In this document: positions 1 to 64,000 of the stretch, piece by piece | Position numbering within the stretch: position 1 is the stretch's first letter | How the letters are laid out: each line of letters begins with the position of its first letter | Assembly (NCBI GenBank): GCA_040756875.1 | Contig: JBFLYH010000002.1 | Span: forward strand, 254,526-318,525 | Reading direction: 5' to 3' | DNA length: 64,000 nucleotides | From: a candidate division FCPU426 bacterium | GTDB taxonomy: Bacteria; Oederibacteriota; JAAXVQ01; JAUVAV01 | The notes under the pieces: model-generated | The model's input: only the letters and a program-made list of their open reading frames with translations | What the model was told of the DNA's origin: nothing | The model's database searches: none | Translations under genes and position numbers: made by a program

Positions 1-1
1 G

Positions 2-3000
2 CACGATGATCGCCGGCCCGTTTCCAGCGACAAATTCCTTCCATCGCCCTCCCTGCCATTCGGCCATCGGCAACTGCTCGCCGTGGAATCGGAACCATGC
101 CTCGTTGCTTACTTCGGCCACGACGCGCCCCAGGGCGTCGCGGTAATAGGCTGCCTGCCGCGCGTTGGTGTCGGAGCGAAAGACCTCCTGCAGGCTCCCG
201 TCCGAATCATAGGTGTAGCGGTAGTCCTGGTCCTGTCTCAGGCTGCCGTTCCGGTCATACAACCAGGGCCGGCCAGCCACCAACTGATACTGGTTCAGTT
301 CATTCGGCACGCTCGTGTACTCCGGCAGGCCGGGTTCCCGCGTGGCCAGGCGGTTGCCCATCTCGTCGTAATCGAAAACTGCGTCAGCCGGCAGCGCGTA
401 GGTCCCTAGAAAAGCATCGACGACCTGCTGACCCGCCGCGTCATCCGGTTCAACGGGCGCTCCGGGTGGCGAAATCGCCGGAATCTTTTCAAACCACTCG
501 AGCGGGCCATCCTGATAATGCGCCAAACGATAGAGGGAATCGAGGGCATAGGTCCTGGTCCGCGCTTCTGAGGGAGCCAGGCAGCTTTCACGCCTGACGA
601 ATCCGGCCGGATCGCGTAAAACCTGGTTGCGCCACAGCACGTTTTGGTCGCGGTCGCTCAAGGACCGCTCGGTGCTCAGACCGCGGCCGTCGTAAGCCAG
701 GTTCAGGGCCAGGCCGTTTCCGTAGTGAGCCGAAAGCAGTCGCTCTCCGACATAGCGATAGGTCGCGATGTCGCCTCCTCCCGTAGGGTCTGTAACGGCG
801 GTCACGCGCCCCAACCGGTCATACCGATAACCGACCCTTCGCCCGGATGGATAAATAACCGTTTCCTTTTTCCGGTTCAGACCGTACGACCAAGTCAGGG
901 TTTGCGGAGGTGGAACGCCGGCCAGGGATTGCAGAGTGACTTTTTCCCACAACGGCAACCCCCCCGAATCCCGGGCGATCGCCACCTGGCAGTACTCGTT
1001 CGCGTGCGTCGTCAAATGGCCGGCCGCGTCGTAGGCGAATGACGCCTTGCGCGAGGCCAGCATAGAGGCGCGGTCGGCCGGTAAAACGGCGGACTCGTCC
1101 ACCGTCACAGCCACCATACGGTTGAGCGGATCGTACTGCCGCCGGAACACCCTTCCGCTCCGGTCCGTGAGGGAAACGACGTTCCCGGCCGGGTCATAGC
1201 GCAGCCGCTGCCGGGGTTCCGCTGAACCGATGGCATACCACGACTCGACCTCCCGGTTCAGCGCATCGTACTTGAACTCGGTCCGCCGCCCGGCAGGGTC
1301 AACGATGGCCGTGGTGTTGCCGTTGGCGTCGTATTCGTATTGCGTAAGGCAGTCTGCGATCAGCGGGGCGCCGCCCAGGCCGGTGCTGGTCATCTCCTGC
1401 GTTTGTTTTATCACCTGGCCGAAAGCGTTGTGTTCCCAGCGCGTAATATTGCCCAGGGGATCCCGGGTCATGACCCGGTTTCCCAGCGAATCATAGGCGT
1501 GCTCCCAGCAATTCCCAAATGCATCGACGTGCCGTATTTCACGGTTAAAGTCATCATAAGCAGATAGCATCAAGAAGACCTCGTGCCGGACAACCTCCCC
1601 GGTCCCGGGATTCCGGACCGGCTCGAAAGTATAGACTCGGACCGCGTTTCCACTCCCGTCAAAAACCCGAAAAAGACGATTGCCCACTTCGTCCGTCTCC
1701 TCCACCGGACGCCCCTGGCCGTCCAATCGCCGCGACCGGCACCCGCCGCCTGGTTGCACCACCCCCCATTCCCTTCCCAGCGCATCCAGATGATGCTCGA
1801 CGATCGCCCGGGTCACCCGGCCCTGGGCTTGGGCCGCAAAAAAAACCTCGTCCACCTGCTCGGGATCCGTCGGCACCGGCGATAATATCGGCTCAGAAAA
1901 AACGGCCTCCGCCTGCCGAATCAGCGAGCCATGCTCGTCGTACTCTTTTTCCAGGCGCGAAAGCAGTTCGTACTGCCCGTCCGGCCGTTGTTGCACTCTT
2001 CTCAAGATCAAGGGATTATCCATTTGATCGTAATCGATGACGCTCAAATGGCCTGCCGCGTCAGTCTGAACCAGCGGCCGGCCCCAGGCATCCACTGAAA
2101 AGCAAAACTGATCCCCTTGCCAAAAGCCGTGATAGTGGTAAAAACCCCGGGGTCCCTGCGTGAACCTCACATTCCCAGCTTCGTCGTAAAAAAACCGGTC
2201 CACGGAGCGGTCAGGCGAGCAGGCGGCCTGTGTCGTGCGCACCAGGCGGCGCAGGGGATCGTAATCCCGGTAGGTCAGCGCCCCGCGCGCATCGCGGGTT
2301 TTGCACAGCAGGTCTTCATCGTTATAATATTTGCGCTGGGTGCGCATGGGACCGCCAGCCTCCGGCCCCCGGCGTTCGACGGTCAGGTTGCCGCCTGAGT
2401 CATACTCCCTTTCCAGGCGCACAGCCTGGCTAGCGCGCAGGATGCCGGTTTCATCGCGCCACTCCTGCCGCTCCAGCAGCAGGCGTCCCTTGGGATCGTA
2501 GGCAAACTCAGACAGCAAGGGGCCGGGCGCCCCCATTCGTGCCTGCCGGATCTTGAAGCCCAAGGGATTGAACACATACTGCGTTTCCCGCCCACGGGCG
2601 TCGGTTTGCCTGACCACGCGGCCGAGTGGGTCCGCTTCCTCTTCCACGGTGGCCTGGCTGCGGATCCGGCCCACGGCCAGGGCCTGTCCGAGCATATCCC
2701 GCAGCTCCACCCGATGCGCGCCGCGCTCCAACCCGTCGATGATGTATTCCGCGTCCTGGGCCTGGTTCCACCCCGGCGTTCGGACCTGCCCGTCCACTTT
2801 GATTTCCACTTCCGGATGATCCGCCCGCCGTTCATCCATGCCGCAGGTCTGATAGAGGGTTATCCGCGTTCCCTCCACGTCCACTGCCACGCCGTCACCC
2901 GCCGCCCCTCCGGACAGCCACCCGGACTCCGTCGCCTGCCAAGTCCCGTATTTTCGGATTTCCAAAACATCGGGCGTTTTTCCGTCCAATTTCCAGTCCG

Positions 3001-5155
3001 CCTGGGGGACGAATCGGCGCCGGACAAACCCCGCCCGAGCGGCGTCGGTTTCCGCGTAGTACTCGGTGAGCCATTCGAACCCGTTCATGTCCACCCGCCT
3101 GACTTCCCTCAATTTCCCGTCGCAGTCTGCATAGTGGAAGGTTTCCCGCAGGTTGGTCAGCACAGCTTGGCCCAGGGCCGACGAAGGGCGGGTCCGATCC
3201 GGCAGACGCCGCTCCAGCAACTGCCCCTGGCTGCCATACTCAAAACAGCTGAGATGCCTTTGGTGGGCTTGGTAGTGGGGATGATTCGGATCGAAGCCCG
3301 GTGCGCCGGGATCGAGCGACTCGGCATGCAGCGGATCCGCCGACCGGGTGTGCCGAGGGTCGGAGCGGCTGAGCAGAAGCTGCCTTTCCGGCTCAAAGCG
3401 GCTCTTAATCACGCGGTCCCGGGGCGATGAAGTCGTTTTGACCGGCGGCAGTTGCCGCCACCAGGTTTGAATGCCCAGCCCCGCCGGCAACAGGCGTTCC
3501 GCGCGAGCCACTTCGGCGAGCAAATTTCCAAAACTCATTCGGTCTTGCTTGGTCAGCCCGGCCAGGACGAAAGGCATTTCAGGCCAAGCGGAGAAGTCCG
3601 CCAGATGGTCGCGTCCGTACAAATACTGCCGCACGGCGCCGTCCGGGCCGAGCCGGGCGACCAGCGCTCCATCGGGATTGAAGCGGTTGCAGGTGACAGC
3701 TTCGTGCATCCCGCATCCGGCTGCATATTTTTCTCGCCGATGCAACTCGTTGCCGTATTCATTCAAGTAATGGGAGACGACATGCCCGCTCCGCCTGCGC
3801 TCGCGCACCAGCAACACGGCCTGATCCGCGAGCGCTTCAGTCTCCGGCTGGTCATCAAGCCACTCATAGTCCAACTCCATTTCGCCCTGGTTTTCCCGCT
3901 GCCGGATCACATAGCCGAAGAATTCCGAAAGTGCGTTGGTTTCGTACTGGTTCTCGGCTGTGATCCGCCCCTGCCAATCCACGATCCTGGCGAGCTTGAG
4001 CCCCTGCCCCACGCAGTCATACTCGTATTTTTCCAGGATCTCCGCGAAGCCGCCTGCCTGCGCCGGGCCGGCCACCGAGGATAAATGGCCCCAATCGTCA
4101 TAGGCGTAGCCGATGAAACGGCCGGTATGATCGCTCAACCGGACCAGCCTGCCCTCCTGGTCGTAATCGAAATTCACATGCCGGCCGGGGGAATTCACAT
4201 CCACGCGCTTCAACCGGTCATCGTCCGAATAGTAGAACTCTAAGCAATGGCCGTAGGGGTTCAGGATGCGGCGGATGCGGTGCTGGCCCAGCTGGCCGGT
4301 CGGTTGGAACTCGTATTTCAAGCCGCCGGTTTTTTCCAGAACGTAGGACGGGCCGAGAGGGGTGGCACAGGGAACCAGGACGTCATGCACGCCGTTGGGC
4401 GGCGCAAAGTAATTGTACGCCCCTGCGCTCAACCCCGAATCGAAATCAGGATGCCGCGCGAACAGAGTGGATTTGAGCTCGCCGGTCAGGACCTCGACGA
4501 GATATTCATTTTCCTCGCGAAGCCGAAGGTTGTAGTTATGGTCCCATTGCGGGCCAAGCGGGCCGTAATACAGCGTGCGGCTGCGATACGTGCGCCGGAA
4601 GGCAAAATCCATCCCGGCGCCGTTCACTGTGAAATCCGTATGTTGACTGAAGAATTCGCCGCGGTGGAGGGTAATGGGGTGCCCGGTGGTTTCGGCGTTC
4701 TGCTCGCCCGCCGGACTGTTGAGAATTCCCAACCCCTTCAGGCAAAACCGGACCAGGGAGACGATGTCCGTTGCCCGGTCAGCCTGGAGATAGTCGTTGA
4801 TCAGGCCAAGTTGTGTGGGGGATAGATCCATCCGCTCCTTGATCTTCTCGAGGAGCAATTCCGTCCAGGAGTCCGCCTCCGGCAGCAACCTGCTTCCATC
4901 CGGCCCTAGAACGGCCAGCAGCATGCCCAGGGGGTCCCGGCTGGCGCGGTTTAAAAACTCCGCCTGCTTGAGCGACTCGCGGGCCAGGGTGGCGGGAAAC
5001 ACGTTTTGGCCGAAAACCGTGTCAGCCACGCCCTGCACAAAGACGAAGCGGGCAAGGGCCTTCGTCAATCCGCCGCTGCTCAAGCCATTGAGTATCCCCG
5101 AAACCTTGTAAGCCACGAACGTCAAACCGGCCAGGCCGGCTAGCACGGGAAGCAT
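2..5155 (-). CDS. Rhs/YD-repeat protein with DUF6531-like domain (3' end beyond left window edge)
   Basis: Not in the ORF track because it has no stop in the window. ATG at 5155 with RBS GGAGAGGTGA. Translates as MLPVLAGLAGLTFVAYKV..., then GHPITLHRGEFFSQHTDFTVNGAGMDFAFRRTYRSRTLYYGPLGPQWDHNY (DUF6531-like), then many YD repeats; the same frame reads YYRDALGRVVAE near position 130. Confidence 0.9.
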   Translation of the reverse strand, partial: MLPVLAGLAGLTFVAYKVSGILNGLSSGGLTKALARFVFVQGVADTVFGQNVFPATLARESLKQAEFLNRASRDPLGMLLAVLGPDGSRLLPEADSWTELLLEKIKERMDLSPTQLGLINDYLQADRATDIVSLVRFCLKGLGILNSPAGEQNAETTGHPITLHRGEFFSQHTDFTVNGAGMDFAFRRTYRSRTLYYGPLGPQWDHNYNLRLREENEYLVEVLTGELKSTLFARHPDFDSGLSAGAYNYFAPPNGVHDVLVPCATPLGPSYVLEKTGGLKYEFQPTGQLGQHRIRRILNPYGHCLEFYYSDDDRLKRVDVNSPGRHVNFDYDQEGRLVRLSDHTGRFIGYAYDDWGHLSSVAGPAQAGGFAEILEKYEYDCVGQGLKLARIVDWQGRITAENQYETNALSEFFGYVIRQRENQGEMELDYEWLDDQPETEALADQAVLLVRERRRSGHVVSHYLNEYGNELHRREKYAAGCGMHEAVTCNRFNPDGALVARLGPDGAVRQYLYGRDHLADFSAWPEMPFVLAGLTKQDRMSFGNLLAEVARAERLLPAGLGIQTWWRQLPPVKTTSSPRDRVIKSRFEPERQLLLSRSDPRHTRSADPLHAESLDPGAPGFDPNHPHYQAHQRHLSCFEYGSQGQLLERRLPDRTRPSSALGQAVLTNLRETFHYADCDGKLREVRRVDMNGFEWLTEYYAETDAARAGFVRRRFVPQADWKLDGKTPDVLEIRKYGTWQATESGWLSGGAAGDGVAVDVEGTRITLYQTCGMDERRADHPEVEIKVDGQVRTPGWNQAQDAEYIIDGLERGAHRVELRDMLGQALAVGRIRSQATVEEEADPLGRVVRQTDARGRETQYVFNPLGFKIRQARMGAPGPLLSEFAYDPKGRLLLERQEWRDETGILRASQAVRLEREYDSGGNLTVERRGPEAGGPMRTQRKYYNDEDLLCKTRDARGALTYRDYDPLRRLVRTTQAACSPDRSVDRFFYDEAGNVRFTQGPRGFYHYHGFWQGDQFCFSVDAWGRPLVQTDAAGHLSVIDYDQMDNPLILRRVQQRPDGQYELLSRLEKEYDEHGSLIRQAEAVFSEPILSPVPTDPEQVDEVFFAAQAQGRVTRAIVEHHLDALGREWGVVQPGGGCRSRRLDGQGRPVEETDEVGNRLFRVFDGSGNAVRVYTFEPVRNPGTGEVVRHEVFLMLSAYDDFNREIRHVDAFGNCWEHAYDSLGNRVMTRDPLGNITRWEHNAFGQVIKQTQEMTSTGLGGAPLIADCLTQYEYDANGNTTAIVDPAGRRTEFKYDALNREVESWYAIGSAEPRQRLRYDPAGNVVSLTDRSGRVFRRQYDPLNRMVAVTVDESAVLPADRASMLASRKASFAYDAAGHLTTHANEYCQVAIARDSGGLPLWEKVTLQSLAGVPPPQTLTWSYGLNRKKETVIYPSGRRVGYRYDRLGRVTAVTDPTGGGDIATYRYVGERLLSAHYGNGLALNLAYDGRGLSTERSLSDRDQNVLWRNQVLRDPAGFVRRESCLAPSEARTRTYALDSLYRLAHYQDGPLEWFEKIPAISPPGAPVEPDDAAGQQVVDAFLGTYALPADAVFDYDEMGNRLATREPGLPEYTSVPNELNQYQLVAGRPWLYDRNGSLRQDQDYRYTYDSDGSLQEVFRSDTNARQAAYYRDALGRVVAEVSNEAWFRFHGEQLPMAEWQGGRWKEFVAGNGPAIIV

Positions 5156-5197
5156 GGGCTGTCACCTCTCCCAATGGGTGCGGAACCGTTTTTCCGC

Positions 5198-7249
5198 CTA
5201 CCGCCGCTTCCGCGCCGTTTTCGCGCCTTTGGCTTCCGCGGACGACTGGATTTTTTCCTTGCGATAGGCGCTGGCGATCAATTTCCGCATTTTTTCGGGC
5301 GGATAGCGCCGGTTGAACCTATCCTGCACGGCATTCCGGGTTAGCGGTGTTTTCAGCGTCCTGGGATTCAGCGCGGTGACAGCCGCCCGCAACAACTGGC
5401 CGCGGATCTTCGTCGCCTCCGTGCGGCTGACGCCCAATTCTTCCCGAATGTCCTCGCAAGTCAACCGTGCCAGGTCCGTCACCCGGAGAAGTGCGCGTTT
5501 TTTTCCCAATCCCTTTTCCATATAAGGGCGGAACCGCTCAAATCCGGCCAGCGACTGGTCCTGGATGCCCGCAGCGGCCAGCTGGCCGAGCAGTTGCGCC
5601 AGACGGTCAGCCACGAGCGGGCTATCAAAGAAAGAAACCTGGCCATATGCATGGCGCCGCGGCGAGCCGAGGCTGGCCACGGCCTTCTCGTTGACCGCAC
5701 GGAAAAAAACATCGGCCCGTCTACCGTAGAGGGCGCCGGTTTCCGGCAGGGATTGGGTAAACACCACAGATTCCTCGTTTTCCACATCAGACACGTTGCC
5801 GCTGCCAGACTGCTCCTGGTCAACACCCGATCCGTCGCCGGCAGTCGGCGTCGTGCAAGCGCGAAGAAAGCGCCCCAGAACCACCATCTGGTCTCCGTAA
5901 CCCTCGTATTCCTCGAAAACGAGCGCCACCTCCTCGATCCCGACATTCGGGGTCTTGGCGATCACTTTCAGTAGATCGTATTTGATGGCAGGGGAACCGG
6001 GCCATCCCGTCAGCGTAAAATTCTTGATCTGTTCGTGAGCGAGCATGCGGTAATCGGCCGAAACGTAATTCCAGGTATTCATGAGGCGCGCGTACTCGGC
6101 GTAATCGGGAATCTGACCGACGTCGAGGCGGAGCGCCTCGGCCGTCTTGGCCAGGTTTTCCGGCATATACAAATCGTTCAAAGGGATGAAACGCGGCCGG
6201 TATGTTTTAAATGTGGTGACGTGGGTCGTTTCCAAGGTTGCCTCGACGCAAAACCCCGGGATCGAAGCCGGCCGGTTGACCACGAGAAAAAATTCCTGAA
6301 TCCCCTCCAATTGCCGCATGCCCTGGGCAAAGGAAAATTTGCTCTGCTGGATGTGCGGCCGGGGCTGCACATGAAACACGACCCGGTTGGTCCCCAGGTG
6401 GTATCCCTGCAGCAGACTGTAAATATGATTCAGGCTGGTCGAGTGCGACAGGGATTCCCGCTTCTCGCGGGAGAGGTCGATGTTCGTCACTTGCTGGCTT
6501 TGCTGATTGTTGCGCGACGTGGTTCCCCATTGCCCGGTGTTCGATACAGAACCCTCCGAGGACTCGGACGACTGGTACGAATCCTCATTGCTCCATTGGG
6601 CGACCCCAAACGCCGCGCTGCCTCCCTCGGTTTGGCTTCCCCCCGATCCCCGGCTGGAGCCCCAGGAGGAGGCCGATCCGGTGTCCAGGTCGTAATTTTC
6701 GCTGCTGACTGTATCGGTCATCTGTTTACCGACATTGACGTTGTTTGCGGACTGGCTGAGAATCTCCCCGCTTTCGGTGACCGCCTCATACATTTCGCGT
6801 TTGGTCGGTTCGAAGGCGGAAACATAGGGATAATCCTCGAGGGGAACGGGCCCTTCCGCTTTGGGCAGGATACTGACCTGCAACAAAGCGCCGAAACAGG
6901 GCAGGCACTGATCCATACCCGGGATGTCCACCAGGGCGGCGCCGCTTTCATAGGGCATGTTCAACTCGTCTATATAGTGGGCATACTCGGCGATTTTGCC
7001 GCCAATCTCGTCGTCTTTGGCGAGAAAGCTGCTGATGGTGCACACTACTTTGAGATAGGTCACCTTGCGCTGGCAGTATTCCGGAGGCAACTCGGCGGGC
7101 TCATGATAGAACACGGCGATCGAGGATTTCCACATGGCGGGAAACGCCGCTCCGGCGTTTAGTTTGCTCTGGGCATCGATCATGTTCTTCGATACACCCA
7201 TGCGTTTCCAGGGAACATTGACCGGCAAAGACATTTCCGTGAATGACAT
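5198..7249 (-). CDS. Uncharacterised 683-aa protein with central Ser/Thr/Gly-rich segment, upstream of Rhs gene
   Basis: Long ORF (track 5198..7486). Likely start is ATG 7249 (MSFTEMSLP) preceded by GGAGGGG. No family recognised. Confidence 0.8.
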   Translation of the reverse strand: MSFTEMSLPVNVPWKRMGVSKNMIDAQSKLNAGAAFPAMWKSSIAVFYHEPAELPPEYCQRKVTYLKVVCTISSFLAKDDEIGGKIAEYAHYIDELNMPYESGAALVDIPGMDQCLPCFGALLQVSILPKAEGPVPLEDYPYVSAFEPTKREMYEAVTESGEILSQSANNVNVGKQMTDTVSSENYDLDTGSASSWGSSRGSGGSQTEGGSAAFGVAQWSNEDSYQSSESSEGSVSNTGQWGTTSRNNQQSQQVTNIDLSREKRESLSHSTSLNHIYSLLQGYHLGTNRVVFHVQPRPHIQQSKFSFAQGMRQLEGIQEFFLVVNRPASIPGFCVEATLETTHVTTFKTYRPRFIPLNDLYMPENLAKTAEALRLDVGQIPDYAEYARLMNTWNYVSADYRMLAHEQIKNFTLTGWPGSPAIKYDLLKVIAKTPNVGIEEVALVFEEYEGYGDQMVVLGRFLRACTTPTAGDGSGVDQEQSGSGNVSDVENEESVVFTQSLPETGALYGRRADVFFRAVNEKAVASLGSPRRHAYGQVSFFDSPLVADRLAQLLGQLAAAGIQDQSLAGFERFRPYMEKGLGKKRALLRVTDLARLTCEDIREELGVSRTEATKIRGQLLRAAVTALNPRTLKTPLTRNAVQDRFNRRYPPEKMRKLIASAYRKEKIQSSAEAKGAKTARKRR

Positions 7250-7326
7250 GGCGCCCCTCCCACGTATTGACTGCACGACGGGCTCTATTGTTATACGGCA
7301 GTGGGCAAATGGCAATGGATTTCCCG

Positions 7327-7461
7327 ATGGAGCCCCCCGGCCGAAGGGCCCGGGGCACCTCCTCTGACCTCGGCACCTACTGCCTGGGCAGGGCGACATC
7401 CCCGAAGCAGGAAGATACGCATTCCTCCCCGCGCATGCGCGGGGTTCCCTGCAAAGGGGAT
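7327..7461 (+). repeat. ~130-bp structured repeat, copy A (ATGGAGCC...GGCGACATCCCC...GGGGAT)
   Basis: Shares ATGGAGCC, a 21-nt hairpin, YACC, GGCGACAT and a terminal ATCCCC/GGGGAT stem with copies at 48764, 57416, 57546 and 57969. Confidence 0.85.
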
Positions 7462-7516
7462 GGAAGGTTCGCTCCGGAAAAGGCAACGTCGAAGAAGGGC
7501 GGCGTTTCGAAACCGC

Positions 7517-8485
7517 TTATAGGTGGGGGTCATCCTTCTGCAGGTAGTTTCGAACGTAATCTTGGATCCCGTCTTCCAAAGAAGTGAACGGGCGGTCGTA
7601 GCCCGCGGCCTGCAATTTCTTGATGTCCGCTTCGGTGCGGTACTGGTAGCGGTCCCGGAGCTCGGCCGGCATCTCGATGTACTCGATCCGCGGCTCGCGG
7701 CCCATGGCCTGGAACACCGCGCGGACCAGATCGTTCCAGGTCCGCGCCTGGCCGGTGCCCACGTTGAAGATGCCGTTGGCTTTGGGGTGCTCCAGCAGCC
7801 AGGCCAGCACCTCCACTGCGTCCTTGACGTATACGAAATCCCGGACCTGTTCGCCGTCGCGGTATTCGGGCCGGTAGGATTTGAACAGCTTGACGCTGCC
7901 GGTGTCCCGGATCTGGCCGAACGCCTTGTGGATCACGCTGCGCATGTCGCCTTTGTGGTATTCGTTGGGTCCGTACACGTTGAAAAATTTCAGGCCGGCG
8001 ATGCTCTTGGCCGCGCCGGTGCGGATCGCCCACAGGTCGAACAGCTGCTTGGAGTAGCCGTACATGTTCAGCGGCTTGAGGGTCAGGCTCACCGCGTCCT
8101 CGTCGCTGTAGCCCAGGCCGCCGTCGCCGTAGGTGGCGCCGGAACTGGCGTACAGGAAACGCACCCCGTGCGCCAGGGCCCATTCGGCCAGGGTGCGGGT
8201 GTACTGGGTGTTGTTCTGCATGAGGTACTGGCTGTCCCTCTCCGTGGTCGAACTGCAGGCGCCCATGTGCACCAGGGCCGTGACCTTGGGCAGGCGCCCG
8301 GACTCCAGCCGGCACAGCAGCTCGCGGTGGTCCCAATAGTCGGCAAAGCGGCGGTTAACGAGGTTCCGCCACTTGTCCGTGGCGTCCAATACGTCCACCA
8401 CCAGCAAGTCCTCACGTCCAAGCTGGTTCAGCTTCCACAGCAGCGCGCTGCCGATGAATCCCGCCCCGCCGGTCACGATGATCAT
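7517..8485 (-). CDS. hldD: ADP-L-glycero-D-manno-heptose 6-epimerase
   Basis: MIIVTGGAGFIGS, HMGACSSTTE, YGYSK, FFNVYGPNEYHKG motifs; ATGA overlap with the cheB stop. Confidence 0.93.
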   Translation of the reverse strand: MIIVTGGAGFIGSALLWKLNQLGREDLLVVDVLDATDKWRNLVNRRFADYWDHRELLCRLESGRLPKVTALVHMGACSSTTERDSQYLMQNNTQYTRTLAEWALAHGVRFLYASSGATYGDGGLGYSDEDAVSLTLKPLNMYGYSKQLFDLWAIRTGAAKSIAGLKFFNVYGPNEYHKGDMRSVIHKAFGQIRDTGSVKLFKSYRPEYRDGEQVRDFVYVKDAVEVLAWLLEHPKANGIFNVGTGQARTWNDLVRAVFQAMGREPRIEYIEMPAELRDRYQYRTEADIKKLQAAGYDRPFTSLEDGIQDYVRNYLQKDDPHL

Positions 8486-9555
8486 TTGCCACCCGCCTTG
8501 CTCGCCTGCACCAGGCGCACGATCTGGCCGCTCATGGAAGTAATCGGATACACGCCGTCGGCCACGCCGGCCTCGACCACGGATTTGGGCATGCCGTAGA
8601 CCACGCAAGTGGACTTGTCCTCGGCCAGGACCTTGCCGCCGGCCTTGTTGACGATGATGCTGCCCTGGGTGCCGTCGTGCCCCATGCCGGTCAGGATCAC
8701 GGCCAGGCAGTTCCCGCGGTACAATTTGGCGGCCGACTCCAGGGTCACGTCCACCGCCGGCCGCACGCTGTTGCGGGTCGGCCCCTGGTGGAGGCGGATC
8801 ACGTCCTTGCCGTTCTCGCTGACCACGATCATGTGATGATTGCTCGGCGCCAGGTACACGTGTCCGACCAGCACCTCGTCCCCCTCCTCCGCCTCCTTGA
8901 CGCTCAGCTTGCTCACGCGGTCCAGTCGCTCGGCGAGGGATTTGGTGAACCCGGCCGACATATGCTGCACGACCAGGACGGCCGCCGGCAGGTCCGCGGG
9001 CAGATGGGGGATGACCTCGTACAGGGCGCGGGGCCCGCCGGTCGAACTGCCGATCACCACGATCTGCCGGCCGGCCTTGAGCGTTTCCGGGAGGGGTTCG
9101 GCCGTTTCCAGGCCTTCGTATTCCAGGAACTTCAGCCGCGAAATATCCACCTGCGCCGCGGTGCGGACCTTGTTGACCAGTTCCTCGGCGACCTTGGACA
9201 GATCCAGGCTGATGGGTCCGGAAGGCTTGCAGACGAAATCCACGGCCCCGTATTCCAGGGCCCGCAGCGTCATTTCGCCGCCGCGTTCGGTGTAGGCCGA
9301 AAGCATGACCACCGGCGTGGGGCATTCGCTCATGATGTAGCCGAGGGTCTGCAGGCCGTCCAGCTTGGGCATCTCGATGTCCAGGGTCACCACGTCGGGA
9401 TGGTAATCGGTGACCTTCTGGATGGCTTCCAGGCCGTCGCGGGCCGTGGCGACCACTTCAATGTCCTCAGCCGCGTTCAGGATGTTGCTGATGGTCTTGC
9501 GCATGAAGGCCGAATCATCGACCGCCAGGACTTTAATGGGGCGGGAAGGCTCCAT
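8482..9555 (-). CDS. cheB: Chemotaxis response regulator protein-glutamate methylesterase
   Basis: N-terminal REC domain (VDDS, TLDIEMP) plus methylesterase motifs SSTGGP, VQHM, TGMGHDG. Confidence 0.97.
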   Translation of the reverse strand: MEPSRPIKVLAVDDSAFMRKTISNILNAAEDIEVVATARDGLEAIQKVTDYHPDVVTLDIEMPKLDGLQTLGYIMSECPTPVVMLSAYTERGGEMTLRALEYGAVDFVCKPSGPISLDLSKVAEELVNKVRTAAQVDISRLKFLEYEGLETAEPLPETLKAGRQIVVIGSSTGGPRALYEVIPHLPADLPAAVLVVQHMSAGFTKSLAERLDRVSKLSVKEAEEGDEVLVGHVYLAPSNHHMIVVSENGKDVIRLHQGPTRNSVRPAVDVTLESAAKLYRGNCLAVILTGMGHDGTQGSIIVNKAGGKVLAEDKSTCVVYGMPKSVVEAGVADGVYPITSMSGQIVRLVQASKAGGK

Positions 9556-9573
9556 ACAACAGCGGAAGGAAGG

Positions 9574-9939
9574 CTATTTCGCCAGCGCGCGTTCGACGGC
9601 CTCGAGCACGCGGGGCGGCTGGAACGGCTTGATGACGAAATCCTTGGCGCCGGCCGCGATCGCCTCGATGACCATCGCCTGCTGTCCCATGGCGCTGCAC
9701 ATGATGATCACCGCCTTGGGGTCCATCTGGATGATTTCCTTGACGGCCTCGATGCCGTTCACCTCGGGCATGATGATGTCCATGGTCGTCAAGTCGGGAT
9801 GCAGCTTCTTGAACAGTTCGACCGCCTCTCGGCCGTCCTTGGCCTCGCCCACGATTTCGTAGTTCTGTTTCTCCAATATGCCGCGGATCATCACTCGCAT
9901 GAAAGCCGCGTCATCGGCGATCAGGATTCTGGCTGGCAT
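9574..9939 (-). CDS. cheY: CheY-type response regulator
   Basis: ILIADDAAFMR, TMDIIMPE, CSAMGQQ, FVIKPF. Confidence 0.93.
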   Translation of the reverse strand: MPARILIADDAAFMRVMIRGILEKQNYEIVGEAKDGREAVELFKKLHPDLTTMDIIMPEVNGIEAVKEIIQMDPKAVIIMCSAMGQQAMVIEAIAAGAKDFVIKPFQPPRVLEAVERALAK

Positions 9940-10475
9940 TCGCTTTCCTCCCGCTGGGAAGTTTCCGGAAGTGCGGCCCGTCCGCCGGGCAGACTCTCCA
10001 AGGAGGCCTGCTCCAGCTGGTGGGTTTCTGATTCCGAAAGTATTTTGTCGAAATTCAACATGATAATGATCCGCCCGGGCAACTTGCCGATGCCGGCGAG
10101 ATATTCGCCGGCAATGTCCGCCACCATGGCGGGGGGCGGCTCGATCGCGTCCACGGGCAGGCGCACCACTTCGCTGACCTCGTCCACGATCATGCCCAAA
10201 ATCTGCTCGTCCACTTCCACTTCCATGATCCGCTGTTTCCGCTCGGGCGTGGTGTCCAGCGGCAGATCAAAGCGGCGGCGCAGATCCAGGATGGGGATGA
10301 TGCGCCCCCGCAGGTTCACGACTCCTTCGATGAAACGCGGCGCCCGGGGCACCCGCGTGATTTCAACCAGCCGCAGGATCTCGTGCACCTGGTGGATGGG
10401 CGCGCCGAACTCCTCGCCCCCAAGCTTGAACACCACCAGGCGGATCTCGTTTTTGACCTCGCGGCCCGTTTGCAT
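9921..10475 (-). CDS. cheW: Chemotaxis coupling protein CheW
   Basis: LVVFKLGGEEFG, GVVNLRGRIIPILDL, GMIVDEVSEV. Confidence 0.95.
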   Translation of the reverse strand: MQTGREVKNEIRLVVFKLGGEEFGAPIHQVHEILRLVEITRVPRAPRFIEGVVNLRGRIIPILDLRRRFDLPLDTTPERKQRIMEVEVDEQILGMIVDEVSEVVRLPVDAIEPPPAMVADIAGEYLAGIGKLPGRIIIMLNFDKILSESETHQLEQASLESLPGGRAALPETSQREESECQPES

Positions 10476-10985
10476 TTACAGCTCGCGTTCGCCGGTCAGC
10501 GCCGTGCGGATCTTCATCAGCCCCGAATCGGCGTAATATTCCACCGACCGGCCCTGGCTGCCGCCCGTGTCTTCGCCCACCACGGGGATGCTGAATTCGC
10601 GCAGTTTATCCTTCACCGCCTGCACGTTGCGCTGGCCGATGCTGATGTTGCCTTCGGTGCCGCCGTTGCGCCCCGGAAAGGCGAACATGTTCGCGCCGCC
10701 GACCAGCTTGGCCTGGAGGCGCGAGAACGGAATGCCCGTCTGCAAAAAATGGTCCAGCATGGTCTTCACCGCGGTATCGGCGAATTTGGCGGGATTGAGT
10801 TCCTGCCGGAACCGGGGTTGTTTGGAGTCCGGCAGCATAATGTGCGCCATGGCGGCGATATGCGTTTCCGGATCCCACAAACCCAATCCCACGCACGAGC
10901 CCAGGCCGAACGTCACCAGGATATCACGGCTGCGGGCGACTTTCCAACTTGCCATTCCGACTTTAATGCGTTCAGGCATCGACAA
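10476..10985 (-). CDS. cheD: Chemoreceptor glutamine deamidase CheD
   Basis: TFGLGSCVG, AHIMLP, KFADTA, AKLVGGANMF, IGQRN, EDTGG motifs; the start may be 10979. Confidence 0.96.
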   Translation of the reverse strand: MSMPERIKVGMASWKVARSRDILVTFGLGSCVGLGLWDPETHIAAMAHIMLPDSKQPRFRQELNPAKFADTAVKTMLDHFLQTGIPFSRLQAKLVGGANMFAFPGRNGGTEGNISIGQRNVQAVKDKLREFSIPVVGEDTGGSQGRSVEYYADSGLMKIRTALTGEREL

Positions 10986-11604
10986 CCCCGGCTGCTTTCT
11001 GGATGGCCTCCACCATCAAATCCAACGCGCTGGTTTCCGGGATCAGAAAGAACGTCCCCGAAATTTTCGTTTCGGTTTCGATGATTTCCGTCCTTAACAT
11101 CAGAGCAAATTGGGTGTCGGTGGATATTTCAACCAGAATGGTTTGAAGAATCGCGGTCATGGTATCAATGGCCAGCGCGGGCACAGAGGGAATCATGCGC
11201 TTGTCCAGGAACTTGGCCAGGGCGTTGAGATAGGCCCCGGACAGGATGGTTCCCAGCTCCTTAAGCGCCGACATTTTCATCTCGCTCAGCATGGCGGTGG
11301 AACCCAGCGTGTGCCCCAGGAGCATGTCCGTCAGTTGGACCAGATTGCGGTGCGGGAACGTCACGAGAATCTTGGAAGGCAGGTCGCCGAACACTTCGAG
11401 ATAAATGCCGGCAGCCACGTCCTCTGACCCTCCCACCACCTCGGGCACTTTTTCGATCGGAATCACCATGACTTCCGGAACGGACATGCTGATGGTGCGC
11501 CCCACGAGTTGCGACAGGGCGGTGGCCGCATTACCGGCGCCGATGTTGCCCAGTTCCCTCAGGGCGTCCCTGTAAAAAGCGTTGATCTGGGTCGGGTCGG
11601 TCAT
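10972..11604 (-). CDS. cheC: CheY-P phosphatase CheC
   Basis: DALRELGNIGAGNAATALS and a second repeat SALKELGTILSGAYLNAL. Confidence 0.94.
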   Translation of the reverse strand: MTDPTQINAFYRDALRELGNIGAGNAATALSQLVGRTISMSVPEVMVIPIEKVPEVVGGSEDVAAGIYLEVFGDLPSKILVTFPHRNLVQLTDMLLGHTLGSTAMLSEMKMSALKELGTILSGAYLNALAKFLDKRMIPSVPALAIDTMTAILQTILVEISTDTQFALMLRTEIIETETKISGTFFLIPETSALDLMVEAIQKAAGVVDA

Positions 11605-11607
11605 GGC

Positions 11608-11979
11608 CTATTCCCTTTCTTGTTCCACTTTTTGGATGGCTTCAATCACGCTGGTGGGCTGGAAGGGTTTGATGATGAAATCCCTGGCGCCGGCCTGCAT
11701 GGCTTCCACCACCAAAGCTTGCTGCCCCATGGCGCTGCAAATGATGATCCGCGCCTTGGCGTCCAGTTCCACGATCTTCTTGACCGCTTCGATCCCGCCC
11801 ATTTCGGGCATGATCAGGTCGATCAGGGTGATGTCCGGCTTAAGCCGTTGATAGGCTTCAATCGCCACCCGGCCATTCTCAGCCTCGCCCACGATGGCAT
11901 AGCCGTGGCTGGTGAGGATGTTGCGCAACATCATGCGCATAAACGACGCGTCGTCCACGATCAGGATCCGACTAGGCAC
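11608..11979 (-). CDS. cheY: CheY-type response regulator (second paralog)
   Basis: GTG start at 11979 after a GGAGG-rich RBS; ILIVDDASFMR, LIDLIMPE, CSAMGQQ, FIIKPF. Confidence 0.92.
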   Translation of the reverse strand: MPSRILIVDDASFMRMMLRNILTSHGYAIVGEAENGRVAIEAYQRLKPDITLIDLIMPEMGGIEAVKKIVELDAKARIIICSAMGQQALVVEAMQAGARDFIIKPFQPTSVIEAIQKVEQERE

Positions 11980-12004
11980 TACGGCTCCTCCCCTCCCCAG
12001 GCGG

Positions 12005-12343
12005 CTACAGGGCCGCTTCCCCGCGCTCGCTCGTCCGGATCCGCACAGCTTCTTCGACCGGCAAGACAAAAAGCTTGCCGTCTCCCAATCTGCCGGTTTT
12101 TCCGGTGGTTGTGACCAATTTGAGGACTTTGTCCACTTTTTGGTCCGTAATGACTACTTCTATCATAACTCGGGGTTGAAATTCAACTCCGTAATTCCGG
12201 CTGGCCTTCTGTTTGAGCTGGGACTGATGGATCCCGAACCCGCGGACTTCGTACACGGTCATGCCTTGCACGCCCTCGCGCAGCAGCGCCTGCTTGACGG
12301 CTTCCAGTTTGGCCGGCGGCAGAATGCATTTAATCAGTTTCAT
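12005..12343 (-). CDS. P-II family signal transduction protein with divergent T-loop
   Basis: 112 aa, colinear with GlnB/GlnK: GMTVYEVRGFG, TGRLGDGKLF, VRIRTSERG. Confidence 0.95.
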   Translation of the reverse strand: MKLIKCILPPAKLEAVKQALLREGVQGMTVYEVRGFGIHQSQLKQKASRNYGVEFQPRVMIEVVITDQKVDKVLKLVTTTGKTGRLGDGKLFVLPVEEAVRIRTSERGEAAL

Positions 12344-12365
12344 GCCCGCGTTCCCTTCCGGTTCA

Positions 12366-14582
12366 TCACTGTATCAAACGCCGCGCCGTGGCGCCGGACG
12401 ACGGCCGGAACGATTCCATCCAGTCCTGGGCGCTGCGCATTTTTTCCGCGGCGCGCAGCGCCGCTTCGGTGCTGGGGGCCAGCTGAATGAAGCGGTCCCA
12501 GGCCGCTACGGCCTCGTCCCACCAGTACCGCTGGCTGTAGATCGTGGCCAGCCGTTCGTGCACCTCGATGTGCTTCGGGTTCAATTCCAGGGTCCGGCCG
12601 TATTCCACCTCGGCCTCGTCCAGCCACTTTTTTTGCAGGTAGATCTCCCCGAGGTAGTAATGGGCGTCCGGATAATCGGGATTGATGGCCACGGCGCGCA
12701 GGAGCACGTCCTGGGCCTCGTTGGTCCGCTCCAGGCGCTTGTAGATCAGCCCCAGGTTGGTGCAGGCCTCCACGTAGCGGGGATTGATCACCAGGGCCTT
12801 GTTGTATTCGGAGACGGCCTCCTCGAAACGGTCGGTATTGCGGTAGACGTTGGCCAGGTCGTAGTGCGCCGCGGCGTTCTGGGGATTGGCCTTGATGTCG
12901 GCCTGCAGCTTCTCGATCGCTTCCTTGAAGATGTCCTTTTTCTTGGCCGCGGAGGCGAGATTGCGCCGGGCGGTTTCGTAATTGGGGTCAATGGCCAGGG
13001 CGTGGTTGAACTCTTCGATGGCCTTGTCGTAAATGCCCTTCTGGTAATAAATGACGCCCAGGTTGTTGTAGGCCTTGGCGTACTGGGGGTTGATCTCGAT
13101 CGCCTTGCGGTATTCATCCAGGGCATCGTCGAAGTTGCCAATGCTTTTATAGGCCATGCCCAGGGAATTGTGGGCCACCGCGTTCTCCGGGTCGACGGCC
13201 AGTGCTTTCTGGTATTCGATGATGGCTTCTTCGAAGCGCCCCTTGTCGGCCAGGGCCAGGCCCAGATAGATGTTGGCTTCGCTGTCCTGGGCGTAAGCCG
13301 GAGACAGTTCGATGGCCCGCCGGAACTCGCGCACCGCGCCGTCGTAGTTGTTGTGCCGGTAGTAATAGATTCCGAGCTGGTAGTGGGCGTCGGCAAAGTG
13401 GGGATTGCGGGCGATGGCGCGCTCGATCTCCGTGATCGCCTCCTGGATCTTGCCCTGGCGGTAATAAACGATGCCTAATTCATAGTGGCTGCGCACGTTC
13501 TCCGGATCCCGTTCGAACACCCGGCGCAGCTGGTCCTCGGCTTCAGGAAACATGCCTTGCTGCCGGTACAGGATGCCGGCGTTGATGAAGGCGTCGCTGA
13601 GGGCCGGGTTGAGCTCCTGGGCCCGGCGGAAATATTTGATGGCCTCGGTGGGATGGTTCATTTCGAAATATATTTCGCCCAGGCTGTTGGCGAGCTCGGC
13701 GTCCTTGGGATTGACGGCTACCGCCTTCTCGTACTGCTGAATGGCTTCGTTCAGCAACCCCTTGAGGCGGTAGGCCTTGCCCAGCTCCTTGTAGGCCGCG
13801 GCCGGATCGGATTCGCCCGTCGGCGCAACGGGCGCGGCTTCCAGCCCCGGCGCCGGCTCCTCCCCGCCTTTGTAATAGTCGATGGCGAGATTGGTGGAGG
13901 TCTGCGCATAGCCCGGATTGATTTCCACCGCCCGCGCGAACTCCCGCTCCGCTTCCTGGTTCATGCCCTTGTCGCCGTAGGCGAAGCCCAGGTTGTAGTG
14001 GGCCACGGCGAACTCGGGGTTGATCTGCACCGCAGTCTGGAACTCGCGGATCGCCTGGTCGTACAACCCCTTGTTGTAGCAAATCTCGCCGAGCGTGTTG
14101 TGCAGGTCGGCGAAATGCGGGGCCTGAGCAATCCCCTTTTTCATGACCTCCATGGCCTCGTCGAAACGGCCGAGGCTTTTATAGACGATGCCCAGCGAAT
14201 TGATGGCGAACAGGTGCGAAGGGGTGATCTCGACGGCCCGCTGGTACTCGGCGATGGCTTCCTGATAGCGGCCAGTGTAGCGGAAGGCGTTGCCGAGGTT
14301 GTAATGCGCGTCCGCGTCCTCAGGATACATCTGGATGGCGCGCTGGTAGGCGCCGATGGCGCGGTCGTAAATGCCCGTGTTCTTGTTGACCGCCAGCAGG
14401 TTTTCCATGGCCTGCGACAGGTTGTGGTCGATTTCCAGGGCGCGCTTGAATTCCTTGATGGCTTCGACGTACATGCCCTTGGAATAATAAAACACGCCCA
14501 GATTGTTGTGGGCCGAGGCATCGTTCTGGTCGATGCCGTATTCGAACTCCCGCAGATTCTGGGCGTCTTCTTTTTCGCTCAT
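12366..14582 (-). CDS. Large TPR-repeat protein (738 aa, roughly 20 repeats)
   Basis: Recurrent AHYNLG...A...Y.RA..INP units; start MSEKEDAQ at 14582 overlaps the upstream stop. Confidence 0.93.
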   Translation of the reverse strand: MSEKEDAQNLREFEYGIDQNDASAHNNLGVFYYSKGMYVEAIKEFKRALEIDHNLSQAMENLLAVNKNTGIYDRAIGAYQRAIQMYPEDADAHYNLGNAFRYTGRYQEAIAEYQRAVEITPSHLFAINSLGIVYKSLGRFDEAMEVMKKGIAQAPHFADLHNTLGEICYNKGLYDQAIREFQTAVQINPEFAVAHYNLGFAYGDKGMNQEAEREFARAVEINPGYAQTSTNLAIDYYKGGEEPAPGLEAAPVAPTGESDPAAAYKELGKAYRLKGLLNEAIQQYEKAVAVNPKDAELANSLGEIYFEMNHPTEAIKYFRRAQELNPALSDAFINAGILYRQQGMFPEAEDQLRRVFERDPENVRSHYELGIVYYRQGKIQEAITEIERAIARNPHFADAHYQLGIYYYRHNNYDGAVREFRRAIELSPAYAQDSEANIYLGLALADKGRFEEAIIEYQKALAVDPENAVAHNSLGMAYKSIGNFDDALDEYRKAIEINPQYAKAYNNLGVIYYQKGIYDKAIEEFNHALAIDPNYETARRNLASAAKKKDIFKEAIEKLQADIKANPQNAAAHYDLANVYRNTDRFEEAVSEYNKALVINPRYVEACTNLGLIYKRLERTNEAQDVLLRAVAINPDYPDAHYYLGEIYLQKKWLDEAEVEYGRTLELNPKHIEVHERLATIYSQRYWWDEAVAAWDRFIQLAPSTEAALRAAEKMRSAQDWMESFRPSSGATARRLIQ

Positions 14583-15220
14583 GCCGATTCTCCGGCGGCC
14601 TCGACCCACTTCTGGGCGTTGACGTTTTCCAGCACGGTCTCGAGGTGCAGGACCGTGATCAGGTGGTTTTGGTGTTTGCCCACGCCGTACACATGGCGCT
14701 GGTCCAGCCCGCGCAGCAGGGCCGGGCTGCTCTCGATCCGGTCGATGGGCAGCTGCAGCACGGCTTCGACTTCGTCCACCAGCAGGCCGTAAAGCTGGGA
14801 GGTGATTTCCACCACGATGATGCGGGAATCCTCGGTTTGCGGCTGGGGTTCCTGCCCCAGGCGCCGGGCCAGGTTGATCACTGGCACCACCAGGCCGCGG
14901 TATTTGATCAGCCCCTCGATGAATTTGGGCATCTTGGGCAGGTGGTTCACCTGCTGGGAGCGGATGATCTCGCGGACGAACAGCGCTTCGAAGGCGAACT
15001 CCTCCTTGGCCAGCCGGAAGGTCACCACCAGCAGGCCCTGCAACACGTGCAGGATGTCCTCCTCCTGCACGTAGCCGAGCCGCACCAGGGTTTTCCCGAG
15101 CGGCTCCGCGGCCCGCTGCTGCTCGGCCAGGGCCTTGTCCAGTTGTTCCCGCTGCAGGCGTCCGCTTTGGACCAGCAATTCACCCAGCGACTTTTCCTGC
15201 TGGCGCTGCATGAAAGCCAT
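14579..15220 (-). CDS. MshEN-like N-terminal domain fused to CheW
   Basis: SLGELLVQSGRLQREQLDKALAEQ...PLGKTLVRLGYVQEEDIL (MshEN pattern) followed by CheW (VTFRLAKEEF, GLIKYRGLVVPVINL, GLLVDEVEAV). Confidence 0.88.
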   Translation of the reverse strand: MAFMQRQQEKSLGELLVQSGRLQREQLDKALAEQQRAAEPLGKTLVRLGYVQEEDILHVLQGLLVVTFRLAKEEFAFEALFVREIIRSQQVNHLPKMPKFIEGLIKYRGLVVPVINLARRLGQEPQPQTEDSRIIVVEITSQLYGLLVDEVEAVLQLPIDRIESSPALLRGLDQRHVYGVGKHQNHLITVLHLETVLENVNAQKWVEAAGESA

Positions 15221-15222
15221 GT

Positions 15223-16395
15223 TCAGCCACCCTTGACGAACTTGAGATTGTTCCGCAGGATCTCGTTCTGCGGGTCGAGCTCCAGCGCCTTCTCCCACAC
15301 TTTGAGCGCCTTGTCGTGCTCGTTCTGCCGGTAGAAAATGTTGCCGAGCTTGAGGTAGGCTTCGGCCAAATGCGGCTCCAGTTTGATCACGGCCTTGAAC
15401 GCCGACATGGCTTTGGCGTATTCACCCTGCCGGTACAAGAGGTTGGCCAGGCCCAGCTGCACCGCGACGTCGGTGGCGTTCAGTTTCAGGGCCGCCTCGT
15501 ACTCTTTGAGCGCGTCCACCGCCCGGTCCTGCTGATCATAGATGAAAGCCAGGATTTTGTGGAGATTAGCGTCCGCCGGGTTCATTTCCAAAACCTTCTT
15601 GTAGGCCGCGACCGCTTCGTTCTTTTTTCCCAGCAGGGCGTACACCTGCCCCAGCAGCGTGAACGCGTCGAGGTTTTTAGGGTTGATCTTGAGGGCGCGC
15701 TGGATGAAGGCCAGCGCGTCCTGCGGTTTGTTGCCCCGCACCAGCAGCTGCCCCAGGTTCTGCAGGCTCACGGCGTCGTCCGGATTGAGCTCCAGCGCCT
15801 GGCGGAAGGCGTTCTCAGCCTCGCCCAGACGGCCCATTTTGGTCTTCAGGCCGCCGATGATGTTGAACACGCCGGCGTGCTTGGGATTGATCTTGAGCGC
15901 CGCTTCGTACTCGGCCACGCCTTCGGCGTAACGTCCCTGGCTCTCGTGGATGTAACCCAGTTTGAAATGGACTTCGGACAGGTTGGGGTTGATGCGCAGC
16001 GAAGCCTCGTACTCGCGCCGCGCCTCCTCCCACGACCCCTGCTTGTAATAGGCGTCCCCGAGGTTGTTGTGCAGGCCCGAGTCCTCGGCGTTGATCTCCA
16101 GCGCTTTGCGGAACTCGCTGATCGCTTCCTCGGTTTTCCCGGTGTTGGCGTAGATCAGGCCCAGCTTGCAGTGGGCGTTCACGTGCATGGAATTGGCCGC
16201 GATGACCTGCAGATACGAAGCCACCGCCCGGTCGTACTCGCCCACGTTGGAGTAGAGGATCCCCAGTTGAAAATGAACCTCCGCGTCCTTGGGGTTCAGT
16301 TCCAGGGCCTTCTGAAATTCCCGGATGGCGTCCTGATACCGCCGGTTCAGGGAAAAGGCCACGCCCAGGTTGATGTGGTCCTGAATCTTTTCCAC
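15223..16395 (-). CDS. TPR-repeat protein (390 aa)
   Basis: About 11 consecutive TPR units; GTG start with GAGGAG RBS. Confidence 0.92.
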   Translation of the reverse strand: MEKIQDHINLGVAFSLNRRYQDAIREFQKALELNPKDAEVHFQLGILYSNVGEYDRAVASYLQVIAANSMHVNAHCKLGLIYANTGKTEEAISEFRKALEINAEDSGLHNNLGDAYYKQGSWEEARREYEASLRINPNLSEVHFKLGYIHESQGRYAEGVAEYEAALKINPKHAGVFNIIGGLKTKMGRLGEAENAFRQALELNPDDAVSLQNLGQLLVRGNKPQDALAFIQRALKINPKNLDAFTLLGQVYALLGKKNEAVAAYKKVLEMNPADANLHKILAFIYDQQDRAVDALKEYEAALKLNATDVAVQLGLANLLYRQGEYAKAMSAFKAVIKLEPHLAEAYLKLGNIFYRQNEHDKALKVWEKALELDPQNEILRNNLKFVKGG

Positions 16396-16420
16396 GCTTG
16401 CTCCTCGTCCTAAAAAAAGC

Positions 16421-17227
16421 TCATACAGGTGTTTCCCGCCGCTGATAAATGCGCTCCCGGATATCGATCACGTCGAACCAGCGCCGCATTTCGCCGAGCA
16501 GCGTCTCGGTTTTACCCAGCACTAAAAAACCTCCGCTGCGCAGGCGGGTGTGAAACCCCTTGAAGAGGCGTTCCTGCAGGCCGCCGATGAAATAAATCAG
16601 GACGTTCCGGCACACGATCAGGTCGAATTGCTCGTCCGGCAGCGAGCCGGTCAGGTCGTGCAGCCGGCACTCGACGCGGCGCTTCAATTCGGGTTTAACC
16701 ACCCGCTCTTCGCCCTCAAAAATAAAGTACTTCGCCCGGAGGTCGATCTGCACGGGCTTGATGCTGGCGGCGCTGTAGCGTCCGGCCTTGGCCAGTTCCA
16801 GCACCGTGGGATCGATATCCGTGGCCAAAATCGACCACTGGCAGGAAACCGGCAGCCCTTCGCTGAGGCTGATGGCCAGGGAATAGGGTTCCTGTCCATG
16901 CGCGCACCCTGCGCTCCAGACCCTGATCCTGGCGCGGTCCTGCCACAGCGGAATCACCTTGCGCTTGATCTGGCCGTATACCCCCGGATCCCGGAAAAAC
17001 GTCGAGACATTGATTGTAAGGCGGTCCAGCAGGTTGGCGTATTCCTGTGGATTGCCCTCGAGCAGCCGGCGGTAATCGGCGTACGTCGCGCTCTGAGTGG
17101 CGCGCATGCGCACCGCCAGACGGCGCTTTAAATAGCTGATTTTATACTGACTGGCGTCCAAACCCGCCTTGCGCCAAATGGCGTTGAGCAGCAGGTTAAA
17201 CTGCCGGTCCTCGGGTTCGGTGATCAT
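16421..17227 (-). CDS. cheR: Chemotaxis methyltransferase CheR
   Basis: LTINVSTFFRD, RVWSAGCAHGQEPYSLA, ATDID, DLIVCRNVLIYF. Confidence 0.96.
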   Translation of the reverse strand: MITEPEDRQFNLLLNAIWRKAGLDASQYKISYLKRRLAVRMRATQSATYADYRRLLEGNPQEYANLLDRLTINVSTFFRDPGVYGQIKRKVIPLWQDRARIRVWSAGCAHGQEPYSLAISLSEGLPVSCQWSILATDIDPTVLELAKAGRYSAASIKPVQIDLRAKYFIFEGEERVVKPELKRRVECRLHDLTGSLPDEQFDLIVCRNVLIYFIGGLQERLFKGFHTRLRSGGFLVLGKTETLLGEMRRWFDVIDIRERIYQRRETPV

Positions 17228-17727
17228 TCGGTCTGCAACAGTACCTGATCGCCAGCCTGAATAATATCACGCGCCGCGAGAACCCGTCCAATGGTTAATC
17301 CCTCCTGATTGGAAAGGATTTCCAGCTTGCCCACCTGTTTCAGCCAGCCGGTTTTTCGCGACTCGGCCCGGTCCGCTTCCTGGTCCATGAAATGGTAAAT
17401 ATAATGGATTTCTCCGGCATGCATGGCTACTTTTCGGTTCGGGGAAAGGCAAACTTGGTCGCCGAGCGTTATCAGCAGGTGATCGTCCAAATGGCGGGTG
17501 ATCGTGGCCCAGGCGTGGCCCGGAGCCCGCAGCAGGGCCGATGGCCCCGGGTTCCCTTCGGGCGGGCTGGCTTCGTTCGCATCCGGCTCGGCATAAGCGG
17601 CTGCCTGTTCAGGATCAGCGTTTTCCTGAACCTGGGGTTCCTCGGTCTGGGCCCAGGCCGAGGGGACGGCAATCTGCCAACAAACCAGCAATAGCGAAAA
17701 TATCAACAACTTGGGCATTGTATGCAT
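17224..17727 (-). CDS. Exported hypothetical protein, first gene of the che operon
   Basis: Signal peptide (AWA-Q), acidic low-complexity linker, small C-terminal domain; stop overlaps the cheR start. Confidence 0.7.
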   Translation of the reverse strand: MHTMPKLLIFSLLLVCWQIAVPSAWAQTEEPQVQENADPEQAAAYAEPDANEASPPEGNPGPSALLRAPGHAWATITRHLDDHLLITLGDQVCLSPNRKVAMHAGEIHYIYHFMDQEADRAESRKTGWLKQVGKLEILSNQEGLTIGRVLAARDIIQAGDQVLLQTE

Positions 17728-17829
17728 CGTCAGAGTCCTCGGGTGTTGTTGATAGTGTCGGATGCAGCCCCGGCACGGATAACCTTAAGTATAATATATT
17801 TTTAAGCCGAAGGGAAACGAGAATCCGGT

Positions 17830-18717
17830 TTAAGCGGGCTTGTATCCGGAGAGAACGCGCGGGATCTGCTGCCAGTCCAGGCGGGCTTCGAGTTCTGAAA
17901 AACCCGCGCCGGCAAACAACTTCCAGGCAGCGGCCTTCTGGGAAATGCCGATTTCACAAACAAACAGGCCGCCAGGGCGCAGCAAGCGGTAAACCAGGGG
18001 CAGCAACCGGCGGATGACTGTCAATCCGTCTGGTCCGCCGTCCAGGGCGAGCCGCGGTTCAAAGCGCACCTCAGGCTGGAGTTTGGATACTTCCGAGCTT
18101 GGAATATAAGGCGGATTGGAAACCACCAGGTCCATTTTCCCATGCCAGCGTTGGGGCATAGTAGTCCCCTGGCACAGGCGCACGCGGGCGCCCAAACGCA
18201 ACAAACGGCGGTTTTTTACGGCCCAAGCCAGGGCCTGACCAGAACGGTCAAGGCCCCACACCCTGGCCCGGGGATATCGAACAGCCAGCGCCAGCGCCAA
18301 ATTCCCCGAACCTGTGCCTACATCAAGCAGCAAGCGGGGCTCGTTCCGGAGCCTCCGTTTGGCTTCCTCCAGAATTAATTCGGTTTCAGGCCTGGGAATC
18401 AGCACCCCTCGCCCGGTTTTAAGCGTTAGACCGTCAAAGTATTCGCTGCCCAGCAAGTATTGCAAGGGCACCCTGCGGCTGCGGGCTGAAATCAAAGAAA
18501 CGAAAGCCTTGCCCGTTGCCTTTGGCAGAAGTTCATCCAAACCGGCCAGGACCTTGGCTTTGGAAAGCTTGCCAGCATGAGCCAGCAATTCAACCGCATT
18601 CTGGCGGGCTGCTTCAACGTTGGCTGAGGAGAGTTTATGGGTAGCCCAGAGCAGCCACGCCTGAAGCGTGTGCCGGCTGGAACTATCGGGAATTTGAATT
18701 GACTTGGCCTGCTGCAT
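17830..18717 (-). CDS. prmC: Release factor glutamine methyltransferase
   Basis: RVPLQYLLG, VLIPRPETE, LDVGTGSG, VSNPPYI, ALDGGPDGL. Confidence 0.95.
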   Translation of the reverse strand: MQQAKSIQIPDSSSRHTLQAWLLWATHKLSSANVEAARQNAVELLAHAGKLSKAKVLAGLDELLPKATGKAFVSLISARSRRVPLQYLLGSEYFDGLTLKTGRGVLIPRPETELILEEAKRRLRNEPRLLLDVGTGSGNLALALAVRYPRARVWGLDRSGQALAWAVKNRRLLRLGARVRLCQGTTMPQRWHGKMDLVVSNPPYIPSSEVSKLQPEVRFEPRLALDGGPDGLTVIRRLLPLVYRLLRPGGLFVCEIGISQKAAAWKLFAGAGFSELEARLDWQQIPRVLSGYKPA

Positions 18718-18783
18718 AATTTAACATATCGTCCGTATTCTCTATGAATCAACCGTTTTTCGACATTTTCTCAAGGTGATCAC

Positions 18784-19212
18784 ATGACCTTGATCCTGCG
18801 TCCTCATCATCTGCTTTGCCGCCTGGGATTTAATGGCTACGGCTATTCTCCGGAATACGTCGCTGAAATGAGCCGGATCGCCAAGCTGTTCAATTCCGGC
18901 AGGGTCAAAACCGTCATCATTAAACCCGGATTGGACCATATCTGCCGCAGTTGCCCGCACCATGAGTATGAATGCTCGCCGGAAAAATTGGGTATCCGCG
19001 GCCGGACCATGGCTGAACTGGATCATTGCACCCTGCGCACGCTGAAGCTGAAACCCGGCCATCCCTATCCTCTGCCTGAGATCGACGAACGGATCGCCCG
19101 CCTCACGCCCGAGGAATTTCAAACCATCTGCCGGGGTTGCGAATGGCAGCGCCTCGACCTCTGCAGCCAGGCGCACGAGAAATTGCGCCGCCGCCTGCGC
19201 ATCGAACCATAA
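18784..19212 (+). CDS. DUF1284 family protein (Cys/His-rich)
   Basis: LRPHHLLCRLGFNGYGYS, DHICRSCP, ICRGCEW. Confidence 0.85.
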   Translation: MTLILRPHHLLCRLGFNGYGYSPEYVAEMSRIAKLFNSGRVKTVIIKPGLDHICRSCPHHEYECSPEKLGIRGRTMAELDHCTLRTLKLKPGHPYPLPEIDERIARLTPEEFQTICRGCEWQRLDLCSQAHEKLRRRLRIEP

Positions 19213-19231
19213 TTATCGTCTTCTCCTCAAC

Positions 19232-19375
19232 ACCAGCGCAGGGGCATTCCCCGGAATGCCGCCTCACCAGTCTCACCTATAACAAGTATCTGTTCGGATT
19301 CGGATTGGAATTCCGAATCCGAACTCAAAATATCGAAGACCATGAGGCGGTGATGGGAAATGCCTCTGCGCTGGT
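19232..19375. repeat. 144-bp nested inverted repeat (long hairpin) between convergent genes
   Basis: Outer ~21-bp IR ACCAGCGCAGGGGCATTCCCC / GGGAAATGCCTCTGCGCTGGT; middle CCGCCTCA/TGAGGCGG; inner perfect 13-bp IR at 19292-19304 / 19312-19324. Confidence 0.8.
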
Positions 19376-19380
19376 CTACC

Positions 19381-20442
<1,062 letters not shown>

Positions 20443-20603
20443 GGGTATGCTCCTGATCTCAACGATCTAAATCATATTCTTTATCCCTCCCCCTGCGAGG
20501 AGGGAGGGGGATACTATTCACGGATAACATCCATTCTAAAAAAAAACCACAGATCCTCGGCGCAAGGGGCTAGCCGCCCGCGCAGGAACCCGTGGTTAAA
20601 AAG

Positions 20604-21290
20604 CTACAGCGCCTGGTACTTGGCCCGGACCTCGGCCGTCTTGCCGCAGGTCATCTCCCCTTCCGGGCACGGACCGGACGCGCATCCCGGCCCGGCCTGG
20701 TGGAAAATGCTCGGCGCCTGCGCCTTGGCCAGGGCCAGCATGCGGTCCGCCAGCTCGTGGATCTCCCACTGCGCCCGGTTGCAGCAGCGCAGGCGGAAGA
20801 AATGCAGCAGCTCCCGCGCGTTCATGGTGACCACGATCTTGGATTCGCAGGCATTGGGCAGCAGGTAGCGGGCATCCTCGGCCGGCACGCCCGCGGCCAG
20901 CAGCGCCTCGTAGGCTTCGCCCACCACGGCCAGGGCCGCGGAAAAACGCCCGGCCAGGTCCGGCCGGGCGGCCACGGACGGTGGTGTGACGTAGGGAAAA
21001 TCGCGCAGGGTGACATAACGCTGGCTTTGCTGGGAATAGGAGGCCAGGCGGTGGCGCACCAGCTGGTGCGTTAGGGCCCGGGACACGCCTTCCACGCCGA
21101 AGGTGAATGACACGTGCTCCAGGGCCGAATGGTGGCCCAGTTTGACCAGGCGGCGGATGAAGGCGGCGGTTTTTTCCGGAGTCAGCTTTTCGGCGATGGT
21201 CCCGAGGTCCGAGGCGGAATAGCACAGGCGTGCGGCTTGCGCCACCACCTGCTCAGGGTCCTGCGGGAATTTGAGCAGCATCACCTGCAT
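20604..21290 (-). CDS. thyX: FAD-dependent thymidylate synthase
   Basis: GHHSALEH, RHRLASYSQQSQRY, EDARYLLP, RAQWEI. Confidence 0.96.
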   Translation of the reverse strand: MQVMLLKFPQDPEQVVAQAARLCYSASDLGTIAEKLTPEKTAAFIRRLVKLGHHSALEHVSFTFGVEGVSRALTHQLVRHRLASYSQQSQRYVTLRDFPYVTPPSVAARPDLAGRFSAALAVVGEAYEALLAAGVPAEDARYLLPNACESKIVVTMNARELLHFFRLRCCNRAQWEIHELADRMLALAKAQAPSIFHQAGPGCASGPCPEGEMTCGKTAEVRAKYQAL

Positions 21291-21330
21291 AAGGCCACCG
21301 AGGGTCGGTCCGGGTTGGGGTGCGGGAAGG

Positions 21331-21540
21331 CTAGGATTTTTTGGCGTCGTAACGGCGGCGGAACTTCTCCACGCGGCCGGCCGTGTCCACCAGCTTCTGC
21401 GTGCCGGTGAAGAACGGGTGGCACGAGGAGCAGATTTCCACGCGCATGGTGGGCGGAACCGTGGAACGGGTTTCGACTACGTTGCCGCAGGCGCACACGA
21501 ATTTCGTGGGTTCATATTTGGGGTGCAACTTTTCCTTCAT
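21331..21540 (-). CDS. rpmE: 50S ribosomal protein L31 (Zn-binding type)
   Basis: [29 protein letters not shown]. Confidence 0.97.
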
Positions 21541-21697
21541 GGAACGATCCTCCTTCAAACTTTGAAAAGCGCGGTATTGTAGCACAGCTGAAAAGAAGAG
21601 GCAAGCGATCCTGCGGACCTTTTCGGCTTTTCGCGGATCCCGGTACCCCTTGAAATCGCCTTTTATTTCAAGCGTTTAATCGCCGCACAACGGTCTG

Positions 21698-22945
21698 CTA
21701 GGTGTTCATGGCATCAAGGAAGGCTTTGTTGTTCTTGGTCTTGCCCATTTTATCCAGGAGCAATTCCATGGCTTCCACCATGGAAATCGGGTTCAGGACT
21801 TTGCGCAGCAGCCAGATGCGCGCCAGGTCCTCGGGCGGAATCAGCAGCTCCTCTTTGCGGGTGCCGGAGCGCTGGATGTCAATGGCCGGGAAAACGCGCT
21901 TCTCCACGAGCTTGCGGTCCAGGCACAGTTCCATGTTGCCCGTGCCCTTGAACTCTTCGAAAATGACTTCGTCCATGCGGCTGCCCGTGTCCACCAGGGC
22001 CGTGGCGATGATGGTGAGGCTGCCGCCCTCCTCCAGGGCGCGGGCCGCGCCGAAGAAGCGCTTGGGGCGCTGCAGGGCGTTGGAGTCCACGCCGCCGGAC
22101 AGGATCTTGCCGGACGAGGGGATGATGGTGTTGTGGGCCCGGCCCAGGCGGGTGATGGAGTCGAGCAGGATCACCACGTCGCGCTTGTGCTCCACCAGGC
22201 GCTTGGCCTTCTCGATCACCATGTCCGCGACCTGCACGTGCCGGTCCGCCGGCTCGTCGAAGGTCGAGGAGATGACCTCGCCCTTGACCGAGCGCTGCAT
22301 GTCCGTGACTTCCTCGGGGCGCTCGTCGATGAGGAGCACGATCAGCCAGATGTCCGGATTGTTGGCCGTGATGGCGTTGGCGATTTTCTGTAACAGGATC
22401 GTCTTGCCGGTGCGGGGCGGGGCCACGATCAGCCCGCGCTGCCCTTTGCCGATGGGGATCAGGAGGTCCATGATGCGGGTGCTGATGTCGCCGCCCGGGT
22501 ACTCGAGCTTGATCCGCTCGCGGGGATGGATGGGCGTGAGGTTGTCGAACAGGATCTTGTCGACCTGCTTCTCCGGCGGCTCGAAATTGATGTTCTCGAC
22601 CTTCAGCAGGGCGAAGTAGCGCTCCCCTTCCTTGGGCGGCCGTACCTGGCCGGTCACCGTGTCGCCGGTCCGCAGGTCGAAGCGCCGGATCTGTGAGGGG
22701 GAAACGTAGATGTCGTCCGGCCCGGGCAGGTAATTGTAGTCCGGCGAACGCAGGAAGCCGAAGCCGTCGGGCAGCACCTCCAACACGCCTTCGGCGCTGA
22801 TTTCTCCGTTTTGCAAAGCCTGGGCCTCGATGATCTTGAAGATCAGCTCCTGGGTCTTGAGTCCCGAGACCCCGGTGAGCTTGAGCTTTTTGGCCATGCC
22901 GTTCAGCTCGGAGATGCTTTTATGCTTTAATTCGGTAATATTCAT
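21698..22945 (-). CDS. rho: Transcription termination factor Rho
   Basis: [38 protein letters not shown]. Confidence 0.99.
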
Positions 22946-23195
22946 GCCCTTTCCTTCCTGCGCGGACGGTCGTTGGGCGTCGGCGCAATAGTCCAGTGGA
23001 CGCGGTTGATGCGGCTGATGAGGCTGGGTTGGAAGCTTACCACCAGTATCGGTTCATCCTTGGAATGAATTGAGCGTTCAACGTGCGGACCCCTCAAGCG
23101 CTGCGCTGAAACTTCCGGGAATGGATCCTATACCTGCGGGATAAGTGTTCGTGATGATTAGGCATCCGATCGCGCCTTTTGGGTAGGCGCATTGA

Positions 23196-23224
23196 AGTAT
23201 AGCCAAGGACCCGCACCCTGTCAA
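23196..23224 (-). promoter_or_regulatory. Sigma-70 type promoter of rho
   Basis: Minus strand TTGACA (23224-23219), 17 bp, TATACT (23201-23196), with an AT-rich stretch upstream. Confidence 0.85.
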
Positions 23225-23252
23225 CTTTATTAATATCTTTTTTTCTCCCGGC

Positions 23253-24707
23253 CTAGGCGCCGCGTTTGCCCATGGACTCATCGTAGGGTTTCACCAAGTC
23301 GCGGCCGTCCCGCTTCGCCTGGTACAAAGCGGTGTCCGCGGTGGTGATCAGGACTTCCCGCGACAGCGCATGGTCGGGATAAACGCTCACCCCGGCGGAA
23401 ATCGTCAGCGTCAGCTTGAGCCCGCCCGCCTCGATCGGTGTTGCCTTGAGATAGGAATTGATCCCCTGGGCCACTACGACCGCCCGGGCCAGGGGCGTGT
23501 TGGGCAGAAGCACCGCGAATTCCTCCCCGCCGTAGCGGGCCGCCAGGGCCGTGGGCCCGGCCATTTCCTGGATCCGGCTTGCGGCCTCCACCAGGACCGC
23601 GTCGCCGGCTTGGTGGCCGTGCTGGTCGTTGACGCGCTTGAAATGGTCCAGGTCCAGCATGATCAGGGACAGGTGCTGGCGGTAGCGTTCCGCGCGGTGC
23701 AGCTCCTCGCGCAGGCGTTCCTGAAAGTAGCGGTGCACGTACAGGCCGGTCTGGCTGTCCGTAAAGGACAGGGTCTGGACCTTGCGGTACAGGAGCGATT
23801 TGCGCAGGGCGAAAACGATCTGCTTGCCCAGGGTCTCGGCCTGCGAAAAATCCGTGGGCGTAAAGCTTCCGGGCTGGGCCGTGGCCAGGAGCATCAAGCC
23901 GATGACGATGTCGTGCATGATCAGCGGAATGCCCACCAGCGACCGCAGCTGGCTCTGCTGGGTCAGATAACGGAAGCGCGGGTCCGCGCACATGTCCTTG
24001 ATCCGGATGGCGCTGTAGGAATCGCCCAGCCAGGCCAGGATTTCGGCGGCGGGCAGCCGGTCCGGAAAGCCCTCGTCCGACACCTCGTGCCCGCGCAGGC
24101 CCACGCGCAGAAAATCCTCCGAATCGTCGTCAGGCACGTAAAACGCCAGGCGCGCGTCCTCTTCGCTTTGGTCCGAGAAGTGTTGCGGAAAGAGCTGAGC
24201 CACTTCCACCCGGGCTTCGTCCAGCATGCTTTCAAGCTTGATGGTGCCGGAAAGCTTCTTGGCCACCTGGTACAGCGTGATCAAATTGTCCAGTTTTTCT
24301 TTGTAGCCCTCGATCTGTCGGCTGATCTGGTAGCCCTTCCGCTCCACCCGCAACAATTCATGCTCCAGGGGCTGGCGTTCCTTGGCTTCGGCTTTGAGGC
24401 GGGCGTCCCGGTCCTGCGACAGCAGGGCCGCCAGCCCGGAGGCTATGCCGACCGCCACCAGCGCGGTGACCGCGGCCGGCTGCGGCAGCCAGTGCAGCCA
24501 GAAACCGGCCACCAGAGACGCGACCGCCAGTACGCTGGTCACCACGATGCCGATCGAAAACTCCAGCACCCCGCCCAGGAGCACCAGGGGAATCAGGAAC
24601 AGCGCGAAGCCGTTGGCTGTTTTCGGGTTCTGGCCCAGCAGCATCAGGCTCATGGCCAGCAGCCAGCCCAGCACCAAGGCGCTGTAGTGCCTGACCGGGC
24701 GGTTCAT
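23253..24707 (-). CDS. Membrane-bound GAF-GGDEF diguanylate cyclase
   Basis: N-terminal TM helices, coiled coil, GAF, DLDHFKRVND, ARYGGEEF; start 24707 forms an ATGA overlap with the upstream gene. Confidence 0.92.
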   Translation of the reverse strand: MNRPVRHYSALVLGWLLAMSLMLLGQNPKTANGFALFLIPLVLLGGVLEFSIGIVVTSVLAVASLVAGFWLHWLPQPAAVTALVAVGIASGLAALLSQDRDARLKAEAKERQPLEHELLRVERKGYQISRQIEGYKEKLDNLITLYQVAKKLSGTIKLESMLDEARVEVAQLFPQHFSDQSEEDARLAFYVPDDDSEDFLRVGLRGHEVSDEGFPDRLPAAEILAWLGDSYSAIRIKDMCADPRFRYLTQQSQLRSLVGIPLIMHDIVIGLMLLATAQPGSFTPTDFSQAETLGKQIVFALRKSLLYRKVQTLSFTDSQTGLYVHRYFQERLREELHRAERYRQHLSLIMLDLDHFKRVNDQHGHQAGDAVLVEAASRIQEMAGPTALAARYGGEEFAVLLPNTPLARAVVVAQGINSYLKATPIEAGGLKLTLTISAGVSVYPDHALSREVLITTADTALYQAKRDGRDLVKPYDESMGKRGA

Positions 24708-26125
24708 GATCCGGCTCCGGCCGCGAGAATGCGGTTGCGCCCCTGCCGTTTTGCCTGGTACAGGGCGGCGTCGGTCTGGCGGATGATTTCGTTCATGTCC
24801 TTTCCGTTCCGCGGGCATTCGCCCACGCCGCCGCTGATCGTGAGGTGCAGCACCTCGGTGTTGGCCTGAAAGCCCCGTTGCGCAATGCGGTCGCGGATGC
24901 GCTCGGCCATGACCAGGGCTCCTTCCTGGGCGGTGTGGGGCAGGATCAGGGCGAATTCCTCGCCTCCGAAGCGGCATACCAGGTCCATGACGCGGGCTTC
25001 GGCTTTCAGGGCCTCCCCAAACTGCGCCAGAACCTGGTCGCCCGCCAGGTGCCCCAGGCGGTCGTTGATGCGCTTGAAGTGGTCGATGTCGAGGATGAGG
25101 AGCGAAAACGCCTCGCCGTGTTCCCGGAAACGCTGCAGTTCCTCGGCGAAGCGCTGATTGAAGAAACGCCGCAAATACAGGCCGGTCAGCCCGTCGGTAA
25201 TGGCCAGTTCCTGGGCGCACTGGTAGAGATTGGCGTTTTCCGCGGCCACGCCGGCCAGGTCGCCCAGCAGGGTGAACAGGCGCAAATCATCCTTGGTGAA
25301 GATGTCCGGCCAGGGGCTTTCGGCCCGCAGCAGGCCGAAAACGTGACCGGCCGAGAGCATGGGCACCAGCATGAGGTTCCGGACCAGCACGCCGGGCTCC
25401 GGGGCCTGGAAACGGAAATCATGCTGGGTGTCGCTGACCAGGAGCGGCGTGCGGTGCTGCAGGGTCCAGCGGGTGTAGGGATCGTCGGGCTGCTGCTTCT
25501 GCTCCGCGTCCGGCGGCAGGCACTGGCAGACCGCTTCTGTCCGTTCGGGAAACTCGAAGGACACCAGGTAGCGACCGCGCTCCGCGCCGATGATCTGCCG
25601 CACTTCGGCCAGCACCTTGTCCGCGAGCTTGTCCAGCGCCAACTGCGAACCGAAGACGCGCGAAGCCCGGTTGAGGTCGGAGTACTTCTTGAATTTTTTC
25701 TGATTCGAGACGTTGACCACCAGATCGGTTTTATACTGGTCGCGCGCCAGGGCCAGGCGTTCGCGCAGGCGGTCCAGGGTGCGCCCGTGCTCCCGCTGTT
25801 CAGCCGCGAGGCGGACATGGTGGAACAGGGCCACGCCCCAGGCCATGAGCGCGACCGGCACGTGAACCAGCAGCGCGGAACGGGCGGCCGGCTCCGTTTC
25901 CCGCAGGGCCAGAAACCAGAAGAGCAGCACCGTGAACACCGCCAGGCCGTTTCCGGCCACCAGGCCCGTGCACCACAAGGCCGCGACCGGGATCAGCACG
26001 GCCGCGGACAGCCAGCCCCGTTCGCCGGAGAGATGGACCATCAGCACCAGCGCAGGATAGGCCAGCAGCAGGCCCAGCAGGCACAGCCAGCGGTAGCGTG
26101 GGTTGCATTGCGCCCAAAAGAGCAT
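24704..26125 (-). CDS. Membrane-bound GAF-GGDEF diguanylate cyclase
   Basis: TM helices, GAF, DIDHFKRIND, RVMD I-site, CRFGGEEF. Confidence 0.92.
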   Translation of the reverse strand: MLFWAQCNPRYRWLCLLGLLLAYPALVLMVHLSGERGWLSAAVLIPVAALWCTGLVAGNGLAVFTVLLFWFLALRETEPAARSALLVHVPVALMAWGVALFHHVRLAAEQREHGRTLDRLRERLALARDQYKTDLVVNVSNQKKFKKYSDLNRASRVFGSQLALDKLADKVLAEVRQIIGAERGRYLVSFEFPERTEAVCQCLPPDAEQKQQPDDPYTRWTLQHRTPLLVSDTQHDFRFQAPEPGVLVRNLMLVPMLSAGHVFGLLRAESPWPDIFTKDDLRLFTLLGDLAGVAAENANLYQCAQELAITDGLTGLYLRRFFNQRFAEELQRFREHGEAFSLLILDIDHFKRINDRLGHLAGDQVLAQFGEALKAEARVMDLVCRFGGEEFALILPHTAQEGALVMAERIRDRIAQRGFQANTEVLHLTISGGVGECPRNGKDMNEIIRQTDAALYQAKRQGRNRILAAGAGS

Positions 26126-26130
26126 CCGGC

Positions 26131-26856
26131 CTACCTCCTGTCCCGGAAATGCGGCCAGGCCGCGCGGGCCGCCTGCCTCAGGTCCGCCAGGGAACCTCGG
26201 TTGGCCAGGGTCATATCCGCCACCCGCCGGTAATCCGCGTTAGGCCGCTGGCGCCTGATCCTGGCCAGCGCGGCAGCCGGGGACAGCCCGAGCTTCCGCA
26301 CCAGGCGTTGAACCCGGGCGGCGGACGGCGCCTGTACCCACATCACCCGGCGGCCCAGGCCGCGGAAAATTTTTTCTGTGTATACCGCCATGTCCAGCAC
26401 CAGGGGCTGCGTCCGGCGGCTGCGGTGGTTCCGGATCTCCTGCTCCAGCAGGCGGCGCAGGCGCGGATGCGTGATCCGGTTCAGGGTCCGCAGCGCGCGG
26501 CGGTCGGCGAACACCGCGGCGCCCAGCCGGTCGCGGCGGATGGCGCCGTTCGCGGACACCGCCCAGGGCAGTCGGTCCAGGGCACGGCCCCGGCGATCCG
26601 TAAAATCCGCGGGCGACAGCGGCGGCCGCACGGCGCGCCGTTTCCCCCAGCGCGCCTCGCAAAAAGCATCCAGGATTTCATGCCAGGCCGGCGCGCCGGT
26701 TGCGAGCAGCCGGCGGGCGAGGCGGTCAACGTCCAGCACGCGCGCACCCAGGCGGCCGAAGACCGCGGCCACGGTGCTTTTACCCGAGCCGCTGCCTCCG
26801 GTCACGATTAACACCGGTGCTGCACTGGCGGACGTGCGCTTTTTCACCCCCGGCAC
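26131..26856 (-). CDS. coaE: Dephospho-CoA kinase
   Basis: VTGGSGSGKSTV, LDVDRLAR, RDRLGAAVF, LNRITHP; follows polA. Confidence 0.9.
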   Translation of the reverse strand: MPGVKKRTSASAAPVLIVTGGSGSGKSTVAAVFGRLGARVLDVDRLARRLLATGAPAWHEILDAFCEARWGKRRAVRPPLSPADFTDRRGRALDRLPWAVSANGAIRRDRLGAAVFADRRALRTLNRITHPRLRRLLEQEIRNHRSRRTQPLVLDMAVYTEKIFRGLGRRVMWVQAPSAARVQRLVRKLGLSPAAALARIRRQRPNADYRRVADMTLANRGSLADLRQAARAAWPHFRDRR

Positions 26857-26977
26857 TCCTTCAATATCGTTCGGCTGGTCCTTCCCCTCCTGGGGGAGGG
26901 TTTGATCGGACAGGCGGGAATACTATTGTGGACCTATTATACGCGAGCTGTTCCGGCGCCACACCGGAAAACCGCTT

Positions 26978-29563
26978 TCACCCGTGCGCTTCCATCCAGT
27001 TGCGCCCCCAGGCCGCCTCCACCACCAGCGGCACTTTCAGGGGGACAATGCCGCCCATGCGGGCCACGACCATGTCCCGCAGGCCGGGCATCTCGGCTTC
27101 CGGGCCTTCGAACAGCAATTCATCGTGCACTTGCAGGATCATGCGGGATTGCAGCCGCTTCGCTTCCAGGTCCTTGGCCACGGCCACCATGGCCAGTTTG
27201 ATCAGATCCGCGGCCGCTCCCTGGATGGGCGTATTGATGGCCATGCGCTCTCCCGCCTCGCGGACCGCGCGGTTGGCCGAGGCCACGTCGGGCGTGGACC
27301 GGCGGCGCCCCATGAAGGTGGCGACGAAGCCCTGGCGCCGGGCGTCGGTCAGCAGCTGGTCCAGGTAGCGCCGCACCCGGGGGTAACGGGCGTAGAACCC
27401 GTCGATGAATGACTTGGCGCGCTGGTTCGAAATGCGCAGCTGCCGCGCCAGCCCAAAAGGACTGACACCGTAGGCGATGCCGAAATTACAGGTTTTTGCC
27501 TGCCTCCGCATTTCGGGCGTCACCTGCTCGCGCGGCACGTTGAAAATGTCGGCGGCCGTGGCCTGATGGATGTCCAGCCCCTGCTCGAAATCCGCGATCA
27601 TGCGCGGGTCGCCGGAGAGGTGGGCCAGGAGGCGCAGCTCGATCTGGGAGTAGTCCGCCGAAAGCAGGCAATATCCCGGTTCGCCGGGCACGAACATCCG
27701 GCGCAGCTGGCGGCCGCGTTCGGTCCTCACCGGAATGTTCTGGAGGTTCGGGTCCGACGAAGACAGGCGGCCCGTGGCCGCGCCCACCTGGTGGAACGTC
27801 GTGTGCACGCGGCGGTCCCGCGGGTCCACCAGTTGCGGCAGCACGTCCAGGTAGGTGGACTTCAGCTTCTGCGCCTGGCGGTAATCGAGGATCTTCTGCG
27901 GCAGGGGGTGCTGGGCCGCCAATTGCTCAAGCACGTCCACGCTGGTCGAACGGCCGGTTTTGGTTTTCTTCCCGGAGGCCAGGCCCAGGCGGTCGAACAG
28001 CACCTCGGCCAGCTGCTGGGTCGAGCGCAGGTTGAACGGCCCGCCGGCCAGCCCGTTGATCTCGTTTTCCAGTTCCGCCATCTCCCGGCCCAGGTCCGCG
28101 GCCATGTCCGACAGGGCCCGGCTGTCCACGGCTACGCCGCGCGCTTCCATGGCGGCCAGCACGGGCAGCAGGGGCAGCTCCACCTCGCGGTAGAGGCGTT
28201 CCGACTCGCCCTGGGCGAGCTGGGCCAGCAGGTTCGGCCCCACCAGCAGCCAGGCGCAGGCCAGCACGGCGAGCTTGTCCTCGGGCGGCGGGCCGCCCAG
28301 AAGCCGCGCGACGAAATCCGCGGGCCGGTTGCTCGGCAGGTCCAGCAGGTGCGCGGCCAGGTGCAGGTCGTCCAGGGAACCCTGCAGGCTGCTCCCCAGG
28401 CGGCGCAGGGCCGCGTCCACGGGCTTGAGGTCATACCCGATTTTAGCGACGGCCGGGTCGTTCAGGACGGCCGTCACGCCGGGTTGCGCGGCCAACAAAT
28501 CCGTGAGCGCTGATTTCGATTCCGGGTCAGGATACGGCAGCCAGGCCGCGGTCCGGGTGGAGGCGGCCAGGGCCAGGCCCTGGGGCAGGCTTTCCACGGC
28601 CAGGAGGCCGGCTTGGCGTGCCTCGGCCAGCACCGCGTCCGTCGCCGCGGCGGCGGACAATTCCTGCGCCCAGGCGCCGGCAACCGCAGGGGCCGCGCCC
28701 TGGCGCAAGAGCAGGCGTTTGAATCCCAGTTCGGCCAGCAAGGCCAGGGCCGCGTCCGGCGTTTTGGCCGGAAGCGCGAGGTCCTGCCATTTCAGCGACA
28801 GGGGCGCGTCCTGGCGCAAAACCACCAGGCCGAAGGCCTGCTCGGCCGCGGCTTGATGCGCCGAGAGTTTTTCGCGCAGCTTGGCTTGGGGCACGCGGTC
28901 CAGGCTGCGGTACAACGCTGCCAGGGAGCCGTGCGTTCGGATCAACTCCACCGCGGTTTTGGGGCCCACGCCCGGCACGCCGGGGATGTTGTCCGAACTG
29001 TCGCCCATGAGCGCCAGGACGTCCGCCACCTGGGTGGGCGGCACGCCGAAAAACGCCTCCACCCTGGCCGGGTCCAGCACCTCGTATTCCTTCTGGCCCG
29101 CGCGCTGGGGTTTGACCAGGCTGACGCCCTGGCCCACGAGCTGCAGCAGGTCCTTGTCATTGCTGAAGATGAGCACTTCAAAGTCTTCGTCCTGCGCCCG
29201 CCGCGCCAGGGTGCCGATGAGATCATCCGCCTCCCAGCCCGGCTGTTCAAGCGGCCGGACCGCGAAAGCCTCGGTCAGCGACTTCACCAGGGGAATTTGT
29301 TCCACCAGGGCTTCGGGCACGGCTTCGCGCTGGGCTTTGTAGGCCGGGAACTGCTGGTGCCGGTGCGTGGGCTCGGGCCGATCGAACACCGCGGCCGCGT
29401 GCGTGGGCGAGAACGTTTCGATCAGGTTGAGCAGGGTTTGGGCAAAGCCGAAGACCGCGTTCACCGGCCGGCCCTTGGGGTCGGTGAGCTCTTTGATGGC
29501 GTAAAAGGCCCGGTACAGCTGGGCCGTGCCGTCGATCAACAGCAGTTTTTTCTTCAATGCCAA
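26978..29563 (-). CDS. polA: DNA polymerase I
   Basis: 5'-3' exonuclease (LLIDG, EADDLIGT, GDSSDNIPGVPG) and polymerase motifs (ADYSQIELR, KTCNFGIAYG, LQVHDEL). Confidence 0.98.
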   Translation of the reverse strand: MALKKKLLLIDGTAQLYRAFYAIKELTDPKGRPVNAVFGFAQTLLNLIETFSPTHAAAVFDRPEPTHRHQQFPAYKAQREAVPEALVEQIPLVKSLTEAFAVRPLEQPGWEADDLIGTLARRAQDEDFEVLIFSNDKDLLQLVGQGVSLVKPQRAGQKEYEVLDPARVEAFFGVPPTQVADVLALMGDSSDNIPGVPGVGPKTAVELIRTHGSLAALYRSLDRVPQAKLREKLSAHQAAAEQAFGLVVLRQDAPLSLKWQDLALPAKTPDAALALLAELGFKRLLLRQGAAPAVAGAWAQELSAAAATDAVLAEARQAGLLAVESLPQGLALAASTRTAAWLPYPDPESKSALTDLLAAQPGVTAVLNDPAVAKIGYDLKPVDAALRRLGSSLQGSLDDLHLAAHLLDLPSNRPADFVARLLGGPPPEDKLAVLACAWLLVGPNLLAQLAQGESERLYREVELPLLPVLAAMEARGVAVDSRALSDMAADLGREMAELENEINGLAGGPFNLRSTQQLAEVLFDRLGLASGKKTKTGRSTSVDVLEQLAAQHPLPQKILDYRQAQKLKSTYLDVLPQLVDPRDRRVHTTFHQVGAATGRLSSSDPNLQNIPVRTERGRQLRRMFVPGEPGYCLLSADYSQIELRLLAHLSGDPRMIADFEQGLDIHQATAADIFNVPREQVTPEMRRQAKTCNFGIAYGVSPFGLARQLRISNQRAKSFIDGFYARYPRVRRYLDQLLTDARRQGFVATFMGRRRSTPDVASANRAVREAGERMAINTPIQGAAADLIKLAMVAVAKDLEAKRLQSRMILQVHDELLFEGPEAEMPGLRDMVVARMGGIVPLKVPLVVEAAWGRNWMEAHG

Positions 29564-29626
29564 ACTCCCTTCAATGCATCCGCCCCTGAGTCACACAGAT
29601 GAACTTGGAAATACAAAACATAAAGC

Positions 29627-29875
29627 CGATCACGAAGAACACGAATGCACCACTGAATACACGAAGCTGGTCAGCGTTAAAGATTCTTACTCCCGTTCCC
29701 CTTCGTGGCCTTCGTGCTCAGCTTCGTGCCCTTCGTGGTAAATGACTTCGATCTTAAAAATGCTTCACCACGAAGCCACGAAGAACACGAAGAAACGCAG
29801 AGGCCGGGGTTAAAGGCCTTTACTCCCGTTCCCCTTCGTGGCCTTCGTGCTCAGCTTCGTGCCCTTCGTGGTCCG
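29627..29875. repeat. Tandem pair of CACGAAG/CTTCGTG palindromic repeat units
   Basis: Exact 53-bp direct repeat at 29687-29739 and 29820-29872 (period 133); each CTTCGTG cluster is preceded by a complementary CACGAA(G) cluster. Confidence 0.85.
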
Positions 29876-29897
29876 TCTTTTATAAGTGGTTTAGGGC

Positions 29898-31298
29898 CTA
29901 ATGTTTTCCCTGGTGGTTTTTGCGCACCAGGGTGGCCACGGTCTCCACGTGATAGGTGTGCGGAAAAAAGTCCAGGGGCTGCGCCTGCAGCACCCGGTAT
30001 CCGGCTGAGGCCAGCCGGGCCAGGTCGCGGGCCAGGGTAACCGGGTTGCACGAGACCATGACCACGCGCTTGGGCTTGGTCTGGCACAACTGGTTCAGCA
30101 CTTTGGGGTCCACGCCCTTGCGCGGAGGATCGAGCACCACCACGTCGGGCTGCAGGCCTTTGGCAGCCAGCTGCCTGAAGCCCGCGGCCGCGTCCGCGGC
30201 CAGGAATTCGGCCTGCGAAAAACCGTTGAGATGCTTGTTGGCCTGGGCGTCTTCCACGGCCGACGAAACTTCCTCCACGCCCACGACCAGCCGAGCCTGC
30301 CTGGCCAGGGACAAGGTCAGGAGCCCCACGCCGCAATACAGGTCAACCACGCTTTCATGCCCGGAGAGCGCCGCTGCCTGCCCCACGGCGGACAGCAGTT
30401 GCGGCAGTTGAAACGGGTTCACCTGAAAGAAAGAACCCGCGGAGATGCGGAATTTCAGGCCCTCGATTTCTTCATATATATAGGGACGGCCGGCCAGGGA
30501 TTTGAAAACCCGACCCAGAATGACGTTGGTCGTTTCAGTATTCACGTTCTGGACCACGCCCACCAGCTCAGGCACGCGCTGTATCAGTTGTTCTGAAAAT
30601 TCATCCAGCCTGGGCGCCGACTCCGCCGGGGTCACCAGAATCGCCAGGGCTTCCTTGGTGTGGTGCCCCAAGCGGATCACCAGATGCCGCAGATCCCCGG
30701 TTCCCGAGGTTTCGTCGTATCCGCGGTAGCCGAAAACCCCGGCCAGTTCGCGCACGGCCTTCAGGACGCGGTTGCCCAGCACGGGCTGGACCGGGCATTC
30801 GGCGATGGGCACGACCCGGTGGGTCTTGGTGGCGTAGAAGCCGGCGGCCAGGTCGCCGTTTTGGGCCTGCAGAGGGATCTGGATTTTATGCCGGTAACCG
30901 GTTTGCGGCACGGCTTTGATCACGCCCGGAACCGAAGCGGTCCGGATCCGGCCCACGTGCTGCAGGGCGTTTTGCACGAACAACTGCTTGGCCTGGATTT
31001 GCGCGGGATAAGCCAGATGCTGCCAGGAACATCCGCCGCATTCCTCGGCGTGCGGACAAAACGGGGCGACGCGGTCCGGGGAGGGCTCCAGGACCGCCAG
31101 CAGCTCCGCGCGGGCGAAGTGGGACTTCACCTGCTGCACGCGGCAACTCACGCGGTCGCCCGGCAGCGCGCCGGCCACGAACACCACCAGGCCGCCGTGA
31201 CGGCCGATGCCCTCGCCGCCGTAGGCCAGGCTCGCGATCGCCAGCTCCAGCTCTTCGCCCACGCGGACCGAAGCCGGCGTGGTTGGCGCAGCAGACAA
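29898..31298 (-). CDS. rlmD: 23S rRNA (uracil-1939-C5)-methyltransferase
   Basis: TRAM domain, CPHAEECGGCSWQH Fe-S motif, SFFQVN, DLYCGVG, LDPPRKG, VSCNPVTLARDL. Confidence 0.95.
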   Translation of the reverse strand: MSAAPTTPASVRVGEELELAIASLAYGGEGIGRHGGLVVFVAGALPGDRVSCRVQQVKSHFARAELLAVLEPSPDRVAPFCPHAEECGGCSWQHLAYPAQIQAKQLFVQNALQHVGRIRTASVPGVIKAVPQTGYRHKIQIPLQAQNGDLAAGFYATKTHRVVPIAECPVQPVLGNRVLKAVRELAGVFGYRGYDETSGTGDLRHLVIRLGHHTKEALAILVTPAESAPRLDEFSEQLIQRVPELVGVVQNVNTETTNVILGRVFKSLAGRPYIYEEIEGLKFRISAGSFFQVNPFQLPQLLSAVGQAAALSGHESVVDLYCGVGLLTLSLARQARLVVGVEEVSSAVEDAQANKHLNGFSQAEFLAADAAAGFRQLAAKGLQPDVVVLDPPRKGVDPKVLNQLCQTKPKRVVMVSCNPVTLARDLARLASAGYRVLQAQPLDFFPHTYHVETVATLVRKNHQGKH

Positions 31299-31318
31299 AA
31301 CGAGCTCCTTTCCGCTTG

Positions 31319-32782
31319 CTATTGCAACTTCTCGCGCAGTAATTGGTTGACCCGTTGCGGATTGGCTTTGCCCTGCGAAGCTTTCATCACTTGGCCGACC
31401 AGGAACCCGAGCGCCTGCTGCTTGCCTTTGCGATATTCCGCCGCCGGGCCGGGATTCTCCGCGATGGCCTGTTCCACAAGCTTGGCCAACGCCTGGGGAT
31501 CGGAGATCTGGGACAACCCTTTGCTTTTGATGATTTCATCGGGGTCTTTTCCGGTCGCGTACATTTCCTCGAACACCTGTTTGCCAATTTTGGAGGAAAT
31601 CTCTCCGGAACTGGTCAAGGTGGCCAGTTGCCCCAGCTGGGAAGGCGAGATGGGGAGCGTGGCAATGGTTTCGTATTCCAGATCCTTGCCCTCGGCGTTC
31701 AAGCGGCCGAGATAATCGCCGGTCAGCCAGTTGCTGACCGCCTTGGGCGGGGCGGAGGCGACCGCCGCGTCGAAAAAGTCCGCCAGCATGCGCGAAGAGG
31801 TCAGGACGCCGGCGTCGTAGGCGGTGAGTTGGGGCAGCTTTTGCAGCCGCTCCCGCCGGGCGCGCGGCAGTTCGGGCAGCTCGCGGCGGCGGTCCTCGAT
31901 CCAGGCCGGCTCCAGTTCCAGGAGCGGCAGGTCGGGTTCGGGGAAATACCGATAGTCGTGCGCCTCTTCCTTGCCGCGCATGGGCAGGGTCTTGCCCTGC
32001 TCCGCGTCCCAGAGGCGGGTTTCCTGCGTCAGCACCGCGCCTTCGGACACGGCCTGGACCTGCCGCTTGGCCTCGTAGGCCAGCGCGTCGCGCACGTTTT
32101 TAAAGGAGTTCATGTTCTTGACTTCGATTTTCGCGCCCAGGGCCTGCTGCCCGCGCGGCCGCACCGAAATGTTGGCGTCGCAGCGCAGGCTGCCTTCCTC
32201 CATGTTGCAGTCCGACACTTCGGTGTAGCGGAGGATGGCTTTGAGTTCGGTGAGATAGGCGTAGGCTTCTTCGGGGGAGCGCAGGTCCGGCTCGCTGACG
32301 ATTTCGATGAGCGGCACGCCCGCGCGGTTGTAATCCACCAGGGAGCTGGCCGCCCGGCCGATCTGTCCGCCCGCGGTCTGGTGCAGGAGCTTGCCCGCGT
32401 CCTCTTCTATATGCACGCGGGTGATGCCGATGGACTTGGAGCCTTCCGGCAGGTCGATCAACAGGCGGCCGTGGCGGGCCAGGGGCAGGTCGTACTGGGA
32501 AATCTGGTAGGCTTTGGGCAGGTCGGGATAGAAGTAATTCTTGCGGTCGAACTTGGTGTGCGGCGCGATCTCGCACCCGAGCGCCAGGGCGGCTTTGGCG
32601 GCCAGCTCCAGCACCCGGCGGTTGAACACCGGCAGGGAGCCCGGCAGCCCCAGGCAGACCGGGCAGGTCTGGGTGTTGGGCGGCGCGCCAAAAGCCGTGG
32701 GGCAACCGCAGAACACCTTGGAGGCGGTCGCCAGTTCGGCGTGCACTTCCAGCCCGATCACAACCTCGTAGTCATGCCCCAT
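31319..32782 (-). CDS. gatB: Asp/Glu-tRNA amidotransferase subunit B
   Basis: [40 protein letters not shown]. Confidence 0.98.
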
Positions 32783-32811
32783 GCCGGGTCATCCTCGCGT
32801 TGCTCCCGCGT

Positions 32812-33102
32812 TCAAACCTTGCTGTTCTCCACCGACGCCTTGACCTTCTCTTCCCACTTGTCGCCGGTCAGGCGGTGCAGCGGGCGCTCCACGAACGTCT
32901 GGACTTCATACCCTTCGGGGTCGATGTCCTCGTGGTTGCACACCGGGCAGGAGAGCTTGATGTCCAGGTCCCCGGTCTCGGGCTGGTTGTACCGCTCCAG
33001 CTGCCCTTTGTCGTCGAATTCCCACAATTCCACGGGTTCGTAGTAGGTGATGAGCGCCTGAAAGCTTTTCCGATTGCCGCAATGTTTGCAAATCATGTTC
33101 AA
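32812..33102 (-). CDS. Small acidic protein with two CxxC motifs (putative zinc ribbon)
   Basis: CKHC...CPVC; fills the gatA-gatB gap; the start may be ATG 33096. Confidence 0.75.
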   Translation of the reverse strand: MNMICKHCGNRKSFQALITYYEPVELWEFDDKGQLERYNQPETGDLDIKLSCPVCNHEDIDPEGYEVQTFVERPLHRLTGDKWEEKVKASVENSKV

Positions 33103-34583
33103 CCTCCAACGGGGTTCATCGGAGGGCGCCGTGCATGCCAGTCGGTGCGCGACTGGTAGGCGTGCGCCATCCTGAGTATGGTCTGCTCGTCAAAAGCCCG
33201 TCCGATCAACTGCAGCCCGACCGGCAGGCCTTGAGAGGTGAAACCGCTTGGCACGGACACGGCGGGCAAGCCCGCCAGATTCGCCGAGATGGTGTAGATG
33301 TCGGACAGATACATGCTCAGCGGATCTTCCGTTTTGTCGCCCATCCGGAACGCCGCAGTCGGCGAGGTGGGCGTGAGTATCGCGTCGCATTGCTCCCAGG
33401 CCCGGGCGAAATCTTTCTGGATCAGGGTCCGGACCTTCAGGGCCTTGAGGTAATAGGCGTCGTAGTACCCGGCGGACAACGCATACGTGCCGAGCATGAT
33501 GCGCCGCTTGACTTCCGGGCCAAACCCCCGGGCCCGGGTCTCCCGGTACATGGCCAGGAGCGAGTCCGCTTCGGCCCGCAGGCCGTACTGCACGCCGTCG
33601 TACCGCGCCAGGTTGCTCGACGCTTCGGCCGTGGCCACCAGGTAGTACACAGCCAGGCAGTACTCCGTGTGCGGCAGCGAGACTTCGGTGATGCTCAGCC
33701 CCAGCTCCCGGAAGACCGCCTTGGCCTGCTCCAGGGAGGCCGCCACTTCGGGATTCAAGCCTTCGGCGAAATATTCCCTGGGCAGCCCCAGGCGCAACCC
33801 GGTTGGCAACTGGTCCAGGCCGGCCGTGAAATCCGGTACCGCGACCTGTGCGCTGGTCGCATCGCGCGGGTCCTGGCCGGCGATCACACCGAGCAGGAGC
33901 GCCGCGTCCTCGATCGTGTGGCCGAAAGGCCCGATCTGGTCCAGCGAACTTGCGAACGCCACCAGGCCGTAGCGCGAAACCCGTCCGTAGGTGGGCTTGA
34001 GCCCCACCACGCCGCACAATGCAGCCGGCTGGCGGATCGAGCCGCCGGTGTCCGACCCCAGGGCCAGGAGCGCCAGGTCCGCGGCCACGGCCGCGGCCGC
34101 GCCGCCCGAGGACCCGCCGGGCACGCGTTCCACATCCCACGGATTGCGCGTGGGAAAGAATCCGGAATTTTCGCAGGACGAACCCATGGCGAATTCATCC
34201 AGGTTGACCTTGCCCACCACGACGCCGCCCGCGGCCTTGATCCGCTCCACCACCGTCGCATTATAGGGCGGTTTCCAGCCTTCCAGAATCCGCGAGGCGC
34301 AGGTCGTGGGAAACCCGGCTGTGCACAGGTTGTCTTTAAGCGCCACCGGCACGCCGGCCAAAGGACCCAGCGGACGGCCGGCTGCCACGTCGCGGTCCAC
34401 GGCTTCGGCCGCGCGGCGGGCGCCCGCCTCGTCCACGGCCAGGAAAACCTTGAGTTTCGGATCCAGCTCGCGGATGCGCGCCAGGCCCGCCTCGCAAGCT
34501 TCGCTGGCCTTGGCTTCGCCCCGGGCGATGCGGTCACGCAGTTCCCGGGCCGAGAGTCCGGACCAACCCGCACCCGGCTTCAC
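33099..34583 (-). CDS. gatA: Asp/Glu-tRNA amidotransferase subunit A
   Basis: ALKDN, GGSSGG, GSDTGGSIRQPA amidase signature; GTG start overlaps the gatC stop. Confidence 0.98.
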   Translation of the reverse strand: MKPGAGWSGLSARELRDRIARGEAKASEACEAGLARIRELDPKLKVFLAVDEAGARRAAEAVDRDVAAGRPLGPLAGVPVALKDNLCTAGFPTTCASRILEGWKPPYNATVVERIKAAGGVVVGKVNLDEFAMGSSCENSGFFPTRNPWDVERVPGGSSGGAAAAVAADLALLALGSDTGGSIRQPAALCGVVGLKPTYGRVSRYGLVAFASSLDQIGPFGHTIEDAALLLGVIAGQDPRDATSAQVAVPDFTAGLDQLPTGLRLGLPREYFAEGLNPEVAASLEQAKAVFRELGLSITEVSLPHTEYCLAVYYLVATAEASSNLARYDGVQYGLRAEADSLLAMYRETRARGFGPEVKRRIMLGTYALSAGYYDAYYLKALKVRTLIQKDFARAWEQCDAILTPTSPTAAFRMGDKTEDPLSMYLSDIYTISANLAGLPAVSVPSGFTSQGLPVGLQLIGRAFDEQTILRMAHAYQSRTDWHARRPPMNPVGG

Positions 34584-34870
34584 TCGATGATCCTGGGCAC
34601 CCGGAAGCATTGTTCCTGCGCATCCGGCGCCCCGGCCAGGGCCGCCTCGGGGGTCAACCCCGCCTTCGTTTCATCGTCCCGCCACACGTTTTGCATGGGC
34701 AGGGCGTGCGTGGTCGGCGGGACCGCCGCCGTGTCCAGCTGGTTCAGCTTATGGATGTATTCCAGAATCTGCTCCAACTGGCGGGAAAACAACCCGACCT
34801 CATCCGCGGTTAGCTTCAGGTTGGCCAAACGGGCGATTTTCTGGACTGTTTCTGTGGTGATTTCCGGCAC
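34580..34870 (-). CDS. gatC: Asp/Glu-tRNA amidotransferase subunit C
   Basis: VQKIARLANL, LDTAAVPPT, FRVPRII. Confidence 0.95.
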   Translation of the reverse strand: MPEITTETVQKIARLANLKLTADEVGLFSRQLEQILEYIHKLNQLDTAAVPPTTHALPMQNVWRDDETKAGLTPEAALAGAPDAQEQCFRVPRIIE

Positions 34871-35043
34871 AAGCCTTTTCCTCCACCCGCAAAACGCGCT
34901 TCACTATAGCATAGAGGCTCGGGGGCTGGCAAGAAATACAGGAAGAAAAAGGGCGCGCAGAGGGGGCGGGATTATTTCCTGCTGTGGAAGTCCGGCAAAA
35001 TAAGGTGTATAATAAGCGGCAACAACCGACCTTGGAGTTGTTC

Positions 35044-35451
35044 ATGGCGTTGATTCAATGGAACGACAGCTTTCGCGTGAATATCGTTGAAATCGACCAC
35101 CAGCACCAGCAGCTGGTGGGCATGATCAACGCCATGCACCAGGCCATGCTTCAAGGCACGGCCCGTGAGACCATGGGCCGGACCATTTCCGAGCTGCTGA
35201 GCTACGCCTCCCGGCACTTCGCCTCCGAGGAGCGGCTGTTCGACCGGTACGGTTATCCGGAGGCCCCGGCCCACAAGCTGGAACACGAAGCGTTCGTGGC
35301 CAAAGTGTCCGAATTCAAATCCACCCTCGAATCCCGCCAGCTTAGCCTGTCCATCTCGGTCATGCAGTACCTCTATGGCTGGGTGGTCAACCACATCAAG
35401 GGCAGCGACCAGAAGTACGCGCCCTTCCTCACCTCCAAAGGCGTGAAATAG
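35044..35451 (+). CDS. Bacteriohemerythrin
   Basis: W...IDHQHQQL, HFASEE, HKLEH, WVVNHIKGSD di-iron ligands. Confidence 0.93.
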   Translation: MALIQWNDSFRVNIVEIDHQHQQLVGMINAMHQAMLQGTARETMGRTISELLSYASRHFASEERLFDRYGYPEAPAHKLEHEAFVAKVSEFKSTLESRQLSLSISVMQYLYGWVVNHIKGSDQKYAPFLTSKGVK

Positions 35452-35484
35452 CGCCGTCCCGTCAGGCCGCCATTCGCCCGAACC

Positions 35485-36279
35485 TCAGTCCAGGGCTTGA
35501 AACAGCGCGTCCAGATCTTCTTTGATTTCCTTGTTGATTGAGCGCGGGTCGGCGGAAGCGCCGAGGAACTTGCGCAGGATGGCGTAGCCCGGACGCCCCG
35601 CGTCGGCCAGATACTCCGTTACGTTCTGGCGGAAATTGTCGAACAGTTCGTGCCGGGCGTGCTGCCGCAATCTCCGGATCAGGTCCGGGCGGTCCGGATG
35701 GTGCCTCCAAATAAAGTACAAGTAGAACAGGTCCTTTTCCAGCTTGTACTCGTCGCTGCGCATCACGAAGGAAATCCCCTTGTGGAACATGAAGGACCCC
35801 GGCTCGGCCGCGCGCACGCGCATCCGCTTCCGGGCGTGCGGAATGTCCAGGAGGATCGGGTCAGCGAGCAGGATTTCAAAGGCGTCAATGCGGTTGCAGG
35901 CCAAGGATTTCCCCAGAAAGCGGTTGAGCGTGTCGTCCGATGTCAGGAAAGACGTGATGAACTCGATCTTCAATTCCACCACGCCGCGCTTGCTGACGAA
36001 TTCAATCGGCTCCTCTTCCCCGGCGTACAGGCGCTCCATGGCAAAACCCTGGCGTTTGAGCGAATCGAAGACGGTCGAGGGAAACCGCGCGGGCCCGGTT
36101 TCCATGACGCCCAAATCGATGTCCAGGGTGGTGGGGATGGACGGCAGGGACCGGTGCCACAGGTATTTGGCGTAGAGAAAGGGGCACCACCCGCCCACCA
36201 CCACCAGCTGTTCGCGGGCGTCGCCCAGCGCGGCCAGCGCGGCCAGGAACTGCCGCTCCAGGCGTTCCAATTCAGGCAA
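35485..36279 (-). CDS. Nucleotidyltransferase-fold protein, putative type IV TA toxin (AbiEii/GSU2403-like)
   Basis: VVVGGW, TLDIDL, FMFHKG, EKDLFYL; overlaps the upstream AbiEi-like gene. Confidence 0.75.
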   Translation of the reverse strand: MPELERLERQFLAALAALGDAREQLVVVGGWCPFLYAKYLWHRSLPSIPTTLDIDLGVMETGPARFPSTVFDSLKRQGFAMERLYAGEEEPIEFVSKRGVVELKIEFITSFLTSDDTLNRFLGKSLACNRIDAFEILLADPILLDIPHARKRMRVRAAEPGSFMFHKGISFVMRSDEYKLEKDLFYLYFIWRHHPDRPDLIRRLRQHARHELFDNFRQNVTEYLADAGRPGYAILRKFLGASADPRSINKEIKEDLDALFQALD

Positions 36280-36961
36280 GGAGCTCTTCCTGCTTTTTCC
36301 AGTGTGACAAAAGGTGTTTGGCTTCTTCGGGTCCGCTGGGCGCGAACCCCATCAGGTCGAGGTACAGCTGAAGGTTGGAAACCACGGGATAGCCTTTGGC
36401 ATGACGGAGGGTTTTGAATACGGAGTGATGATAAAAGGGGATGGCCAGGCAGATATTGCCGCCCCGCACCAGGCGCATGAGGCCCAGGTCGGCTTCCAAT
36501 TCCCGGAATACGGCTTTGGCCTGTTGAGGCGTGATGTCGAGATAGACGAAGTGGCGGTCGTCCTTGACATAGGGCGAGATCAGGCGGCTGGCGCTGAAGA
36601 GGGTCAGCGCATAGCGGAGGTTCCGGCGTTCCAGCACCTCGCGCAACCGGGGGAGAAAATCTTTGCGGGGATAGTAATAATAGGCGTGCCAATTGCGTTC
36701 GAAGGAATAGTGGCGGGTCCAATCCTCAAGCAGGTGCTCCCGGTCGGCCAGCCGGGAATAGCTGCCCGGGCCGGTGCGCACGCGCTCCACGTAGCCGAGG
36801 CTTTCGGCGCGGTTGAGGACGATGCTGGCCATGCCGAACGAGACGCCCAGCCGGGCCAGTTCCGGAATCCGCCAATGCCGCTGCGGCTCGCGGAACAGGG
36901 CCCGCAGGATCAGGGACGAACAATCGCTGAAGATGTTCTGCAACTGCCGGCGCATGAGCAT
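36272..36961 (-). CDS. AbiEi-like antitoxin/transcriptional regulator
   Basis: N-terminal wHTH, LLEDW, YALTLFSAS, VVSNLQLYLDL...GPEEAKHL; GAGGTG RBS before ATG 36961. Confidence 0.78.
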   Translation of the reverse strand: MLMRRQLQNIFSDCSSLILRALFREPQRHWRIPELARLGVSFGMASIVLNRAESLGYVERVRTGPGSYSRLADREHLLEDWTRHYSFERNWHAYYYYPRKDFLPRLREVLERRNLRYALTLFSASRLISPYVKDDRHFVYLDITPQQAKAVFRELEADLGLMRLVRGGNICLAIPFYHHSVFKTLRHAKGYPVVSNLQLYLDLMGFAPSGPEEAKHLLSHWKKQEELLA

Positions 36962-36977
36962 GGCGCGCACCTCTATC

Positions 36978-37041
36978 TTTCAACAAATCGTGTATATATA
37001 CCTTATGTTGAAATTATAATATACCGCCGGCGCCAATGCAA
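36978..37041 (-). promoter_or_regulatory. Promoter and candidate operator of the TA operon
   Basis: TTGCAT (37041-37036), 17 bp, TATAAT (37018-37013); inverted repeat TTTCAACA (36978-85) / TGTTGAAA (37006-13) around the palindrome GTATATATAC. Confidence 0.7.
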
Positions 37042-37096
37042 GTTAATTAATATAAGGAGGCCTTCAAGCATAGGTTTACTACAACACTGAAAATGG

Positions 37097-37208
37097 GCCT
37101 TACGGCCTGGATAAGAAAGCTTCAGAGAAAACCCCTATCAACAAAGGGATTTTCGATGCAGAGCGAGCCACTCAGGGGCGAGCGTCTTTCGCATCCAGGC
37201 CGTAAGGC
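37097..37208. repeat. 112-bp element bounded by a perfect 16-bp inverted repeat
   Basis: GCCTTACGGCCTGGAT (37097-37112) / ATCCAGGCCGTAAGGC (37193-37208). Confidence 0.7.
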
Positions 37209-37262
37209 TTGAAATATTGGAGTGAGGTTCCTATTGGAAAACCACAACGGATGAGCGTTTTT

Positions 37263-38048
37263 CTAGCTGATTTGATCCGCCTGCTGCCACCAGGCCAGGG
37301 TCCCGGCCAGCCCGGCCAGCGAGGCCAGGGCCACCAAGACATAGCTTCCCCAGCCCACGGCCGCGGCCTGGGCGCCGGCCGCGCCGGACACCAGGCCGGC
37401 CACGGCCCAGGGAAACCACTCGCCCCAGCCGGTCACCGCCGAAATTTGCGCCAGGAACATGGAAAAAAGCACCCACCCCAGGGGCGCCAGAAACCCCCGG
37501 CCCATGCTGGCGAACAAGCCTACGAACGTGAGTAAAATGATGGTCAGGGCCGCAGTCCGGGCCATCTGGCCGGCGCTGGCCAGCAGCAGAGCCCAGGAAA
37601 ACCCGGGAATGCCCACCCATGCCCCCATCCCCGCGCCCAGCAGGAACACCCAGGCCGTCAGTCCGGCGCACCACAGAACCAGCAGGCTGAACTTGGCGGC
37701 TACGATCGCGGAACGCGGCGTGGGCACGGCCAGCAGCTGCCTGACCGTTCGTTCCGAAAATTCGCGCCCGAACATCCAGGCCGTCAAAAAGCCGAACATG
37801 ACCATGCCTCCGGCCGCGACAACCTGGGCCAACAGCCCCAGCAAGGAGGGCCAGTCCGCCGTGCCGACCAGGCTAGCCTTGGTGGAGATAAGCCCCATGT
37901 CTTTAGCTGCCGCCGGATCTTTCAGGATAATCATGAACACGCCGCCTACTAACGGCCCGAGCGAAAGTCCGAGGAAGGAGAGCCCGGGCGCCAGCGAACG
38001 CCGGAATTTGAGCACTTCGACCCTGAACGCGGCGATGAACCCCTTCAT
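37263..38048 (-). CDS. ABC transporter permease (BcrB/lantibiotic-immunity-like)
   Basis: Six TM segments; EVLKFRRS, FGREFSERT, PTPRSAIVAAKF. Confidence 0.88.
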   Translation of the reverse strand: MKGFIAAFRVEVLKFRRSLAPGLSFLGLSLGPLVGGVFMIILKDPAAAKDMGLISTKASLVGTADWPSLLGLLAQVVAAGGMVMFGFLTAWMFGREFSERTVRQLLAVPTPRSAIVAAKFSLLVLWCAGLTAWVFLLGAGMGAWVGIPGFSWALLLASAGQMARTAALTIILLTFVGLFASMGRGFLAPLGWVLFSMFLAQISAVTGWGEWFPWAVAGLVSGAAGAQAAAVGWGSYVLVALASLAGLAGTLAWWQQADQIS

Positions 38049-38986
38049 GCCGCACCTCCACCCTTCTCGCGGACCAGCCGCAGAAAATGCTGTTCCAAGT
38101 CCTCCTGCTCCACGGCCAGCCGCCGGGGCGGCTGCCCGGCTTGCACCAAAACGCGGGCCGCCTCTTCGGGATGTTCGATGGCCTGCGGATCAGACACTGC
38201 CAGCCAACGGCGCCCGCCGTCCGTCTTCAGCCCCAGTTGGCCGAAACCTGCGCCGCGCAAGGCCCGCTCGGCCGCGTCCAAATCCGCCGACTCGATTTCC
38301 AGGCGCTGTTGCCGCCGCTGCTCCAGTTCATCGGCGTCCAGTTCTTCGATCAACCGCCCCTGGTGAATGACGCCGATGCGCGTGGCCAGACGGTCGACCT
38401 CGGCCAGGATGTGGCTGGACATGAAAATCGTAACACCCTGGTCGCGGGCCAATCCGCGCAGAAGCTCCCGGATCTCGACCACGCCGGCCGGATCCAGGGC
38501 ATTGGCCGGCTCGTCCAGCACCAGCAGCTCGGGCTCCCCCAGCAGGGCGCGGGCCAGGCTGAGCCGCTGGCGGTTGCCCAAGGACAGGGTTTTAACGCGG
38601 CGCCCGGCTTGCGATTCCAATCCCAGCAAGCCCAGCACGCGCTCCAGGGGTCGGCGGTCTTCCAGGCCCTGGAGCCAGAGCGAAGTCCGCAGGTCCTCGC
38701 GCACGGTCAGCTCGCCGTATCCGGTCGGCGTCTCCACCAGGTGCCCCACGCGGCGCCAGAGGGCGGAGGTGCGGGCCGTGACCGGCTCGCCGAACAGTTC
38801 GACGCGGCCGCCTGTCGGCCTGATCATGCCCAGCAGCATGCGGATAGTGGTGGATTTACCCGCGCCGTTCAAGCCCAGAAAGCCGTAGATCTCTCCCGGA
38901 GCCACGCTGATGTTCACCTGCTCAACCGCCCGTACGACCCCAAAGCGTTTGGTCAGGTCAAAAGTCCGGATAACCGGTCGGTCCAT
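38045..38986 (-). CDS. ABC transporter ATP-binding protein (BcrA-like)
   Basis: GLNGAGKST, LSLGNRQR, LVLDEPANALDP, SSH. Confidence 0.93.
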   Translation of the reverse strand: MDRPVIRTFDLTKRFGVVRAVEQVNISVAPGEIYGFLGLNGAGKSTTIRMLLGMIRPTGGRVELFGEPVTARTSALWRRVGHLVETPTGYGELTVREDLRTSLWLQGLEDRRPLERVLGLLGLESQAGRRVKTLSLGNRQRLSLARALLGEPELLVLDEPANALDPAGVVEIRELLRGLARDQGVTIFMSSHILAEVDRLATRIGVIHQGRLIEELDADELEQRRQQRLEIESADLDAAERALRGAGFGQLGLKTDGGRRWLAVSDPQAIEHPEEAARVLVQAGQPPRRLAVEQEDLEQHFLRLVREKGGGAA

Positions 38987-39003
38987 GGGTATTCCTGCCA
39001 GGT

Positions 39004-39621
39004 TTAATAAGCTACGCCGGCCAACAGGTACAGCAGCGGTCCGAACACGAGGTAATAATCCCCTTCCCGGCCGCCGTAAGGCTGGCTGAGAAATCCGATT
39101 TCCCAATACTGGCTCCAGCCTTCGCCCAGCCGGATATGCAGTTCAGCCGCGCCGTCCAGGGCAAACCCTTGGGAATTGGAAAATTCCGTGTCTCCGCTGA
39201 TGGCGCGGTACCCGCCGTAGAGGGCGAATTTCAAGGTGAGAGACTCGTTGAGCTCCACGCCCACCTTGGGCCCGGCCTCCACCTGAAAGCCGGAAACCTG
39301 CGTGGGGATCTGGTCCTGAAACCACGTAGGCAGGCTGGCAACGAGTTGCTCGCGGTCCTGGACCGCCACGTTCGCATACATCACACGGCCGCTGACCCAC
39401 CACAGCGGAATGACCGGCACGTCCACGCCGGCTTTCAGCATGAGCGCGGCTTGGGTGTCCACCGGAATATTGGGCGGCGAAACGTCCACGTTGACTTCAC
39501 CGGGCATGAGCAGGCCCAGGCCGAGATTCAATCCGACCGGCAAATCCCCGGCCAAGGCGGAAACCGGCAACCCCAAGGTCCACGTCAGCGCAAGCACATA
39601 CCGCCATACCGTCCGCTTCAT
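39004..39621 (-). CDS. Putative outer-membrane beta-barrel protein
   Basis: Signal peptide (ALA-G), alternating amphipathic strands, C-terminal aromatic residue (LAGVAY). Confidence 0.65.
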   Translation of the reverse strand: MKRTVWRYVLALTWTLGLPVSALAGDLPVGLNLGLGLLMPGEVNVDVSPPNIPVDTQAALMLKAGVDVPVIPLWWVSGRVMYANVAVQDREQLVASLPTWFQDQIPTQVSGFQVEAGPKVGVELNESLTLKFALYGGYRAISGDTEFSNSQGFALDGAAELHIRLGEGWSQYWEIGFLSQPYGGREGDYYLVFGPLLYLLAGVAY

Positions 39622-39647
39622 CTTTCCGGGTTCATCCTTTCGCCGAT

Positions 39648-40556
39648 TCACAGCCGCACCAGCAAGGAAATCCTGTGCGTGGAAGTCAGCTCCTGCACCA
39701 AACCAAAGGCATAATCCAATTCCAGCACACTCCAGCGCACGCCCAACCCCGCGGTCAATCCTTCTATATCATATCCGGCCTTGTAGCCGAGCCTGGCTGC
39801 AAGCAGGCCGGCATAAGCGTATTCCGCCCCCACGTGCAGGGCGAAATCACGGTCATTGGGCTTCAGCCCGTCCGCCAGCAAGATCAGTTCATGCCCTGCG
39901 GCCAGGCGGGTCGAGTAAGCGGCGCCGGCCCTCAGCGTCAAAGGCAGGGGGTCGCCTTCGCTTTCATAGGTGATTTCGGTTCCGATATTCTGCACGACCG
40001 CGCCCAGGACGAGGCCGGCGGCCGCGGCCACTTGCAGGCCTACGTCGCCCGCAAAAGCCGAGGCGGTGTACTTTTCGACCAGCGTGCTGTTGAGCATCTT
40101 TACGGCTGCGCCCGCCCTGACGCCTGAGCTGACTTGAACCCCGTATCCGATTGATACGGCCCAATCGCTTTGCGATTGGACCGAAACGAAGCTTCCATCA
40201 GCCTGGTCCAGGTCCACGGCCCCGCCCTGCAGCAGGCTCAGGCCCAGGCCGAAAGTCCCCAGGCCAGCCACGGGATACCCAGCCAGGAGTTGCTGATACG
40301 CGCTTTCCTCCATGCCCATCAAATAGGTGGCTTGGGCCTGCAGTCCGTCAACCGAAGCCATGCCAGCCGGATTCCAATACAGGCTGTCCACTGTGCCGGA
40401 AGCGCCGGCGCCGGTTTCAGCCAAAGCCTGGGTACGGGCACCAGCTCCCTGGGTCAGAACCAGGCCGCCCGAAGTGCCGGACGCGGCTGCTGTCAACACC
40501 AGCGCCAGGCCAAGGGACATTGCGAACAAGCCGGATAAAAAGGTTTTCGTAAGCAT
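39648..40556 (-). CDS. PorV/PorQ-like (UPF0164-type) beta-barrel protein
   Basis: GAGARTQALAE, SLYWNPAG, VVQNIG, LPLTLRAG, LHVGAEY, GLTAGLG, LDYAF, THRISL. Confidence 0.85.
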   Translation of the reverse strand: MLTKTFLSGLFAMSLGLALVLTAAASGTSGGLVLTQGAGARTQALAETGAGASGTVDSLYWNPAGMASVDGLQAQATYLMGMEESAYQQLLAGYPVAGLGTFGLGLSLLQGGAVDLDQADGSFVSVQSQSDWAVSIGYGVQVSSGVRAGAAVKMLNSTLVEKYTASAFAGDVGLQVAAAAGLVLGAVVQNIGTEITYESEGDPLPLTLRAGAAYSTRLAAGHELILLADGLKPNDRDFALHVGAEYAYAGLLAARLGYKAGYDIEGLTAGLGVRWSVLELDYAFGLVQELTSTHRISLLVRL

Positions 40557-40570
40557 GGTCAGCCTCCTCA

Positions 40571-42571
40571 TCATTTCACCACCACGACTTTTTGCTTCTT
40601 TTCCAAACCGGGTGTCTTAACGTGGATGATGTACACGCCGCTGGCCACGAGCTGCGAGGCGTCATTTTCCCCGCCCCATTCCACGGCATACTGGCCGGCC
40701 GCATAGTATTGATTGACCAGGGTTCTGACCCGCTCGCCGCGCAAAGAATAAACCTGGACGCTCACCCATCCGGGCTGATCCAAATCAAAGGCAATCAAAG
40801 CCTTGCGGTTCTGCAGGGGCTTGAGCTCCCGGCCCGTCACCTCGATGCGTTTCTCGGCTGCGGCGGCCGTGGCGGACAGCGATTGGTAGGAGTAATTGAC
40901 CGTAACCGGGCTGCCCGGACTTTCCACCCGGTACACACAGCCAAAAGCCAGTTTGCTGCCGATATAAGCGCCTTGCACCAGGCCGGCAACCGCGGAGCCG
41001 TGGCGGTTCACGGCCAGCGCTTCTGCCGCGCTGTCGAGCGGGCCAAAATTGGTCGCAGGCCCCCAGCCCGAAGCCGGCAAATACTCCTGGCTGACCGCCT
41101 GACAAACCATGGACGGGTTCAACACGCTGTAGATGCACAGCAACCGGCCGTACTCCGCGTTGCCGAGCCGTGGCATCAACAGCATCGCCGGTATTTCACT
41201 CGAAGCGATTTCCGTAGGCGCAAGCCAGCCAGGGCCGGTGCGGTACTCCCGGGCGTACAGCACGACCGCATTCGGCGAATTGGCCTGGCTAAAGGCGCAG
41301 ACCACATGGCCGGTGTCCTCCACCAGAACATCGCCAAACGCCATTGGAAAAGCAGTGGAAAGGGCGGTGTTTGCTATTAAGTCCACGATTTGCGGTCCCT
41401 GCCAGCCTGACCCCGGCAGATACAGGTTGACGTACTGCCTCATACATTCGCCGGTGGGCTGCTGAAACGCACAGGCGATCATGCCGCTGCTGTTAATGGC
41501 AATGGATGGATAGTCGGCATCCTGGCCCGTGGCTGCGTCCACGGGCACTGCGGCTGACCAGGTGCCGGCCGCGGGTTGAAAGGTGGTCACATACATCCGG
41601 TAATAGGCGCCCGAGCTCTGTGAAAACGCGCAAACGATCTGGCCCGAAGCATTGATGGCCATATCATAATTCGTCTTCAACGGTTGATTGTCGGAGTCTA
41701 TCGTTTCGGCGTCGGCCCACCCGCTCATCGGATCAAGGCGCCTCGTCCACAGGTGGTTCGAGCTGGTGAAAAACAGCGCGCCGGCGCCGTAATCGTTGAG
41801 CGCCAGCCCCCGCGGCGTCGGCCCCGGTCCCACGGCCTGGTCCATCAGCACGGCGCCTTGCCAGCCGGTGCCGACCTGAAACGTGTTGAGAAACAGGCGG
41901 TGGCTGCCGCCGTTCACTTCGCTGAACAGGCACAACCCCAGCCCTGTGTTGTTCAGCGCGACAAAAGTCTTGGATCCTTTGCTGTTGCCTTCGTAATCCA
42001 CCGGCACGGCGCCCTGCCAGCCTGATTGGGGATCGTAAAAATTCACGCATACCTGTTTGTGCCAGGCCGCCCCCTTTTCTACGCGGGCGCACAGCGCCTG
42101 GCCCTGGTCATTGAGCGCTATGCTGAGCGTTCCCGCGTCCATGGCCATGGGATTGAGCCTGGTGGGCGAATTCCAGCCCGCAGCCGCAAACTTGAATCGG
42201 CCGCTGGCCGGATCCACGGCCACCTGGCCGAGAATGGGGTAATTGGCATTGATCCAGTTGGCGCCGGACAAATCAGCGCCCACGGGCTGCAAGCCCGTTT
42301 TTTCCACCCATTCCTCGCCGTTGGAAAATATTTTATACGCCTGGCCATAGGCCGAACCGGCCTCGGCCTGCGACAGCAGCGAGCCGTCGGGCTTGGCCAG
42401 GCGCACGTCGATATTTTGGGATTGAAAGTGAAAGGTGTTCTCCAAGCTGTCGCCGGCGTTTCCGGCCGCGCCGTTGTAAACGGTCTCGGCACGCACCGGC
42501 CCGGCGGCCACGGCCACTGCCAACAACGCCGCCAGGACAGTCATCCAACCCGCGTGGGCAAGGTTGCGCAT
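40571..42571 (-). CDS. Secreted repeat (propeller-like) protein with C-terminal FlgD-Ig/T9SS-like sorting domain
   Basis: Signal peptide; repeated 'Y.P..GW......D' units; C-terminus VQVYSLRGERVRTLV...VEWGGEND...VASGVYIIHV...KQKVVVVK. Confidence 0.82.
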   Translation of the reverse strand: MRNLAHAGWMTVLAALLAVAVAAGPVRAETVYNGAAGNAGDSLENTFHFQSQNIDVRLAKPDGSLLSQAEAGSAYGQAYKIFSNGEEWVEKTGLQPVGADLSGANWINANYPILGQVAVDPASGRFKFAAAGWNSPTRLNPMAMDAGTLSIALNDQGQALCARVEKGAAWHKQVCVNFYDPQSGWQGAVPVDYEGNSKGSKTFVALNNTGLGLCLFSEVNGGSHRLFLNTFQVGTGWQGAVLMDQAVGPGPTPRGLALNDYGAGALFFTSSNHLWTRRLDPMSGWADAETIDSDNQPLKTNYDMAINASGQIVCAFSQSSGAYYRMYVTTFQPAAGTWSAAVPVDAATGQDADYPSIAINSSGMIACAFQQPTGECMRQYVNLYLPGSGWQGPQIVDLIANTALSTAFPMAFGDVLVEDTGHVVCAFSQANSPNAVVLYAREYRTGPGWLAPTEIASSEIPAMLLMPRLGNAEYGRLLCIYSVLNPSMVCQAVSQEYLPASGWGPATNFGPLDSAAEALAVNRHGSAVAGLVQGAYIGSKLAFGCVYRVESPGSPVTVNYSYQSLSATAAAAEKRIEVTGRELKPLQNRKALIAFDLDQPGWVSVQVYSLRGERVRTLVNQYYAAGQYAVEWGGENDASQLVASGVYIIHVKTPGLEKKQKVVVVK

Positions 42572-42681
42572 ATCCCCTCCAAGATGTTTTTCGGATTTGG
42601 ATTCCAGAGTGCTTAAGTCGCTAATTGTACCACAAGGCAGGGTCCGTTTAAGGCGCTTTGGACATTAATTGCGCCCGGCGG

Positions 42682-42999
42682 CTATTTGCCCCAGCGGCCG
42701 ACCGCAAAACCCAGGCCCGCGCCGAGCAGCAATGTCATCAGGCTGATCGGCAGCAAGGTCGCGGGCGATTTCCAGCCGACGAGAACAGCGCAAGGCGTCA
42801 AAACCAGGAACGGAATGATAATACCTTTGAGCACAGGCGGAAGTTTCAGATTGGAAGCCGCGATCAGGAATCCCGAGACCACCCACAGGGAAAATGCGCT
42901 CAGGTTGGCGTCCCAGGTCAGGTGCTGCGCGACCATGGGGACGACGTCAATGGCGCCGGCCACCGCGCCGGCCAAAAGTCCAAAGATCGGTTTGCGCAT
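42682..42999 (-). CDS. Small membrane protein
   Basis: 105 aa, about four hydrophobic helices, GGAGGG RBS. Confidence 0.75.
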   Translation of the reverse strand: MRKPIFGLLAGAVAGAIDVVPMVAQHLTWDANLSAFSLWVVSGFLIAASNLKLPPVLKGIIIPFLVLTPCAVLVGWKSPATLLPISLMTLLLGAGLGFAVGRWGK

Positions 43000-43114
43000 G
43001 TCAGCCCTCCGGGTCCGGGATGAGGACTAGTATATCGCTTTTTCTCCCACAGGAGACGCGATATTTCCGGCAATATTCTTCCGCAGATAAAAGCGGTCTG
43101 TTATAATCGCCTCC

Positions 43115-43831
43115 ATGCCAAAACCGCGCCGCATGACCGAAATAGCCGATCATTTCAACCGCGAGGCCGCGAAATTCGACGACCGGGTGGTCAAAATCGT
43201 CCCCGATTACCGGGAAATGCTCGCGGCCCTGGTCGGCAGCCTGGATTTTCCCGCGAAAAAAAACATCCATGTGCTGGATTTGGGTTGCGGAACCGGAACC
43301 ATTGCCCTGGCCGTCAAACAGCGATTCCCCCGCGCGTCCGTCCACTGCGTGGACCTGGTGCCGAACATGCTCCAACTGGCGGCGTATAAATTGCACCGCT
43401 ATTCCGGCGTTACTTTCGAGCAGGCTGATTTCCACCGTTATGCGATCAGCCGCAGGTATCATGCCGTGGTGACGTCCCTGGCCCTGCACCACCTGGAAAC
43501 CGACGCGGACAAAATGAAAATGCACCGTAAAATCTTCCGCGCGCTGCTGCCGGGCGGCGTGTTCGCCAGCGCGGACATCACGGTTTCCCCCCGGAAAAAC
43601 CTGCAGCAGCTGTATCTGGGCAAATGGGCGCAATTCGTCCGCCGGTCTTTCTCCGAGGCGGCGCTCGCCGAAAACTACCGCCGCTACCAGCGCGAAGACC
43701 GGCCTTCAATCCTGCGCCGGGAGCTCGGCTGGCTGGAGCGGATCGGGTTCAGGCACGTGGAGGTCTTGTGGAAGTATTACAATTTCGCCGTTTACGCGGC
43801 GTATAAGTCGCCCGCGCATTCCAATACATGA
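43115..43831 (+). CDS. Class I SAM-dependent methyltransferase
   Basis: VLDLGCGTG, VDLVPNML, TSLALHHL, LLPGGVF. Confidence 0.9.
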   Translation: MPKPRRMTEIADHFNREAAKFDDRVVKIVPDYREMLAALVGSLDFPAKKNIHVLDLGCGTGTIALAVKQRFPRASVHCVDLVPNMLQLAAYKLHRYSGVTFEQADFHRYAISRRYHAVVTSLALHHLETDADKMKMHRKIFRALLPGGVFASADITVSPRKNLQQLYLGKWAQFVRRSFSEAALAENYRRYQREDRPSILRRELGWLERIGFRHVEVLWKYYNFAVYAAYKSPAHSNT

Positions 43832-43848
43832 ACAAAAGGATGCAGCAC

Positions 43849-44658
43849 ATGAAAACCGTTTTCATCACCGGTTCCTCGTCCGGCATCGGCAAGGAAACCG
43901 CCCTGTATTTCCTGGAAAAAGGCTGGCAGGTGGTGGCGACCATGCGCCATCCGGAAAAGCGGCAGACCGATTTGCACGGCCGCCCGGGCCTGGACCTGGT
44001 GCATCTGGACGTGGAGGACCCGGCCTCCATCCGCGCGGCGGTCCAGGCGGCCGCCAACAAATACCCCACCCTGGACGTGCTGGTCAACAACGCAGGGTAT
44101 TCCCTGTCCGGCTTGTTCGAGAACGCCACGGCCGAACAAGTCGAGCAGCAGTACCGGACCAACGTGCTGGGACTCATGGCCGTGACCCGCGAATTCCTGC
44201 CCATTTTCAGGAAGCAGCGGGCGGGCGTCCTGGTCAACGTGGCTTCCATCGGCGGGCGGCTGACGTTTCCGTTCTACAGCCTCTACAACAGCACCAAGTG
44301 GGCGGTGGAAGGGTTCAGCGAGGGATTGCACTACGAGCTGGAGGACTTGAACATTAAAGTGAAAATCATCGAGCCCGGGATCATCCTGACGGATTTTTAC
44401 GACCGTTCCATGGTGATTCCCAAACAGTCCCTGGCTTCCGAGTACGGCCCCCTGGCCGAACGGTTCGAGTCCAACATGCGCAAGCTCATTCGCGGCGGGT
44501 CGCATCCGCGCGTCATCGCCAAGCTGATCCACCGGGCGGCCACGGACAACTCCCGCAGGCTCCGCTACGCGGGCGGACGCTACGCCCGCTTCATGCTGGC
44601 CCTGCGGCGCCTGCTGCCCGACCGGCTGCTGCACGCATTGCTGAAGCGGGCGGCATGA
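43849..44658 (+). CDS. Short-chain dehydrogenase/reductase
   Basis: ITGSSSGIG, LVNNAGY, YNSTK; the start could be 43828. Confidence 0.93.
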   Translation: MKTVFITGSSSGIGKETALYFLEKGWQVVATMRHPEKRQTDLHGRPGLDLVHLDVEDPASIRAAVQAAANKYPTLDVLVNNAGYSLSGLFENATAEQVEQQYRTNVLGLMAVTREFLPIFRKQRAGVLVNVASIGGRLTFPFYSLYNSTKWAVEGFSEGLHYELEDLNIKVKIIEPGIILTDFYDRSMVIPKQSLASEYGPLAERFESNMRKLIRGGSHPRVIAKLIHRAATDNSRRLRYAGGRYARFMLALRRLLPDRLLHALLKRAA

Positions 44659-44667
44659 ATTCCGCGG

Positions 44668-45279
44668 TCAATCGTACCCGCCCCGCGAGGAAATCCATTC
44701 CGTTTTGAAGCGCAGCTTCCCTACCGCGGACCGGTCCAGGTCGATCCGGAGAACCGAAGTGATGTTGGGGTCGGCCAGCACATAAAAGCGGGCGTGCTGC
44801 TTGCCGCCGGCCACCTGGTAGACAGGCGGAGCGATGGCCCGTTCCTGCGGAGTCGCTTCGCCCCCGAGGTCGCCGGGCCGGTTCAAGATTTTTACGCGGC
44901 CGAGCGAGGCAAAGGCCAAGACCACCTGCTTGAGCGCGAACTTGCGCACCACCGGCCGGCTGTTGAGAAACGCCACCACCTCCTGGAAGCTTTCCAAGAA
45001 AACCGGTTCGCCCTTGGGCGGCGCCACCAGCGTGCGTTCCAGGATGGTCCGGCCGGCGAGTCGGGACTGCGGATTGAAGACATCCACCCGGTATACCGCA
45101 TAGCCTTTGAAGGCTTCGGCCAAAACCGGGTCCGCAGAGGGCGCGAATCCCCGGAGATTTTCCCCATAGTGTTGGCGGGCGAGTTTTTCCATGCGAGCCT
45201 CCCTGGCGTCCTGGGCAGCCAGCAGCGGCGCCCATCCGGACAATAACATCAGCAATAGCAGCCACACGACGCATTTCAT
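44668..45279 (-). CDS. Exported hypothetical protein
   Basis: GGAGG RBS, signal peptide MKCVVWLLLLMLLSGWAPLLA. Confidence 0.7.
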   Translation of the reverse strand: MKCVVWLLLLMLLSGWAPLLAAQDAREARMEKLARQHYGENLRGFAPSADPVLAEAFKGYAVYRVDVFNPQSRLAGRTILERTLVAPPKGEPVFLESFQEVVAFLNSRPVVRKFALKQVVLAFASLGRVKILNRPGDLGGEATPQERAIAPPVYQVAGGKQHARFYVLADPNITSVLRIDLDRSAVGKLRFKTEWISSRGGYD

Positions 45280-45447
45280 TTTATACCTCCTCCCTCTGAT
45301 CACACTCCTGCTTTTCGGAACTTATGAGTTGCTTTAACGGTTCGGCGCCTATGATCCTCCAAGCTACCCGCTCCGACACCCGGTTCCAATCGTCACGCTT
45401 GCCTCGGGCCATTTTCTTCGCACCGCTCAAAACATATTGCGTCACCG

Positions 45448-46380
45448 CTATAACTCCACATCCATTCGCTTAGAGGGAATTCGTTGTTTCAAACGATTCA
45501 ACCTTTTCTCGATTTCGTCGAATAATTCAGGCTCGTTCATCTTCGTGATCAATCTCAAACACCTGAGATAAGCTTGGCCAGCCTCCTCCTCCTGATAGAG
45601 CTTTTCATAACATTCTCCTGAATGAAAATACGCCCCAGCGTGATTAGGTTCTTGACGCAAAGTCTCTTTAAAATCCCGCAAAGCTTCCTCGCTCCGGTTG
45701 GCCACCATTAAACAAATTCCTCGCCGGAAATAAGCGTCGGTCAGTTTCGGGTCTAATTCCAAGGCGCGGTTGAAATCCTCGATAGCATATCCCCGCTGAT
45801 TGCTCGACAGATTGATATAACTTTGCTCCATACGAATTTCTCCGCGCAATACATAAGTCTTTGCTTTGGTGTTGTCCATCTGGATGGCCCGGTCGCAATT
45901 GGACCATGCTTGGGCAAGGCACCCCTCCATATCTTTCATGGCAGAGGCCCTTTCGCTGCCGGCTGAAAAATCCGTGGGATTTATCCTGACTCTCTCATTC
46001 AACTCCGTCCAGCGCCGCCTTTGATCACGGCCCATCGCCAAATAGACCAAAGCCCGTCCAATATAAGGCTCCATCGAGGCAGGGTCAAGGAGTGCGGCCT
46101 GATTAAAATCATTGAGTGCATCCGGATAACTCTGAATTCCCACATAGGCATTTCCACGCGCCAAATAACCTTTTGCTTCCCTGGGCTGGGCCTGAAGAAA
46201 AGCGCTCAGCGAGACGACTGCTTCGCGTAAATCTCCCCTATGCAATTGGTCAAGACCCATATACCAATTTATTTCAGCCTGGGTCTGCCTGGTTTTCTCA
46301 TTGCCGGCGTCCAACGATATCGTCCCGAAAATCAGCACTATACCCAGCGCACCTGCCAGGGGCATTCTGATGGTGATCAT
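45448..46380 (-). CDS. Exported/membrane-anchored TPR protein
   Basis: N-terminal hydrophobic segment; TPR units (GYLARGNAY, AYFRRG); visibly more AT-rich than its neighbours. Confidence 0.8.
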   Translation of the reverse strand: MITIRMPLAGALGIVLIFGTISLDAGNEKTRQTQAEINWYMGLDQLHRGDLREAVVSLSAFLQAQPREAKGYLARGNAYVGIQSYPDALNDFNQAALLDPASMEPYIGRALVYLAMGRDQRRRWTELNERVRINPTDFSAGSERASAMKDMEGCLAQAWSNCDRAIQMDNTKAKTYVLRGEIRMEQSYINLSSNQRGYAIEDFNRALELDPKLTDAYFRRGICLMVANRSEEALRDFKETLRQEPNHAGAYFHSGECYEKLYQEEEAGQAYLRCLRLITKMNEPELFDEIEKRLNRLKQRIPSKRMDVEL

Positions 46381-46429
46381 GCAATCCCTCCGGCTTTCAT
46401 TTAAGGGTAGGCTTGGAGCATCCCGCGCC

Positions 46430-46843
46430 TCACAAATCAAAATACACTTCCGCCAGCCAGCCGCCGCTTCCCTGTTCGACCTTCAGGCCGTGGTAGGTGG
46501 GGCTTTTGATCTCCGCGGCAAAGGCCTCGGGGCTGATCGGAACGAACGCCGCTTCGATGGTGACGCGGCCGGGCAGCGCCAGTTTGGCCTCTACGCGGAC
46601 CGCGGCTTGCCGGCGCGTGTAAAGCCGATAAACCAACTCTTCCAAAAAAATCACCAGCAAGGACGCCAGGCCGTCACCTGCCAGCTGCAGCGTGGTTTTT
46701 TCCGGCTGCGCACCGGCAGGAGGCGCGGTCAGGGCCAGCGCGTACAACCCCTGAGCCGCGTGCGCGAACAACGCCTCCGGCGTTTCGCCCCGGATCCGCA
46801 GCCCCGCATCCGCCGTGTGCTCGAGAATTTCGAAAGGGTTCAT
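46430..46843 (-). CDS. Archease
   Basis: FEILEHTADAG, EIKSPTYHGL, VYFDL; downstream of rtcB. Confidence 0.93.
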   Translation of the reverse strand: MNPFEILEHTADAGLRIRGETPEALFAHAAQGLYALALTAPPAGAQPEKTTLQLAGDGLASLLVIFLEELVYRLYTRRQAAVRVEAKLALPGRVTIEAAFVPISPEAFAAEIKSPTYHGLKVEQGSGGWLAEVYFDL

Positions 46844-47063
46844 ATTTCCTTTCTTTTTCCCTTTTTCCTCCACCGGTGGGCGGGTCAGGGTAAGAGGCGT
46901 CATTGAGAAAGCGTTTGTGAAAAGGACTAGTCGTGTTACCTTTTCACAAGCCGAGGCTGCCGACCCCAGGGCAGCCGTCTTTCGAAATGATGCCTCTTAC
47001 CAAACACCTTTCAAATTTGCATTCGGCCGCTGTCCTGCGAAGCGCTTCCCGGGGCCGCGCGAC

Positions 47064-48524
47064 TCACCCCTTCACTACGCCCAACGGCCTCATTCGCGCC
47101 ACCTTCCGCGACAGCCCCGCCTGGTGCACGGTCTCCACCACTTCATCGATGTTCTTGTACGCGGCCGGCGCCTCCTCGGCCAGGGTCTCCCGGCCGCGCG
47201 CCATGACCTGAATGCCCTGGGCCGCCAACTCCGCGCCGATCGAGCGCCCCTGGGCCTGGCGGATGGCCGCGTGGCGCGAAAGCACGCGGCCCGCGCCGTG
47301 CGCCGTGGAACCGAAGCTTTGCTCCATGGCCGCCGCGCCGCCCGCGCACACGTAGGACGCCGTGCCCATGCTGCCGGGAATCAGCACCGGCTGGCCGACG
47401 GAGCGGTAGCGTTCGGCAACCTCCGGATGGCCGGCCGGAAAGGCGCGGGTGGCGCCCTTGCGGTGCACGCACACCTGCCGCGGCTTTCCGTCCACCTGAT
47501 GCGTCTCCAGTTTCGCGATGTTGTGCGCCACGTCGTAAACCAGGTGCAGGCCCAGGCGCTCGGCCGGCTTGCCCAGGGTGTCCTGAAACGCCTCGCGCAC
47601 CCAGTGCGTGATGCACTGGCGGTTGGCCCAGGCGTAATTCGCGGCCGCGGCCATGGCCGCCAGGTATTCCCGGCCTTCGGTGGACTGGATCGGCGCGCAA
47701 GCCAACTGGGGGTCAGGCAGTTCCACACCGTACGTGCGGGTCGCACGCCGCAGGACGCCCAGAAAATCCTCGCACACCTGGTATCCCAGGCCGCGCGAGC
47801 CGCAGTGGATCATGACCGTGACCTGGCCAATGCGCAGGCCGTAGGCCTCGGCCGCGGCCTGGTCGTATACTTCGTCCACCGTCTGCACTTCCAAAAAATG
47901 ATTGCCCGAACCCAGGGTGCCGAGCTGGGAAAGCCCGCGCTCCAGGGCCCGGGCGCTGAGCAGGCCGCTGTCCGCATCCCCCAGCCGCCCCTCGTTCTCC
48001 GTGCGTTCGGCGTCCTCCTGCCAGCCGTAGCCCTGGCCCACGGCCCAGCGGGAACCCTGCTCCAGCACCCGCTTGAGCTCCGGCGCCTTGAGCGTGATCC
48101 GGCCTTCGCTACCCACGCCCGCCGGAACGCGTCGAAAGAGATTGGCCAGCAGGTCGCGCAGTTTCGGGACGACTTCATCTTGTTCCAGCCGCGAAGCGAG
48201 CAGCCGCACGCCGCAATTGATGTCGTATCCCACGCCGCCGGGCGACACCACGCCCCGCTCCACGTCAAAAGCCGCCACGCCGCCGATGGGGAAACCGTAG
48301 CCCCAATGGATGTCCGGCATGGCGAAGGACGCGCCGACGATTCCCGGCAGGTGGGCCACATGGATCACCTGCTCGAGGGCCTGGTCGCGGAACACATCCT
48401 CCAGGAGCCCGGCCGAGGCAAAGATCCGGCCGTCCACACGCATGCCCGGGTGCTGTTCCTTGGGGATCCGCCACAGATTCGGGCCCATGGGTTCGAGTTT
48501 GGGGGGAGCGGCGGGAGTTTTCAT
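47064..48524 (-). CDS. rtcB: RNA ligase RtcB
   Basis: MPDIHWGYGFPIG, GYDINCG, GSGNHFLE, HCGSRG, HNIAK, HRKGAT, HGAGR, EEAPAAYK. Confidence 0.97.
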   Translation of the reverse strand: MKTPAAPPKLEPMGPNLWRIPKEQHPGMRVDGRIFASAGLLEDVFRDQALEQVIHVAHLPGIVGASFAMPDIHWGYGFPIGGVAAFDVERGVVSPGGVGYDINCGVRLLASRLEQDEVVPKLRDLLANLFRRVPAGVGSEGRITLKAPELKRVLEQGSRWAVGQGYGWQEDAERTENEGRLGDADSGLLSARALERGLSQLGTLGSGNHFLEVQTVDEVYDQAAAEAYGLRIGQVTVMIHCGSRGLGYQVCEDFLGVLRRATRTYGVELPDPQLACAPIQSTEGREYLAAMAAAANYAWANRQCITHWVREAFQDTLGKPAERLGLHLVYDVAHNIAKLETHQVDGKPRQVCVHRKGATRAFPAGHPEVAERYRSVGQPVLIPGSMGTASYVCAGGAAAMEQSFGSTAHGAGRVLSRHAAIRQAQGRSIGAELAAQGIQVMARGRETLAEEAPAAYKNIDEVVETVHQAGLSRKVARMRPLGVVKG

Positions 48525-48556
48525 GGCTGGGCCTCGCGAAGCGGTATTGGGCTTAG

Positions 48557-48685
48557 CAGGCTGATGAAAAAGTCCGCAGAGCGGTCTTTTTCGATTGCGT
48601 TGCGTGGAATACCCCATGAAAAATCAGAGTTTTTCACGGGGTAACAGCGTGCTAGCGGAACACATATGGGTTTTTCAGCACCCTG
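48557..48685. mobile_element. MITE-like element (129 bp)
   Basis: Terminal IRs CAGGCTGATGAAAAA / TTTTTCAGCACCCTG (13 of 15 match), flanked by TTAG direct repeats (48553-56, 48686-89). Confidence 0.7.
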
Positions 48686-48763
48686 TTAGTATAAACCCGT
48701 GCTCAGGGCGGCGCAACCGGAGACGCGGTTTTTTGCGTGCAACCCGCAATGAGCTGACTTATG

Positions 48764-48890
48764 ATGGAGCCCTACGGCCTGTAAGGCCGTAGCACCCTGC
48801 CTGCCATGCGCATCAAGCATGGCAGGGGGCGACATCCCCGCAGCGGAAACGTTGGATTTATCCCCATACGATTTCTTCTGCGAAGGGGAT
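48764..48890 (+). repeat. ~130-bp structured repeat, copy B
   Basis: ATGGAGCC-CTACGGCCT gta AGGCCGTAG-CACC...GGCGACATCCCC...GGGGAT. Confidence 0.85.
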
Positions 48891-48897
48891 ATCTTTC

Positions 48898-50619
48898 ATG
48901 CCTCTGACCAATCAGGAAATCGCCGAGCGCTTCGAACGGACGGCCGTGCTGCTGGAACTGCAGGACGCCAACCCTTTCCGCATCCGCGCCTACCAGTCCG
49001 CGGCGCAAACCATCGCCAACCTGCCGCACAACCTGGCGGAACTGGCCGAAGCCGCGGACGGTTTGCAGGGGCTGCCGGGCATCGGCGCGGACCTGGCTGA
49101 TAAAATACGCGAGCTCCTCCGCTCCGGCACTTTCGGCCTTTTGGCCGAACTGGAAGCCAAAACGCCGGCTGTGCAGCTGGCCATGCTGAAGCTGCCCGGC
49201 CTGGGCCCCAAGCGCGTGCGTCAGTTGGCCCAGAGCCTGAAGCCGGACAGCCTGGAAGATCTTAAGCGAGCCGCCGAAAACCGCCGCATCCGCGCCCTGC
49301 CCGGATTCGGCCCCAAACTGGAAGAGCAAATTCTCGCCGGCATCGCCCAGCGCGAGGCCAATCCCGAGCGCACGCTCTGGGCCATGGCCGAGCCGGCCGT
49401 GGAAGCACTCCTGGTTTATCTGCGCGCCACCCCGGGGGTGGAGGAAGCGACGGCAGCCGGCAGTTTCAGGCGGCGCAAGGAAACCGTCGGGGATGTGGAC
49501 ATTTTGCTGACGAGCCGCGCCGCCGAGAAGCCGCTGGATTTTTTCGGCCCCTACCCGGACATCGCACGCGTCCAAGCCGAGGGGCCGACCCGCGCCACGG
49601 TCATCCTGCGTTCCGGCCTGCAGGTGGACGTGCGCGCCGTGCCTGCGGAAAGCTACGGCGCGGCCCTCCACTATTTCACCGGTTCGCAGGCGCACAACAT
49701 CGCGGTGCGCAAGCTGGCGCAGAAAAAAGGCTACAAGCTCAACGAATACGGGCTGTTCAAAGGTTCGCGCCGGATCGCCGGCAAGAACGAAGAGGAGATT
49801 TTCCGCCGCCTGGGCCTCGTTTACGTCGAACCCGAACTGCGGGAAGCCTCTGGCGAGCTGGAAGCGGCCGTTTCAGGCAGCCTGCCGCGCCTGGTGAGCC
49901 TGCCGGACCTGCGGGGCGACCTGCACTGCCATACCGACGAAACGGACGGCACGGCCGGTTTGCTGGAAATGGCCGAGGCCGCCCAGGCCTTGGGTTATGC
50001 TTACCTCGGGATCACCGACCATTCCCAGCACGTGACCGTGGCCCGCGGCCTGGACGCCAGGCGCCTGCGGAAGCAACTGGAAGCCATTGACGCGGCCAAT
50101 GCCCGGCTGAAACACTTCACCCTGTTCAAAGGCCTGGAAGTGGACATCCTGGAGGACGGCCGGCTGGACCTGCCGGACGAAGTGCTGGACGACCTGGATT
50201 ACACCGTGGGGTCCGTTCACTTCAAATTCAATCTGCCCGCGGAGCGGCAGACCGAGCGCATCCTGCGCGCCATGGACAACCCGCACTTCACGATCCTCGG
50301 CCACCCGACCGGCCGCCTGCTCAACAACCGCCCGCCCTATCCCCTGGATCTGGAGCGCGTCGTGGCCGGCGCGAAGGAGCGGGGCTGCTTTCTCGAACTC
50401 AATTCCCATCCCGAACGCCTGGACCTGAACGACGTCCACTGCCGCCTGGCCAAGGAGGCGGAGGTGCGAGTAGCCGTGTCCTCGGACGCGCACAGCCCGG
50501 TCGGCCTGCGCAGCCTGCGCTTCGGCGTCAACCAGGCGCGCCGCGGCTGGCTGGAGCCGGCGGACGTGCTCAACACCCGCTCCGTGGCCGAGTTGCGGAA
50601 GCTGTTCAGGCGGAAATAA
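48898..50619 (+). CDS. polX: DNA polymerase X with PHP domain
   Basis: NPFRIRAY, HhH motifs, GSFRR, GDVDIL, YFTGS, DLHCHT, ITDHS, SSDAH. Confidence 0.96.
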   Translation: MPLTNQEIAERFERTAVLLELQDANPFRIRAYQSAAQTIANLPHNLAELAEAADGLQGLPGIGADLADKIRELLRSGTFGLLAELEAKTPAVQLAMLKLPGLGPKRVRQLAQSLKPDSLEDLKRAAENRRIRALPGFGPKLEEQILAGIAQREANPERTLWAMAEPAVEALLVYLRATPGVEEATAAGSFRRRKETVGDVDILLTSRAAEKPLDFFGPYPDIARVQAEGPTRATVILRSGLQVDVRAVPAESYGAALHYFTGSQAHNIAVRKLAQKKGYKLNEYGLFKGSRRIAGKNEEEIFRRLGLVYVEPELREASGELEAAVSGSLPRLVSLPDLRGDLHCHTDETDGTAGLLEMAEAAQALGYAYLGITDHSQHVTVARGLDARRLRKQLEAIDAANARLKHFTLFKGLEVDILEDGRLDLPDEVLDDLDYTVGSVHFKFNLPAERQTERILRAMDNPHFTILGHPTGRLLNNRPPYPLDLERVVAGAKERGCFLELNSHPERLDLNDVHCRLAKEAEVRVAVSSDAHSPVGLRSLRFGVNQARRGWLEPADVLNTRSVAELRKLFRRK

Positions 50620-50760
50620 TCCCCACCCTCCCCTTTGTCCCCTCCCCTCAAGGGAGGGGTATGTTTTTTGGGAGAGGGTATGGGAGAGGGTGGAATCTTC
50701 ACGGCAAGCAGAGAAATCCGGCGAGGAAATTCCCTCTTTAAAAACAACTGGCAGGTTCAA

Positions 50761-50862
50761 TCTCTCCGCAGGAATCCCCGGGCTTCACCCCGGGGAGAGG
50801 ATTTGCAGGATTGTATTGCGGAGGGAGGGAGCCCCGGACTTCAGTCCGGGGGGGCACTCCAC
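50761..50862 (+). mobile_element. Pair of IS200/IS605-end-like hairpins (non-coding remnant)
   Basis: GGAATCCCCGGGCTTCACCCCGGGGAG (50771-97) and GGGAGCCCCGGACTTCAGTCCGGGG (from 50827); no transposase nearby. Confidence 0.55.
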
Positions 50863-51374
50863 TTACCTCGGCAGGCGTTTGACCATGAAAGTTTCATTGT
50901 ACTGCTGGGGGAGGGTGGTGTACTGCACGATGTCCATGCACTGGCGCATCAGGTAGCGGCCCATGCCGCGCCGCAGATGGTTGCGCATGACTTTGCGGAT
51001 CGCGGCGAAGGACACGGGTTTGGCGTTGTAGCCTTTCCCGTAATCGCGGACCGACACGGAAAATCGCCGCGGCTCCCGCCAGGCCTTGACCTGCACCAGG
51101 CCGTCTTCCCGGTCCGGATAGGCGTGTTCCACGGCGTTGGCGACCGCCTCGTCCACAGCCAGTTCGATTTTGTCCACGATCAAGGACGGAAGCTTGCAGG
51201 TCTTGGTGAAGCGGCGGATGGCTTGGCGCACCAGGGCCAGTTTGGGCAGGGTGCTGGGCAGGTCGATCTTCAGTTCCCGGCCCGGCTCCAGCTTCACTTT
51301 CAGGGCTTTGACCGACAGCCTGCGCAGGGCGGTGTAATCCGGCCCTTCCGGAGCAGGCGGGGTGGGGCGCGCCT

Positions 51375-51378
<4 letters not shown>
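50863..51378 (-). CDS. Anti-sigma factor/Ser-Thr kinase (RsbW-like HATPase)
   Basis: LAVDEAVANAVEHAY, VRDYGKG, RGMGRYLM. Confidence 0.88.
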
Positions 51379-53620
<2,242 letters not shown>

Positions 53621-53624
<4 letters not shown>

Positions 53625-53911
53625 GCCTTGGGGTCCGCCTTGCGGGTGATTTCCTTCAGTTCGCGCCCCGGCCGGAAGAACACGCGCCGCAGCGCCGGCA
53701 CGGCCACGGGTTTGCCGGTTTTGACCACCCGGCCCACGCTGGGTTTGCGGCGGCGGGTGCCGAAGGTGCCCAGCCCCCGCAGTTCCACGCGCCGTCCGCG
53801 CACCAGTTCCGCGGCCAGGGCGTTGAGAATGTGGTCCACCAGGATCTGCGATTCCCGCAGCGTGAAGCCGAACTCGCGGGACAAATGTTTGGCCAGTTGG
53901 TTTTTATTCAC
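53621..53911 (-). CDS. HU/IHF family DNA-binding protein
   Basis: GTG start with GGAGG RBS; NKNQLAKHL, VELRGLGTF, KTGKPV, FRPGRELK. Confidence 0.9.
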
Positions 53912-54050
53912 GCGTTCCTGCCTCCGGGTGCCCATACGGCGTTCCGAATTTCCCCGCCGCCAACCCTTCTCGAACACCCTTTGATTATGAAAACATCGCC
54001 CTCCCCCGCCCGGGGGAAGGGAATTGCTTTCTTATGGCTGCTTTCAACGG

Positions 54051-54992
54051 TTACATTTTAATGACTTTCGACCATTTTGTCCAGAAGTGCCGCGCCCGCC
54101 GCCTGTCCTTCGCCACCTGGCGGAGCAATGCCGCCGCGTCCGAAAAGCGCCGGTCGCCGCGCAGGCGGTGGTAAAAGTGGATGGCCAGCCTGCGGCCGTA
54201 GAGCGACCGGCTCCACCCGGGGATGTTGATCTCGATGGTCTGCGGGCCCCAGGGGTGGAAGGTGGGGCGCCGTCCGATATAGCACAAGCCCATACGCAGG
54301 CGGCCGGCCAGCCGCAGGCCCGTAAGGTAGATGCCGGGCGGAGGCACCAGTTCGTGCAGGGAACGCAGGTTGGCCGTAGGCAGCCCGAGGGTCCGGCCGC
54401 GGCCCTCGCCGCGCACCACCCGGCCGTGCAGGGTATACGGCCAGCCCAGCCATTGCCAGGCTTCGCGCATGCGCCCCTGCGCCACCTGTTCGCGCAGGCC
54501 GCTGGAACTGACCACGCGCCCCCGGCGCCGCAACGGCGGCACCACAGTGACGCCAAATCCCAGGCTGCGCCCCAGCTGCCGCAGCAAGGCCGTGCCTCCG
54601 CGGCCGCCCCGGCCGAAAACGAAATCCTGCCCCACCACCACGTGCCGCACGCCCAACCGGCGCACGAGCACGCGCCGGACGAAAGCTTCAGCCGGCGTGC
54701 CGGCCAGGCCCTTGTCAAAGCGGATCAGGAACACCTCGTCCATGCCCAGGCATCGGAAGCGCTCCAGGCACTGTTGCGGGGTGGCCAGGCGGGGCGGACG
54801 CTGCGAGGGAGCCAGCGTGCCGTGCGGGTGGTCGTCGAAAGTCACCACCCCTGCCCGCACGCCCAGCACTTGGGCGCGCTGCCGCAGGCGGCGCAGCAGG
54901 CGGACATGGCCGCGGTGCACGCCGTCAAACACGCCCAAGGTCAGCGCGCGCCCGGGCCCGGGTTGTTTCGGCCATCCGCGATGGACCTTCAT
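54051..54992 (-). CDS. ribF: Riboflavin kinase/FAD synthetase
   Basis: LGVFDGVHRGH, VGQDFVFG, GRTLGLPTAN, IGRRPTF. Confidence 0.95.
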   Translation of the reverse strand: MKVHRGWPKQPGPGRALTLGVFDGVHRGHVRLLRRLRQRAQVLGVRAGVVTFDDHPHGTLAPSQRPPRLATPQQCLERFRCLGMDEVFLIRFDKGLAGTPAEAFVRRVLVRRLGVRHVVVGQDFVFGRGGRGGTALLRQLGRSLGFGVTVVPPLRRRGRVVSSSGLREQVAQGRMREAWQWLGWPYTLHGRVVRGEGRGRTLGLPTANLRSLHELVPPPGIYLTGLRLAGRLRMGLCYIGRRPTFHPWGPQTIEINIPGWSRSLYGRRLAIHFYHRLRGDRRFSDAAALLRQVAKDRRRARHFWTKWSKVIKM

Positions 54993-55042
54993 TCGCCCTC
55001 CCAACCTTTCAACACCTTCATGAGCCACAGATACGCACAGAA

Positions 55043-55141
55043 AAAGCGGATCACGAAGAACACGAAGGAATAATGAAGAACACGAAAAATACGGACCTGG
55101 GTTGAAGCATTTACCCCTAATTCCCCTTCGTGGTCCGCTTT
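55043..55141. repeat. Third CACGAAG/CTTCGTG palindromic unit
   Basis: IR AAAGCGGATCACGAAG / CTTCGTGGTCCGCTTT; internal sequence resembles the 29.6-29.9 kb units. Confidence 0.78.
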
Positions 55142-55149
55142 GTTTCTTT

Positions 55150-56040
55150 TTATCCTGCCGGGCTGGCCAGCACCCGCGCCATGAGCAGTTGCCCGTCCGC
55201 CGGCCGCGCCACGGCCAGCAGCCGGCCGGCCTGGTCCAGCACGCGCACCGGCCCGTTTTCCGCCACGAGGGAATCCGGCGCAGGCAAGGGACGGCCGTGC
55301 GCCACCGCAGCACACCCGGCTTCGTCCACGGTCACGGACGGAAGGTGGGCCAAAGCCTGGGCCGGTTCCACCGCGTACCGCCGCCAGTTCCCGGCCGCGG
55401 CCGCGATCTGGAAAGCGTCCCAATCCGCGGCTTGCTCCCAGGTAAACCCATTGCAGGCCGTTCGGGTCAGGCGCAGAAGATGGGCCCCGCAGCCCCAGAC
55501 CATGCCCAGTTCGGCGGCCAGGGAGCGGATATACGTGCCGGTCGAACAGTGCACTTCCAGGCTGGCATCCGGCGGCTGCCACTCCAGCAGGCGCAGGCGA
55601 TGAATCTGCACGCGGCGCGGAGGCCTGAGCACGGACTCCCCGCGCCTCGCGATTTCGTACAAACGTTCACCCTTGTGGCGGCGGGCGGACACCATGGGCG
55701 GGATTTGCAATTGCGGCCCTTCCCACTGGGCCAGCGTGGCCGTGATTTGTTCCACGTTCAAGGACGGCACCCCGGCCGCAGTCAGCGTTTCGCCGCAAGC
55801 ATCGCCCGTGCTGGTGGTTGCGCCCAAACGGATGACGGCGCGGTAGGTTTTATCCGGAAGGAGGTAGGGAAAGAGGCCGGTGGCCGACCCGTACGCCATA
55901 ACCAGCACGCCGTCCGCGGCCGGATCCAGGGTGCCGCTGTGCCCGACGCGGCGCTGGCCGATGAGCCGCCGCACGCGCTCCGCTACTGCAGCCGAAGTCG
56001 GTCCTCCGGGTTTGCGCAGCGCGAGCAGGCCCGCGGGCAT
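55150..56040 (-). CDS. truB: tRNA pseudouridine(55) synthase
   Basis: KPGGPTS, GHSGTLDP, QIPPMVSA, CSTGTYIRSL. Confidence 0.95.
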   Translation of the reverse strand: MPAGLLALRKPGGPTSAAVAERVRRLIGQRRVGHSGTLDPAADGVLVMAYGSATGLFPYLLPDKTYRAVIRLGATTSTGDACGETLTAAGVPSLNVEQITATLAQWEGPQLQIPPMVSARRHKGERLYEIARRGESVLRPPRRVQIHRLRLLEWQPPDASLEVHCSTGTYIRSLAAELGMVWGCGAHLLRLTRTACNGFTWEQAADWDAFQIAAAAGNWRRYAVEPAQALAHLPSVTVDEAGCAAVAHGRPLPAPDSLVAENGPVRVLDQAGRLLAVARPADGQLLMARVLASPAG

Positions 56041-56044
56041 GGGA

Positions 56045-57052
56045 TCAGGCCTGGGGACGGATCCGCGCTTCCACGGCGGCCAGCACTTTGGCCTGGACCG
56101 CGTCCATCGGGCCGGGCAGCAGTGCGCCTGCGGCGCGCTGATGCCCTCCACCGCCGAACTCGACGGCGATGATGGACACGTCCACGTTGCCGCGGGACCG
56201 GAAGGATACCTTGATCTTGCCGTTCTCGGTCTCCATGAAGAAGACGGCGACTTCCACGCCGTCCACGGCGCGCACGTAGTTGACGAAATTTTCCGTCTGG
56301 TTCGCCCGGGCGTGCGATTCTTTCAGCATGGCCTGGGTGATGCCGAACCAGCCCACGTCGCGGCGGGTGTTGTACCGCACCCCGCACAGGCTCATGGCCA
56401 GCAGCTTCAGGGCTTCGGCCGGCACGCGTTCGTAGAGCTGCTCGTTCATGTAACCCGGCTGCACGCCCAGTTCCAGCAGCTCCGCGATCACACGGTGGGT
56501 CCGGGGTGTGACGCCCGCGTACTTGAAGTGCCCCGTGTCCGTCGCAATCGCGGTGTAAATGCCGATGGCCATGCGTTGGTCGCGGGCGCAGTCCAGGGCG
56601 CGGACCAGATCCCAGATCTGCTCGCCGGCCGCGGCCGCGGTGGGGTCAACCAGGTTGATGGTGCCGTAACGGGTGTTGTAAACGTGGTGGTCGATGTTGA
56701 TCACGTGCGGCGCGCTCTCAGGAAGGCGCAGCACGCCCCCGGCCCGCTGCACGTCCGGGCATTCCAGCAGAATGGCCACTTCGTGCTTGCGGTCGTACTG
56801 GGAGGTGGCGATAAAGTCCTCGCCGGCCGGCAGAAAATGGTACAGGTCCGGCACCGGATCGGCGTTAACCACCGTCACTTCCTTGCCCATGCTGGTGAGG
56901 GCCAGGTAGAGGGCGGACTCGCACCCCAAACCGTCGCCGTCGGGATTCACGTGCGTGGTCAGCACGAAATCCTTGTGTTTGGCAATGACCTCCAGCGCCC
57001 TCTCGAGTTCGACCTCGTAATTGGGGTCGCGTTCCAGTTTCTGTTCAACCAT
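56045..57052 (-). CDS. nrnA: DHH/DHHA1 oligoribonuclease/pAp phosphatase
   Basis: HVNPDGDG, NIDHH, TDTGHF, SFRS, GGGGHQRAAG. Confidence 0.92.
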   Translation of the reverse strand: MVEQKLERDPNYEVELERALEVIAKHKDFVLTTHVNPDGDGLGCESALYLALTSMGKEVTVVNADPVPDLYHFLPAGEDFIATSQYDRKHEVAILLECPDVQRAGGVLRLPESAPHVINIDHHVYNTRYGTINLVDPTAAAAGEQIWDLVRALDCARDQRMAIGIYTAIATDTGHFKYAGVTPRTHRVIAELLELGVQPGYMNEQLYERVPAEALKLLAMSLCGVRYNTRRDVGWFGITQAMLKESHARANQTENFVNYVRAVDGVEVAVFFMETENGKIKVSFRSRGNVDVSIIAVEFGGGGHQRAAGALLPGPMDAVQAKVLAAVEARIRPQA

Positions 57053-57057
57053 GCGGT

Positions 57058-57417
57058 TCACTCCTTGGGTTCTGCGGGCGGCGGAGGCGGCGTAAGCTTC
57101 CGCAGCAACTGCTCGGTGCGTTCGGCTTCTTCGTCGACTATAAAATGCAGTTCCGGCAGCACGCGCCATTCCACTCGCCGCCCGAGCTCGTGCCGGATGA
57201 AGCCCGCGGCGTGCGCCAGCCCCTCCTGGGTCTGGCTGCGCTGTTCGCCGCTGTCCAGGGTCAGAAAGTAGACTTTCGCCTCCCGCAGATCCGGCGTGAT
57301 CTGGGCGCGCGTGATCGTGACCCACGACAGGCGCGGGTCGGAGAGCTTGCGCAGGAGGATGTCCGAGATTTCCCGCACCAGCTGCGAGGCCAGGCGGTCA
57401 ATACGTTTGGGTTTCAT
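57058..57417 (-). CDS. rbfA: Ribosome-binding factor A
   Basis: RIDRLASQL, DPRL, DLREAKVY, AAGFIRHEL, PELHF. Confidence 0.95.
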   Translation of the reverse strand: MKPKRIDRLASQLVREISDILLRKLSDPRLSWVTITRAQITPDLREAKVYFLTLDSGEQRSQTQEGLAHAAGFIRHELGRRVEWRVLPELHFIVDEEAERTEQLLRKLTPPPPPAEPKE

Positions 57418-57677
57418 GGAGCCTCCCGGCGGTCTTGGCCGGGATACCCCCCTTTCAATTCAGATAATCGCCAGTGGCAGGGCGACATCCCCTAGGCCGG
57501 GCGATTCCTTTCATCCGGCAGAGGCTGTTGTCCACGGCATAGGGGATGGAGCCTCCCGGCGGTCTTGGCCGGGATACCCCCTTTCGTTTTCATGATACTT
57601 CTGGAGCCAGGCGACATCCCCGAAGCAGTCCATCCCTGGCTCTAATGCGAACGGACGGTCGGTCCTGCGAAGGGGAT
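57416..57677 (+). repeat. ~130-bp structured repeat, tandem copies C1 (57416-57547) and C2 (57546-57677)
   Basis: Both begin ATGGAGCCTCCCGGCGGTCTTGGCCGGGATACCCCC; joined head-to-tail sharing the dinucleotide AT. Confidence 0.92.
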
Positions 57678-57688
57678 GGGGGGTGCGG

Positions 57689-57970
57689 TCAGCGCAACTC
57701 AAAGGTGTGGTCCACGAGTTCGGCTTCATGGAACAGGTCGAGCAGTTTCAGGGCTTCGTTCAACGTGGCGTTGGCCTCGCGGCTGCTGGTGTTCACGCAG
57801 GCCACCGCGATCCGCGACCGCTGCCAAAGGTCCTGGTGTTCGACCTCGGCCACGGACACGTTGAGCTGCTGTTTCAGGCGCTCCGTGATTTTGCGCAGCA
57901 GCATCCGCTTGTCCTTCAGGCTGTGATTCTCGGGAAAAAACAGTTCACCACTCAACAGGCCGATGACCAT
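57689..57970 (-). CDS. ylxP: DUF503 (YlxP) family protein
   Basis: HSLKDKR, NVSVAEVEHQDLWQR; located between infB and rbfA. Confidence 0.9.
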   Translation of the reverse strand: MVIGLLSGELFFPENHSLKDKRMLLRKITERLKQQLNVSVAEVEHQDLWQRSRIAVACVNTSSREANATLNEALKLLDLFHEAELVDHTFELR

Positions 57971-58100
57971 GGAGCCCCCCGGCGGTTTACGCCGGGGTAC
58001 CCCCCTTTCGAGTCAAATCATCTCTGGTGGCAAGGCGACATCCCTTGCGCCGGGCAATTCGTCTTTTTAACAAGCGACCGGTGTCTCCGGCGCAAGGGAT
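57969..58100 (+). repeat. ~130-bp structured repeat, copy D
   Basis: ATGGAGCC-CCCCGGC ggtttac GCCGGGG-TACC...GGCGACAT; terminal stem ATCCCTTGCGCCGG/CCGGCGCAAGGGAT. Confidence 0.9.
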
Positions 58101-58112
58101 CATCAGGTCCAC

Positions 58113-60275
58113 TCAGAGCTTCTGCGCCACGGCTTCGAGGACGAACGCTTCGATCACGTCCCCGGGTTCGTACGCTTTGAATCCGCTCACAGACAGCCCG
58201 CATTCCATGCCCGCGGGCACTTCCTTGGCGTCGTCCTTGAACCGTTTCAGGGACTCGATCTTGCCGGTGTGCAGGATCTGGCCGCGGCGCACCACCTTGG
58301 CCTGCGCGCCGCGCGTGATTTTGCCGCTGGTGACCTGCGAGCCCGCGGCCGTGACGCCCGAGGACAGTTTGAACACGTTGCGCACCTCGGCCTGGCCGAT
58401 CGGCACTTCGTGGTAATGGGGCTCCAGCAGGCCCTCCATGGCCGCCTTGACGTCCTCCACCACGTCGTAAATCACCGAATAAATGCGCACGTCCACCTGC
58501 TCGCTCTGAGCGACCTTGTCCACGCCGGCTTCGGCCTTGACGTTGAAGCCGAGCACAATGGCGTTGCTGGCCGTGGCCAGCAGGATGTCGCGCTCCGTGA
58601 TGTTGCCGACCGCGCTGTGAATGCTGGTCAGGCGGACCTTCTCGGTGGACAGGCCCTCCAGGGAGTTGGCCAGCACCTCGGCCGACCCCTGCACGTCCGC
58701 CTTGATGATGATTTTCAGCTCCTTGATGGTGCCTTCCTTGATCTGATCCCTGAGGTTGTCCAGGTTGATTTTATGGCTGTTGCTCAGGTCCTGTTCGCGT
58801 TTGATCATCTGCCGCTTCATGGCGATCTGCCGGGCGAGCTTGTCGCTGGCCAGCACCTGGAACAGGTCGCCGGCCGTGGGCACGCCCGAGAGACCCAACA
58901 CCTCGGCCGGCATGCCCGGCCCGACGGACTTGAGCGCCGCGCCGCGTTCGTTCATCAGCGCCCGCACGCGGCCGAACTGCACGCCGGTCACCACCGGGTC
59001 GCCGACGTTGAGCGTGCCGCGCTGCACCAGCACCGTGGCCACCGGGCCGCGGCCGCGGTCCAGCTTGGCCTCGATCACCGTGCCCTTGGCGTGGGCCTTG
59101 CGGTTGGCTTTGAGTTCGAGCATTTCCGCCTCGAGCAGGATCATTTCCAGCATTTTCTCCAGGCCGATCCGCTTCTTCGCGGAAATTTCCACGAAGATCG
59201 TTTTGCCGCCCCATTCCTCGGAAACCAGGTTGTACTTGGTCAGTTCCTGGCGCACCCGGCTGGGGTCCGCGCCGGGCTTGTCGATTTTATTGACCGCCAC
59301 GATGATCGGCACATTGGCCGCCTTGGCGTGGTCGATGGCTTCAATGGTCTGCGGCTGCACGCCGTCGTCGGCGGCCACCACCAGCACCACCACGTCCGTC
59401 ACCTGGGCGCCGCGGGCGCGCAGGGTGGTGAACGCCTCGTGGCCCGGCGTGTCAAGGAACGTCACATACCCTTTGGGCAGCTTGACCTGGTAGGCGCCGA
59501 TGTGCTGGGTGATGCCGCCCGCCTCGCCGTCCATGACGTTGGTTTCGCGGATGGCGTCCAAGAGCGAGGTCTTGCCGTGGTTGACGTGACCCATGATGGT
59601 CACCACCGGCGGGCGGGGCTGCAAATCCTCGGGTCGGTCCGCGACTTCTTCCTGGGCCAACAGGTCTTCCCCGTATATTTCCTCATATTCGGGCTGATAG
59701 CCGTATTCGGACAAAAGAATTTCGATGGTGTCCTGGTCCAGGCGCTGGTTGATGGTGGCGAACACGCCCAGGCCCATCAATTTTTTAATGACTTCAGCCG
59801 GCTTGACGCCCAGGCGTTCGGCCACTTCGCCCACGTTCACCGTGCTGGGCAGGCGCAGGGGCGGCAGGTCTTCCTTGGCTTTGGGCGGCGCAGCCACGGC
59901 GACCGGCGCTGGTGCCTTGACCGGTTCGGGTTCGGGTTCCGGCTCGTACAGCGGCTCGGGTTCGGGAACATACACGGGTTCGGGACGGCTGGGGGCCGGC
60001 GTTTCGATCGGCGCCGGTTCAACAGCCGCCGGAACCGGCGCGGCCACGGCTTCGGCCGGCCGCGGCGCCATCTGGGTCATGCCCGGAACCATTGCGTCCT
60101 CGGGGATCTCGTCCTCGCCCCAATGGCGCTTGATGTAAGCCACGGTCTCGTCCTCGAGCACGCTCATGTGGCTTTTAACCTGGATGCGCATTTTCTCCAA
60201 TTCGCCCATCAGTTCCTTGGAGGTCAGCTTCAATTCCTTGGCCAATTCGAATACGCGTACTTTTTGGTGCGTCAT
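58113..60275 (-). CDS. infB: Translation initiation factor IF-2
   Basis: [44 protein letters not shown]. Confidence 0.98.
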
Positions 60276-61771
60276 TCGGCTTCACCCCCCTCCCCGGCAG
60301 GCGCATCGGTACGGCTTTTTCGGGAAGTGCGTTTGGGCGGCGTCTCGGACGCCTCCGGTGTTGCGGGCTCCTCGCCTTTTGCTGCCGCCTGATCCAGATT
60401 GGCGAAAAGGTCGCCGGCGGCCATTTCCTTGGGTTTGGGGGCCGGGCCCTCATGGCCACCCAGGTTGGCGAACAATTCAGCGGCCGTGCGTTCGGCCGGA
60501 CGGCTCTCGGCCGGCTGGGGCAAATACGGCTGCAGACTGGACATGATTTTCTCGGCGGTCTTGGGCCCGATGCCCGGAATCTCGGTCAGTTTTTCGGCGG
60601 TCACGCCCAGAAACTTGGCCACGCTTTCATACCCGGCTTCGCGCAGCCGCTTGGCCAGGTTGTCGCTGATGCCCTCGATCTTCTCCAGGGCCGGCGCGGT
60701 TTTAAGGAACGCTTCCTCGGCGCGGCGGCGCATTTCTTCCTGGTTCTTGGAGAGCGGCGTAATGTCCACTTTCCAGCCAAGCAGTTTGGAAGCCAGGCGC
60801 ACGTTCTGGCCGTTCTTGCCGATGGCCAGGGCCAGCTGGTCGTCCTGCACGATCACCGTGGCCTGCTTGTGCTCCTCGGCCAGGAGCACCTGGGCGATCT
60901 TGGCCGGCTGCAGCGCCGAGGTCAGCAGGGTTTCCACGTTTTCGGAATAAGGGATGACGTCGATCTTTTCACCGTGCAGTTCGCGCACGATGGATTGGAT
61001 GCGGGAGCCTTTGATGCCCACGCAGGCGCCGACCGGATCCACGTTCTTGTCCTTGGAGGCCACGGCCACTTTGGAGCGGGCGCCCGCCTCCCGGGACACG
61101 GCCCGGATTTCCACCACCCCGTCCGCGACTTCCGGCACTTCCATTTCGAACAATTTGCGGATCAGTCCCGGATGCGAGCGGGACACCACCACCTGGGGCG
61201 TGCGGCTGGTGCGGCGGACGTCCAGGATAAAAACCTTGATGCGGTCCCCGGCCTTGTAGAATTCGCGGGGCACCTGCTCCCGCCCGGGCAGCAGGGCCTC
61301 CGTATCCCCGAGATCCACGACCAGATTGCGGTTTTCTTCGCGCAACACCACGCCGTTGAGCAGTTCGCCCTGGCGCTGTTTGAACTCCTCGAAAATGGCG
61401 TTGCGTTCCGATTCCCGCACCCGCTGCAGCATGACCTGCTTGGCGGTCTGGGCGGCAATGCGGCCGAATTCCGAAGGCATCATGCCCATTTCCACCATTT
61501 CGCCCATCTGGGCGTCCGGTTTGATCCGCCGGGCGTCCTCGAGGGTGATTTCATTCCACGGCTCGTGGACTTCTTCCACCACCAGTTTCTTTAAAAACGC
61601 CAGCAATTCGCCGGTATCGGAATTGAAGGCCACCCGGATGTCCTGGGCTGTCCCGTGGTTTTTACGGGATGCGGAGATCAGCGCCGCCTCAATGGCCTGG
61701 ATCACTACCTGTCGGTCCACCTTGCGCGACCGCTCGATTTGCCGCATGATCTCGATAAGCTGCAAATTCAT
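60272..61771 (-). CDS. nusA: Transcription termination/antitermination factor NusA
   Basis: [12 protein letters not shown]1 and KH domains ([20 protein letters not shown]), C-terminal HhH. Confidence 0.98.
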
Positions 61772-61855
61772 GTTTTTCCCCTCTGTGAGGTTGACCCATC
61801 CGTTCGTTCAAGCTTATATTTAAAGGCTTTTCTTACTGCCGCTCTTTGCCTTCAG

Positions 61856-61891
61856 AAAAATAAAAAGAGTGGGCGAAAAGCTCCCACTCTT
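61856..61891 (-). terminator. rimP-leader-like intrinsic terminator upstream of nusA
   Basis: Minus strand AAGAGTGGG-loop-CCCACTCTT followed by a U-rich tract. Confidence 0.75.
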
Positions 61892-61917
61892 CCTTAAAAA
61901 GTGGTGGACTGGGTGCA

Positions 61918-61946
61918 AGCATAGGCCCCTGGGCATGTAAAGTCAA
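61918..61946 (-). promoter_or_regulatory. Sigma-70 type promoter of the nusA-infB operon
   Basis: TTGACT (61946-41), 17 bp, TATGCT (61923-18). Confidence 0.7.
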
Positions 61947-61947
61947 G

Positions 61948-62721
61948 TTAAAAATCAGCCAGACGCCCGGCTTGCGGCAAACGGCCCAGAATACGCAACA
62001 GGCCGTCTAATAGCGTCAGCGGATGGGGCGGACAGCCTGGCACATAGAGATCCACAGGCAGAATCTTGTCCACGCCGGCCAAGACTTGTTCCGATCCGGC
62101 GTATGGCCCTCCGGAGACGGCGCAGGCGCCGGAGGCAATAACGATTTTTGGTTCTGGTATGGCAGCATAGGTCTTTTCCAGGGCCAACCGCATATTCCGC
62201 GTAACCGGACCGGTTACTATCAGGCCGTCCGCATGCCTGGGCGAGGCAACAAATTGAATTCCAAACCGTCCCAAATCAAACCCGACTGTGGTCAGGACGT
62301 TCGCGTCAGTTTCGCAGGCATTGCACCCGCCGGCGCTAACCTGCCGCAGACGCAAAGCGCGTCCCAAAAGCCGGTGCAGCTTGTTGCCGAGGGACGAAGC
62401 AAGCTTCAAATCCGCTCCCGGACGGACCAACAAATCCCGGCGGTTGGACGCAGCCAGCCGGTAATCGCGGCTGAAAACCAGCGGGCCATCCTTGGCAGCC
62501 CAGGGGCAGTCTCCACAAAACAAACAGCGGCCCAGGTCCAGGTTCGGGGCACCGTCCTGCAGCTGCCAGGCTGCGGTCGGGCAGGATGAAAAATCCGCAG
62601 CCGCGGCCCCGGACTTGATCTCCGGACGCCCTCGAAACCGGTCCGAGAAAGCTCCGGCCCCCGGAGGGAACGGCTGGGTGCGATGGCCCGTTTTAAGGCG
62701 GGCTAATAAGGCTTTAAACAT
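61948..62721 (-). CDS. HyfI/NuoB-like small subunit with N-terminal ferredoxin (Ehr complex)
   Basis: CLFCGDC, SAGGCNACE, ASPRHADG, GACAVSGG, VPGCPPHP. Confidence 0.9.
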   Translation of the reverse strand: MFKALLARLKTGHRTQPFPPGAGAFSDRFRGRPEIKSGAAAADFSSCPTAAWQLQDGAPNLDLGRCLFCGDCPWAAKDGPLVFSRDYRLAASNRRDLLVRPGADLKLASSLGNKLHRLLGRALRLRQVSAGGCNACETDANVLTTVGFDLGRFGIQFVASPRHADGLIVTGPVTRNMRLALEKTYAAIPEPKIVIASGACAVSGGPYAGSEQVLAGVDKILPVDLYVPGCPPHPLTLLDGLLRILGRLPQAGRLADF

Positions 62722-62751
62722 TTCCGGACTCCCTGCAAGTTCAGGACTTTT

Positions 62752-63999
62752 TTATAAATCATGCCCGCAATAGGACAGATTGAAGCTTTTATTGCACAGG
62801 GGAAAATCGCTGATTTCCCCGTTGCGCATGACCAAAGCCAAAGCCTGCCAGTTGTGAAAAGAGGGGTCTACGATTTTATAGGCCGCCAGGCCGCCGTGAC
62901 CGTCCGTCAGGGCCACATGGCAGATTTCCCCCCGCCAGCCCTCGACCAGCGCGGCAGCGGCTGAACTCGGCGCGAGCGGACCCACGTTCACCCTGATCCC
63001 ACCCTGGGGCAGGGAATGCAGCTGCTCCAGCACAAACCCGGCAGACCGCTGGATCTCCAGCCAGCGCACCATGGCCCGCGAAAACACGTCCCCGCCGTGG
63101 GCCAGGGCCAAGGGAATGTGCGCCAGGGCATAAAACCCAGAGGCAAAATCCTGCCGCACATCCCGCGCCAGGCCGCAGGCGCGCGCCGCGGGACCCACCA
63201 CTCCCAATTCGATGGCAGCTTTGCGGGAAAGCCGTCCGGCCTGTTCCCAGCGCGCCATCACCGAGGGCGACTTCCAGGCCAAATCCATGGCCAGGTGCAA
63301 TTCCGAGAGGATCGTTTGCAGCCTTTTCCGGATGCGGCCGGCCCGTTCAGGTTCGAGGTCAAAGGCCACGCCTCCGGGCCGGACCAAGCCGCGGCCGAAC
63401 CGGTTGCCGCACACTTCGGCCGTCAGGTTCAGCAAGTCGCCGCGCAGGCGTCCGCAATGCGCGGAGGTGGGAAGATAGCCCACATCCTGGGCCAGGGCGC
63501 CGAGATCTCCGGCGTGGTTGGCCATTCGTTCCAGTTCCAGGGCCACGGCGCGCAAGGCCAGGGCGCGCGGTGGAACCGCAGTCCGGGCCAGCGCCTCCAA
63601 AACGCCGGCGTAAGCCAGGGCGTGCCCGATGGAGGTGTCGCCGGCGGCGGTTTCCGCAATCGCAACGGCCAATTGCGGCGCCGCCGAACGCAGCGCCTGC
63701 TCTACGCCACGGTGTTGATAACCCAGGGCGATCTCGAGATGCAGCACTTTTTCCCCGGCGCATTGAAAACGGAAATGGCCGGGTTCGATCACGCCCGCAT
63801 GCACCGGTCCCACCGCCACTTCGTGGACTTCCTCGCCGAAGACGCGGAAAAACTCCCCGCCGCCCGGCGTCTCGGCACGGAGGGCTCTGAGGGGTTTCAA
63901 CCAGGGGTGCCCGATCGGACGGAAGGCGGAAGACTCCGCCAATTCCCGCTCAAAGGCGTGCGCCTGCGGGCAGACCGGCGTCAGGCTGTCCAAGCCGCC
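62752..63999 (-). CDS. HyfG/HycE-like large subunit lacking NiFe ligands (Ehr); 5' end beyond right edge
   Basis: VGPVHAGVIEPGHFRF, GYQHRGVE, EGWRGE, DPSFHNW, DFPLCNKSFNLSYCGHDL; frame is open to the window end. Confidence 0.9.
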   Translation of the reverse strand, partial: GGLDSLTPVCPQAHAFERELAESSAFRPIGHPWLKPLRALRAETPGGGEFFRVFGEEVHEVAVGPVHAGVIEPGHFRFQCAGEKVLHLEIALGYQHRGVEQALRSAAPQLAVAIAETAAGDTSIGHALAYAGVLEALARTAVPPRALALRAVALELERMANHAGDLGALAQDVGYLPTSAHCGRLRGDLLNLTAEVCGNRFGRGLVRPGGVAFDLEPERAGRIRKRLQTILSELHLAMDLAWKSPSVMARWEQAGRLSRKAAIELGVVGPAARACGLARDVRQDFASGFYALAHIPLALAHGGDVFSRAMVRWLEIQRSAGFVLEQLHSLPQGGIRVNVGPLAPSSAAAALVEGWRGEICHVALTDGHGGLAAYKIVDPSFHNWQALALVMRNGEISDFPLCNKSFNLSYCGHDL

Positions 64000-64000
64000 T

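Follow-up and report, generated by a model that had tools for sequence, protein, structure and literature searches.

Repeats in a candidate division FCPU426 genome as a probable family of non-autonomous IS200/IS605-type elements

Five co-oriented copies of a structured repeat, each 127–135 nt long, lie on the + strand of a 64 000-nt stretch of DNA from a candidate division FCPU426 bacterium (the window; table 1), which raises the question of what kind of element they are. A first-pass annotation had offered two answers: a mobile structured ssDNA element of the REP/HUH-substrate type, or a scaffold RNA with two variable guide-like segments. A gapped pattern (ATGGAGCC, 15–30 nt, YACC, 20–45 nt, GGCGACATCCC) found all five copies on the + strand where that annotation had placed them, compared with no matches in 100 dinucleotide shuffles. 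A module 1 of 72–73 nt in each of the five copies and a head-to-tail pair with one AT in common, both described earlier, were also confirmed. We conclude that the repeats are probably (at roughly 0.7) a family of non-autonomous IS200/IS605-type elements, PATE-like and of the peel-and-paste kind, about 130 nt long and read on the reverse complement of the + strand.

The source genome (G000, 3.22 Mb) carries about 40 copies (40 nhmmer matches; 38 covariance-model matches at E ≤ 0.01) and a genome of the same genus (G001, hereafter the congener) at least 68; both genomes are 100% complete. The repeat family is present in seven of 10 other genomes of the same taxonomic family and was found in none of 30 further genomes from the order and phylum. 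Copies were also seen in tandem and within other repeats. The loops, once thought unique to each copy, define subfamilies when viewed genome-wide, and 10 of 40 copies in the congener have a partner more than 95% identical at a different locus. A 19-mer scan of a genome collection yielded 70 loci, mostly single chance matches in unrelated GC-rich genomes, and only multi-copy records were used. About half of the 26 matches from a metagenome search represent a simpler short relative, which, on our reading of the sequence, appears to combine GGAG with CCAC; the remainder look like chance matches. Rfam gave no match within the window at the gathering threshold. For 12 copy-bearing loci searched in E-value mode, the sole match at gathering score was an unrelated FMN riboswitch, with the matches that overlapped copies, all in locus L030, far below gathering. 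In the literature naming the phylum we found no account of this family or of such elements. The earlier statement that this is not a known family is therefore right for the sequence, which has no Rfam match, and wrong for the kind of element, which is already known: the sequence family is a new member, undescribed in this uncultivated group as far as we found.

Covariation was assessed in an alignment of 89 copies from seven genomes (88 distinct rows). All seven pairs of the first (right-end) hairpin change on both sides, bearing out the covariation first read from the window, as do seven of eight in the module 2 stem. Stem cells are 95% paired and the observed covariation values were reached by none of 500 shuffles. 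About 74 of the 89 rows carry a G-N-A/G-N-A internal loop in the module 2 stem. A three-way junction closed by tandem G.A mismatches, also proposed in the first pass, found no support: the helix ATGGAGCC/GGCGACAT, which is almost invariant so that covariation is uninformative for it, changes on both sides in none of six pairs, and position 1 covaries instead with the Y of YACC. Folding of the arm of about 30 nt is not a general feature: it surpasses shuffles at z < −2 in only 17 of 84 copies, and neither C nor E of the window is one of these.

The ends carry the more telling features. On inspection, the termini ATGGAGCC... and ...GGGGAT are not reverse complements, so that the element lacks terminal inverted repeats. 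Nearly all copies have the right hairpin. A left hairpin that ends in GGGG beside the guide occurs in 35 of 86 and is absent or decayed in the others, including window copies B–E. Both hairpins take the same form (CCCCGNN, loop, NNCGGGG) and lie in direct orientation.

Comparison of the source genome with the congener gave three loci that are filled in the latter and empty in the former (L078 versus C2:389921, L068 versus C1:358205 and L160 versus C2:348437), with a single AT at each empty site; at the empty site for L068, one of the three, the predicted motif is absent. Two further candidates, L091 and L172, were too diverged for a clean reading. A flank profile was drawn from 60 canonical copies among 87 distinct ones. 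After the 3′ AT come R (49/60), R (57/60) and A (36/60), and the 5′ AT is preceded by C in 29/60. On the top strand (the reverse complement of +) this flank reads YYAT, followed by the proposed cleavage and then often by G. The transposon-adjacent motifs (TAMs) of ISGst are TTCAT and TTTAT (PMC10055086), and ISDra2 prefers G after TTGAT. AT on both sides formally also fits a 2-bp target duplication or a recombinase core; a search for a two-base target duplication by way of variant ends (GT... versus ...GT) gave no consistent match.

At the left end, the two bases before CTGC are Watson–Crick complementary to two flank bases in 35 of 65 AT-ended copies, a count reached by none of 5000 shuffles (15.2 ± 3.1, maximum 26), although the shuffle and Fisher figures overstate independence because the copies are related. 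Three guide/flank classes make up these matches: CC/GG (14), TC/GA (11) and TT/AA (10). An alignment-free regular expression gave 30/50, compared with 15.6 ± 2.7. Among copies with an intact left hairpin, 21/28 are complementary and the fourth guide position fits in 27/28; among those lacking one, 14/37 are complementary. The rule is broken in 30 of the 65 copies, including B, C and E of the window. The guide positions agree with those of IS608 (A+16:T−3 and A+17:T−4, with the third target base unpaired). By sequence complementarity, the right guide GGTA/GGTG fits the terminal CCAT under the same rule; its complement is TACC in 44 and CACC in 18 of the 88 distinct rows, and the pairing of element position 1 with the Y of YACC is biased accordingly (A/T 49, A/C 11, G/C 10, G/T 5; odds ratio 8.9, p = 5e-4). 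Both ends thus appear, from sequence, to recognise their cleavage or target motif through a guide lying 5′ of the hairpin foot.

The proposed top strand is the leading-sequence strand (lagging-strand template) in 34 of 40 copies, with replichores assigned from GC skew and gene strand (binomial p = 8e-6), a bias that is confounded with gene orientation because 85–95% of genes are co-oriented with replication. A lagging-strand-template bias is reported for the IS200/IS605 family. Folding of the + strand had been favoured in the first pass, but the two strands fold equally well, and stem G.U versus A.C counts are 44 and 34. Flank conservation, guide geometry and strand bias agree in pointing to the opposite strand, and we take the reverse complement of + as most likely the active one. 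One point counts against this reading: the purine-rich G.A loops show conservation on the + strand and would suit a structure formed there. Overall, the filled and empty sites, the lack of terminal inverted repeats, the guide complementarity and the strand bias support the earlier proposal of a mobile structured ssDNA element acting as a REP/HUH-type substrate.

Table 1. Repeat copies in the window and the parts of copy A. Positions are those of the window; the − strand is the proposed active (top) strand.
Feature	Position	Strand	Remarks
Copy A	7327..7461	−	Most complete window copy; 112.9 bits
A, right-end terminus	7327..7334	−	Top strand GGCTCCAT; near-invariant across the 89 alignment rows
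A, right-end subterminal hairpin, proposed IPR	7335..7355	−	The 21-nt covarying hairpin of the first-pass annotation; 7/7 pairs change on both sides, 95% of cells paired
A, proposed right guide GR	7356..7359	−	CACC on +, GGTG on top; four bases 5′ of the IPR foot
A, variable arm (32 nt)	7360..7391	−	Hairpin here (z −2.66), not family-wide
A, conserved GGCGACAT	7392..7399	−	Top strand ATGTCGCC; joins right-end and left-end halves
A, left-end half (module 2)	7400..7459	−	Outer stem CCCC-GNA-GCAG/CTGC-RNA-GGGG around apical hairpin and guide
A, apical hairpin CCCCGCGCATGCGCGGGG, proposed left subterminal hairpin IPL	7427..7444	−	Same form as IPR; folds in DNA fold
A, proposed left guide GL	7445..7448	−	TTCC on +, GGAA on top; 5′ of the IPL foot
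A, AT plus flank GG, proposed TAM/CL	7460..7463	−	CCAT on top; proposed cleavage after T
Copy B	48764..48890	−	Divergent region between rtcB (start 48617, minus) and a PolX/PHP gene (ATG 48898, plus); no intact IPL
Copy C	57416..57547	−	Begins with the AT of the rbfA start codon (57415–57417, minus); no intact IPL
Copy D	57546..57677	−	Head-to-tail with C, AT in common; on top, terminal CCAT of D, then C directly
Copy E	57969..58100	−	Between infB (stop 58113) and a DUF503 gene; 135.9 bits; begins with the AT of the DUF503 start codon (57968–57970, minus)

Copy A, placed between two minus-strand genes and some 77 nt upstream of where the gene ending near 7249 starts, illustrates the proposed arrangement. 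Its left guide GGAA predicts the target CCAT, and the flank at 7460–7463 is indeed ATGG on the + strand, or CCAT on the top strand. The last four bases of GGCTCCAT, CCAT, are the proposed transposon-encoded cleavage motif (TEM/CR), with which the right guide GGTG would pair if the IS608 rule applies. In other copies, GGCGACAT is the insertion point of a nested mini-element. The congener likewise has a copy between rtcB and the PolX/PHP gene, where copy B lies. Copy C is probably immobile, and the module 2 stem of copy E is Watson–Crick throughout. Contigs from three DNA sequencing runs over 57200–58300 showed neither joints nor variants, and none crosses the tandem pair.

We looked for an enzyme that could move these copies. 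The window encodes no mobilising enzyme, as had been stated, and none with matching ends emerged anywhere we searched. No autonomous relative sharing the ends lay near 12 Y1 or IS110 loci, whose flanks were searched with the element HMM and for end motifs. The 20 genome-collection matches were all short elements, the 26 metagenome matches had no ORF between the ends and four viral-contig matches were all due to chance; these searches required near-exact motifs, so a diverged partner could have escaped them. Neither the source genome nor the congener has a canonical TnpA of about 150 aa or a TnpB (PF07282, with zero matches in the source genome). The IS110 DEDD domain (PF01548) is absent from both, the two most copy-rich genomes, and present in one of the 11 genomes of the family. 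Their only Y1 genes are two of 336 aa (in the source genome at C1:1039783–1040793 and C1:1033649–1034659), which are TIRYT-like (TnpA_REP-like) and each flanked by its own 26–28-nt inverted repeats; nhmmer found no element copy at the Y1 loci even at E ≤ 10. Since Y1 genes are present in all 11 family genomes, including three without the element, their co-occurrence with it is uninformative.

These Y1 genes could suggest that the repeats are not IS200/IS605 derivatives at all but host-associated repeats of the REP/REPIN type, serviced by the RAYT-like (TIRYT) proteins of the genome. That the two TnpA_REP-like genes are the sole HUH Y1 genes of the source genome and the congener fits this explanation, as do the intergenic location of the GC-rich hairpins and the conserved tetranucleotide at the hairpin foot. 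We nevertheless consider it quite improbable: the Y1 genes are bordered by their own inverted repeats and not by the element, REP-like sequences were reportedly not found near the genes of subclass 2.1, the two hairpins are direct whereas those of REPINs are inverted, and the element has distinct left and right ends together with a target motif. A small element could also be moved by a conservative site-specific recombinase (serine, IS607-like; tyrosine; or IS110 with a bridge RNA), its circular junction GGGG-AT-GGAGCC recombining at targets that have the AT core and a few adjacent bases in common with it. Such an enzyme would explain why AT stands on both sides of the copies and once at empty sites, why AT-R-R-A, the 3′ flank, is similar to ATGGA at the 5′ end of the element and why tandem copies have AT in common, and some IS110-family elements insert between a ribosome-binding site and a start codon. 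A fixed core does not, however, predict that the flank varies together with a tetranucleotide inside the element, beside a hairpin foot, at positions that follow the IS608 rule. The IS110 DEDD domain was found in one of 11 family genomes and in neither of the two richest in copies. We rate a recombinase as very improbable.

The least probable explanation in our view is that the repeat acts primarily as RNA, either as a cis-acting leader on the minus strand (a G-rich Shine–Dalgarno-like stretch inside a hairpin, CTCC, AUG) or, on the + strand, as a scaffold RNA or a small antisense RNA. The positions of the copies lend it some colour, in that the ATG of the antisense gene uses the element's AT in 13 of 89 rows, and of the 46 rows having a called gene, 32 have its start no more than 33 nt away. 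The rbfA and DUF503 positions are common to the congener (the rbfA starts being aligned with relatives), one copy at these sites has lost the hairpin and retains GGGGGG-CTCC-ATG, and the G.A motifs are conserved on the + strand. Several observations count against a primary RNA role. The genes downstream of the copies have no relation to one another; copies are found in tandem, within other repeats and in both contexts; transposition is shown by the empty sites and by near-identical copies spread over many loci; Rfam has no match; and the stem G.U and A.C counts carry no strand signal. The scaffold-RNA version does not hold for a further reason: the target is tracked by the tetranucleotide beside the hairpin foot and not by the loops, with IS110 absent from the source genome and the congener. 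An RNA role need not compete with mobility: a mobile element could have been put to such use secondarily.

Returning to the non-autonomous IS200/IS605-type reading, we envisage an element made of a left end fused to a right end, with no gene between. On the active strand, 5′ to 3′, the left part would comprise the target YYAT, a cleavage site, CCCC-TNC-GCAG, the 4-nt left guide, the left hairpin, a linker and CTGC-TNC-GGGG. The right part would follow with ATGTCGCC, the variable arm, the right guide GGTR, the right hairpin, GGCT-CCAT and a second cleavage site. From IS608 we infer, by analogy, which enzyme acts, that a circular intermediate forms and where cleavage occurs: an HUH Y1 transposase, provided in trans, would bind both hairpins on ssDNA at the replication fork and locate each cleavage site through pairing of guide and tetranucleotide. 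The strand would then be cut out as a circle and pasted 3′ of a YYAT that matches the left guide. With YYAT followed by G as the target, many copies lie exactly on the start codons of co-oriented genes, whose ATG then takes its AT from the last two bases of the element.

A more specific version of this scheme is speculative and, we think, unlikely: that the repeat is an orphan, recently active element for which the enzyme is not a canonical IS200 TnpA but the Y1 proteins of TIRYT type (TnpA_REP subclass 2.1, which have a DnaA-like HTH), naturally retargeted by guide mutation and acting as a portable translation-initiation region. If true, TIRYT mobilisation would give that enzyme class its first substrate, the CC, TC and TT guides with their GG, GA and AA targets would amount to natural reprogramming of target choice, and landing on start codons would provide genes with both the AT of ATG and a G-rich ribosome-binding stretch.

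The broader reading gives a conspicuous repeat of an uncultivated lineage a concrete explanation. Natural copies display the guide-to-target complementarity established in vitro for IS608, with three guide classes side by side. There are practical consequences for annotation, as copies on start codons create spurious N-terminal extensions (the ORF at 5198–7486 reads through copy A) and tandem pairs break assemblies. Core genes, rbfA and the DUF503 gene among them, may also have their ribosome-binding sites altered by copies.

It remains to place the repeat among known systems. It shares with MITEs derived from DDE transposons a small size, a lack of coding capacity, a multi-copy intergenic distribution and insertion polymorphism. 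A MITE is bounded by terminal inverted repeats and usually by a fixed-length target duplication, whereas here the termini are not inverted and the flank is matched to an internal guide. With the REP/BIME/REPIN–RAYT systems it has in common GC-rich intergenic hairpins, a conserved tetranucleotide at the foot and an HUH Y1 enzyme presumed to act in trans. REPs are single palindromes of 20–40 nt and REPINs inverted pairs, whereas the present element, at about 130 nt, has distinct ends and its two hairpins are direct. RAYT genes are bordered by their own REPs; this element does not flank the Y1 genes.

The repeat is closer to the PATEs of Haloquadratum walsbyi, which are described as without inverted terminal repeats or target duplication, with near-terminal palindromes that are alike, and as too short to encode a transposase (PMC3119063); PATE-like elements of Geobacillus stearothermophilus are described as multi-copy and mobilisable in trans (PMC10055086). 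Our element also lacks terminal inverted repeats, has similar near-terminal palindromes and is too short for a transposase, and it hosts a nested mini-element much as PATEs are targets of smaller nested repeats (PMC3119063). It differs in that the ends of PATEs are common to identified IS605-type transposons in the same or related genomes, whereas its own autonomous relative was not found; its sequence is unrelated, an additional outer stem encloses the left guide and hairpin, and it carries the conserved ATGTCGCC block. The organization of the ends is that of IS608 and ISDra2: subterminal hairpins on a single strand, a proposed 4-nt guide 5′ of each hairpin foot and distances that are comparable (15 nt here versus 19 nt at the left end, 8 nt versus 10 nt at the right). 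The guide of those elements pairs with the cleavage tetranucleotide at positions 1, 2 and 4, leaving A at position 3 unpaired, ISDra2 shares the preference for G after the cleavage site and the IS200/IS605 family the lagging-strand-template bias. In contrast to IS608 and ISDra2, the element has neither tnpA nor tnpB, we infer its cleavage sites and enzyme, its target is YYAT rather than TTAC or TTGAT, and several guide classes coexist naturally.

The repeat most likely works like, and is, a palindrome-associated transposable element (PATE) of IS200/IS605 type. The first-pass annotation had offered, as the first of its alternatives, a HUH-type single-strand substrate, which was the right general class, and the family it described is real. 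All five window copies were read in the sequence at the places it had named, and a gapped pattern written from its description matched five times in the window and not once in 100 shuffles. The searches it had proposed, with a covariance model against the genome, relatives and Rfam, extended the family to about 40 copies in the source genome (G000; 3.22 Mb, 60% G+C, 7 contigs), in which the window occupies C2:254526-318525. Iterated nhmmer gave 40 hits, 32 on the contig + strand, while the covariance model R1, built from the five window copies, gave 38 at E≤0.01. Among 40 relatives scanned, R1 matched seven of the 10 that belong to the same family and none of the 30 drawn from elsewhere in the order and phylum; matches numbered 68 in the same-genus relative G001, 17 in G006 and 2–6 in each remaining positive genome. 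The relatives with many copies carry the label Candidatus Omnitrophota. Rfam gave no match to the window at gathering score and no relevant match in E-value mode for 12 loci carrying copies, and literature searches on the phylum yielded no earlier description.

Structure was assessed in an alignment of 89 copies from seven genomes, aligned to R1 and including one locus twice. The covarying stems stood up: two-sided changes occur at 7/7 pairs of the first hairpin and 7/8 pairs of the module 2 stem, 95% of stem cells are paired, and none of 500 shuffles attained the observed covariation values. These hairpins are therefore real single-strand structures. The proposed three-way junction is probably wrong and does not hold for the family in general, since its closing helix ATGGAGCC/GGCGACAT is almost invariant, with no covariation support, and only 17/84 copies have an arm (about 30 nt) whose folding surpasses that of shuffles. 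Stability does not discriminate between the strands, being equal on both as RNA and as DNA, and the stems hold 44 G.U against 34 A.C. The choice of the + strand as the folding strand is probably also mistaken.

The ends of the element form no inverted repeats. The three bases 3' of the 3' AT are R (49/60), R (57/60) and A (36/60), and the base preceding the 5' AT is C in 29/60 copies, so that the reverse complement reads YYAT, then the element, then G in about half of cases. Transposon-adjacent motifs of IS200/IS605 elements have this shape; published examples are TTCAT and TTTAT for Geobacillus elements (PMC10055086) and TTGAT, followed by G, for ISDra2 integration (PMC5934647). BLAST comparison of the G001 copies with G000 gave three readable filled/empty pairs, in all of which the empty site is a single AT and the filled site AT, element, AT; in two (L078 and L068) that AT is part of an opposite-strand start codon. 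L091 and L172, also considered as candidate pairs, were set aside as too divergent to read. In G001, 10/40 copies match a copy elsewhere at more than 95% identity, against 0/36 in G000, where nearest-neighbour identity has a median of 72%; on these sequence identities the family has been recently active in the congener and is older in G000.

In IS608, according to PMC3201880 and PMC5934647, four bases 5' of each subterminal hairpin foot pair with the cleavage tetranucleotides (A+16:T-3, A+17:T-4), the third target base remaining unpaired. We applied this rule to the reverse complement of the element, the proposed active strand. At the right end, GGTA or GGTG, recorded in the first-pass annotation as YACC, precedes the first hairpin, and the element ends in CCAT; the two agree at 3/3 pairing positions, and the base left unpaired is A. 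Element position 1 (A/G) covaries with the Y of YACC (T/C; odds ratio 8.9, p 5e-4; A/T 49, A/C 11, G/T 5, G/C 10). At the left end, the tetranucleotide 5' of the module 2 apical hairpin differs between subfamilies, and its first two bases complement the two flank bases past the AT in 35 of the 65 copies that end in AT, compared with 15.2 ± 3.1 (maximum 26) when flanks were shuffled among copies 5000 times. The main guide/flank classes are CC with GG (14), TC with GA (11) and TT with AA (10), and an alignment-independent regex gave 30/50 against 15.6 ± 2.7. Where the apical hairpin is intact, complementarity reaches 21/28, with a fit at the fourth guide position in 27/28; where it is not, 14/37 are complementary. 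The right-end hairpin and the apical hairpin share form and orientation. Close relatives differing at one guide base differ matchingly in the flank (L023, TTTC/GA; L032, TTTT/AA). The guide-like parts are these tetranucleotides at the hairpin feet; the variable loops to which that role had been given are probably not.

Copies C, D and E lie within a minus-strand operon, nusA-infB-DUF503-rbfA-nrnA-truB. Both intergenic positions, at rbfA and at DUF503, are also occupied by copies in G001; in G005, G006 and G007 these regions are short and lack the element. With a crude ORF caller, the element's AT forms part of an antisense gene's ATG in 13/89 rows, some of which could be upstream in-frame ATGs and not true starts; a gene was called in 46/89 rows, its start within 33 nt in 32/46. 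Copies beside start codons give rise to spurious N-terminal extensions. In the window, one longest ORF passes through copy A. The DUF503-rbfA gap holds three copies in G001 and two in the window.

Coordinates of features discussed in the text
Feature	Position	Remarks
Copy C	window 57416-57547	first two bases are AT of rbfA start codon; start confirmed by alignment with relatives
Copy E	window 57969-58100	first two bases are AT of DUF503 start codon; start confirmed by alignment with relatives
ORF through copy A	window 5198-7486 (minus)	79 codons ahead of likely true start (MSFTEMSL..., near 7249)
infB/DUF503 copy in congener	L141 (G001:C1:944947-948225), ~1380-1500	right-end hairpin lost; GGGGGG-CTCC-ATG immediately 5' of DUF503
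Filled/empty pair	L078 (G001)/C2:389921 (G000)	
Filled/empty pair	L068 (G001)/C1:358205 (G000)	
Filled/empty pair	L160 (G001)/C2:348437 (G000)	
Y1 gene, L145	G000 C1:1039783-1040793	TIRYT-like
Y1 gene, L146	G000 C1:1033649-1034659	TIRYT-like
Second mini-element, nested in main-element copies	G000 C2:877114-877297, C1:1466291-1466470, C2:601713-601897, C3:15440-15560	
Second mini-element, CGAAGGAAGTCCC ... CCGGTCGG	G000 C2:~702930-703200, C3:~214290-214420	
Dispersed ~137-nt repeat	window 48553-48690	adjoins copy B
Dispersed ~137-nt repeat	G000 C2:172405-172703	interrupted by main-element copy
FMN riboswitch (111.7 bits)	L041 1692-1818 (relative G004)	adjoins element copy; unrelated to finding

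The search for a partner enzyme found none. Of the co-occurring genes suggested for checking, Y1 HUH genes are present, in 11/11 family genomes including three without the element, while domain searches of G000 found neither a TnpB-type nor an IS110 DEDD domain. The only two Y1 genes of G000 each encode 336 aa with a C-terminal HTH or DnaA-like domain and are flanked by their own 26–28-nt inverted repeats beginning GGGG; that of the second gene (L146) has 15–22 dispersed occurrences in G000, resembling a separate REP family. The two genes correspond to TIRYT (TnpA_REP subclass 2.1) as described in PMC6006769. The element HMM and end motifs found nothing at 12 Y1 or IS110 loci, scans of genome, metagenome and viral collections returned short elements or chance matches only, and contigs over the tandem region showed no joints.

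Several other repeats were seen. The ~137-nt repeat gives 30 BLAST pieces in G000 and about 40 in G001. AT-richer metagenome contigs (L197–L222, e.g. L198, L207 and L215) carry a simpler relative of the element, sometimes in tandem, with the same module 2, a module 1 cut to one hairpin and the end ...GGGGAT then taaa; GGAG and CCAC apparently stand at the corresponding places, as read from sequence with the hairpin foot uncertain, in further support of the right-end pairing. The second mini-element, of about 50 nt (45–55) with GGCGAC on both sides, forms arrays in tandem and is nested in several main-element copies, inserted after the GGCGAC block or within hairpin loops.

In 34/40 copies the proposed active strand coincides with the leading-sequence strand, the template for lagging-strand synthesis. 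This bias is inseparable here from selection by gene orientation; the strand bias of genes in this genome is very strong (85–95% of genes co-oriented with replication by GC skew). A lagging-strand-template bias is reported for the IS200/IS605 family in PMC6006769 and PMC5027513. The family adds a member to a known kind of element; its wider interest is in natural copies whose guide classes follow their targets, and in the mobilisation of such an element in a genome whose Y1 proteins are solely of TIRYT type. PATEs, as defined in PMC3119063 (its Tables S8 and S9 list their ends), have no inverted terminal repeats, near-terminal palindromes and no target duplication, and are too short for a transposase. 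The element fits that definition, though the AT on both sides would formally also suit a 2-bp duplication. One defining feature of the class is lacking, as in the searches made its ends were shared with no identified autonomous element. The same source reports that PATEs of Haloquadratum are themselves targets of smaller repeats, which the GGCGAC-flanked mini-element found here resembles.
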